A program made the position numbers and the translations under genes. Under the pieces are notes generated by a model. That model was given only the letters and a program-made list of their open reading frames with translations, made no database searches and was not told the DNA's origin. From Antedon mediterranea (Eukaryota; Animalia; Echinodermata): a stretch of DNA of 64,000 nucleotides. This document shows, one piece after another, positions 1-64,000 of the stretch (positions are counted from its first letter, which is position 1; every line of letters starts with the position of its first letter). The DNA is taken from the NCBI RefSeq assembly GCF_964355755.1, contig NC_092675.1, positions 19,502,912-19,566,911 of the forward strand, given 5' to 3'.

Positions 1-925
1 TTAGTAATTTAACCTTCTTGCTGTTGTCTTTTTCTGATATGTTTCCAGCATTTGAATGCATATCTCTAGCACTCTTATTTCGAACTAATGCATTCTTAGC
101 TTGGAACCTTGTCTTTAAATTATTCCATCTCTTCTTCGAAGATTTTTTCTTTACATTTATTTTTGTATCATTGTTATTGTTGTCATTATTTCTTTCATTT
201 TCTCCATTAAGTTGTTCAATGACTAGTGAGTATTCTTTGCTACCTGGTGACACAGAATCCATACTGCTTCGTCTTAACATATCAAGTTCAGACGCATCAT
301 AATGTTTAGCAGCAAATAAATTATCCATACGTTGGGTGGTATAATCCAACATATTATGTACATCCAAACTTGTATAACATTGTCGTGAACACATACTCAG
401 CCTGGACACTCTGTCCGGTATTTCTATCTCCATTTCCAATGATTTCTGTTGGTTTGTTTCGCGTCTGCTTGTTCCCCAAACCTCTTTTACAGGTTCGTTC
501 TTGTTTTCAGTAGCCACTAAATCTGGTGTCGCCATTGAAGAATCACCGGTGGTAGGCCTGTACATCTTTGATCCTGTTGTAGGCCTACGAGTCCCTTCCG
601 AATTAGAAACAAACAAACAAGTTTCAGGCCAACTTTCGGGATCCTCATATCCTTTAAGAACTCCAACAGTTTTTTGCTTAAATAGGCGACTCCTAACCTT
701 CGTTCGTTTTTGGTGATTACCATCACCGTATTTTCTCGATTTTTTAGATCCACGATCAATATTTTCAGTGCTCGGTACAGTAAACCGTCTAATAAATAGC
801 GGGCTAGGTGTTTTATCTCTACTACTTCTAAATTTTGGCTCTGTGACGGATCGTCGTAGAATTGACGATTTTTTTCGTACGTCAATTTCTTCTACATTTG
901 AAAGATCCTGATCCTTCTCCGCCAT
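1..925 (-). CDS. First coding exon (truncated by window edge) of an unidentified protein, >308 aa open frame
   Basis: ATG at 925 (context gcaATGG) opens a stop-free frame to base 1: MAEKDQDLSNVEEIDVRKKSSILRRSVTEPKFRSSRDKTPSPLFIRRFTVPST...KKRWNNLKTRFQAKNALVRNKSARDMHSNAGNISEKDNSKKVKLL. A frame this long is unlikely by chance in AT-rich DNA. No family motif recognised. Confidence 0.75.
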   Translation of the reverse strand, partial: MAEKDQDLSNVEEIDVRKKSSILRRSVTEPKFRSSRDKTPSPLFIRRFTVPSTENIDRGSKKSRKYGDGNHQKRTKVRSRLFKQKTVGVLKGYEDPESWPETCLFVSNSEGTRRPTTGSKMYRPTTGDSSMATPDLVATENKNEPVKEVWGTSRRETNQQKSLEMEIEIPDRVSRLSMCSRQCYTSLDVHNMLDYTTQRMDNLFAAKHYDASELDMLRRSSMDSVSPGSKEYSLVIEQLNGENERNNDNNNNDTKINVKKKSSKKRWNNLKTRFQAKNALVRNKSARDMHSNAGNISEKDNSKKVKLL

Positions 926-1692
926 TGCACAATTGAATTACACGCTAAGCATTGAAGTGTACATTTATTTCCCTTTTTGAACACTTCAATTTTACTTCAT
1001 AATGCGAGAACAATCACACGATTATGCCCATCATCAATTAACAATTCTCCAATTAAAATCGAACGTCGTAAAATTGTGAATTCATTGTAAGGAAGTGCAT
1101 TTGCGCACTTGCACAGTGATAACATTCAGAAATGATAATGCAGTTCATTGAATTGGCGAAGATGAAACTTTCCAACGTTATTTTTTCTTCGATACGTCTT
1201 TTTACGAGTAGGCTATATAATGGTATGCATTAAAACAACATATGATACCATTACAGTCATATGAATCTTCAATCGTCCAATATTGTACGTTTTTGTGTAA
1301 TATTCTGAATAGATTGGTATTTGCTAAAGCCGGTGGCGAAATTCGATAAGGACTCTTACGCTGTTTACCATAAACAGTTTTCTCAAGCTAGAGTTTATCA
1401 TGAAAAGACTGCAAATGGCAATACATAAAAGAAGAATTGAAAAAATCATCTGAAAAAGAGTGTCAACACAATTTCACCGCCTTCTAAAATGACTTTCTGA
1501 AGCACATAGCGTGACGGAGCGGCGGTGATATTTTTAGTCGATATAGCGCCACCCATTAATTTCGCTTTACAAATTCACCTATCCGTAGTCCGTACTGGCC
1601 TATTAAATGGTATACAGTATAGGCCTACTACTGATTGGTTAACTCCATTATTATTGTCGCATTTGTTATATGTTATTGCCTTGGTCAGGTAA

Positions 1693-2333
1693 TATGGAAC
1701 GCCGTTTACGCAACATTTCGATGATATGAATTTTATGACGCGATATGTGAATGAAATGCATCGATATGAATTAAATGGTGCGATATATGAATGAAATGTT
1801 TTGAATTGAATGCTTTGAATTGAATATTTTGAATGAAATGTTTTGAATGAAATGTTTTGAATGAAATGTTTTAAATGAAATGTTTTGAATGAAATGTTTG
1901 AATTGAATTGATAAGTCAAACTATTGGTGGCGTATGTCATTCTCGCTCGCGATTATTTTCTCAACCTCTTAGGCCTAAGCCTGGGTACCCTCATCTCCTT
2001 TCTTCCACGCTGCCTTTACAGAGAATCCTAACAGACCTGGGTTCGAAAATATGTATTCCAATGTTTCAGGTCTCAATTCAATTCAAACATTTCATTCAAA
2101 ACATTTAATTCAAAACATTTCATTCAAAACATTTCATTCAAAACATTTTATTCAAAACATTCAATTCAAAACATTTCATTCAAAACATTTCATTCAAAAC
2201 ATTCAATTCAAAGCATTCAATTCAAAACATTTCATACATATATCACGCCATTCAATTCATATCGATGCATTTCATTCACATATCGCGTCATAAAATTCAT
2301 ATCATCGAAATGTTGCGTAAACGGCGTTCCATA
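1693..2333. mobile_element. Non-autonomous foldback DNA transposon, IS3EU-like
   Basis: Long terminal inverted repeats starting TATGGAACGCCGTTTACGCAAC and ending GTTGCGTAAACGGCGTTCCATA, with internal TGAAATGTTTTGAA tandem units. 6-bp target duplication AGGTAA at 1687-1692 and 2334-2339. TAY termini plus a 6-bp TSD fit IS3EU. Confidence 0.85.
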
Positions 2334-2779
2334 AGGTAATATTGTATTGCGATAGACGAGCACCAGCTATGTTTCAGAATGAACGTCAGCAAATGCCTAC
2401 GCGAGTTAACTCTCGAATTTCACTCGAAAGGTCTCATCGCGTATTAGTTAGTAAAGTGCTGTACTAATATTTCGTATATATTATTTAATATTTAGTAGGC
2501 ATACTTCCGTTGCTATTGTTTTGATATTGTCATTATCTGTATTTCATTTCCATTAATTTTCCTATTATGACCTTACAAATGCCATTCGGGCATTTAACCA
2601 GCGAGGAATCTGAATTACGGACTTCAGTTATACGCAATTAATCATTAGCAATGTTAAACATGAATTCACATCAAGTCTATATCCACAATACACTGACCTT
2701 TCTATGAATTAACAAGAATATACAAGGGAATTAGGCGCGAGGTTGAATCAGATCTCGAGCGTTTTATTATGCGTCACTT

Positions 2780-2883
2780 AGTCACGTGATTAATTTAGGC
2801 CTATAGGCCTATAACATTATTAATATATTAATAAACGCCGCGGCATGTTGAACTAGAACAATAATAATAATTAGCAGGTAAGT
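2780..2883 (+). promoter_or_regulatory. Candidate promoter and non-coding first exon of the sialyltransferase
   Basis: GTCACGTGA E-box at 2781-2789 and a consensus donor CAG|GTAAGT at 2878. The ATG at 5072 sits 5 nt after a strong acceptor (tttttctacag, 5066), so an upstream non-coding exon is expected. Confidence 0.35.
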
Positions 2884-5071
2884 ACTACTTGATGTGGTTT
2901 TACACATACAACATCATTTGTATTAGTACTAAGGTACAAATGATGCGATCTATGATCGCTGTATGCCTATATTTCAATGAAATTGTTTTATAGAAAAAGT
3001 TAGTCATAGAGTCAGTACACGTATTACTTTAGAGAAATTAGGCCAGTTACAGTGCAGCAGAATACTGGCCTAATACTATTGTAATATTTGCAGTTCTAAA
3101 TTCAGAAAATCTCTTAATGCTCGCCCCTTGATCTAAAAAAAAATCAATACCAGTAACCGTTACAGGTTATAATAGTAATAGCATATAATCTTTGCCAATT
3201 ATTATTCGTATTCAACATAAGCCTAAATAATATTTATTATTTTATTTAAAATCCTATAAAGACGTGACCTGTTAGTTAGACCTGTAGTATAGTTAGAATT
3301 GTCCAATTTATTAATCGTATATGGCAACGACTGTTAGTGTTAGTGTTTGTTACTTGTACAGGATATATCGATTAGTACTAGTAGTAGTAGTCAACTTTGT
3401 TTGACCTTCAGGTCAGACGAATTATATACAGTACTCAGTGTAGACTTTGTTGTTGTTTCAATATTATATCGGTGTAACTTTAAATAATATAAAAATAGAG
3501 GCGAAGATCATACGGTATTATTAATTTTTTTTGTTTCCCCCCTTATGGTCCCGGATATGCGGGTCTAATTTCAGTAATATAATTACTTTATCTGTAGGCT
3601 TATAACCTTTTATTTTGTATAGACTGTACAGTTATTAACGGCCATAGGGAGCCGTAGTATTATGTTGTCATATAAAAGTATAGAACCATCGGCGTTTTAC
3701 ACTCTTTGTTCTACATTTATTGGCGATTTCCTCCCGAAAATAAAACCAATTGATATGGGTTCAAGTTGTTTATACGTTCATATTAATTAATAAATTACCT
3801 ATTATTCATATGTGCTCAGATTAGTGTATTACAAGGATGTTCCCGGTTTCCTGTGTCGCTTTATCAGACACTAGCTGCCATGATATTTAAATTTTGCCAC
3901 GTTTTGCCACACAAACTCAAGCACGTATGTTTACTCTATTATTAAATCATAGGGCTCTGTGATTAAATCTATTACTTTATGTCGTTTCGATCAGGATAGG
4001 GTGAAAGTTCAAATGATGACCTTTACCATAAGCTACTGGAGCAGAGTTGTCGATGCAGCCCTATTTTCACTTTCATATATTCAGAGGTAGACACTGGCTA
4101 AAATACACGGAAAGGGAATGGAAGAAGTTACGTACGGCTTGAGGAATGTGGAAAGGTGGGCCTAGCTATTAAATAAACGGTAATTATGTGGTTAACATGT
4201 TAAAAACTAAGTTTATAACCGTCTTTAGTCGTAATTGTATTGTGTTGAACTTGTGCACGGACAGTATGATAGCGCTGACAAAATCCATGCCATTGATTGG
4301 CTGAACTCACCCTTTCCTACTGTTAACTAAATTACTAAAATGTACGGCCGCTGTTTCTACATTCTTGTTCAAAGTTTATATATTTAAATTGTGTAATTTA
4401 TTGGGAATTCAAAGTTTGACTCAATAATTACGTCGATTTCATATTATTTATTGTTTGTCGATTATCCAATAGATACACTGGAATGTGGCATATTGTAAAA
4501 CAATTGACAATTCACATTTTATATCAACCTGTCCTGTTTGTAAGCTTGTTGTTTTATAAATATTACGTTAAGGTATAATGATCAAAATCCTTCGACATTG
4601 CTAAAATCACTCTCCAATAATGGCGTTTCCGTCAAAACAGTTAGACTTCCTGTCGTACTTATCAGAAAACTGCATGTTTTTGATATTTACTTTGTCAAAA
4701 GGTTTACAACATCTGGTCATGTTCAGTTATGTTGCCTATAGGGAGAAGTTGGATCATAGGTATTGTTAATACAACATGAAAGTTATTAAAGTTATATGTA
4801 AATAAGGCCATGCAGGAGTGATCGATTCGTTTTCTCACTCCCGAAGAAAATAGTCTAGGGGGTCTCGGCGCCCCGACCAAATCGAAGATCTAATGCTCGG
4901 AGACGACTCGTATTTGTTGGTAGTTATTTTATAAACTTAATTTAATCTCCAAATCCCAATGGTTATGGTCACCTGAACTTGTCACTTGATTGCCTTTATT
5001 GATTATAATAAATAATAACTATTAATTAATAATAATTATTTTTCAATTTCTTTATTTTTCTACAGATTGCG

Positions 5072-7821
5072 ATGCGTTTCAGAGCCTTCACGTTTTTTCT
5101 ATCGATAATAATTTTATTGACCGTACTCAATATAATTTTTGTTTACGAGAGCACGAGGAATTCTACCTATGACGTCAAAACGAAACAACATGAACGAATT
5201 TTGGCGGAACATTATGCTGCGTCTAAAGACATCATTCATACATTTTTTAATGATACGCAATTTAGGTCTATACAAAACGACTTCGACGCGTTTATGAGGA
5301 TTGAACAACGCAATAATTCCCTAAATGTGGATGCAGTAGATTACATTCCTGTAGAAAATACAGACATTATTAAATTATCTTTCCAAGACCTTTTCGAGCT
5401 CCTTGTTAATAACACTAATAATAATAATAGTATTAATAGACGCAGGAGAAACCAAACCAGTAATCTAAAACACTTTCCTTTTAAACATAATATGTCAAAG
5501 TCAATACAACCACAGTTTAAAGCAGAAAAGATAAATGTATCTTCCACTGAAAATACATCGTTATCATTGAATGAAACGTATGTTAGAGACCTAATAAAAA
5601 AGACGGTAAAATGGTACCATAATCTGAATCAGGACCAGGTTAGTACGAGTTATTTTAGTATTAATCCAAATGCAAAAGGCGCTTAAATGTTCTCATCTTT
5701 AGCCTACCCAATCCATCCAGGTGGTGCACGAATGCTTTATGTAGTAAATATGTTAAAACTACATTCTGCATAAAATAAAATCCGTCAGTAGTGTTAACCC
5801 GCCACATTTGTCCCGTCAATATTGACATTTCAGTGTTAACCCGCCACATTTGACCCGTCAGTATTGACCTTTCAGTGTTAACCCGCCACATTTGACCCGT
5901 CAATTGACCTTTCAGTGTTAACACGTTAATATTGACCCGTCAGTATTGACCTTTCAGTGTTAACCCGCCACATTTGACTCGCCAGTACTGACCTTTCAGT
6001 GTTAACCTGTCAGTACTTCCCTTTCAATGTTAACCCGCCACATTTGACAGTCAGTATTGACTTTTCAGTGTTAACCCGTCAGATTTTATCCGTCAGCATT
6101 GACCTTTCAGTGTTAACCCGTCAGATTTGACCCGTCGGATTTGACCCGTCAGCTTTCCCGTTCTAGATATTGATTTGAAGTTACGAACATCATGTAATAA
6201 AACTACATTCTAGTTAATCACCTTCTATTGTTCTCCTAAAGGAATACAATCATCATTGCAGAAGTTGTGCTCTCGTGACAAGTTCGGGTCGTCTTTTGAA
6301 TCAAAGTTCTGGATCAGAAATTGATTCCGCTGAATGTGTCATTCGAATGAACGACGCTCCCGTGATCGGATTTGTCAACGATGTCGGAAATCGAACGGAC
6401 ATACGGGTAATGGGTCATCCAAACCTGGCTACTCTAAAAAAGAATCCTGAGAATCTCTTAGAAATATTTCATAAAAGCTCAACAAAAACAAAATTTCTTT
6501 TAGTACCCTGGCTTTACAACACAGATGTGAATAAAACATCAGATAAGTATTATGGAATTTTACGAAACTTAACTCGAATGTTCCCGGATGTAAACATTTA
6601 CGTTCCGTCAAAGGATGCAATGGACGCAGCTGAATCTATCTTCGAATTTGAAATTGGACTCCAAAGGTAAGACACATTCATACTAATACTTTAGAACTTA
6701 CTTTTAATATTCAATTTGTGTTAGTAATTTACCCCATAACTAAATTGTAATGTACCGGTACCCTTAGTCCCGCCTCTTGAAATGATGATCGTCTTTGCTA
6801 ATGCACTGATAGCCATGTTATGACTGGTTGTGCACACTTTAAGCTGATGAACATATCCCAACCAATTACCAGTTCAAAAGAAGTTACTTATGTTTCAAAA
6901 TCTTAACATCAAGTCAGTGATTATAATCTTATATACAATTTATATTAATTCAGGTCTAAAGTGAAGACGTGGTTTACAACAGGTTGGCAGACGATGTTGT
7001 TGTCAATTAGTATCTGTGATAGGATAAAGGTTTATGGTATGCCGCAGGTGTCTCATTGCAGGTAAAGCTTGGTTCTCACTAGCGACGCAACGTAACGCAA
7101 ACGACGCAACGTATAAAAATGCCGTTCTAATAATTGTGTTTGCCCCGCCTGCGTAAAATCAAATCTGCGATTTTTGCAGCATTGTTGCGTCGTCGGTTCC
7201 CACTTGTGATTACGCAATACATCACTTTGCGTCAATACGTTGCTGCGTTGCGTTCTAGTGGGAACCACGCTTAAGAATCACACAACATTAATGAAGCATG
7301 TTACACGTGACACACGTGACATTTATTTGAATATCTGTTAAGTGATGATAATATAATACTTTTTTTACTTTAGTAATTCGTCAGACAGAACGCCCTACCA
7401 TTATTACAATGAGCATGGGAAACGAGAATGTGATTATTACATGAGCAGTGAACGCCGTCTCGATACCGGGCATATATTTCTGACCGAGAAGGCCGTATTT
7501 TCTAGATGGGCTCACAAGTTCAACATTACGTTTCATACCCCAAGTTGGAACATGACATTTAGCGAAAATGGAACACTTGATACACCGTTTATACATGCAT
7601 ACAATCAGGCGCATGACAGAATTAGTAGAATTGATCGAGAACGAAAGGAGTGGCGCGAAAGGATTAGAAAAAGGCGCGAAAGAAATATCAACACTCCTAC
7701 TGAAGAGCCACTTTATTTTCTTTTGTTTTCTGTAACACTTCTTGTGGTTGTTTTAAAAGGATGTGATATTTTAACTTTCATTGTGACATTAATAGTGCCA
7801 GAGTCATGGCAAAACTGGTGA
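5072..7821 (+). CDS. GT29 alpha-2,6-sialyltransferase, ST6GalNAc III/IV/V/VI-like
   Basis: Exons 5072-5638, 6242-6666, 6954-7061, 7374-7821 (GT-AG, 1548 nt, in frame). N-terminal signal anchor; sialylmotif L (CRSCALVTSSGRLL...EIDSAECVIRMNDAPVIGFVNDVGNRT); motif S (TTGWQTMLLSISICDRIKVYGM); motif III (PYHYY); motif VS (HIFLTEKAVF). Confidence 0.92.
5782..6155. repeat. Minisatellite, about 42-nt unit CCGTCAGTATTGACCTTTCAGTGTTAACCCGCCACATTTGAC with degenerate copies, in sialyltransferase intron
   Basis: Directly visible tandem units; explains spurious ORF 5661..5924. Confidence 0.9.
7066..7271. mobile_element. Harbinger-like MITE (family A)
   Basis: TIRs AGCTTGGTTCTCACTAG / CTAGTGGGAACCACGCT; TAA duplicated at 7063-7065 and 7272-7274; related copies at 55765-56090 and remnants near 12660-12750 and 38625-38733. 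Confidence 0.85.
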
Positions 7822-8689
7822 AGCTGTACAGATGCCAACTATCTATCTGGACAAGCGTGACGACAGTTGTTGGAGGAAAGATGTGATAATGAATGGTCAT
7901 TGAAACATTCTTTTATGACGTCAATGTTGTCCAAACTTCCCCAACGAGGAAACAGGTGTTTAATATCGGTCAGCATCTCACTTTTATCTTGGAAATTAAG
8001 AACAGATCCTTCCCTAGATGTTTCTGGTTCAACATTAGCAAGTTAAATTAGTTGCTTTTCTTTATGACAAAAAAATGTAATGTTATGTAAAAAGAGAGGT
8101 TGTATGGTGACATCACGCTAGCGCTAGTATAACAGTATTACGTAATGTACGAATATACCCGAAAGTGGGACATCTCAGTCAGTCGTGCAATGTAGTAATA
8201 CAGTTCATTATAATGTAACGATGTCGGATCGTCATACTTAAAATGTAAGGGGATTGTGTATCAGCAATTCGCCACTGTTTAAACAACGTGTGCTTTAGTA
8301 GTGCAATATCAATATAGGGCAAGTTGTGCTTATTTTAAATGGTGCTATAATAATTGTGATATTGTAATATATAGGCCCCTAAAGACAATCAAAATGTGTT
8401 TTTATGAATTTGTTACAGGGAATGATTTTTAGTGGAGGGGAAAATAATACAAATATTACTTTATAGAATCAGTTGATTTGATTCTAATGCAGTGTTTGGT
8501 CGTAATATAATTTTAGGATTATGATTGATGAATACATTGTCTGAAAGAAATATATAAAATATGCCTGTGGCCTAGTAAACATATTACTTTACAAATGAGT
8601 TGAAATAAAACTCTCAGGGAACTAGATTGTATAGGACATTAAAACGTCTACATCAAAAACATTTGAAAGTTAACATATAAAAGTCGATA

Positions 8690-9560
8690 TTTTTGCCATT
8701 TTTCGGGAAAATAAAACAAAAATAACAATTGTCGGTCCTTTCTGGTTACTATATCATATTTCATAATGTTCTCAGCGCATTTTACCTCAACATGGTTACT
8801 ATATCATATTTCACAATGTGCTCAGCGCATTTTACCTCAACATGGTTACACTATCATATTTCACAATGCGTTCTGCGCATTTTACCTCAACATGGTTACT
8901 ATATCATAATTTAAATCCGCAGAAGCACACAGTGTGTTCTGTGCATGTTACCTTAACATAATACTTTAAGAAGTCAATATTTTCGCCACTTTTCGAACAA
9001 AATTCCCTAGGTCTAGGCCTACTACAGTAGGACAACAGGGACATTTTCTAAAAATGGGCAAATTTCGACATGCGCAGAATTATCTAATGTGTTCTGCGCA
9101 TGTTACCTTAACATATTTTAAAAAGTAAATTTTTCGCCACTTTTCGAAAAATTTCCTGTACAGGGAAATTTTCTAAAAACAGTCAAATTTCGACTCTTTC
9201 ATTTTTTTGACAAAACTCACTGCTTACTATCATATTTGAGATCCATCCGCAGGATCATAATGTGCTCTTCAACATATTGAACTGATTACTATCATAATTG
9301 ACATGCGCAGAATTACAAATGTGTTCTGCCCATGTTTCCTAAAAAATGTAACTGGTTACTAAATTATCATAATCGACATGCGCAGAATCACATAATGTGT
9401 TCTGTGCATGTTCTCCTAACATATTTTAAAAAGCCAATAGTTTCGCCATATTTTTTAAAAAAAGGGAAATTTTCCAAGAATGGCCAAATTTCGACCCTTT
9501 TATGTTTTGACATAACTGGTTACTATTTCATATTTGAGATGCACATAATTATGATATACA
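8690..9560. repeat. Complex tandem repeat: about 50-nt unit x3 at 8743-8910 plus longer diverged units
   Basis: TGGTTACTATATCATATTTCACAATGTGCTCAGCGCATTTTACCTCAACA repeated; related ATGTGTTCTGTGCATGTTACCTTAACATA and TTTTCGCCACTTTTCGAA blocks recur downstream. Confidence 0.8.
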
Positions 9561-10336
9561 GTAGTAACCATGGTAGTAACCAATCAAAATGTACCGAGAT
9601 TTTTTCAATAGCCAAAATATGGTCCTTATAAAATTAGTTTTTTTCTAAATTCAATTATTATCACTCAAAATTCAATTCAATTGAAAACGATTCACAGTCA
9701 TCATCTGGAATAGCAGACACATTACATATTTATTACACAAATAATAGATTTTGTTTTTTGACAGACATTGTTATTCCATAATAGAAAGACTAATAAACTT
9801 TAAAAGCTTTGTCTTTGAAAACAATCTGCATAGAAAACACAAGTACAGTACTATTTCAAGTTGAATGTTGTTTCTTTTTTAAGCTTATAAATAAAGTATA
9901 TAAAATAGAGCCACTATCGACAGATGAATACAAATAAACCTATTTAAACAAATTGTGCTTTTTATAATATTTAAATAATAAAAAGACCACTTATAGAATG
10001 TAATATAATGGTTGCATATATAAATATATTTAAATAAAATGTGACATGCTCTGGTCATAAAATTATATTCAATGGTTGCATATTATACAAAACATACAAA
10101 AAACAAAATTCTAAATATAAGTATCCATAATGAATATAAGTTCAACAGATCTTTTTTACTAATAATATTTCAGTCCATTTTGGCCTCATTTGATGTTCAA
10201 CAATTCAATTTGTTTTGGAAAATTAATATATCTGACAGATTATACATACTAGATACAAATGAAGTACATGAAAACAATAAGGTGCCAATTGGGTACACTA
10301 ATTTCAGAGTTATTCATTCAAGGCAATTAATTCGAT

Positions 10337-13300
10337 TTAGGCCTGCAGTCCCTTGCTGATAAGGAAGGATTCTTGGCTTGGTTCACGGCCTAGAAATTTC
10401 TTCAACATATCAATAGCATCCTGAAAAAGTAAGTATTACTTTGGTATAATTGTATAATAAAAGTGTAGCAAAAAAAACTGTAAAACAAGAGGCAGGTTTT
10501 CCAATAGCAGAAGCTTCAACACAATTTCTATATATTTATACTGTATATAGTATGTACTGTAGGAGCTGCAATAGTACAGTGCAGTGGCAAAACAATGACA
10601 CCACTATTAGAAGAATATTAACAGCATGCAAACTAGCAGTGTGGGAACATTAGCAATAGGTATCTTTTGATTTTCAACGGCCAAAATGAGCTAAGAATTT
10701 TGTGTCGCTGGTCATCCATCTGGACTTTTGATTGGAATTTTGAGCGATAAAGCAACTTCAACTTTCCCTGAATGCACATGTTACTATGTTGTGCAAATCA
10801 TAAGCTCCCTGTAGCAAGCTTTAGTTTCAGGATGTCAAAATAGAAGGTAATTTAATAGACTGTAACGGCTGAAATATACGTCCTGGTTACATTAACATCT
10901 TTTTCGTCTACCATCCTGAAACGAATACTTGCTACCCTTACTGTAGCAACAGTGATAGTATGACGATACTCACCATAGACCCACCAGGCTGAAGGATGTA
11001 TTTTCTATAATCCATTCCCACCTTTGGATTCATTATACCTTCCTTCTTGAAGCGGGAGTGGAACATATCCATGCAGTAAACTTCACTCCACTGAAAACAA
11101 AATAGATAGAATTCAATTCAAAATATACTTGTTCAATATCATTATCAAATAATCGCCTGATTGGTGGAACAAGTCTTCTCGGATAAGGACTATAAACTGT
11201 AGGTCCAGTGTACAAAGGTTGTCCATGTGCACTTTAAAGAACCAACTTTATCTTTCCAGAAAAGATTACCCCGGTGAACTGGTTCACAAAAAAGCCCTGT
11301 GCCGGAGGGATTACCACATGGTAGTCCTTGGCATGTGCCCAAAATATAAAATACATAGTCAGTAATTATCATAGTAATGCATACCAAATATCCATAGTAC
11401 TGTGCGTCATATCCATCAGCAAGATGGCCAAATGCTGCACACATGTTGGTGTTTGGAGTAGCAGGAATCTGCAGAACATCTTTGGAAATCTCAGCATAGA
11501 TGGATTGTGTATCAGCCTAGCATAATAAATACAAATAACGATTAAAATAGATATCTAAAAATAACCTTTTAGTCTGAGATTCTAAGTCAAGTAGCAGGCT
11601 TAGGTCGTGACCTGTGACCTAAGTAGCAAGTCTTTATGTTACTATACAGGTAAAGTTCATTATTTGTTTGTTCTTACTTTATCTTTAGTATGAATGGTTT
11701 GGTCAAAGGTTCCAAGCAAGATTTGACGCTGGTTAAACACTCCAGCATTTGCGTTGCGTGCCTTCACCAGCTTATCCATTAGTTCATCAGGAATAGCGCT
11801 TCCGTCCTTGTAGTGTTTTGACATACGCGACAGAGATTCCTTCTCCCACACCCAGTTCTCCAACATCTGTGATGGCGCCTCCACAAAATCACGCTCCACG
11901 CGTGTTCCACTGCAAGAAAAATGAATGAATTCACTAAAATGATTGTACACAGATCTTCGTAAATAAATTTCACTTTTATGAAGTCTTGGTGGTCTTTGTA
12001 CAGCCTAAACTTCAATAGTGTACTAAGTTTATCATAGGCCCTCACTGGCCCAAATACTTGTTCAATCCCAAGATGGAGTGGGTAGGTCTTAAAACTGTTT
12101 TTCACATACCAGTTCAATTATTTAAAATAATGTCTCATCTAAACAATAAATTTTTGAAAAATATAATTTCAATAGAGTAACAATAATGTTAATAGTAGAC
12201 TAATTTTTTCATGGTCTTGTTTGGTTTGGTTGGTTCTACACAAACCTGAAATATGTGAAGTCTGTTTGTCCCAGGATATCATGCATCACATGACCAAATT
12301 CATGGAAGAATGTTTCCACCTGTATTAACAAAAAATAAAAAAGGTGATCTAAAGTAATTTGAATATATGCAAATACCTGAATAAGCTGATCTCAGCCTGG
12401 GAACAGATCTGATGCATCACATGACCAAACTCATGGAAAAATGTCTCCACCTGTTGGCAATGGTTAATATAAAATAAACAATATTTTAAAAACATTTGAA
12501 ACTATACATACACAGCGTTTTTAAAATACAGTATTAATTAGTAACACAAATTAATTAACCATCACTTTTTATGGCACCAATTTCTTATATATTTGACTAG
12601 GATATTAAACTGCTAGTGTAAGGCAGCATATGACTAGCATATTGTCAAAATAGCTTACGAGTACCACTAGTTTAATAATCTATCGCTTGTGATTGGTCAA
12701 ATCACATGCATTGCGCTTACGTCGCATTAGGTCCTAGTGTGAACCAAGTTCAAGTTAAAATTTATTGTCAAAAATGTAAATGAAATTTGCCTTCCAAGGT
12801 TCAAATTACATTAAAAATAACAACAGTTAAAAACATACAATACTATATAATGGAAAAGATAATATGCTATGTATAAATAGGTAGGCACTAATTCCTTTTG
12901 TTTCATTTGTATCTCCTTTTCCCGCACTAATCTGAATTATGACATGTACAGCCACTGAAGAAGATATGTTTTATAAACCACTCTACTTTTTATTCATTTA
13001 TTTATTTATCTATCTAATTAATAATTGTACTGTGACCTCAATGTAGGTATAATGTTTTTTTATTTGTAAATGGTGCTTAAAGACTATTTTTAGACTTATT
13101 TTGACTCTATCCACATTTATACTTAATTATTTATACAGAAATATATTATCTATTATTTGTGGAAATAAAATAAAACAACAACAATACACTAAGTAAGAGA
13201 ACATGAGCAATAGGACTGCTACAACAAAATGTCTCAATCCAACAAGTTTCTAACTTCTTTTTCTACCTACATCATCATGAGTGAGAAGTGATGGTTGGTC

Positions 13301-16300
13301 TGAGGTAGGCTTGGTGAAGTTAGCCACCATGGCTGCAGCTGCAGACTGTCTGCTGCCATCTGGCTCTAAGCAACCAGGCTAGAAAAACGAAATGAATGAT
13401 GAAAGCAGGTTAAGATACTTATACTTTAATATAAAGCTATGTCTACATTATCAAACTAGTTTATAATGTGTATTGTTCCCAAATATGGTAGTGATATGCC
13501 CAAATATGATAGTGATATGACATCATCATGTCCATATATGGGCACATCACATTTTTTTTTCACATAGTGTAGACAGAGCTTTATAGAGAACAACATCTGT
13601 TTTAAAACTTTCTAATGGATTAAATCTGCAACTGGACAGGAAATTGAACCAAGTTTCTAACAGATACAAAAACTGTGTAAATGTTTACTTAATTTTTTCT
13701 ATAGAAATCAATTATATAATAATTTTACCTGCAATCCAAAGCATGCTGCATGGCTGAACTTGCCTTCACGTGGGAAGAGGTCAAGAAAGAAATGACCCAT
13801 GAACTGGTCAGTTGCTACATCAATTACAGTGAACTAAAGACAAGGACAAAAAACATTTTAAATTACACATATTTAATTAATTAATACAAAAAATAATTAC
13901 TTCAGAACTATTCAGATAGCAGCGCATGTAAAAGGTGTTACAATATTATACAACAAGTGGGGAGATGGCGAGAGATGGGGAAGTGTATTACTCACCATTT
14001 GTACATCCTCATGCCATACTGGGGGGTTCTCAACTTCCTTGAATTTTAGGCCGAGAAGTTCCTGTAAGAAATAAAATAATTTTAAACAACCTTGGACTTT
14101 CAAGATTTGTGTATATTCCCAATTAAATTTAACACTTTATCTATAAAGAAACATGGCAGGTGAATACTATACCTGATATATGTTTAATAATCCAGTGGTC
14201 ACATGATCCAATGGGAAGTATTCCTTCAGTTTATTGTGATCAATGGAATATTCCCTTTCCTCAGCGATTGTCATGTAGTAACGCATATCCCAGTAGTTAA
14301 TCTTGCTGTCAAATTCAATGCCTAGTTCTTTGCACTGTGAATAGTAATAACAATAATACGTTGTTCTTATATAGTGCTTAATGTTCAAAGCCTCTGAAAA
14401 CATTATTACCAAACACATAATTATGGACACATATTTCCATAAATGTTGCAGCTAGTAATCAGCGCAGTGTTCTTTTTATCTTACCAGGTACAAATTTGTA
14501 CACTTGGGTGGAGAAAATAAAAGTAAGTGTCTTGCCTGACATGACACAAGCAATGCAACAAGCATTGGACTCAAACTTCTAATCTCGAAATCAGAAGTCA
14601 AACACATTGTACCACAAGCTCTCATCCATAGTAAACAATACTAAATGTATAAATATTCATTCTGACATAAAATCACTACATGTTGATTCTATTTATAGCA
14701 GTCATATACTTCCATGCTATAAATCAAATTACCTCCTCTTCCTTGTATTGTAGAAAACGCTTCAATTCCTTATCCTGTAGAGGACGCAATTTCTGAGACA
14801 AATCCTTAAGAAAGGTTGCAACAGACTCTGCTTTCTTTGCCATACGCATGTCTAGGATGAATGCGGCATGCGTTGGGAAATCAAGTAGTTGGGATTTCTG
14901 GAATTAAAGAATATAAATTATTAATTCATAACTTGAATTATTATATATATTGTAACTGCAGATTGTGCTAGTATTCTTAGTGGTCTTCTGTTCTTGTAAA
15001 ATGAATCATTAATGGCAATGTACTTTAGGGCAAAAATTCTAGCATTCAAAAACTCAGGGTCATGGGTTCAGTAACAGGAATATTCCCATGATCAGAACAG
15101 TTCCACTAAATGAAATTGATGAACCTGTTTCCACTAATAAAGTCTCATTGAAGATACTTAAAATTTGTTGCTAAATATGTGAAGTTGGATTACATCAAAA
15201 TTATTCTCACCTTATGACGAATTTCAACTAACTCTTCCATTATCTTTGTGTTAGCTTCTTTGCACCTAAAATAAAAAGTGTAGATTTACAGTATATCCCT
15301 ATAATGTACATTCACATGGTCCCTTTTAATACCCATCAAGTGACCAAGAATTTGTGGGTATAATACATAAGGCAATCGTATAAGAACAAATAGAGACTGA
15401 AAATATGTGTGTGTATGTATAGGATTACCTAGAGTTAAAGGCAAACTCCATCTGCCGTCTGGTCTCTGGATTTCGACATTTCTTCATGACAGGGAAGTAG
15501 TCTGGGTACTGGAGAGTAACTTTACACTTGCCATCACTGGTCTAAAATATGACAAAACAATTAGTAAACAAAGTAGATAGGTAGAGCCACTATTTTCCTT
15601 AACAGGAATTTGCAACACTTTGTTGTGTCATTCAAGTATAAGATTCTATTAGAAAAGTTATATTTTCATTTCAAGAACATTTCTTACCTTTTCAAACCTC
15701 TTGATAACATCTGCTGGTACACCATCTAAACAGAAATTAAAGAAGTTGATGATACCAATCAATAAGAAATATATGAAGCAATCAAATTAAAGTTGGCATT
15801 AAAGTATTAATTACTGACAAGGCAGACATGGTAACATTGAGCCGCTGTTGCAAAAGCATTACTCCAAATACAAATATTAGTTCTTAAGAATAATAATATC
15901 CTGAATTTATATAGCGCCTAATGTTGTGAAACCTCTAAGCGCTATACAAAATCTAATACGATAAAAGGGATTCCAACCATGCCAAAAAAAAAACCCAAAC
16001 GTCGCTAACCAGGGATCAGTCAAATTGAACCCCGGTCAGCACCAGTTGTGTCTCGGCCATCCCTGACTCAGGTGCCTCCTGCCCTACTTACACTAGATCT
16101 AAAATAAAAGAGAAAAAAGACCCCTGACTTGTAGAAGAGTGAGAGAAACTCTAAACTTTCCTGGAGTATAAATACCCTTGCTTCTCTTACCTAATTCTTT
16201 CTCAGTAAACTCTAACACAGTGTTCTCATCATTGATATTCTTGTTGAAATCAATGGCAATGTCACTAGCTCTTTTCTTCATGGCTTTTATCTGATCTTGG

Positions 16301-18820
16301 ATATCTTTTGCCAGATGCAGTCCTGAAGTAAACAAAGATACAAATGACAAATAATGTAGGCCTACTTCACAGATCGAATTGTAAATCATCCCAGTAATAA
16401 AGGTAAAAATCTGTGAGGCAGGTGAGTATTTAATTTGATGGCTACAGTACTCCCAATGGTTTTAATAAGTTAGTAGCAAACAAAACACAAGCCAAATCAT
16501 TTGTCATTCCTTCTTCACCTAAAAACCCCATCCCAAAACTTGTTTGTCATCAATCAAATGTTACACTTACCGTTTCGTCGACCCAATTTGATGAGTTTCT
16601 CCAAATAACGTTTGGCTTCTGGTTTAAGTTTAGAGACATCAGTTTTACTCTGAAATGCTACCAAATTATCAAAAACATCTTGCCTCATACTGGAATAAAA
16701 TAAATGTACTCAATTACAGACATACAGTTTAATAATATGGACTCATCTTCATTAGTTCTGTCTTAAGGTGGTCCATGCTTTAACCATAATAGAATAGTAG
16801 CTATTGCTAACAGTACTGTATGCTGTCTCACTCATGGACTGTATAGTTATTTAAATAGGCCCAACCTATGCAGTTGTTTTGAGAGCTTTAGAGTTACTAT
16901 AGTAATGGTACTATACTATACCAATGTCATTAAGGCATGTAGGAGCTTCAATTTTCAATCACCAGGTAGAATTCAATTTGTGTAATAATTATTTCATATT
17001 TTTAAAATGTATATATGCACACAAAAGTGTATATTTTTAGATATATCATATTGCCATACCTCATCTCAACATCAAATTCAGATAGTTTTTTATCTGCCTC
17101 CGTGCTTGCCTCGCGGATCTCTTTCTTGGCGGAGACATGTTGCGGAAAGTCTAACATGTTCCTCTGCACACTGTAGTAACTATCATTGTTTGTCATAGCC
17201 TGAAAATAAATTTTTATATTATAAAATAAAAAATGTATAAATTTTTTTTAATGTTGTCACCATATTTATGTTTTTGTTTGGTGTTTGATGACGTAGGCCA
17301 CACCTTCTTACCGACTCTGAAATTTTAAATTATGTTCTGCGATTGTTTTGAACACAAAAGATGGGTCAAGTTTGGGGTTTTGGGAGGGTGTCGATTTAAT
17401 TTATCGATAAACAAGTAGCAGTTTCCAATAAGGTTAAACTGAAGCTGGTCTTAGACTGGTAGGGAGAAAGGGGAAAAATTCATTACATATAATTTATAAT
17501 TATAGCGTAACTAACTGTGTACTTCTTAAGTAAGTCTCTGGCAGGGTGCAGGTCAAGTCGGCCCCAAACCGTCTCGGCCAAAGTCAAGTCGGCCCCACGT
17601 CAAGTCGGCCCCAAGTCAACTCGGCCTCAAGTCAACTCAGCCAAAAACTAATCGGTCAACTCGGCCACAATAAAGTATGGAACGCAAAAAGTGCTTAATA
17701 TTATTACGATTCTTACTATCCACGTTTTAAAAAAAATGAAGAAATAAAAAATATAATATCATATAAAAAAATGAACTCATTGCCGATATGAATAGAAGTA
17801 CCCGCGTGTTACAAAAAACACGTGCAGGTACCGTATTTTAGGAAATCGAAGACGGAGGCCTACGTTCCACCATTTGGCCATAGAAAAAATGATCGTACAT
17901 CGTTTTTGTGCATGATTTGCGTTTTAAAAAAAGGGGAATCCCCCGGTCAGCGAAAACACGTAGCAGTTGTAGATATCGAAAAAGCTGGCAAACGCACTGC
18001 TACGAAATTTTATTAAACGTAAATAAAGGAAAGTTGGTGAAATCATTCCTATTTTTTTTGCTAAATATATTACTGTATTGTCTAAATAATAATATTCAAT
18101 TCATTAAAAGTCAGAATTATTCATAGTTAAAAAATTGTGAAGAAATATTATTTTATCAATCCCCTTTATTTGCACTTTTTGCGTTCCATAGTGGGCCGAG
18201 TTAACCGATTATTTTTTGGCCGAGTTGACGTGAGGCCGAGTTGACTTGAGGCCGAGTTGACTTGCGGCCGAGTTGACTTGAGGCCGAGTTGACTTGAGGC
18301 CGACTTGACTTGAGGCCGACTTGACTTGGGGCCGACTTGACTTTGGCCGAGACGGTTTAGGGCCGACTTGGATCGAAACCCTCTGGCATATAGGCCTAGC
18401 TAGGCCCTACTTCTGTATTAACTATGCATTTTACTGAGCCTACTTAAGACTAGTTAGTCTGTCTAGTAGGCCTAAACAAAAGATCATAAATATGAAAGAA
18501 TTAAATACATTGGGCGTGGAGGTAGCAACATAAAATTATAAAAGAACAATAAACAAAGCAAACGGGAAACCGAATAAACAAAAGGATAGGCTATGCTTGG
18601 TAACCACAGACGCTCACCAGCCACCTGCTGCTGCTGCACATGTTTGCCTTCGAATTCTTACCTGAATGGTGTTTTCATAAGTCAATTCATTCTCCTTTAG
18701 ATTTCCAACCTTATCGTATACATCTCTAACAGTTTTTATCAAACTATCTACCCGGTTTTTTATATCTTCAGCGCTTAAATCCCAAGTCAGTTTAATACGG
18801 TCCAAAAATGTATCAGCCAT
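10337..18820 (-). CDS. THOP1: Thimet oligopeptidase / neurolysin-like M3A zinc metallopeptidase
   Basis: Exons 18662-18820, 17060-17199, 16571-16689, 16191-16322, 15688-15725, 15429-15541, 15211-15265, 14733-14897, 14173-14334, 13996-14061, 13729-13833, 13271-13378, [12377-12450 or 12246-12319], 11678-11909, 11385-11516, 10974-11090, 10337-10420; 2001 nt in frame. Motifs [79 protein letters not shown]. The VET and VERD residues are THOP1-type. Confidence 0.93.
11160..11345 (+). mobile_element. SINE fragment resembling the Nin/Deu central domain
   Basis: TCTTCTCGGATAAGGACTATAAACTGTAGGTCC...TTAAAGAACC...ACCCCGGTG resembles Nin/Deu-domain SINE cores as recalled; no search was run. Confidence 0.5.
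12246..12319 (-). CDS. THOP1: Oligopeptidase catalytic exon copy B ([25 protein letters not shown])
   Basis: 74 nt, T-rich tract plus CAG acceptor, GTTTGT donor, same phases as copy A. Confidence 0.88.
12377..12450 (-). CDS. THOP1: Oligopeptidase catalytic exon copy A ([25 protein letters not shown])
   Basis: 74 nt, CAG acceptor, GTATTT donor, phase 0 to 2 matching flanking exons. Confidence 0.9.
13435..13580. mobile_element. MITE family B (TIR AGCTCTGTCTACACTA, TWA target), copy 1
   Basis: TIRs plus internal CCCAAATATGGTAGTGATATG repeats; homologous to 27776-27915 and 37889-38008. Confidence 0.8.
14440..14615 (-). mobile_element. Degenerate tRNA-derived SINE (CORE/Meta-type)
   Basis: Reverse strand reads ...GGCAAGACACTTAC...TCTCCACCCAAGTGTACAAATTTGTACCTGG, typical of this SINE body. 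Confidence 0.5.
15900..16080 (-). mobile_element. SINE/L2-like 3' tail remnant
   Basis: Reverse strand TAGCGCTTAGAGG...AGGCGCTATATAAAT tail; a similar tail lies at 27261-27305 (+). Confidence 0.45.
17544..18381. mobile_element. Foldback / MULE-like non-autonomous transposon in oligopeptidase intron 1
   Basis: TIRs of about 145 nt built from 15-nt AAGTCAA(G/C)TCGGCC(C/T)C units; GGG...CCC termini; flanking direct repeat (C)TCTGGCA of 7-8 bp at 17536-17543 and 18381-18388. Confidence 0.85.
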
Positions 18821-19837
18821 CTTTCGTTCTTGTACTTGGTAAAAAGGACGCTGCACGTCTAGTTCCGGATGTTTGAAGAAATTAAATCATTGATCGAATC
18901 TTAAATTGAAACACCGCCCTCTAAAATTAGTATATAAGATCTTTGACGGAATACAGAAAGTGAGATACCCCCTCTATCGGCTGTTTCTATCACCGTTTCC
19001 AATATTCTGCAATGACACCTGGGAATTGTTTTATGTTATTTAAAAAACAACATTTACACACATTATATCACGGCAAAAATACAACAGGAGACACAGGAAC
19101 ATTTTTTTTTACATGCCTTGATTTTAATTTAAAACGAAAAATATTTCTTACGAAAAACGCCGTTCGACTTTTTAACAGTTTTAATTATTGTTCTTTCTTC
19201 ATTAATGATGCTTTTTGCTATTCTATTTACTTACTAATTCAAGAAATAATTATTTATTATCTTAAATGCTCTATTTAATCATAAAGCAACTGTTTTGAGG
19301 ATGAATACTATGATTGGATTCAGATTTCCGTCTGTAGTTGATTATTGATTATATCAATCAATTAATTAAATCTGCAATCAAACAATTAATTTTATTTTCA
19401 AGTCTTTGCAGTAGGACTAAGTACGTAAACTTAAAGTCGACACCAATTCAAGCAAATTGGAATGGCTATTAAGAAGGTAGCTAGTATGATTTTGTTATTC
19501 TATAAGTGCAATTCAGCTCTATTTTTTTAATTTGTGTGACGGCGGTATGGATAGATAGAAGGCAAAGATAGTTTACCTATTTCCTAAATTAAAAGAAAAA
19601 CATTATTTATTTTCCATTTTTAAAGCAAAAAAGAGAGAATCCGTAAAGATTTGAACTGTGAGTTCTCGAAACAGAACATTACCGTTATGCCACCAAGTAC
19701 TGACTGAACAGCTGACAATAGTCTATTTATACGTGCTTCATAATATTACGTAATTCATCGTGGCGTCATAAATATGCATATTCATGAACGTCACCTTGAG
19801 GGAACAAAGCTTGTATTAACCTTTTTATAAAAAAATG

Positions 19838-20079
19838 ACCGCCGGTTAGCTCAGTCGACTGAATGTTGTCGGTTCGAATCCCATGCTGGTGGTCCACGGC
19901 GGAACATTCCGTGGTGGAATAGAGTTCAAGCTATGCGAGCTTCACAGAATTATACGTCCCCTTTCCACCACGTCATGAGGCGGTAACATCAATGCATCTG
20001 TTGTGGTGGAAACGACCCTCAATGCTGTGGCAGAACCTTAGTGCTGAGGCAGGGAGAGCACACCATAACATTTTTTTTT
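19838..20079 (+). mobile_element. tRNA-derived SINE-like unit with Pol III A/B boxes and oligo-T end
   Basis: GCCGGTTAGCTCAGTCG (A box 19847-19857), GGTTCGAATCC (B box 19871-19881), GC-richer body, T9 at 20071-20079. No anticodon arm, so not a functional tRNA. Confidence 0.65.
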
Positions 20080-23000
20080 CTGTCGCTTACGCTATCTCCT
20101 TTGATCTGGTAAATGCTATGTTTATCGCCCTCAATTTTAAGAACACCCGCGTTATAATGTCAGAAAATTTAAAACAAATATTATAAGAACATTAATTTGT
20201 AAAGATGCAGATCTCTAGACCAACTTCGAAGTTGGACTAATTCGCCATAGGGTTAGACTAGGCATATGATTCGAAGCCTAGAATGTTAACTAGAGAGTCG
20301 CACCTGGATATTAAAATTAATAACTAGGCTTTTTTTATCCACAAATAATTATAATACAGTAGTAAATATGCAACGCAAAACAAAAAAAGTAATCTTTTCT
20401 GGTTTTATTCACCAACTCTGATTAACAAACATCAATAATTTTAATTACATAATTTTCTCTTTATAATATTATGTACATCATCTACCCGATAACTAATTTT
20501 TATTTCAGTTACCTTTTATACAAAAACTCAATCACAAAATATAATAATTACTGTATTAAAATAACGTGCGAGTATTTCGGCAGTAAGTGTGTAAAATTTA
20601 CCAAATTGATAAAAGTTTACATAAAATTATCATTTTTCAAATGTTAATCATGTATGGATCAATTTAAGTTAATACTAAATATAACAAAATTACAGAATGT
20701 TAAATTTACAATATTTATAATATTCTATACAAACATCTTTATCAAGGTTAATCTTATCTACTTTAATGTACAACGGCATTGGTTGACAGTTACAATGTCA
20801 TTTTAAACAAATACCACGTACTAATACTGTATCGGTAAAAAGTCGCCTGATTACTCATGTTTGCGCAAAAGAAAAGAATCCCGCAAAAAGGTAAGCAAGC
20901 AAATGAAGATAAAAGAAGAACAGAATAAAGAAACCTATTAAACACCATAAAAACATTGTAACAATAGGCAACCAATCACTAAATACGGCATTGTAGTATT
21001 TATGTTTAAATATAATTACTTGTTTTCGTTAAGTTCAAAAAACAAAGAATTACATTACCAGTAAAACTTTTATTATTAAAATAAAAATGAATGCATCGTT
21101 TTACCATGGCTGTACAAAGTGCAATTTAGAAATTTAGAAATTTTTTCAAGAACATAAATTATCTTATATCTTACATATACTACTTAAAAATGGTATTTAT
21201 ATTAACATATATGAATAAATAGTGTGTGTAAGAGTGTTAAAAACACACTGTACATAAAAAAAACGGTACAGTAGCTCAGTGAGAAGACATTCTGAACAAA
21301 TTTTAAGCGCAAATAAAACAAGAAAGCATTATATTGCACTCGAAAATAACTCGACATACTCAAGGAAAATATATAAATAAGTAGGGTAAACATATTTACA
21401 TTCACAAACATACATCAGCTCTAATTATTAGAGCACACTTTATTTTTGGTACAACATAAAGCATCAATTGCCTACAAGTTACCAAAACACAAATTCACAC
21501 ACATTTTTCAAACAATGGGATAACAAACACACATTATAAATCATGATAACATCACGATATTAAAATTTTAAATAAAACAGAATCACCTGATTTTTCTGTT
21601 TCAAAAATATAGAATTGTATGCAAATTCACTCTTATTTAATAATTGTTCTTTGTAGACTTTTAAAGTTTATAATATTTTTAAAAGATCAATTAGTTCCAA
21701 AAGTGCTTTATGATAAATTTCAAAATTTAAACAATTTGATAAATCAAAGTAATCTAACAAGAGGACAATGAGCTCGCCTTGCCAAGATAGTCTTTTGATC
21801 TTACGACTGGTTATGACAAATACAAATACCACGGTTTCTGTAAAGGTACGTGGAACTGATCGTTTTGCAGCCATAGATAAACCCTTTGATGTCCAGAGCT
21901 CAGCATACTGTTGTTAGATTGCCTTAATTAGACTATATTGTGAACTTTCATGAATCACTGGCCATTTGACAAAAGTATAAAACAAGTAAAAAAAGTATAT
22001 TAAAATCCCAGTGGAGTGAATGCTTCCCTGAGACACCTTACAAAATAAACATTCATTATAATAACACAATAAATGCTTTTTTATACAGAGTATATTTCTT
22101 GTTATACAGGTATAGAGAAAATAAATATTTTTTAAAAGGGAACAAGTGTGAATGAAGTGTCCATAGTTTCTTAAAAAGCAGCTGGTCTTTTGTGGCATGG
22201 AAGTGCCTAACACACACCTAGAATGTCCCTCATGTGTGCTATTTAAAGCACAATTACATTCTTGGTAAACTTCTACACTAAGATACCAATTACACACCTA
22301 CAGTGCCCCTGAATGTGTTTGTATAAAACCTGCAATTTCCAAAGGGCAAGGCCTGAAAAAGTAAAACTTTATAAAAACAAGGTACTTATTCTTTTAATTA
22401 TATAATGTATTATAACTATTCTTAATAGTTATTTGTAATTTAAAAGTTACTTCAAGACTTCAGCCAAGAAAGATCTTCTACAAATACAGTTCTTGATTAA
22501 AAAATCTTGAAGATTAAAATCTTATATTAAAACTAATGGATGAATCAACAAGTGAACTATGTGAATGTCTGCACAATACTATTAATATGTACACATGGGA
22601 GAATTCTTCAATATTTGGTTTAATGATTTTATAATAGATGTTGTTGTCTACTATCTTATGTAACCAAAGTCCTTAAAAACTAAAGATGCGTTTTTATATA
22701 GTATATATTAAATAACCCGCTAATTGTAATTTACAATATAATCCAAGTTACACTGGATTTGTCATATCACCACAATGAATATACTGTAAAGAAAATACTG
22801 ATTTACCAATATCTAATTAACCACTAGACCAAAACATTTATATACAAACCTGAAAACAATATCTACTTATGTACATAACACTCTTATGAACAGTTTATAC
22901 AAATCAAGTTGTCAGGATCAGTTAGAAATTATAAGAGCATAATATCTCTATGTTACTTAGAATATCATAAATAAATAAATATAAATTTATATACGCTGTA

Positions 23001-23307
23001 CAAATCATACAAGTTTATGTATACTGTATTAGCACCATCGAAACAACGTCACATGACATCTGCTAATATCTTGGCAGCAAGTAAATTCACACACTATCTT
23101 TCTTTTTTACATCATCTGAAAAATAAAATTATAAAATTTATACATTGTTATATATTCTAGAAGTATACAATATTATTTATTTTATTAAATTCTGGTTAAC
23201 AGCAGCAAAATCCCTATCTATGTTCTGTCCATGAAACTACTGTTTTTTTTCTATTTCTTTATTATCTTCTTTATACTTATAATGTTTGAAATTGGGGTCA
23301 GCCTTAA

Positions 23308-23927
23308 AGCTCAGGTACAGGCATGAATTTTAAATATAATATTTGGTCAATTGTACATAAATCAAATATTTGTAACAGAAATCGAGACAAAAAAACATGA
23401 ATTTCCCTTAATATGGTCAAATCCAAAATTTGGCAAAATTCTTCCATAAAAACCAGAAAGACTTTTTTTCAGTAGTTAGGTAGTTAACCTAATGTAATAA
23501 CATGTCTGATGACTCCCTAGACGGTGAAAAAAAATGGTGGATATACAGTGGATAACTTTTGCTATAGCATGAAATGAAAATAAAAATCTGAAATTGAATA
23601 AAAATATCAGAAATGTAATATTCAAGTTATATTACCTATATTTAGTCATCTGATAACATTTTTTACCACACCGTTTATTTTTCATAGCTTTTTAAAATGC
23701 CTCTCTATTTACAAAATTTGTGTACAAAAGAATAGAGATTTTACTGTGTAATTTGAACTATCCCCCCACTGATAAGAAAGTGCTTATTTTCAACAGGGAT
23801 TTGTTTTACAACTCCCTGTTTTCAACAAGCTCGTGTAACACAAATAAAAACATTCCATAGGGGAAACTAAAGATCGATAATTATTGGAATGTATGATCAA
23901 TAGAAATTTTTTGCCCGCACCTGGCCT
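23308..23927. mobile_element. Kolobok-like non-autonomous element
   Basis: TTAA flanks at 23304-23307 and 23928-23931; imperfect TIRs AGCTCAGGTACAGGCA / TGCCCGCACCTGGCCT. Confidence 0.7.
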
Positions 23928-24190
23928 TTAAAGTTGTTTAACATATTTGAGCTCCATCCACACTCATGTTTCTTATTTGACCTCCATCCACACTCATGTT
24001 TCTTTTAATCTAATTAATTAATCTATGTTTTATTAGAATGTACAACTGTATTATTTGATGTGTGTGGACAATTTAATAAAACAAACAAACTACAGTATTT
24101 AGACTTCCAGAATGGTACATTTGTTTCAAGTTTTTACCATTGTACTGTACTATTAAAAATGAATTTTAAATGAATAAATGTCTTACATAT

Positions 24191-27100
24191 TTACAATGTT
24201 GAGTCATCATCATCAACATTATATTCCAATTCTTCTATCTTCAGATCGTCCTCTTTTTCTGTTTGATAAAAGTTCTGGTTTTCGATGTCATCAACACACC
24301 CGTGAACAATTCTTACACATGACGTTGTAGTCACAGTAGTTTCATGTCGAGGTTGCGCGATGGGTGGTGTTGAATGCATAGATGTGTTAAAGTTACGTGA
24401 ATCTCGATGCGCCCTTCGTGATTTTCTGTGAGAATGCCGTCTTGAGGACCGTCTTGTCTGTTGAGAAAATTGAAAAATATTTAATTGAAGAATAATAAAA
24501 ACCTGCTGTTAAATTGTACAAAAGCTAAAAATGAGAAAATAAATATTTAATATTATTAACTTACTCTGTAATCCTTCGGCAACCTGTTTTCCACCACTAC
24601 TTCTGGTCGTAAAATTTCAACGTGCTCTTCATGCATCTGCCGCCGTCTATTATCACGCATTCCAGACACGGACATACCGGTGAAGTCACGGTTTTTATCA
24701 TATTGACGTGTGATGTAATTGTGTTCTGGCACTGGCGATGGTGGAGGGGATGGAGTGCTTAGTCTTGTGGCTTGGTGGTGCGGTCGAACCTCAGCATCAG
24801 GTCCTATTATAGATAATATGACTGGGAAAAGCACAAGTCCATTCAACAGGCCAATAACCACAAGTGCTGACATGACTTCGAAAAAGTACCTATAAAATAC
24901 AAAGAAATAACCAATAATGATTAATTGATGAATATTAGTATGTATAACATATATATTACAGTATTATCAATTATAAAGGTGATCATCAACCGGAATACAG
25001 TAATAAAAACTAAAAAATCATAATTGTCCAAATTCCATACTTTTTAATTATACCAAATCAATTGCATATTAAATTACCTCTGCATGAATTGGTATGCTTT
25101 GAAATAAAAGTAAAAATGTCATCATAGTTATGATAGGATGTTGGAGAAAATCCAGATACAAGGGTATAACCTGACAATTTCAGTAAACACTGAAGAATCT
25201 TATTTTCTAAATAAACAAAGCCTGAAGCCAAATTCCACAGCTTCTATGCTACTGATGTGAGCATACATAGACAGAAAACACTACACAACAGCCATCAGCC
25301 AAAGAACGTTTTCTTAGCAAATTGCCTGCTTCGGGATGCTTCACTAATTGCTAAAAAATCACGAAGCATTCTACTCTTTTTTATGTAAACGCTAAAAGTG
25401 TAGCTAAAGGGTGTAATAAGATTTGTCAAATTTCCATCAATGTAAAATCTGATGTGGTTTACAAAATGGAAAGGATTTTATGCATGTGCATTCACATTAA
25501 AAGGAGGTCAGGTCCTAGGCCTTGTTAACGGCGGGTCAGAGGTTAAGGCGTTTCTTTTATGCAGGTCACGATTCAGCAGGCGTTAAATCAGTTTCATTTG
25601 AAGATATGACAGATAGATTTATTCATTGTTAACAAAAAGAATTTACACACATCAACACAAAAGCAAACAAAATCTTGTATAAATAAACTTTTCCTACATC
25701 TGCGACATACTCATAAATCTACACATTTTTATATACTTTTTTTTTTTCCAAACAGAAGCATAGGCCATCATCAAATAAAGGCTGCCGGTGACAAGTGGTC
25801 TTGTGTGTCCTGCTAACTACAACAATATATCCATTTTTAAAGAAAATGTATATTAAGGGTACAGTAGTATTAAGATTAACAAGTTTTGACTAAAAATAGA
25901 TCTCTGCAGGCGCCGAGGTTCCTTGTGAAAAATTAATATCAGGGAACTATTATATAAATGCTAATAATTATTAAGGCAAGCTACAACTAAACATAATAAA
26001 ATACATAAAACAACAAATACATTAAAATCTTAAATATATTATTATATTAAATATATAAAATAATATTGCTTACATCACAACAATTTCAAAATCTGAACGG
26101 GCAAGCAGAACAACACCTAGCAAAGTTGAAATACCGCCATCAAGAACTGGAGAGAAAGTACTTGCCAATGCCATGGAAACGCGTCGATCATGATCTCCAA
26201 TTGAAGTCAGAAAAGCCTACAAAAGATTTAACAAAAAGACTTAATATTGATGCAAATATGAGAAATAATTGATAGAAAATAATGATTAGTATACAGAGCA
26301 AGAAATAATTCTCTAAATTGTGACTCTATGATAACAGAAATCTCTGTTAAAATTATTTAATTTCCCCATCGTATACATTTGAAATACTAAAACCACACCA
26401 AGTAATATTGTAATCCACAAAAGAAAACAGAACAACGAGAAAACCATCTTCACTTAACTTATCATACCTGTCGTCAACACACTCATCAAACCCTATATCA
26501 ACAACAACCACTCAAACTGAAGACAAAAACGATGATCTCAACATAGTTTGCAGAATCTAACCAAAGTAAACAAAATGAACTTACATAGAGTGTGTGTACA
26601 GTGAACTCTACTCCAAATCCGACTGATATTATGAGTGTTACTGCAGGGATGGCGCTCATCTTTACGCCAATGAAGCCCATAAAACCAAACAGTTCTACCG
26701 TAATCATTAAAAGTACCAAGACCTAAGATATAGAAAGGAATTATTAAATTATGTATTAAATATAAAAAGAAGACTCAAGTGGTCTTAATCTTCCAAAAAT
26801 GAGATACCATGATTAAATTTTACTATTTATTTTATATGCAAAATCATACTTTGAATAAATAAAATAAGTTTAACTTACCAGAAGAAATGCAGCCCATGGA
26901 TTGAAGAGAAGCACACCTATGATGATGAAAGTTGATGTAAACACACACACGAGCGATAACAACAGGTAGTGACGAAGCTTGATGTACTGCTCCCAGAATG
27001 TGAAAGGAATACCACTTGGATAATTAGGAATTCCCTTTGCGGCATAACGTTCAGATATGTTGCGTACCTCTTTTATCAGGCGAATGTAATCTTCTGTAGT

Positions 27101-30100
27101 GTAGACATCATGAACGTAGAAAGGCAACTGTGTGTAGTTCAATTCTTTGGCAGCAGCAACTAAAAACATAAAATATTAAAATAAATAATTTGTAACAAAT
27201 CATTCTCTGCATCATCTTATTTTTTTATTATTTTAAAAATATTTCATGGACTCTTTTTTGTGTAAAGCGCTTAGAAACATTTGTATTCTGACATTGCTAT
27301 ATAAGAGTAAGACAACCATTATCATCATTTTATTTGTAAAGGCATTTAAAGTTAAATTGGAAGCTGCATGTACAAACATAAGACTCATAGTCTAGTAATT
27401 TTTGCAGCCATGATCAATATCAGATACCAATTCAATATATAAATAAAAACAACAAAATCTACACAAACATACCATTTGATTTACAATATTTTTCAAGCGT
27501 ATGAGATGCAATTGGTGGAACAGATGGATGAATTGCTCCTTGAGACACTTCATACGACATCGCATCTATGTTAACCCACGCTGTCAGATAGTTGTAGAAA
27601 GCTTTTGGGTTGATTATACCTTCACTGTCCACCAACCGTTGAGTATGAAACTAATAAGTATAAAAGTATTACCTCATTATCATCTGCTTTAGTTGACTGT
27701 ATATTTGTAAAGATTAATCAATGGTTAACTACAGTAGTAGTATTATAGACTCGGAGGGTGTGAAGACATCTACTAAGCCGCGTCTATACTATCTAACTTT
27801 ATGTGACAAAATGTGGACATGATGATATATCACTACAATATTTGGGCATACCACTACCATTTTTGGGCACATCACACGTTTTTTGTCAAACTAGTTTGAT
27901 AATGTAGACAGAGCTTAAGGATTTACCAACAGCATGCAATAAGGAGCTTTTTATTTGGAGATGAGCAAGGATATACACATAATGTGTATATCATTGCTAT
28001 GTAAATGGGATCAGATGGTCAACCCAGAGTTAGGAACATCGCACAACACTTGCCCATGTAATTGAAGATGGCTTCCTTACAATATTACTAACTTTATGAA
28101 TAATTTTGTCAATTTCATTTTATTTAACTGTACTGTTTCTACTGTAGTTTCCAAAAAAATCAAAAGCTCCTATTGCATTTGTCAGTAGTGTCTGCTTTTT
28201 GGTTTATATACAGTTTAGTACATTATGTATTTACCAGATCTGTATTTATAGGTCTCAGTACTTCTCCTGTTTGTATTATGAGGTTGTATCCTATCATTCC
28301 TTTGTCTGAAGCTGTGACATGACACCCATCTTGTGTCAATGTCCCATTTGCTTTATTCATATCAAAAGCTTCTTGGATATCTAAACATCAATAATAGAAA
28401 TTAAATCATCTTTATTCATCATATTGTATAAACAGTGTGACATTAATTAAGTTCATCCATGTACATTTACTGTTACATAGCCTTCTGGACTAAGAAAAGT
28501 AAATATTTTCTACAATTCAGTAATATGTATTCTCAATCTTTAACATTATTTTAAACAAATACTGTACTGTACTTTCTAGTAACATAAACTTGAAATAGTA
28601 GTTTTTGACTGAACTTGCGGAAAGTGTGAGAACTTCCTTATCTTCTGGGTTTTAATTTAGTACATAATTTACTAACTTAATTATAATTTATGGGCTGTTC
28701 GTCACACAGAAAAATTTAAAAATACTAATAATAAACTAAAATAGAAAAGTAATACTGAATGTAAACTATACTCACGCAATAACCATTCTCTGAAATAATC
28801 CAACCAAAACTTAGGTAAAGATCCATCTGCATTTTTAATGATTTCTGGTATATTGCGAAACTCTTGGTGGTATTCGTAAAGCAACTTCTGATTGTTCGGG
28901 TAGTCAAAATCACCCATTGTTACTGCATAAATGTCATAATAACTAAAATATTTCAGCCTAGACTGTAGAAAGTCTTGTTCCCTTGTTCCAGTAGGAACGA
29001 CATCTGTCAAATCAAGCCCGTCTTCGACCTGCATGACTCCAAATACGCTGACGCCAAGAAAACCAGCAAATATCAATATTACAAAAGCCTGAAAACAAAT
29101 GATTTACAAGTATTATTTGGTATCGTAAGTACCTCTTAAGACTTAGGGTAGGAATCAACCCTTATTATTGCAAATAAGGAGTGTATATGAAAGCTTGTGA
29201 CATTGAATATATTTAGGAGAATAAAGCAATAACAGTATGCATACAGTAGTTTTGCGCTGAAAAGTTAATGAGCTACAACATTTCAGACAAGGGGTAGTAC
29301 GTTTGGTGGAAGGTATTAAGTGACTTTTAGACTGGCTAAACAAATTTAGTATTGGTGAAAAAGTATACGCTGGTTAACCTGTACAACATAAATGATTATA
29401 AATGTTAACAAAAAGACAGAAATGGTAAACTCAAACAGTACTATTACTGGAGTAACAATAAATAGTTCAATTTCCCATGTGTAAAATCTATTAAATAATT
29501 CTCACCTTTACAAATTTATTCATTAGAAATGGTGCATAATATTTCTTGACAAATCCAGACAATGACCACTGCCAACATTTAAATTTCTTCCTGTTATCTC
29601 TCCAACAAGCGACATGCTCATTTACAGAGTCCTGTCTTAATAAAGTCCTTGTGGAGGAAGAACGCACTCCTGTGCGCATGTTAGAAGAATCACGACCATC
29701 TGGTGTAGTCGTGCATGTCATCGTAGTTGATGGCTGAACAACAGTGACACAGTGGTCAGATACATTGTCACCAATATGGGTGACGGTCTCCACGGTTGAG
29801 TGAAGCGTTATACGCGTTTCCATTGGAGTTTGCTGGTTACGTCTATTCCTGTTTAAGTCTGGGCTATCTGATATTGGGGATGGTTGAATTGTGACAACTC
29901 TATTTGCACTTGAACTGTAAAAACCAATAATGAAACACTTAGGGGTAAACATTAAATGGGTATAAGAAATATTGGTAATTAGTTCCTAAACTTGACCCAG
30001 TTTCATGGTCATGCAACGTAATTATATTAAGATTAGTACGATATATTTGGAACACATTCTTTTTTAGAAGAGAAATTATCCTAATTAAAGCGGCAATAGA

Positions 30101-33100
30101 TTTCTTAATTTCATAATAAAGCAGATAAATCTATTAAAAAGTTTAATTTTAATTTACTAATTTATAAATAAACATATAGCTCAATTTTACCAATTTAGAC
30201 ATTATCTTCGTATTACCGTAATAGATTGGTATAAATTGTTTCTATGTATAGACTGGTGGTATATCAATTTTGTCACTGTATAGATAATAAATGACGAGTT
30301 TAATAGCATTTAATATTATATTAAATAGAGTTTAGCTTAACGGCTTACCTTGTGAGACAGCAGAAGATATCTACCCGTTTTTTATCTCTTCTATCTAAGT
30401 CTACGGCTAATATTGCAGGGAAGATGAGGATGACTGATAAAAAGTTGAAAACTACTATGATTGCAAACTGGAAAAGAAAGAACATCCATTATATCAATAT
30501 TTGAAAATGGAATATACTGTACATAATTTTAATAATAGAATTCTAAATTAATATGCTGAAAGTTTAAAAAAATAAACAGTAGGATTCTAAAAACAATTAT
30601 TAATAACAATATTATTATTCGAACAATACGATAATCAAAATTATGTTTGTTTTTCTTTTTAGTAAAAATACATTATCTTTAATTTGTTAAGTTACATATA
30701 ATATTCTATTATCAACTGTAAAGTACACAATATTAGGTCATATGCAACCAAACAAAAGTTCTTTATTATTTCAATAAATTCTTGGATGATGTTTGGCATA
30801 TTGAAAAAGTGCATATCATAGATTTAATTTCTATATGATAATAAAATGAAGACATTCTTGTACAAGAGTGATGTGTGGCCATAATGTGAATTGCAATTTG
30901 ATCCTATCAAGTTAGCATTATCTGGCAAGGTTATGATCCAATGCACCCCAGGCCCTGAACTAGCATAACAATCATCAAGATTGGAACAGGCTATCTCTGT
31001 TAAATTTTCTTTAATGTAAAAAAAAAATGTCATGCATACACATGTATTCTGATTCTGGAATATATCACAGTGATGTAGCCACAAGAAATACATTTTTTTC
31101 AAGAAAAAAAGTTTACGTATTTTTTTTTTTTTAACATTCGTATTTAATGTTATATCTTGGGGTGGGTCAAACTTAAAGTCTTTCTGACTTATATGACCCC
31201 CCCCCCCCCCACATGGTTACTTCATTGTATTTATTATCCTGTATGTTATTGTGTATTGTGGAAATAAATTGAATCTCAGTTCAAGCCATTGTGTTGTCAC
31301 AGGCCTCTGTGAAAAAGTGGTCAACTTTCATTACTAGTAGATTATTTATTTTGTTTCCATTTCGTGGCCAATACATGTATGGGGTAAGTGAAAAAAACAT
31401 GAACAAATCTTACTTGAATACAAAGAGATCTAAGGGCTGGTATTGGAATTATAGCAGCTAGAAGAAATGCACCCATGTTGTTGAGTGATGTCATAAAGAC
31501 ACACACACCGGTCCTTTTCAGCAGTTCACCTGTTTTGATCTAGTAAGAAACAAAAATGAAAAATTAAAATACATTTTTTAATAATAGTACGTTACCATAT
31601 ATATCTAATTTATTTTATAATAAAGCACATAATTATGATAAAGGCTGGAAGACAAGTTTTTTTTTATAAGACACTTCTGAAGCAACTTACTACCGATAGA
31701 TGATAGTTCAGCACAAAGAAGTTTCTTCTAAACTTTTAAACACAGTCTAGTCTAAGCTTAGACATTTTTATTTTTTCTTCTGAACTACTGTATGACAAAC
31801 AATTTACTAACAACCAATTTATAATGCTTTTTTTTTTCTTTCAGCCATAGTTATATTAATTTAATTGGGATTTCATAAAAATGTTTCAAGTCAAGAAAGA
31901 CTTTTTCATCACTCTAAAATTTGAGAACTGCGAGGTTAATTAAATACATAAATATTTTCTGAGCTGATACCACCTGGGGAGTTGCAAAAAACTCTAGCAA
32001 TCACCTTATGAGTAAGTTGACTTACAAATATTTATACCAACACCCTATCAACATAAACAGCCTTTCACAGAAATCCTAACAACTTCAAGTTATTTATGAT
32101 AGTGCCTAGCTTTGTATATGTGAGTGCAACAGACATATAACAAACATAATGGGCTATATATAATATAAACAAACACAATAAAATACACAACATTCTTTTA
32201 GAGTTGGGAATCTGTGTATTCTTTCCCAAGATTTTTTTTATGGTTTAAACTTTTGTAAAAGACCCAGAAACATTTTTACACTAGTTAAAATGTATTATAT
32301 TGCCTATTTTTATCTGATCTCATTTTCATTCATTTCATATCTTCTTATCTTTTTCAGCTGCAATGTACTCTATAATATCATTTTTCAATGTGTATGTAAC
32401 CAAATTGTAAATTATCTTTCATTTTAACTGCATTTTATATTTTTCAAACAAATGTCATTTTATTTATTTTTAAATTAAATGCATTTTAAAATGAGTATAT
32501 AATAAAGGAAAGATTTTTTTTACAACTTTTATCAAAAACAAAAATGAAATATAAAATTCTCAATCAAAACAATAAAAAAAAAGTATAGGCTTTTATTAAT
32601 TACTTTTTAATATATACAGAATTTATTTCCACATAATTTGTAATATTTTTCCCAGGTACTGTACAGTATGTTCTTAACCGAGTTATTACAGTGGACTATT
32701 TTGGCTGCAAATAGTACATCTGAAATTGTAGGGGACGATACGATATTACTACAGCTGCTGCTACCAATAGGAAATAATAGCAGCACAAAGGGTGAAAGAA
32801 AACTGAGAACACAGCGTCATGTAGACCAGGAGAGCTCACAAACACTCAAACATATGGCCAGTTGGAGATATATATATATCCCCCTAATATGATTATCAAT
32901 AAATCAATTTAGTAAACCATTAAACCACAGTTCCTGAACTACTGAACTTAATTTTTATATAATAAATGGTATTTTGGTAAAAATATTTTATTATAGGATT
33001 GCATGTCTACTACATTACAGCTTGTGTTCGGTTTTCAAGAGTGCCTGTAGATATTTATGATTGGCCAATCAGAAAGCTCCTACAAAAGTTAGAAACTGAG

Positions 33101-36100
33101 AACCAATCAAACGCTTTGGTCTGTATGAGGTTGTGAAATTTGGCTGGATCCCATGCATAACTGGAGCATGCCAAATATTTAGACCACCCACTAAGATTTC
33201 CCTACTAGCTAAGAATATAATCTTGGGTGGTAGGTTGGCCAATTTTAGCTTTACATTTATGAAATCATTGCATGCTCAGTTCATTTTTGTTTGTGTTACT
33301 TATAAGTTATGATTGGCCTCTCTGGGCAACCTCAAAAATAGATGCATTTTGTTTGGTTTGATTATTTTACTAATATTCACAAATTGCAAAACTCCTCTAA
33401 ATACAAAATAATATGCCCAACATTTATTGATAAGTGACCTAAAATGGAAATTCTCTTTTGAGCTACTTAATTTATACAGTTGAATCATTCACAAGATATT
33501 AAAAATGGTTGGGATTGATAATTATTGGAAATCTATTGTGAGAACCTACTATTTTAAATAGGTTACACAATAATTATTTAAATGTTCACAAAATTGTTAC
33601 AGAGTAAAGTATAATTTTATAAAGTTGTTAGCACTACATTTTAAAAATTAACTCTATACTTTTTATATCTTGCTTAAAATCAATTAATATTTATTATAAA
33701 CTATTTTAAACATTAATCAACAAATATTTTTTCTTAATATAGTAAGATTAAGAATCTGCTTAATAAATTTGTTTTGAAATAAAAGTAGGCTATAATTAGT
33801 TTGATTTCAAATAAATTGATTATCTTATTACTCAAGTTTGTTAAATTGTACGTTAACATGTTTTATTTTAAATATTAACTGAGTTTGTTGTCATAATTTA
33901 CCAATTTTTTAAATGAAAATTAATTTATAAAGTTTTGTTAATATCGATAGATTATCAAATTTATTATTACCATTATCGATTTTTAGGTAAATGGGTTAGG
34001 GTTTGTTGTTTATTCTTTTATTCAATTCAAAAATGTTAATTTATCAAATTGTGTTGTTGGCAAATATCCTTGAAGATGAAGCATAAGTTGATATGGTAGG
34101 CACCATCTGCCATTAGCAATCAACACTACACACAATTCAATAAGACCATGCCTGCCAGTTGCCTTATTATAGACCCCACCTTGAGGCGGCATCAGACTCA
34201 TTTTAATATAGTTAGAGCACAGTATTAGTCTACAGGCAATAGTATACCACTTTAGTAATCATGTCTTATAATATCATGCAACTCTCTATGTGAACGCTAT
34301 AAAATTGCGGATATAAAAAACAGACTATTATATAATTAGTTTTTAAATAAATTCTTTTCAATTGTCAAAAAGTTACAATAAAATATTACAGTGGGAATGG
34401 GACAACCAAGCAATGTACCGAATCATGTCATCTAAATACAATTATGTCATATGTTTTAATTTTATGAATCCAAATATAGATTGTTTATATATTAATTGGC
34501 TAGGCACACTACTACACCATTTTTAATACTGTTTGGAGCCATTTTTGCCAGTAAATGACAGGCTTTTGGAGAACACTGGATGACAGATACTGTACCATTT
34601 AGAAAAGTATAACATCCATTTTAAAATTAAAATATCAAAACTATAATTTATATTAAAATTATAAGAATATTTTTTTAAATAGACCACACACTATAAAAGC
34701 TGGTGATTAAAAAAAATTGAAAAAAAGCACAAGTGTTAGCATACTAGACTTAATTTCACACTTGATTGGTAACTATGTTTCTAGGGGATTAAATGTTCAA
34801 ATTCATGGGTCATAGTAGCATACAGATAATGCCAGTTTAGCACAAAGAATTTTCTTGTAAACTTCATTATAAGAAAAACCAAAAGAGTCATGCACATGTA
34901 CACTGTCAAGCAACCAAGTATAATTTGCATACTATTATACACAAGATGCATACTTTGAAAACTTTTCAATGGCAAAGAATGACATTATAAAGACTTTACA
35001 ACAATTTCTGTCGATTTCAATCGTCCAACTATTTGCAAATCGTCAAACTATTTGCGTCATATCAAAATGAGGCCTTTCTCATAAATAAACTGTTTTTAGT
35101 TTTTATTGAACACATAATGAGCTTATATTAATGGTGAAATAAATACTGTATACCCGACTGTATAAGAATATATAAAGCACATAAGGCTTACCAGGGTGGG
35201 CATTTCTGCTGGTAGTGATGCTGAGGAGTGCACAAGTAGAAACATATCATCAACTCCTAACCCCAATGCTAAAAATGGAAGCACCTGAAAAATATATTAA
35301 CATTTAAAGATTAATCATAAACATAAATAAATTATGAAAAATGAATTTGACAGGTAGTTCATAAATTGAATTAATTTGTAGTAATAATGTTGATCAAATA
35401 TCCTGATGAAATCAAACTAGCCAACATCAATCCTCCGAGAAACAAGTCAATCATGACAAATGTCACATGACGACATTTATGGTGAAGGAAACTGACAAGC
35501 TAGCCAATTATCAAGCAGGTAAAAAATGAGTTTTATATGCACTCTTTACTCATGTTACACTGTCTATACTCCCTTGGGTACAATGTCCTATCAAATGACA
35601 CTGCCCACCATAGCTGTCCCTCTACAACCTTGCTACTCTTGTCCCCATTTGTGTAAGTTCACAGTCAAAGCTATGTGTTTCATTGTCTGTACTTTCATAA
35701 ATAAAGGTTTGCCCCTACTTTGCACCAGCTAATAACATTTTCACAATTTATTACATGTAACACAGTGACATATATTTATTTCAATGGTAAGGGAAAAATA
35801 AAGAATGATAAAGTACCAAACTTCTTGTGAACAAGTATTTTATACTTTGAAATATATCACTACAATTTATGGCCCAGTCTATGGCACATTCTGGGAGAGG
35901 GAAATTAAAGTGGCAATTAGAGGTAAAGAACAGAACAATAATTTTACCATACAACTTTAGGTTTATGTAAAAGGTGTCAAGTTCTTATTAAAATTAATAA
36001 CAATAAATTTTACGTATCAAATTACAATTACACAAGTCTACCTATATGCATATAATGTGTTATGCACGTACACCTCATTTAAATGTGGTCTATTGAAACT

Positions 36101-39100
36101 AATTTATATGTTTATAAGTATTAATGGAAAATACACCCAAAATGTAAGTAAACATTTAATTGTTTTAACTGTTTTTTTTTAACTTGCCAACTATTATGGA
36201 TATGGTAGATTTTTTTCAATGATTTTACAAGTTGAAGGACCAATTCCACATACTGTGGACTTTAACATTGACATGTTATGATACAGTATACAATAGCTAT
36301 TATAGCATAATTTCATATTTTTTTCATGTCATTTAATTCCATTATGTAGGTCGCTTACATTAATCATGACCCAAATGCATTATATATTTAACATTTGTGC
36401 TGCAGGTTTGTGACCCAGAAAACCAAAATATAGGAGCAACACGACCTACATCTGGGACAATTCAACACAGAAACAGAATGTATTTCGTGTTATGGTAATG
36501 TTCTTAACCTGTTAGTGTGATGAGAGCTTCGATTTGAAATCCATTGGTAACAATAGGAATAGTTGTAATCCACGAGTGCTCGTGGCTACCGACCCATGGC
36601 ATTTGACTAGAACATTTGCCTTCCAGTCATTGTGTCTACATATATAATAAATTGCACACGCACCTCATAACAACAAAAAAGTGTCCATAATAAACTACCT
36701 TCCTTTATTATTTATTCTGATTTCTCTTAATGTTCTTGTTTAACATACTTGGTTTCATAATTTAATGTTACAGTCGTTGAAATGTACTACATATCATTTG
36801 GCAAAGTGGGACAAATTCTAAAACTTTAAATAACTTTTGTAATAATAATATTTGTAATAATATGTGGAATAAGGTGTTTAGGTCGACTAATTAATAAGGT
36901 AAAAGAAAGCATAAAATAAGCATACTGTACATACATTTTAGCATTCTAGTATAGTTTAAGATATTGATGCCAACTGTTAGGTTTTATAGTTGCATTCTCA
37001 AACCAATGCCTTATAATATTATATGGAATAATAGCCATAGAGATATAGTGAAAATGCTAGTATATGGTATCAAGGGAAAAAAGATCTATATATACATGAT
37101 ATACTACTAACAGCAAAAATGTTCACTCTTTCTTAAAAAGTATGTCAGAGAAAGATATCTCCTGGGTAACATCATTCGCTTCCAAAACTATGTTTGTGTT
37201 ATGACCCGATTCTCTTGTGCATTTTTTTCTCATTTTTATAAATAATTTAGATTAATTCGATTATAACAGACTGGTTGAGTGATCCTAGTTAAAACTAAAA
37301 CCATTATTTTGAAAGAAATAAACTATTGCACTGATGTTAAAAATCACTTTTACACTGGTTTCTGCAATTTATGTGGGTGGAGTTTTAGTGATAAATGCAT
37401 CGAAAAGCGGTTTGGTTTCTTGCTTGGGGCAAAGTCGCTAAGCTTAATTCTTCTGGCTTAATATCAATACCAGATTTTGTTCTACGAATTTTACTAAACC
37501 ATAGACCAGTAAAAGAACCATATGTCTTACCTGTGTTGTAGATGCATTAAACTGAATACCAATAAAGGCACAAAAACCTAAGCTCGCTACCACTGTTGCG
37601 CTTATTAAAAGTACTCCAAGAAGTCCTACACCACCCTGAGACTTGACACCATCAGTAAATTTCACCATGGTTAGAAAAGCAAATAGCACCTGAAATAAAT
37701 AAATGTAACAAAAAACGTCATGATTAGGTAAGCAGTGAACAAACCATAGCTCCGCAAATTATTAAAAATCCAGTTTTTATATCATCTTTATACCACAATT
37801 GTTTATAAGTATCGTAATTATAATACAATATTACTTAACATGACAACACCATTGAACCGCCCATAATTTTATTCCAGTTTTTTTGTTAAGCTCTGTCTAC
37901 ACTACAAAACTAGTTTGACAAAAATAAAGCGTGATATGACATCATGTCCATATATGGGTACATCACATTTTTTTTTGTCACATAAAGTTTGATAGTGTAC
38001 ACACAGCTTTAACTAATCTATAATAATTGTTTGCATGATATGTTTTTGACTCTCTATATCTTCAGCATTCCAGCACTTCAATAAGCATTGAAAATAATAT
38101 GTTTTTAATACTTAAAAACATGTGTTATTTTAAAAAATGGATTTGCTGAATTTATACAAATAAAGTACAAAGCCAGAAAGATTGGGGTGACTTTTTGTTT
38201 ATTTTATTTCTTATTTTGAAAGATTGTCTTTTTCTACACAAAAGAAATGTAGAAATTCTAAACAAAATCTATCTAGTACAATACTCACCATCAACAAGTA
38301 GCCACCGATAACATCAGGAAGGCTAGTCTCAGAAAACTCTGCCAGCACTTGGTTCATGGACGCTTCAGAAAATGCATTGACATCTTGGGTAGGATGATTA
38401 GGTTCGCTGTTCCGGACAACCTTTTAAGAAAACAAAAACTGGTTTTAAAAAGCTGGACACTTTCAATACGAAATAAATATAGTGTTACAACAGTTAGCAA
38501 CAGATAATCATAGCAACACCTTAAGATATATTGAAGTGTGTATGTTAGGTTACTCCTACCAAGTGTGGGGCTAATGGAATACTTCCATGGATATAGAGTG
38601 TTCAATAATAGAGGAATAGGCTATTGTGGTTCCCACTATAACACAACAAGCAGGTTTGATTTCAAGCAGGCGATGCAAACACAATTATTGGAAGGGCATT
38701 GCTTATGTTGCATCACTAGTGGGAACCAAGCTTTAGCAAATTTGATCATGTTACCTTAGTAAACTCCTTCTGCCAGGCATCCAGTATCTCTTTAGCCTTC
38801 TCCTCTGTCCATTTTATGTGACTGACTCTCTGATGGTTCTTCCAGTTATCATACATGTTCTTTTCACTTTTTAACAGAAAAATTGTTTCAAGGGCTTCGG
38901 CACTGCAAAAGGTAAACCAACATTTAAACTTTATTTGAAAATTGAAAAACATTTTTAAAGTTGAGCTCCACTCAGATTTTCTCAGCTTTTATATTAAGCA
39001 TGATTAATTGAAAGTGATTACATAACAAAAACCGGGAAAATACGGCAATATTTTTCAAAAACTCATTTCTAAAAATCGGTCGGAAAATAGTGTTTTTTAA

Positions 39101-42100
39101 TACGTTACACTTTTTCAGTAACTTAGAGGTTATTAGTTTACAATACGTCGCAACATTCTAATTAGCAAAAAGACAGACAGCAATGAGGAAGTAGACTATA
39201 CTTAGTACAAAAATAACAATATTTTAGCTGAACAAGAGCAAATTAAACACTCTTACCTTATTATATGATCACTCTCATTCTTCTTGATTCCACCCATTAT
39301 AAGTTCTTCTGGCCAGTCCATGTACTCTTTGGCATAACCACTGCATCCTCCCGTCATAAGTGATGGGAAATTAGGAATCTACAATAAAGAATACAGAATT
39401 TAGGGATATATAAATTGTTTAGCAGAAGTTAATGAATATAATGTACCACTATATATAATTAGTATTTGAGAAGACTAATTAAAGGATCTTACCTCTTTCG
39501 AAATCTTGTTCGGTGCTTTTGATGGGCAGTCGGGATCATATGGGTTGAGACATGGCCGGTCCTGATACCCGTGACCGATTCCAGACTAATAACAAAATGT
39601 ATACACGAGAAATTAAATCTTATAATGCAAATTCAACTTTATTATATTTTGTATAAAGTATATGTTGCTCTTCAAGGAGAATAAAGCTATTTATTGTTTA
39701 TCTAAGTTAGATAATAATAAAATAGACTTACTGTTTTGTATTGGTACAAAATAAACTTAGATAATGGTAAATGTGAAAACTAAATGTGTATGGCATAAAA
39801 ACAATTTCAATTTACTTACATCATCCAACATGTCTTTTATGCCTTCAGGGAAATAGCTTTTTAATGTTGGATGCTCTAAGAGTGCATAAGGATCTGTTTT
39901 TGTCCAAACTAATGGCTCATCCAATTGACTAAAATAACAAATAAACCATTTGTAATCATCTCTTTGAAATAGACTACCATAGAGCTATAACAAATTAGAG
40001 TGAGGATTGCAGCATAGAGTACGTAGTTAGCAAAACGCCAATTATTTTGAATTTTTAAATAAATGGTTTATTCTACTTATTCTATGCAGCAGAAACATAC
40101 AAGGTCAGAAAGATGGCTTTTTAGTGAAAATGAAGTTGGGTTGGTAGCCTGTAAACTAGGTTGAAGAATCAAACCTGGGGATAGTGACAAGCTCAGCCTG
40201 GCAAATTGCATACATGTTTCATTTTATTGTTGAGTGTCTGTAACTGGTCATCCTCGAATGGATTCAATGTAACTAGTAATTTCAGTAGCCTCTTTGAGCA
40301 TGACCATTCAGGCAGATAATTAAGTGCCAAACAGACTTGACTAAATTTCGTGGTAAACATCCTCAATGGTACATGGCTAACATAGCAATTATCGGTTTTG
40401 GCATCTAGGGAGAGGCAGTAAAGACATCCAAAGGGACAAAAAAATGAAGTTGACCGAAGAATTAGCAAGACATGATGAATGTACTTATTCTACAGTATTA
40501 TTAAAGGTTATACCATTGTCAAAACGTTTTAGGTGAAAGATTTGGATTTAACTTTATTCAAATTAAGAAAGAAATAATTTTTGGTAAGGGCAAGGCTTTG
40601 TTTTTGAACATAGCACAGTAACAAAAATGTTTTTACTTACGGAATATAAATTGGATTTTCAGGTCCTAGAAGTTTTGAACCCTCCCAAAAGCAGTCCAAA
40701 GGCGTTATAATTGTACAAGGCATGAGATTTTCAAAGATCTATAAATGATTAAAAAGGTATTAAAATGAGCACATAACAAACACAAAAAATGAAAATAACA
40801 AATTAACAAAAACAACATACTTTAAAATCTCATACAATTTCTAAATGATATTTGTTAATAATAATAAACAGAATAACTTCTAAATGTTCCACCCATATCA
40901 GCAAACAATACAATCATTGAACAATAAAAACAGTTGATAAAACAACAAACTACAGTATATCATTATCAGTCTTTTTTAATAAATTAAACACAAAATAAAA
41001 CTTAAACTTACATAATCTGCATACGTTTCAAATGAAGGAAAATTTTCTACAAAACAAATATCCTTGAATTTCCACGTTCTGAAAAGCAAAAATACCAACA
41101 AGTATAATAAATTAGTTTTGTAATATACAGACGTGGCTAAAGATAATATTATTATGAATATAAATTATTCATATGATAGCAAATGGGCAAAACCTATTAT
41201 TATTACAATGGAAATGGTAAACCCTAATTTTGAAGGTAAATTTTACCCACCATTTTGCGGATCGATGTATGAAATTAGGAGAAATAGAAATGTACAAATC
41301 TTCATTCATGTTATATTCTGAATAAAGAAGAACCTTTCCTTTGAGACACCTCTATTAAGGGAACAATTTTTCTAGAAACAATAAAGGCTAATATATATTT
41401 GACATAGCGGCAAGCCCCATTTAGAGCACACCCACATGGAAACACTTTCTTGCGTTCTGAATATTTCCTATTAATAGGGGTTTTACTGTAGTAAATTGTC
41501 ATATTTCAATATCAAATAAAAATGTTACTTTACTTACACATCAAACATATCAACAGAAACTTGCGTTGCTAATAACGATACATTCAGATGTAGTTGTATG
41601 TGTTCTTGTGTTAATATATTCATCTCGCTATGTTTTGGCGATTGGATTATTAGTTGGCTTGCACTCCTTGCCCCCTTCCCCAATGTGTCAAAGGTGTACT
41701 GCAATTCACGTTCAAGTCTTCCTCCCTCTGGAAAATAAAATTAAATATAAATATTAATTAAATTATGTAAAAGAATAATATAAACAAGGAGATGCACTAA
41801 ACTTGTTTACATTTTTTAAATCGTTATAAATCGCTGCTCTTCCTCTCAGAAGGGCATGGGCCACTGTTGGTTTATTCATGTAAGTATACTTCCATCCATG
41901 GTTTATCCAAGCATGAAGTAACTTATTTCGCCATGATCTAGGTAAGCCACTCTAAGCACTAAATAGACATGTTTAATTAAGATGATTAGGCTAATAAGCA
42001 AATGTGTCTTTAACCAGTAAAATAACCAGGTCTACTGTAATAATAGTAAAATTTCAAACACATGTTGTAATTTCTATGATCACAATAAAGTAAAGACTTT

Positions 42101-45100
42101 GTCTAATTAAAAGATTTTGTGAAGTTCTAATCAAAGCATGCATTTTGGATTACAGGTATCTATTTCAAACTGGATGATCTTGGTGAAAACAATCTATCAC
42201 GATTATTTTGAGCCTACTGATAAACCCAATGTGTTTAATAAATGCTCCTTGTAATTGATAAAAAGGTTATCACTATACTTGAACTATATTAAGTCATCAG
42301 AGGCATGCATGATGGGGGTAATGCCTTCTTATACTGTACTAAAAAAAATGTTAAAGACTATGTTTACAAAAGCTGTTTCAAAATTCTTTTGTTATGTTTA
42401 GGGCAGGTAATCAAACCTTACTCATTTGAAGGTTATAAAATAGGTTTCATGTTGAATTTAAACTTTTATAAAGAGGATGGATACAGTAGTTAAAATTGAT
42501 GGTTGTACTTTTAATCCAATTTGCTAATATTCACGCTACAAAATAAAGTTCAGTTTTCACCAAAAAAAGGTATACATCAGTTTAAATTTTGACAAAACAG
42601 TCAATCATCAAGAACTGATTTTGTAAAACGTGTTTGGTATCTAAAGCATTATGTAAGTCATATGATGATATTTTATCTGTGTTACATTATGTTATAGCAT
42701 AGAATGTGCCAAGAAATTTAAAGGGAAAACAGTGACAATTGACAAGTGACAATCATGAATTCAGCTCTAAAGAATTCAGGCGGTTATTTAAACTTATTTT
42801 TAATAAGACGTTTTGCCATACAATTCATTGTTTATTTAAATTCCAATTTATATTAAAAATATGAAGAATCTTTCTTTCAAAACTGAACACCTTTTTAAAT
42901 TATTCAAATAAAAAAAAATACTGTAATGTACAATAACGGTCCAGTTACAGTAGTACAATATAATATACTATGTTATTAATACATTACTAGCACACTAACC
43001 TAAACTACCTTATAAACAAATTATTTTAAGATTACACTAACGACCACAGTGACTACACTGTCATAATGGATTCACAGACATGTAATTCAACATATGAAAG
43101 TTATTATACCAATAATTTATCATAAACAATTTCAGTAAACTGACATGAGTACTTGGCTATTAAACCTACAGACATGCATTCAAGCTAGGCCACCCCTGAA
43201 CCATATCTAAAACCCCTTCCTCTTTCATGATTTTCGTAAAATATATATTTTCACATTCTTAGTCACATGGGAATATTAACTTTAGGTACAATGAAGCTTA
43301 GAAATGCTATAGGTAATGCAAGCATTCTCATTTTGAGGATCTTGATTTATGGTGTTAACCTTGATAAACTTACTACTGATGGCAGCATGGTATTTTATAG
43401 TAAGAGCATGTTATTCTATTAATAATAATTTTGGTATACACTTTCTTTATATACAGTTATACTGCAGTACTCTACAGTAAGCGGATTAAATAAGATACAA
43501 ATGAAAAAATAATTTGTAATTTGAAGAATTATTAAGTCAGAAGTCAAAAAGTGAGTTTTGGTTAAATAAATTAACCGTATATTTTATCTTTTTTAAAGTA
43601 AAATCATGATTTATGCTTTTTTTCTTTTGTTGTTAAAGTAAGTTTCATGGAACAATACATACAGTACAGTATTTATATTTATTGTATTGTAATTTGTACA
43701 TAAAGATATTTCATTTAAAAACTGACCACTTTATTGTTTTCTTAACCACTGTAATGAAAGGATTTTGGATGTTAGATGGGAAACTACAGTAACATTGGAA
43801 CAAAGAATACTAGAAGACCCACTGTAGAGGGATGCAAAGTCAAGATCTTCGTGACATGGACCATCTGAAGGTAAGCCATACTTTTTCAAGTTGTTTTCAC
43901 TAGCAATGAAGAAATTATGCTCATGTGGTTATGGAGTCCATTCTGTGTGTGGTTCATCTCAGCGGTAAAAAAAGGTTACCCAACTAAACCAGTAATTTAT
44001 AGAAGTAAAAATAACAAAAGTGATAACAGGCAAAACTTTGAATTTTGTGGGATGAATTATTATCAAAGACATTCTTGTTTCAGTAATAAAACTCCAAGAT
44101 AAAAATAGATATAAAATAAACATCAGGAAAATTAAATATATTTTTAAAATCTCCAATAAAGTTATAGTGTTTGTAAAGAAGATATTACAGTACAGTACTT
44201 ATAAATAAATGTGTATTTATAAATAATAATAGTTTTAGATAGACTGTTTTAAAACTCTGAGCACACTGTTTTAAAATTGTTACTGTAGTCTATAGTATTA
44301 AGAATTTACCAAAACTTTACTAATCTCATACCAGTTCATGTTTTTGTTAATACAGTACATTATCTACTTTCTGTTCAGAATGGGTCAAATTTTTCTTTCA
44401 CATCTTTTGTTTTATCGTTCTTAAGCCCCTTTCACACAGAGCTGTAAGACGGTAATATGGCGGTAATTCGCGAACGCCGGCTTATGTGTGAAAGGGTAAA
44501 AACCCCTTAATGCCGGCTTCCGTTAGACCGCCTCTGGACCTAGTAAAATTGCGGTAATATTACCGTCGCGGTCGTAAGCCTGATCTGTGTGAAAGAGTCC
44601 ACGATATAACGCCTGCTTACGCAGTGAAGCAAGGATAAATTCGGGACATTTTCCTTGATTGAGAAAGACTGTGGCAATTACTTTAGGCCAAATTATTTCT
44701 GATTATATCCATAATTATATATATTTTTAGGTTAGTTTGTAAATAATACAATGGAAGAATACGGCCAATAGTAATAAAAATATAACAGATGTTGGTCCAA
44801 AGATTATTTAACTTGCTGTAACGTACGTAAGCCTAGGCCCTAGTTAGCATAGTTCTAGCAGGAACATCCTCCGGTGCGCGCTCCCGGTGCTAGCTCATAA
44901 CAGCTTCTGATAATTAAATTCGCGTCCATTTGTAGGCCTAATAGATTTTGTTTCTGTAGAATGGCCATCACGATCGGGCAGTTATTAGCACGGAGTGGTG
45001 TTGGGCAAAAATATAGATTTTATGCATCGTAAATAAAAAAACTAAACGACGGACACACAAAACAACATCAGCAAACATGTGCGCGCATGGCATGTTTTGT

Positions 45101-48100
45101 CGCCGGCGGCGGGCGAGGTGCCCGCCATTTTTTTTTCTCAAAAAGTGCGACCTCTATTTTATGAGGACAGTAATCTTTAAATATTGCGCCTTTTCACTGT
45201 GGCCTTTCACACAGAAGACGGTAAAATTACCGTAATATTACCTTCTGTGTGAATGGGTTTAGACCGGCAATAACGCCGGCTTGCTTACCGCAATATTGCC
45301 GAAGTTCTGTGTGAAAAGGCCTTTACATAGGTGATATAATACAAATAGACTTGTCAGTCATCAGAGAGATCATGTTTGTTTAGGCTGACAGACGTGCCTA
45401 AAATACAGTACATATAACAGTAACTTCATTTATTTTTTCCAACCAACAACTGTGAACCAGCTAGGGTATTGACAGTTTTCCACTTTCATGATAAATTAAA
45501 CCATATAACTATGGTTGGTAGCAAGGTCTAGTAGTAAATGGGGATGACAGTTCTACCATTATGTTTATTTCTTTAATTCCTTATTCACTGGAATTACTAT
45601 TTGTTACCACAAATATCTATTGCTTTGTACTTGTATGGATATTGAATAGCCTTCAACAACCACATTCAAAAGTTCAAAATTGAGCATCTACTACAGTACA
45701 GTACTGTACTAAAAACTACAGATTTAGAACATTTATACAATGTACAAAGATATCTTCTATAAAAGTATAATGAAATTTAAAACATCACAGCAACATTAAT
45801 TTGAATTTGGAAAAGGGCCCAATTCTTCTTTTATATTAAGAAAAGATAACTATATGTTTTTCTACATTTTATAGACAGTACTGTAAACTATCTTAACATT
45901 CGTTTTATGGAAAAAGGAAAATTCTCACTACATTTATTGACACAAAGACCCTGAAATAGGTCACCACTCTTCCAACCAAGGCTTTTCCATTTGGCTTGGA
46001 TTATCAATTATTACAGTAGAATACTGGAAGTGGTCTGTAAAATACACCAGTTGACCATTTGGATGAGATTGTGGAATTCTGAAGTTGTCTTGGCCTTGAG
46101 ACATTAACTATATTTTGACCAACATCATTAATAACTTGCACTTCATTTAATAATGGGTTTATATTTCTGTACAATCTATACTAGCAAAGTACTATAACTC
46201 CAAAACTACACTAATGGCATTTAATATAACAGTATATGGATATTACAGTATTTAATATAAATATAAAAAAATTAAAAAGAAAACAACTCATATATTGGTA
46301 ATTTATAACCCTTTAATGAAAATGGACAAAAAAAAACTTTACTATATACCACAGGTACACAGGGTCACTTCATTTAATAATGGGTTTATATTTCTGTACA
46401 ATCTATACTAGCAAAGTACTATAACTCCAAAACTACACTAATGGCATTTAATATAACAGTATATGGATATTACAGTATTTAATATAAATATAAAAAAATT
46501 AAAAAGAAAACAACTCATATATTGGTAATTTATAAACCCTTTAATGAAAATGGACAAAAAAAAACTTTACTATATACCACAGGTACACAGGGTCAGTCAT
46601 CAAAACTGATGTGTGTTTCTTCAACATAAATACCTCAATCTCTAACCTTGTTTATTTGTCTAGTATAGAGCAAATTGTTGAGAAGAAGATAAAAACTTTC
46701 ATATGGCATGATGTAAGCCTATTTCAATGGGTTGTTACTATCAGGCCACACATACTTTATTTATTATTCAGCAAGGCTTCTCATAATTATGGAAGGCTCC
46801 GTGGAACATAACCCCTACTAAGTATAAAGAGGATAAACTTAGCATGTACCATATAGTAAAGTACATGTACAGACAGTTTCAAAATGGCTGCAAGTACCTA
46901 CATTTAGTAGTATATTGTAAAAACAATTTTGATTCAAATCTAGTAATACAGTAGTTAACATTAGGTTAAAGTAAAATCTCTGGAAGTTTGGAAGTTTTAA
47001 GCACAAAAACTAAATTAATTTGTTTAATAAAAAATGTCGTTTTCTGGGTTTGTCAGAAGATGTAATTATGATAGTGACCTTGAATAGAAGAAATACTAGA
47101 CTAGGAGAAACTCTACACAGATTCAAATTACCTAAACACTTGCCATAATTAGGTTCTATCTTATGGACCAGGTCACAGATGACCCTACCTCCCACTGATA
47201 TCAAACTGACCCCAACACCTGTCAAGATGAGGTCAAAGGTTAGTATCCACTGTGCATCATGTTTCATGATTGCATTAAACAAGAATTTGTTAGTAAAAAT
47301 AGATTTGTTGACATTCACAATCACAGAACATACAGTACTGTAGTAAGTGTATTATAAATATGATGAATGCCCTTTACTAAACTATTCAGGGGGTATAATT
47401 TAGCAGTGGCTTGGTGGTGTAGTACCGTACATGCTAATTTTTAGTTAAAGTTACACTGCTGCTACAGTATATAATAGACATAAACACTGTACCTTTCATT
47501 GTCCTTGGTTAGGACATATATATTGGGGTTTTATGCAAATTTCTAAAAATGCTTGCATATGCTGTATCAGCTACAGTATTATTGTCAGCGAAATCATGAT
47601 CTACAGTACGTATACCAATGATTCTGCACATCAGAATCAGTGTTGGAAAAATTAGCACGGACTTGTGCAATAATTAAATTTGAAAATATTTGTTATCTTT
47701 CCTCTGTTGTACACATTTTGATGTACTGTATCGGAATATACTGTGCATATATGTCCCTGTTGGTTGGCAAGTAAAGATTACAGTACTGTAACTTTATCGC
47801 CACAACACATATCTACTGTGTTTTATATAAAAGGTGTACTCTTGCACTGTTTAGGGTAGGCTACTATTTTAACATGTACTACTGTAGCATGTGTATTTAT
47901 AATTAAACTTCTAAACACAGTAGTACCTGTACTGCACAATATACTGTATTGGTACTACTGTATATGAAAATATTGCTTTACTGTATAGTATAGTATAGTA
48001 GTAGGTACTGTAGATCCTGTGTTGGAAAACTTTAGAATACATATTTGAAGACATACTGTAGAGTACTGTACGATAAACACAGGATCTACTGTACTGTACA

Positions 48101-51100
48101 GTAAAGCAATATTTTCATATCATACCAATACAGTATACTGTGCAGTTACAGGTACAGTACTGTGTTTATTTATAAATACACATGCCAGTACGGTACTGTT
48201 AAGTAGCAAGAACTATACTAAACTTAGTAGTCATGCTGTATTAAGAATTCCCTTACAAATTAACCTAAAATGAAGAAATTTGTGTTTTGTTTTTCTTAGT
48301 TCATACATATGGGTGGTTGAGTAAGGCTCACGTTGGCTAAACACCGGGGAGAAGCATTGCAACTGGGTGGATTAATTCTAGGCCTGCAACATAACACCTC
48401 CAGCTCTAATATGGCACAGCGTGAAGCGCCGACACAGCAAGTTCGATTACCTCTTTTCTTCAGGAATCTTATTGAAAGCATGGTATATGATAGAATTTCA
48501 GATGACATGGGAGTTAACAATTAACAAACTTTTAACTTTTAGTCAATTTGTGGAGACTACTATTTAATGACAAAAATCCAGACAGCTTTTGTAACTCATC
48601 TGCACATATTGTGTACAAGAATGAATAAATGTTAATTTATGTTGATATTATTAAAATATTGTAGAAAAATGAGTTATTGAACAATCAATACAGTATGCAC
48701 ATTTTCAATTTACACTACACTTACAACAGCATGCTACAGTAGTACTGTATGATCCTTAGTTTCTTTAAAATGTGAACTTGTTATAAAAATTGGCGTTTTG
48801 TGTAAGTATACACTTACTGTAGATATTCTCTGCTGAAGTACATTAAAAACAGACAATATAACAGTACCGATGATTGTAATAATACAAATTAGAATTGTAC
48901 TACAGTATATGCTTCAAACCAAATTTTAAATTAGTTTTCCGGTACACATAAAATCATTAAAAAGTTCAAAAGAGGATAATACACTCACAGTGAGTGTATC
49001 GGTTTCTCTGTAATGTGCATTTTGAACACATTTCGGCAAATACCTGCAAGTAAAAAGGTTATGTTTTTTTGTGCCCACAATGTGTGCCTTGTCTAAATGT
49101 GGTTAGTGGGTCTAATTTCCATTAAAAAACCTCATTAACTTTTGATCATTTATAGGCTTGACAGAAGTCAAATTTTGATACAACATTTTCAAAACTGCCT
49201 CTGGAAAAATTGTCAAGAATGCTTAAAATAAGAAAGACCTAAAGAACAGTAAACAAAGACTTTTAATTACAATACAACATTACTAATTATCTCTCAATGT
49301 GCAAAACAATATTAAATGTTATACCTTTCTGTACACACAAGAGTACAATATACACCGAACAAAAGATAGTTTACTTAATACACATATCAATAGATTTGAA
49401 ATGCTTGTTAAGTATTCAAGTAAACAAGTTAATCTTTGAATTAGTTTAAAATAAACATATTAAATTGTAATAGTAAATACTTACTTACTTAAATATACTT
49501 ACTACTGTATGTTAACAATGATACATTATGCAAGCTAAATTAATAATACGGTACATGCACACGTTTTGAAGAACAAGAAGATGATAACATATCCATATAC
49601 TGTACTTCAAATCAAAGACTTGCTGTATATAGTATTACTAGACTTTCTAGAATGCTTCTGGGGGTTGGCGCTTAAACATCAAGGTGTGTGTGTGTGGAAA
49701 GTCTTAAAATGTTTTATTGCCTATATAGAAAAAATTTACATTTTCAGGGATACTAATTTTATATAATATAATTATATATTATAAATAAAACATTACAATT
49801 ACATAATATGGATGTAATTGTCATGATTGGAGGCGGCCGTTGACAACCACTTCTAAATCTTTTGCCAAAAAAGTACAGTATGTTTATCCATCGTGTACAA
49901 GAGCCAAAATGACGGAAATGAAAAAGTCAAATTAAAAAAAATTATACTGTACAACAATACATTGATATTTTGGAAGTTTTAAACTTTATACAATATTAAT
50001 GGTTGAATTTCTTTTTAGAGTTTATAGTCTGTCCAGTTACGGTTGAATACTTTGAATCCTGCACTTTTGTAGGTTACTTCAGTGCAATATTTTGTTGACT
50101 ACTTTGCCTAATTTAGTACACCCATCTTTCTGGAAATCGACTCATTAAAAATACAGGAAATCTTTCAATTTCAATTGAGAAAATACCCAGTTGAATTGAA
50201 CCTTTCAATGAACAATCAAGGAAATAATCTGATGATAAGATAAGTCTGTAAACCTCACCATTGAAACCCTACAAATAAAAGATCTGTACCTGTTACTATT
50301 CAGGTTCCAACAATAAAAGAAAAAATGTGGTTCAAACAAATTTTTATTCTAGATCGGATTTAAATAATTGTTAATAAAATGTCCATACTGCAATTCATAG
50401 ATAGTAGTTAGTACACAGTATAGCATTATTCGATAGGGGTGCTATTTTATATATACAGATCTTTCTTTTTTGTAAATTGTATCCTCTCTTCGGAGAGAGA
50501 GCCTATATATTGTCGGTTTATCCAGGTAAGCAGGCACAAAATAGACTGCAACAACCACATATTTAACTTATTATAGATTTCATCAGTAACGGTTCTTTAC
50601 TTATGTACATAATTTGGTTATGATGTTTACATTTAGAAACAAAAACTTTACAGTTTTATACAATTTTAATACATGTATATGTTGTTGACCTACATTTGTG
50701 CCTACAGACTGGTGTTCAGAACTTTCATTCTGATTAAATACATAAAAAGGATGTTCAGTATTATATGGAAAAGGGTTTACATACTACAGTATATGTTTAT
50801 CACATCATCAAGACATACTGTAGAAGGTTGCAATCTGATACATTATTTTAATCAGGACTTCCTAGACCACACACATCAATTTTTACCACTCATTGAACTT
50901 AATTAAAAGATAAATATAGAATAGTTTACCGAAATCATCAGGCTCTGCACTTTGTATTTTGAAATCATAGAGTCAAGTATATTTTAGATACAAATGTTTA
51001 TATTTCATCATAGTATTCTGAAATCACAGTACAGTATGTTTATTCCTGATAGCATTAGAGAGGTTTCGCAATCTTACGAATACGATAACGAAAACGGATA

Positions 51101-53736
51101 CGTCACGCACACGTATTCGTTTTCGTAAGCCATAAAAAAATCTGTTTTGCATGGCAATGAAATATTGATGCGCGTCCAAAATATGACTGCGATAAATTTG
51201 AGCGAAGCGCAGGTACGTGTTGCTTGGTGCTTGGCTGCCTAGCCTAGGCCTAGCGTAACATCAAAGCGAGTGAGGACTTTAAAAACTGCTATTTATCAAA
51301 ATTTACTTGGCATTTTAGTAAATTACTTTAGTAAATTACTTTCAATAAATCTATAATTATATTATAATCATGAATCTGATTCAAATGCAAAATGTGCAAA
51401 ATAGATCAAAAACTATATTCGTTTTGTAGTTACGAATATGACTGGTGATATTCGTCAACACGAATACGCTTTACGAATATGAAATGGGGATCAGCTCAAA
51501 AGTTTCACAAATGTATGACGTATCCGTTTTCGTTATCGTATTCGTAAGGTTGCGAAACCTCCCTATTAACTGCTAAAACACAAAGCAACCCATAACCAGA
51601 CATTATTAAACTTTCTTACTGCGCCGGCGGTATACAGTCATAGAACATATTAATTTAATGAATTTAATTTCTTATCGCCTGTAGTATCTCCATAGAAGGT
51701 GTTACTACTGTACTATACAGTATTTAATTACTGTAATAGGATTTTGTATTTATTTTTTTGTTTGTAAAATGCTTGAACTAAAGGCTTTAGTTTGAATGAC
51801 CACAGGGGTGTTAGCACATGCCCTTGAAAAAAAGCAATATTCAAGTAGAAAGTTGTTCATTGCCTCAAGATCACATGTGGTAATGGAGTTCGGGAACCTT
51901 TCATTTTGTGATAGCATAAAATGTTACAATTTGTTTTTAAAATAGTAAATTTTGTTGAATCAAAATTCTTAAGCAAGAATTCTGAAAACTAAGATTCTAT
52001 TACTATCAGTAAATTATGCTAAACTAACTGTAGTGTTAATAAAAGTATACAACCAATTTAAAAGTTAAAAGTTATGGATAATATAAAATGTTATCAAAAA
52101 TATTACTGGCATCATATACTTAACTATTGATGGCATCATACAGTAGTGTAGTATGTATGTGTTTTAAAATTATATTTTTAACATAAAATTTTCTGCAATA
52201 ATAAAGTTGTAAAAAACAAAAATGTCTACCTACCTTCTACCCATAATTTTTCTACATTTGTTTCCAATTTGGCTAATTTCATTCCAAATCCACAAACAGC
52301 TAAAAAGAGAGCTCCCACAAATATAACTTTACTCCTATGTAGGTGTATATAACATCCAATACAAAACAGTATTGACTGAATTTTTGCTCTCCACCATAGG
52401 GCCAATTTGTTCCCATCAGCACGCCCCTATAAAACAAACAAATGTTATTAATTGTATTTCATTTCAGAAGTAACAAGATTTTTGTGGCCAAATTATGATT
52501 GAAATCATGCCTTTAGGGCGCAAAGTTATTGAAAATATTGTTTGTTCAGAAATACAACAACAAATTGTTAATTAAAAAGCATAATTATGTAGCAGCCAAT
52601 AGGCCAAGTTTTTGTGGTCTTATTCACTTCAGGGGGTGCCAGCTGTCCGGAAATAACGACACATATTTTTGGAGAGAGATGAAATAAAATGATTTTAGTT
52701 GTCTGTAAACTTTAAACTTACATAACTTATTATGAAGTGTTTAATCAATTAATATACAAGATTTAATATAGCATTATTTTAGCTATACAGTAACATAGAA
52801 AGTACTATACAGCCTACAGGTATACATATACACAAAATTATAATATTTATTTAATACTCTACAGTAACTCTAGTCCTGGGGAATTTAATTCAACTTTTTT
52901 AAACTTACATTTAACAAACACAATTAAATTAAATTGTATAGTGGACTCAGACATTGATAATTTATAGATTTTATAACTTTGCAAGATAGTAATGTTTATG
53001 AATAATTGTATAAACTAAAGCTTCTACATTCAAAATTAATTAAAGTTTAATTAGATCTTTGAAATAAGTTTCTATCCATGACAATTAAACTTGTTATATA
53101 CATTCCACAAAGCAGACAACAATGACATCAAAGGGTAAATTCCAACTAAATACAGTATGTATAATCAGCATGTCTCCACTAATAAATATAGAGATGTTTT
53201 AATATCTACTGTATGTATAAGCTTAATATATTTCAAAAGACTTTATAAATTCACGATTTCTTATAGAGTACAGTTTCCATTCATAAGCGTGGATTCTAAT
53301 CCGCATTTAAGTTCCCACACACGATGAAATAAGTTTTCACATGAGATCGCAAATCCAACAACCGGACCAAAAACAGAAAAAGAACAAAAGTAGTTGATCG
53401 AAAAGCTCACCCTTTCTATCTCTCTATAGGCATATTCTGCATTGCACCAACTTGTTTTGGTTAATAAGTCCTCGTAACAACATTCGTTTGATGTCCGACG
53501 AGGAAGGGAATCCTGAAAATAAGAAAAGGAAAATCAAAATATGTATACTTCTCTGCGAGTACATAGCAGAGGCAGTCTGCCGCTGGGCCTAGCTAGCCTA
53601 CATCCGTAAGCACATTAACTAACTTCAATCCTCGCGATTGTTTGTCAAACGTCCCGTATACCTTTCCTATGAGCTTAATACAAGAATTGTAACAAACCTC
53701 AGATTCTCTCCTAGCTGGTCGAGCCCAGCGTTCCAT
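24191..53736 (-). CDS. PTCH: Patched, Hedgehog receptor (12-TM RND/sterol-sensing-domain protein)
   Basis: Exons 53698-53736 (tentative), 53411-53512, 52234-52426, 41538-41727, 41012-41078, 40641-40738, 39820-39928, 39493-39585, 39257-39378, 38755-38902, 38289-38420, 37531-37689, 35192-35284, 31414-31539, 30349-30467, 29506-29914, 28776-29088, 28235-28380, 27473-27650, 26879-27159, 26585-26722, 26074-26216, 24565-24889, 24191-24457; 3990 nt in frame. Hallmarks: [114 protein letters not shown]. Confidence 0.95.
27776..27915. mobile_element. MITE family B, copy 2 (inverted)
   Basis: Ends ...TGTAGACAGAGCT; reverse-complement similarity to 13435-13580. Confidence 0.75.
33055..33320. promoter_or_regulatory. 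Candidate intronic Gli-responsive enhancer in Patched
   Basis: Exact Gli consensus GACCACCCA at 33182-33190, inverted TACCACCCA at 33224-33232, and CCAAT/ATTGG boxes near 33060, 33066, 33103, 33239 and 33312. Confidence 0.55.
37889..38008. mobile_element. MITE family B, copy 3
   Basis: TTA|AGCTCTGTCTACACTA ... TAGTGTACACACAGCT|TTA. Confidence 0.8.
44424..45322. mobile_element. PIF/Harbinger-like non-autonomous transposon
   Basis: TIRs AGCCCCTTTCACACAG / CTGTGTGAAAAGGCCT; TTA duplication at 44421-44423 and 45323-45325; subterminal TTCACACAG copies; GC/CpG-rich relative to host intron. Confidence 0.85.
46139..46595. repeat. Near-perfect tandem duplication of 227 bp
   Basis: CACTTCATTTAATAATGGG...GGTACACAGGGT starts at 46139 and again at 46366; one 1-nt indel seen. 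Confidence 0.92.
47870..48200. repeat. Long imperfect inverted repeat (hairpin MITE-like)
   Basis: Arms about 47870-48022 and 48076-48200, e.g. ATATGAAAATATTGCTTTACTGTA vs TACAGTAAAGCAATATTTTCATAT, and TAGATCCTGTGTT vs AACACAGGATCTA. Confidence 0.75.
51057..51564. mobile_element. MITE with TIRs of about 50 bp
   Basis: AGAGAGGTTTCGCAATCTTACGAATACGATAACGAAAACGGATACGTCA / TGACGTATCCGTTTTCGTTATCGTATTCGTAAGGTTGCGAAACCTCCCT, flanked by ATT on both sides; superfamily uncertain. Confidence 0.85.
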
Positions 53737-53859
53737 TCTAGGCCTATCATAAGCCTAAAATCAGGCCCATTCGGTCGTATGATTCCAGTGTTTCATTCAT
53801 TTAGCACGTACTTTCTATCACCCAACAAACCTTTTTGAAATGAATGCCATAGCCAGCAC

Positions 53860-54535
53860 AGTGCGAGTTGCATTAGATTTCAACTAAGCCCCGCCCCCGG
53901 CTGTCAGACTGGCACATCTTCAGGTCAGATTTCCCTTAGCTGATTGGTCCATAGTGGGGCCCACATTGTTGATTTTACATTTTCGTGTCATTAGTTGCTA
54001 AGTTACGACGAGGAAGGCGATCAAGACCACACAAGTCAAAATGATGAAAGATAACGATTCTTTCGGTCAAACCACATAAACACCTGAACCGAACATGCAT
54101 TAAAATTGAGCCAAGAAAAATCAACATCACAAGAAACCCATGACAAAACTAAAATAAAGGATTAACGATATCACGAACTAAAAAAATATACACCCATGTC
54201 AAAATCATCTCTACCCCAAACAGAATGTCATAACAAATGATTTTAGGATAAACAGTGAAAGTTTTTAGGCAAACAATGAGAAATTGATGTTTCTGATCTT
54301 TTATCAACAAAACAACAAACGAAGAATCTTTACCGATTTAAAATTATCGTTTGCCTGTAATGTAAATGTTGCGACATGAAAATTGGGCCTGTATTTTTAA
54401 CGTTATAATAATGTGTAGCTACCGAATAAGATTACATTACGAGCAGCTACCCGCCATGTGGTCGATTCTTCGAACTCTTTAATTACGTACAGCCCGATAA
54501 TGCACGAAACCAAGGCAACTTGGGTGGGCCTAGAG
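53860..54535 (-). promoter_or_regulatory. Patched proximal promoter
   Basis: GC box GCCCCGCCCCC 53888-53898; CCAAT box 53941-53947 (minus); Gli-like sites GACCACACA 54025-54033, GACCACATG 54455-54463 (minus) and GCCCACCCA 54521-54529 (minus). Confidence 0.6.
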
Positions 54536-55764
54536 CAGCGCTATATCGAGTCGGTCTTATTAATAACTAACCCGGGTGTAACTAGACTGCCTGATAAGGC
54601 GTTAACATTTCGTCACTAGTAAAAAATTACCCCTAAAAACACTTTTTGACACAATATAGGGCATAATACGGACTAATATATTCTAAAGTTTTTCTTTCAG
54701 AATAAAAAATGAAATGAAAGAAGACACAAAGAAAGATTTGTAAAGGGCCCCGGTTTTACACAAAATTAAATGAAATACTGAAATCATTTTACAGTATTAT
54801 TTATTATTTTCCTTTTTTAGGGGGGACACGGGTCAGGTTCCCTATGCGGCTGGTTATCGAGCGGGCGAATAATATGCCGATGTGCAAAACTAAACTTATG
54901 CGCTTTTAATATCATAATTTCGTTCGGCACTGTTCTACCGTCAATCGACGTACAGGCATTGTAGATTTTAGGTCACCATTCCTGAACGTGGAATGTGAGA
55001 TTATATTAGCTGACTTGATTAAATTGGGCATCAATCGCCCTTGACTGTTGCGAATGAATCGAACAAAAAAAACCTTTCTAAACATTAGGGCCTACACACT
55101 AAAAAATATAAGCCCCGCATTCCTTCGTTTGATTCATAGGTCATGATGATTTAAAATATTTGCAGTCAATTATTAAAAACATTAATTGTTCCTGTCGCAC
55201 CATAAACTAGGCTTATGCCTACCTAAAGTTTTTATCCTAGTCAATTTTCCAAAGTTATCACAAAATCAACTTAAAAATCAGATAAAAGAGAAATCATGAG
55301 AAATAAAATACGCTTCTTATTTAACATAGTAAACTAACAGTTGAAGAGGCTCGTTTCTGTGTACTCAAACAATAAAATAATAATAACATGTAAATGGAGT
55401 TGATATAAAAAGACCCTAAGTTTGGAAAAAATCCACTGGTATGAACCATGGATGAAGCTGGGGACGCGGTTCAAGCCACCATCCCTTGACAAATCCTAGT
55501 GAAATATATATAAACATGATGGCTCTGCAATTATAAAACTAGTTCAGGTGCTTTTTGTGCCAAAAAATGTGATTTGAATCTTCGATACACATTTCATGTA
55601 TTCATGGGACAAGGTCTCCTCGGCAACTTTCCTGAGGCAAATATCGGCCTATTAATGAAAGCGTTGATTTATTCAAGCAATAACTGTGTTATGTACCGTA
55701 GGCCTAGTTGTTCTGGACAGCGGTGGGCAGCCTGAATTTCGAACACCCATTTCAATTTAGGTAA

Positions 55765-56090
55765 AGCTTGATTCCCACTCTCCAGTGGACGAAACAAACA
55801 CAAGGACGTAAAGCGTGGTTCCCACTAGCGACGCAACGCAAGGACGTAACGCAACGCAAGGGAATTGACCAACCACAAGCGATGGCTTATTTGCTTGTGA
55901 TTGCTTACTGTCTATAACTTCGCTTGTCATTGGTTAAAACGCTTGCGTTGCGTTTACGTCCTTGCGTTACGTTCTAGTGGGAACCAAGCTTAATGGCAAG
56001 CGAAAGTTCGAATAATACGAAGCTTGTGATTGGTCAACTCGCTTACGTTGCGTTTACGTCTTTGCGTTGCGTTCTAGAGGGAACCAAGCT
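55765..56090. mobile_element. Nested MITEs of family A (inner copy 55812-55990)
   Basis: Two left TIRs (55765, 55812) and two right TIRs (ending 55990, 56090); inner copy flanked by TAA on both sides. Confidence 0.8.
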
Positions 56091-57381
56091 TTAACTATAG
56101 TCTTACATTCCTTCATCACGCATCCTAACAAATTAAATTAAACTTCTTAAAAACTGTTTTACAATAATACATTTATAGAATTATAAAATTGTAGTGTGTT
56201 AGGCCAATTAACTCGAGGAATTAGTTTATAACCTACAAGTAATTGAATTGCTACGTGACGTTACGTAACATTACGTATCAATAAACGCATTACCATCAGC
56301 AAATCATGAATATAGTAGGCCTACTGTTATGTTGATGGTTTTTACCTACATCAATGTTTGAATGGGTTTTCATGCGATATTGCTTTCAAATGTCGACAGT
56401 AGACACGACATCGACAGAACGACTAGGTTTGTTACAGTTTCAACTAAAGTAGGTCTTTTACAATTGAGAAGTCATTTGAGTTAAAGTGAATAAACCAGTG
56501 GTCTGAGACGGTGGAACACCCTAGGCCTTTATGTTTTAATTCCCGTCCACGACACCAAGCCTTGAACCATCAACAATAGTTACGTGGGATTGGTGACAGG
56601 ACTGGTTAAAATTCACCGCTTATTTCAAATGACCGAGAATTACCTAGAAGTTACGTATGACTGACGTCATCATATATTACCATTTAATGTTATAACATAC
56701 GTTTGTGTTTGTGTTGTAGTGATAAAAAAAAATTGCTATATAATATAATTAATTCAAATAAGTATTGACATTCACCTCGCTAAAATAATCATGGGTCCGC
56801 CGCGCCCATAAGTATAACCGGTATGGAGTATACCATTAGGCAAACATAAATGATCAATATTTACACCTAAGTTCTGAACTTTTATTATAAATTTATATGT
56901 TCTTTTGGCCTTCTGTTGATTCTATATAAGAGACATATAGGTACAACACACGACGCAAGTGGTAAGGTAATCCGGGATTAAATGCCAAGGTGTTCACACG
57001 TACGGTGTTAGTTAATCGCGTTAAACCAGAAGTTCAAGTTTATCTTTGACGTTGTAAAAGTAGTTCGGGGTTCCTATTTATACCTTTTTAAACAGTCTTT
57101 GTCTCTGAGCGTAATCAACCGATATCTAAAACTATTTGATTCTAAAAAAAACTTCTTTTCTAAGATTCCATGAATGTTCATAGCATGCAGCAGTTTGTTT
57201 TCACAACTGTTCTAGCTATTGCTTTTAGCGTTACTATATTAATCTGTTAATGCTGTGTATGAATATAATGTATACCTAACATCGGAAGCATAAAGTACTA
57301 CAGATGTTAATAACATGATTCGCGCGCTATATCTGTACTATATGCGGAAGAGGTACAAGATGACGCGCGTTCGTATAAAAT

Positions 57382-57472
57382 AATCGAAAGCGTCAGCTTA
57401 TACGCATGCGTATTCATGTTTCCATCTTCCACATCCCTTTCTACACATGCGTATAAGCTGACGCTTTCGATT
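57382..57472. repeat. Perfect 27-bp inverted repeat with 37-nt spacer
   Basis: AATCGAAAGCGTCAGCTTATACGCATG (57382-57408) / CATGCGTATAAGCTGACGCTTTCGATT (57446-57472). Confidence 0.85.
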
Positions 57473-60400
57473 CGCGCGAAAACAATTCGCCGAGTGTGGA
57501 AAATAGGCTTTGATAAAACGCGCTTCGTGTGGTGTCACTAAAATGATTTAGGCCTATTTATTAAAATTTCTATGCTATTGATTATATTGATATACCGTTT
57601 AAAGTTATATTTGATTCTAGAATGATTCTAGGAACTGTACAATGAATGAGTAGCTGTACTGTGTTTTCCACTTTCCTATATTTTTCATTCATTCATTTTA
57701 ATTATTTGTTCTATTCATTCTTTTTAATTTAAATTGTAATCTTTTTAATGGAAAATAATAGATTACCAAATATATGCTACCAAACTCAAAGATCGTGGGC
57801 GGAAAAATGGCAAAAACTGTTGGGCGTTCGAAATAAAACATGTTCTGGATAATTTCGGTTGTGGTTATGTGGAATAGTTTAATCAATGAAAACATTTTAC
57901 CTATTATCTCACAAAGAATTAGGGATGTTGCATTGCAGAAATCAAATGAAAAAATTGATAATAATACACGTCTCAATTTTTATAACAATATTAAAAAAAT
58001 TGCAATGCTCACAGACTGAAACACCACTATGTTAGATTTGCTGACGTGATCGAATACGAAAAGCGAACATTAGCATACGGTGGAACTGTATTGAAAAAAA
58101 ATAATCAAAGTAGACCTAAAGAAAATGAATATTGATAAGAGGCTATACCGCTATAGTATTTCATTACTTCCAAGATGGTCTGTATTAAAAAGCCTCGCCT
58201 ACCCCGCTGATTCCTTGCTGTTCCTCTGTTGATTAAAGCATTTTGTTCAGGTTAATAAAGGGTCATAATAATAGTTTTCTTTTGACAACGTTGGTGGTTT
58301 TTGTGTCCCCCACCCCGACCGTTTGAAAACGCCGTAGTGCGCGACGCGATATCACGCATGCCGACAAGATGGTTGAGTGTGAACACAAGGTTGTTATCAA
58401 CGCCAAATAACAATACTCTAGTTATTTTCATAACGAAACAAGTGAGTTTGTTTAAATAATCTGAATTGACATGGACAAAAATGTATTAATGCTATTATTT
58501 TGAATACATATTAATACATACTTACTAGTGTTAAAACATTCGATAAACCATGATGGTGGTGGAAATAATTTCTGTTAATAACCAAATTGTTATAAAAAGA
58601 TTGAGAGGTAGATCATATACATTAAGATGTGTTTTATATTTTTAATTTTTGGCAGACATAATTATCTCCACTTTTCTTGACTCAGACGTGTATTTATTTT
58701 CTTTCTTTTACTATTCGGACGATTTTCTTTTCACTGATTTGACAAACTTTGTCAAAAATTTGGAAACATTTAATCCAATTCCCCCCTTTGTTTGGCAAAA
58801 ACAAACACATTACCATTGTCGTAGACCTATGTAATTGTTTCAGACATTAATTTATAGTATATCGTGTATTTTACTGATTAATAAAGTCTTAATTGTTTCA
58901 AGAGATTTTCTGTCAAACGAATCCAGTTATGCGTTAACTATTCGTAACAATACGTCATATTGTGTGACGTGATACTCGTCAACGGTGATACGTTTCAGAT
59001 CTAAGCCCAGGGGGTATGCACACATAAACCACATGAAAGAATGTAGGAAATTTAACATTTTTAAAACTGTAATGTAGAAATGGGATTCTATCTTTATACT
59101 TTAATTATCTGTTTGAAATATGATCTAATCATGTTAATACATACGGGATGTTTTGATAGATTTCTTAATGGAAAATACTTATTTTCGATTTTTGTTTCAT
59201 ATCTTGTAAGATCTACCTAACTAAATTCATTTTTTCTTAATTATCTGATTTTACAATATAATAATAAGGTGTACAGGTATAAAGTATAGTAAGTAAACTA
59301 ATGGCACTGTACCAAATAGAATATGTATGAAATCGTGAAATCAATATATAATCATGTTAAATTGAAGGCATGAAATGCAAAGTTCATTTACGATTTAGTT
59401 GGGCAGCACGAGAAGGCCACATCAAGTTCGCAGGTCGCTGCAGTGTGGGTTAAAATAACAAAGAGTGTACATTTTGTGAACACAATCTGCAGGGGGCGCG
59501 ATTACTCTAACCCATGCTATCGAAGCACGATAAACAACCCTGTTATTCCATTCAATTCAGTGTTATTTTTAGGTTGATTGATATGACAAATAGGGCAAAA
59601 TGAGATGATATAATAACTACAGTAGTACCATAGTATCACGTCTATGTTTTGTCTTCTGCTTGTTTTACATTCCCATCGTTGAACTGATTTGAAATTCCTA
59701 TGATTTACACATTTAGGCCTATACATGCTTGTCTTCTACGCTCAGTAAGAAAACTAATGCTTTGAAATCGCCAGAAATTACAAGTACATATAGACTAAAT
59801 TTAAAGTAGTATTTTAAAGTAAGTAGGCCTACAAATACAGTAAAATATAAAAAAAGCATATGCCTATATACAAGGCTGTTAGGCCTACTATTAGAGCTCT
59901 ACTTTAGGCGTCATTTTAGTGAGTATTATTGTACGAATGCATTGAGAAAAAAAATTGACTGAAAACGATCAAAAAAGCTATCGAAATTTGTGAAAATGAC
60001 CAAGTTCTATAAAATAAATTCCCGAACGAATACAGCAATTGAATGTGAACACATTCCGTATTGTTTTGCTTGTTTTAAAATTGATGTTAATCACACATTT
60101 CTAACTAAGATTAAAAAGTGTAAACGGCAAGGTTATTTCTTTGTTTTTAATTGTATATCCATTGCCACCAAGATATGGTAAAAAAAAAACCTTGGGCAAC
60201 CCACCTATCCCGTATTGTACCTTTATTTTAGTAGAAACAACAAAAATGCATAAAATCATAATTGTCTACGTGGAACATATTATTGATTATTTAATTAAAC
60301 ATTTTACAGATGAGATGTACTGTAAGTATTTTATTTATTTTTTATTTAACGATTGCATAATGTATTTTTAACCTTTTTTGATAATGATGAATTTCAAGTA

Positions 60401-61033
60401 CCGGTATTTAATTTTGTTACTGACTATTTATATATTTTTTGACGGTTTAGTTTTATATCGTTGGCAGCGACTGGCTAAGCACATAAATGATCAAATTAAA
60501 GAATGCGCTGCTTACACAATACAATATCATAACATAACATTTTGTACACTAGAGTAAAAAATACATACAAAAACTTCAAAAGACAAAAACACGAAGGTGG
60601 TAAAATACAATGCATTATACAAAAAAACAAATATAATTACTGTACATCAGTGGTTACATTTATCGTATTAAAAGATTGTAGGCAAATTAATTTATAAAAG
60701 TTATTAGAGACATTTGTAACCGTGATGGGAGGTCCCAAGATGAATGGTTATGGATCTATGCGTCTCATAGCTATTGGTTTGTGTTATCTATACTATATAA
60801 AACAATTGGTGCATTAATACTTATAATTCGACATACAATTACATGTACAACAGACCTATATAATACACGATGACTGTGAGCAAGAGACACAGATTCCTGC
60901 TGCTACCACGTAGACCCCTCAGGACAACAAGATATATCTTGTCCCCCACATGATGTCAGATACAGATTTGATTCTGAGATTACTGAGATGCCCTGTGATT
61001 TGAACTACTATACTTGGATGGGGCGCCGATAGA

Positions 61034-62097
61034 GAAATGTTTATCTCTCTTCTTTTGTTGATTCTATCTTTTTTATTTCATGGTTTAAATTTCAAGCAAT
61101 TTGTCTATATAATGGTAGGTCATATACACATTAACAGTTTGGAATTATGGATCTAAACAATATTATGATAACAACTATATCTTCCTGTTAACATGAAAAA
61201 ATAGTGTATCTTTAGTATTTAATCTCTTTCATACCTTAATATGAAAATGTGAGGCCTATTTCTCTTTATTATAGTAGTAATAAGTCAGTAGGGCGGAATT
61301 TGAAGGGAGTGGTCAATTGACCATATCTAATCTAATTTATAATGACACATACAGAATGTCTTTGGTAGTGAATTCTAATTGTGTAGGCCTAATTAACTGT
61401 ATATATTGAATCTAGGAAAAAAGGAAAAATACTGTACGATATTATTCCGCGTAATGCCTGGTTTTTCTTTTAATACAATACGTCACTGAAATAAATTTGT
61501 TTCATCAGTGTATACACTTTTCAATAAAACAATCAACGAAAGTATTTATAACGGAATTGTTAAACACTTATATGGTTGGTATCAAGTTAAAATTTGAATA
61601 TCAAAATGTTAACAAATCAATGAATGAATTAAGTTGTTTTGAACTGGATGTCATACGCAAATTCAAATTATTATTTTGTGGATAACTACACCTCCTGTCG
61701 AACTGGTTTGTAATCTGCCAGGAATGAAAAGTTAATAAGTAGGATGCGTGTTTTATGTCAATTACATCCTAATATACTGCAGGTTAATTAAAGAAATCAA
61801 AGGCGGTTTATTCAGGTAATGAAAACACAAAAGGTCAGTGCTGATGTACATTGTTTATTGTTTATACACTGCATTCACATTTTAGCTGATCATAATACAT
61901 GGAATAAGGGTACGTTCACACGTATAAGGGTACGCAACAACGAGGTGTTCGCACGGCGCTCGTTAATGAATGAAACTGTTAGTAGTTAAATAAGGGAAAT
62001 GTTTATCTCTCTTCTTTTGTTGGTTCTGTTGATTTTATTCATGATTTAAATTTCAAGCAATTTGTCTATAATGGTAGGTCTACCCATGAACAGTTTG
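61034..62097. repeat. Dispersed direct repeat of about 100 bp (61034-61141 and 61996-62097)
   Basis: GAAATGTTTATCTCTCTTCTTTTGTTG...TTTAAATTTCAAGCAATTTGTCTATA...ATGGTAGGTC...AACAGTTTG present twice. Confidence 0.8.
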
Positions 62098-64000
62098 TGA
62101 ATAAGGTTTTTTTTTATTCAAGATTTCTAAAAAAATTATAAAGATATTATTGTATAAGGCTCTAGACCGAATTCTTTACTAATATCACTTTCTTACACTA
62201 TTTTACGTTCATTTGTGTACTTTTAAATGTACATTTTAGACATTTACATGATTTTTATTTGTATCTTTAATAGGGGCCTATGGTATTACATCTCCCTGGG
62301 TTAATCAAATACCATACAATGTTGGCTGGGATGTCTCCTGCAAGTTGCCAACAATTCCTAATTTTCCATTTATAGGTTGGGAAACCCATTTCCAAATAGC
62401 TGTGGGTCTACATTATTCGGATATGTATCTTAAAAGAGTGAGTAGTAGGCGGCCTTAATACAGTTTAATATAGTTTTTAGCCTTGGGGCAAATTGCTTGA
62501 AAGTCGTTAGAGGAGACTCATTTGAAAATGCGGCTCAAATTTAATTTTTCAAATTATATGGACTACCATCGTGCCTATGTTCAGAGGCTAATCAACCTCA
62601 GCAAGACATCGTTTCCAGAATATGCTCAACATTTGCCCAAATAATACCGGTAATCATTTATTGTTTATACAATAGAAAAAAAAGAACTTAACAATTAAGT
62701 GTTATACCATTGTTTTCTGTTCTTTGATCACATTTGTTTTTCAATACAAAAAAAGCTATAAAGAATAGAAGATAACGCTTATCAAGTATAAAAGAGATAA
62801 ATAAAGTCATTGTTAAAATACACATCATTAATGGAGTAAAGAAGTTATAATACCATTGAAATAATGAATAATGCATTTGCTTTTGTGTCATCATAATTGT
62901 TAGTTGGAGGAATATTTTTAATTTTTAAATTCAAGCATTTCGGCTACCATCCATTACCATTCAAAGGCCAACGACTGTAAAAGTATGTAATGGATTTAAA
63001 ATATAAACTAGAAATTGCCAGTCAAAAAAATGTTTTTAACATAGGTTATTAAATAAATATAAAGTTTGATTAATATTTTTTTAACGAGCCTCTTCTTTTG
63101 CAAACACATGATAATTAACAAATTACATAGAAATAAGCAATCAACATCATACAGCTTTTCAAATTTAGAATCAAAATATGCCTTAATAGAATTAATCTGT
63201 ACGACAGAGTAGGCCTACATAGTCTTGGTCAGTTAAAAAGTACCAATCCAATATGTGCAAGAACGTTCTTAGTCCATGTCAAGTAGTATAGAAAGAAGAT
63301 CAAACAATGAGTATTCCTAATATCTTACCTCAGTAATGTTTGAAGTATTCCGAACTTGTGGATGTCCATGTTTAATGACGTAATCCTTAATACCAGCTGA
63401 AAACCCCATAATCTTTCAAATATCAAGTCTATTACAAATCCAGATAAAGACACTGACCCATTCAGTTTAATTAGTTGATAAATCGATCACTTATCAATCG
63501 ATAAAAGACAAAATATGTTTCTAATACTCGAATGCATTTTAAACACATTATCAAACAACAGAGTGTGCATACAATATTGAACACAAACAACGTAAAGAAT
63601 TGAAGATAAATGCGTAGAATGTACAAACTGTATAAAATTTCCACCAAAAAAAAAGTATTCGGTATACGTATACGAAATACTGTAAGTCCTGTAAAGCGTA
63701 CTGAGCTATAATTTGTTAGTCAGTGATGCTATTTTAAATGAGCACTACACGATTTCGTAGAAGATAGTACATAAAAAGCTTGTCAAGATTGCGTATACCT
63801 CCCACTTTCGACGGCATCCACGAGTGAGTGAGAATTACACCGATACGCCTGGTTGAACGACCAATGCAGCAGGCATTAAAACATTGTTTACCTCCGGCGA
63901 CCACACAAGTTGATGGACTTGCTTAGCACATTGCGAATGATGTTCATACTTACTGACCTTCACAGTCAAGCGCGCGCTTGTGGCACGATTTAAGTTTTAT

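Follow-up and report, generated by a model that had tools for sequence, protein, structure and literature searches.

Two alternative copies of the HEXXH active-site exon in an M3A peptidase gene of the crinoid Antedon mediterranea, with matching isoform pairs in other echinoderms and in hemichordates

The M3A peptidase gene of Antedon mediterranea carries the exon that encodes its HEXXH zinc motif twice, in tandem, and both copies are used. The pair is real and ancient, and it is apparently undescribed, while the class to which it belongs, tandem-duplicated mutually exclusive exons, is already known. In our judgement it is rather likely that the gene yields two zinc peptidases of 666 residues, each made with one of the copies, and that the eight residues by which they differ line the substrate channel differently on its non-prime (S2-side) wall. 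The window, i.e. the whole stretch of DNA that was analysed, comprises 64,000 nucleotides, and all positions are counted from its first letter. The relevant features, in the order of transcription, are the following.

10337..18820, minus strand: coding span of the M3A peptidase gene, with 18 coding exons if both copies are counted, 17 per transcript, 666 amino acids
13271..13378, minus strand: constitutive exon 12, upstream of the pair, with a phase-0 donor common to both copies (exon map; loose end of the copy-B contig)
12377..12450, minus strand: copy A (exon 13A), the ancestral type, with Q468 and C470 after HEXXH (95-nt RNA-like contig and joint to 11909)
12320..12376, minus strand: 57-nt spacer between the copies, with branch-point-like adenines (motif prediction)
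12246..12319, minus strand: copy B (exon 13B), the derived type, with D468, L470, G471 and Y477 after HEXXH (95-nt RNA-like contig and joint to 11909)
11678..11909, minus strand: constitutive downstream exon with a phase-2 acceptor, carrying E489, the third ligand of the zinc, and R485 (equivalent to neurolysin T499)

A sequence-only reading of this DNA had described two tandem 74-nt exons with equal phases and AG/GT borders. This was confirmed: both copies start in phase 0 and end in phase 2, and the spacer is 57 nt long. The peptides of the copies and three synonymous changes between them were also as claimed, and we found a fourth change of this kind (CAG/CAA at codon 472). The copies are identical at 54 of 74 nucleotides, 36/39 in the 5' part and 18/35 in the 3' part. 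When the window was searched by blastn with copy A, copy B was matched at E 6e-12 and the next match had an E value of 0.47, thus the similarity of A and B is far beyond chance. The HExGH motif occurs at these two sites only in the six-frame translation of the window, and a tblastn search of the window for duplicated exons, made with 17 exon peptides and three alternative segments from starfish and lancelet, returned 13A/13B only. Either copy alone leaves an open frame of 666 amino acids. Joint inclusion and double skipping both break the frame, as had been predicted, the former leading to a stop at codon 490 and the latter to a stop at codon 461; retention of the spacer leads to a stop at codon 488. 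The other 16 introns of the gene measure 111-1462 nt, 111 nt being the next shortest length after the 57-nt spacer.

The surroundings of the gene can be described briefly. Downstream of the peptidase, on the opposite strand, lies an exon of a family-29 sialyltransferase (6218-6670, plus strand; PF00777, E 3e-21). Upstream there is a large minus-strand gene with a sterol-sensing domain exon (37444-37758, minus strand; PF12349) and probable last exons at 24191-24963 (minus strand); this gene is presumably patched-like. Intron 1 of the peptidase gene contains two arrays of a 16-nt unit (17552-17642 and 18218-18370), which are in opposite orientation and flank high-copy sequence; this arrangement probably represents a non-autonomous transposon whose terminal arms consist of repeats. 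Minisatellite-like arrays with 14/42-nt and 50-nt units were seen at 5790-6152 and 8743-8908, respectively.

The assignment to thimet oligopeptidase (TOP) proved to be sound at the level of an M3A peptidase that is thimet-oligopeptidase/neurolysin-like. Peptidase_M3 (PF01432) matched each isoform with 517.6 bits (cutoff 27; E 6e-155). The downstream exon matches a RefSeq protein of this species at 100%. The A form is identical, letter for letter, to Antedon mediterranea XP_071952160.1 (RefSeq isoform X1) and the B form to XP_071952161.1 (RefSeq isoform X2), so both isoforms are already present, under a generic name, in the automatic annotation. The zinc site consists in both of H460, E461 and H464 with the downstream glutamate E489, and the two zinc ligands (H460, H464) and the catalytic Glu (E461) that the duplicated exon was said to carry are kept in both copies. 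Residues H411, C414, F415, H587, Y592 and Y599 match their substrate-contacting counterparts in neurolysin (neurolysin numbering equals Antedon numbering plus 14). An alignment-based structure model of the B form (67 sequences, pLDDT 92.9) has the two-domain channel fold and superimposes on human thimet oligopeptidase (1S4B) with a TM score of 0.97 and an rmsd of 1.2, and on rat neurolysin (1I1I) with a TM score of 0.96.

It is instructive to compare the two isoforms with vertebrate THOP1 and NLN. The fold (TM 0.96-0.97; 58-61% identity) and the HEXXH...E zinc site are the same, and in both cases there are two variants with related channels; however, the variants come from separate genes in vertebrates and from alternative exons of a single gene in Antedon. 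Nor do A and B correspond to the vertebrate paralogues: at neurolysin positions 470 and 499 both are TOP-like, and the residue equivalent to Asp468 of B is Gln in THOP1 as well as in NLN. The simple equation of A with TOP and B with neurolysin was ruled out, because E456 and R485 (neurolysin 470 and 499) are common to both isoforms. The QTDF sequence of B resembles neurolysin, yet TD is common among homologues.

Use of both copies was seen in run X1, which came from a study other than that of runs X2, X3 and X5. No run is recorded as RNA; X1 was treated as such because its contigs follow exons and skip introns. The joints 11909>12246 (copy B) and 11909>12377 (copy A) were present at depths of 121 and 109, respectively. 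One 95-nt contig with a 12+74+9 layout covered each copy, at a depth of 124.4 over B and 94.5 over A, contig depth being a poor measure of expression level. The loose ends of the copy-B contig correspond to the end of exon 12 (12 nt, the plus strand of 13271-13282) and to the start of the downstream exon; the upstream joint to exon 12 is thus read directly from the loose end for B, and for A it follows from the same contig layout. The long introns flanking the copies had no X1 cover. Neither an A-B joint nor a double-skip joint was listed in X1, a single contig-level run that drops rare variants. The X1 data demonstrate the use of both copies, not strict exclusion. The sequence-only reading would have been abandoned by its author if one copy had lacked junctions, and downstream joints are present for both. 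Together with the match of both isoforms to RefSeq, the splicing of both copies supports the proposal that one gene makes two enzyme forms differing beside the catalytic helix, the activity of the two forms being predicted from their sequences.

It is very improbable that the pair is an artefact of assembly or annotation, such as merged haplotypes or a dead exon copy. It must be noted that the DNA-like runs X2, X3 and X5 represent one sample, which is possibly the source of the assembly, and that the RefSeq isoforms are automatic models. Nevertheless, single DNA contigs cover both A and B (X2 record 6, 11185-12703; X3 record 14, 11371-12700, no differences; X5 record 23, 11901-12554), which speaks against the haplotype merging that had been considered as a possible source of error. 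Moreover, the run from the other study splices both copies with no differences listed inside them, the intron flanks of A and B are unrelated (21/57 and 18/57 identical), and the pair is found in ten other species.

The gene would splice one copy of the HEXXH exon into each transcript. We consider it likely that joining of A to B would be blocked mainly by steric interference, the predicted branch point of copy B lying less than 50 nt from the donor of copy A, and that nonsense-mediated decay would serve as a backup. The spacer contains branch-point-like adenines, predicted by motif, at 22, 32 and 41 nt from the donor of copy A; the candidate at 32 nt (window position 12345) lies 25 nt before the acceptor of copy B and is followed by a U-rich tract. 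A fourth branch-point motif, at 52 nt, is just 5 nt from the acceptor. The A+B and the double-skip products would both acquire early stops several exons before the end of the gene, and transcripts with such early stops would be targets of decay. The predicted RNA fold of 12200-12520 was unremarkable (z -1.05), with no sign of a docking-site structure. The threshold for steric interference, about 50 nt from donor to branch point, comes from vertebrate work (PMC5740500 and PMC7969005, in the parts available).

Isoform pairs of equal length, whose differences in this exon are confined to residues 468-477, were found for 11 of the 15 named species of echinoderms and hemichordates that were compared: Antedon, Anneissia, Strongylocentrotus purpuratus, Lytechinus pictus, L. 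variegatus, Acanthaster, Patiria, Asterias rubens, A. amurensis, Ptychodera and Glandiceps. Tandem exons in DNA were seen for Antedon alone; the pairs of the other species are known from automatic isoform annotation. Loss of one copy in relatives, which had been named as an argument against the pair, is not the picture obtained, as both isoforms are annotated in the other crinoid, in sea stars, in urchins and in two acorn worms. Apostichopus japonicus, two Diadema species and Saccoglossus have only the A form, which means either loss or missing annotation. Residue 468 is Gln in all 11 A forms and Asp in all 11 B forms. All B forms also have Gly471 and either Tyr or Phe at position 477, whereas Arg476 occurs in 9/11 A and 0/11 B forms. 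Among 203 other homologues with the motif, a partly redundant set, Gln468 was present in 188, Asp468 in 1 and Gly471 in 1. A further 110 short proteins contained two with Asp468, one of them nearly identical to the single case among the 203, and there was none among 67 proteins with the motif from clusters made up mainly of oyster, coral and ctenophore sequences. Because Gln468 dominates and Asp468 is rare among the other homologues, A represents the ancestral type. In the mollusc and coral isoform pairs that were compared there was no swap in this exon.

In 18/18 comparisons, which are not independent, the hemichordate B forms score nearer to the B forms of echinoderms than to their A forms. 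This favours one duplication before the two phyla separated, and on these sequence comparisons a single origin of the pair before the echinoderm-hemichordate split is probable. That split took place over 500 million years ago. Convergence is possible, since P0158, a protein of an unrelated eukaryote, also pairs D468 with G471. The two residues occur together in 18 of the 19 Asp468 proteins examined, most of them related B isoforms, a hint in the sequences that 468 and 471 may be structurally coupled.

A metagenome scan for the B motif identified three loci. L001 (P0158/P0268) is a spliced eukaryotic transcript with Asp468 and Gly471 together. L003 is an animal genomic fragment, which contains at 5-78 (minus strand) a 74-nt B-type exon identical to copy B at 62/74 nucleotides. 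This exon directly follows the homologue of exon 12 across an 866-nt intron, without an A copy, and the contig ends 4 nt past the exon; the order of the copies may be reversed or A may have been lost. The L003 gene is without an intron between the equivalents of Antedon exons 9 and 10. AU tests of its placement rejected none of the alternatives (echinoderm p 0.35, hemichordate 0.39, ambulacrarian 0.48). L002 is GC-rich and free of introns; two M3 peptidase genes lie next to each other on this contig (positions 710 and 3001, plus strand) and differ at the same position, with Gly versus Asp after the HEXXH helix turn.

The eight differences between A and B fall in the final turn of the zinc helix and the loop that follows, and all catalytic residues are identical. 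In the B model the helix extends over 452-470 and G471 lies just past its end. On a helical wheel with H460 at 0 degrees, residue 471 falls at 20, H464 at 40, 468 at 80, E461 at 100 and 470 at 280 degrees, thus 468 and 471 share the helix face with the zinc ligands H460 and H464 and with E461. Position 477 corresponds to TOP M490/neurolysin R491, which we take to be a channel-lining residue. The first half of the exon, with HEXXH, would have been duplicated as a mere passenger, because the variable residues sit in the same exon. The changes Q468D and S/A471G on the face of the zinc ligands would give B a more acidic pocket, which could shift the choice of cleavage sites or the cleavage rates, for instance in favour of peptides that are basic at P2/P3. 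By this analogy-based argument we lean slightly towards a measurable specificity shift in B.

The S2-side location of the change is inferred from the residue eight positions after the first zinc His in angiotensin-converting enzyme (ACE), a structural relative. In the parts of the sources available, this residue is F391/Y369 (PMC5157764), and mutagenesis proved its role in S2 selectivity between the domains (PMC7148434). Like the Antedon gene, ACE (family M2) is one gene with two catalytic sites, those of the N- and C-domains, differing at this very position (Y369/F391). Unlike in Antedon, the whole domain is duplicated and both domains are kept in one chain; ACE belongs to another family, with 13-17% identity, and the equivalence of the residues rests on helix register, not on residue-level superposition. 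Several observations count against this interpretation. Neurolysin R470 and T499 swap specificity between TOP and neurolysin (PMC11310207), and their equivalents E456 and R485 are the same in both isoforms; indeed, every zinc ligand, substrate contact and specificity switch of PMC11310207 that we could map is unchanged between A and B. The S2 contacts of K-26-DCP, another M3A enzyme, are T484, V486, R488 and V491 in the available part of PMC5157764, with no i+8 residue among them, and they map to the constitutive downstream exon of Antedon, which speaks against the S2 reading. Any shift may also be small, because neurolysin binds its substrate largely via the peptide backbone (PMC11310207), and THOP1 substrates, according to the accessible text of PMC7565970, have no single defining residue and show weak sequence preference.

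The main rival to a change of specificity is that the swap tunes regulation or dynamics: with Cys470 lost and a helix-capping Gly471 gained, thiol sensitivity, stability or hinge closure could be altered. C470 is present in 200/203 other homologues and in 11/11 A forms but is replaced by Leu in 9/9 echinoderm B forms, TOP is thiol-sensitive with two cysteines in the catalytic cleft (PMC7565970, in the part available), and G471 lies just beyond the helix end in the B model. We nevertheless regard this explanation as unlikely, since the Cys is kept in both hemichordate B forms and in the L003 exon, all of which have D468 and G471; position 470 points away from the zinc side; and thiol activation is tied to C246/C248/C253, elsewhere in the protein, as stated in the accessible part of PMC7565970. 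Improbable, in our opinion, is a B form that is a weakly active or inactive peptide binder, its metal site disturbed by Asp468, which lies one turn beyond the second His that binds zinc. The rarity of D468 (1/203 homologues) and its position on the zinc-ligand face would fit such a role, but 11/11 B exons retain all zinc ligands and the catalytic Glu, P0158 is a full-length homologue that carries D468/G471 in an otherwise ordinary frame, and the X1 depth of B is as high as that of A, although contig depth measures expression poorly.

Functional equivalence of the isoforms, with the pair persisting as a splicing trap homogenised by gene conversion, has similarly little probability. The synonymous divergence of the copies had been taken earlier as a sign of selection on both. 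As an argument this is weak, only 4/15 comparable codons differing synonymously; it is conservation across species that speaks for selection. The observed number is in fact lower than the 7.9 expected at saturation (P ~0.04; expectation drawn from the codon use of the gene itself), and in so old a pair this suggests homogenisation by gene conversion or a splicing constraint in the shared half, not young age. Traces of homogenisation, consistent with equivalence, may be seen in three camarodont urchins, whose copy A has the B-like G471 and T473, and in residue 474, which is common to both copies within a species (E/E in Strongylocentrotus, K/K in both Lytechinus). On the other hand, the Q/D difference at 468 is kept in these urchins as in all 11 species, the mean identity of echinoderm B forms to other B forms is 7.9-8.4/11 against 2-6/11 to their own A, and a redundant copy would be expected to decay. 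A pair of active enzymes with differently lined channels remains the interpretation we prefer.

Two further swaps were noticed in the family, both known from proteins of automatic models, not as exons in DNA. A second isoform swap that leaves the length unchanged was noted in four sea stars, at residues 560-589 (P0009/P0135, P0133/P0132, P0138/P0141 and P0140/P0139), within the homologue of Antedon exon 16 (557-600). It replaces Met-Cys by Lys-Val and Ala by Ser beside H587 (neurolysin H601) in the substrate loop and adjoins Y592 (neurolysin Y606). Exon 16 is single in the Antedon window, where this swap has no duplicated counterpart. In Asterias rubens all four combinations of the two swaps are annotated. 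Two lancelet entries (P0148/P0151 and P0144/P0146) show a swap at 387-415, i.e. in the equivalent of Antedon exon 11, near the edge strand that binds substrate; in B. lanceolatum the equivalents of neurolysin C428 and F429 thereby become Met and Trp. A joint reading of these observations, which we offer as a tentative one and would not yet bet on, is that invertebrate deuterostomes diversified TOP/neurolysin by exon swapping and not by gene duplication, three separate times and on different walls of the channel: at the end of the zinc helix in echinoderms and hemichordates, in the His587/Tyr592 loop in sea stars, and in the edge strand His411-Phe415 in lancelets. On this reading the isoforms would be separate neuropeptidases under tissue-specific regulation, and Asp468 would be the counterpart of ACE Y369/F391, an S2 specificity switch so far overlooked in M3A enzymes.

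The Antedon copies are adjacent, homologous, equal in length and phase and flanked by canonical splice sites, i.e. they have the properties of a tandem pair. In the available parts of Hatje et al. 2017 (PMC5740500) and PMC7954323, tandem homologous mutually exclusive exons are likewise adjacent and equal in length and phase; their length is not divisible by three in 60% of human clusters, the distance from donor to branch point is short in 9% of clusters, and the variable residues cluster near functional sites, all of which resembles the case described here, where the short distance is a predicted one. Nine events touching catalytic sites are listed in the part of Lam et al. 2021 (PMC7954323) that was available. 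Antedon differs from this class in that the duplication leaves the entire HEXXH motif intact, the variation being confined to residues next to it. OGDH exons 4a/4b (PMC7969005, as far as its accessible text goes) offer another parallel, an enzyme with two long-conserved exon-swapped forms, in which exclusion depends on branch points 25-41 nt from the upstream donor, similarly to the Antedon candidates. In OGDH, however, the branch points are distant ones in a longer intron and calcium sensitivity is switched, whereas in Antedon the whole intron is 57 nt long and the swapped part adjoins the catalytic zinc. THOP1 and NLN are absent from the text supplements of PMC7954323 and PMC5740500, the parts of these sources that could be searched. 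Literature searches, including one for thimet oligopeptidase splicing and with subscription journals mostly outside their scope, gave no description of these exons among the matches listed.

As a splicing mechanism the pair belongs to a well-known kind, and its interest lies in the enzyme. It is so far only partly understood how TOP and neurolysin select their cleavage sites in unrelated peptides. The A and B forms represent a natural experiment on this question, enzymes identical but for eight residues beside the zinc, kept across echinoderm classes and acorn worms. Position 468 (neurolysin Q482), which is Gln in most animal homologues, both mammalian enzymes included, is a directly testable site. 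Considered together with the starfish and lancelet swaps, the pair suggests that exon duplication may have struck repeatedly at segments of the TOP/neurolysin family that contact the substrate.
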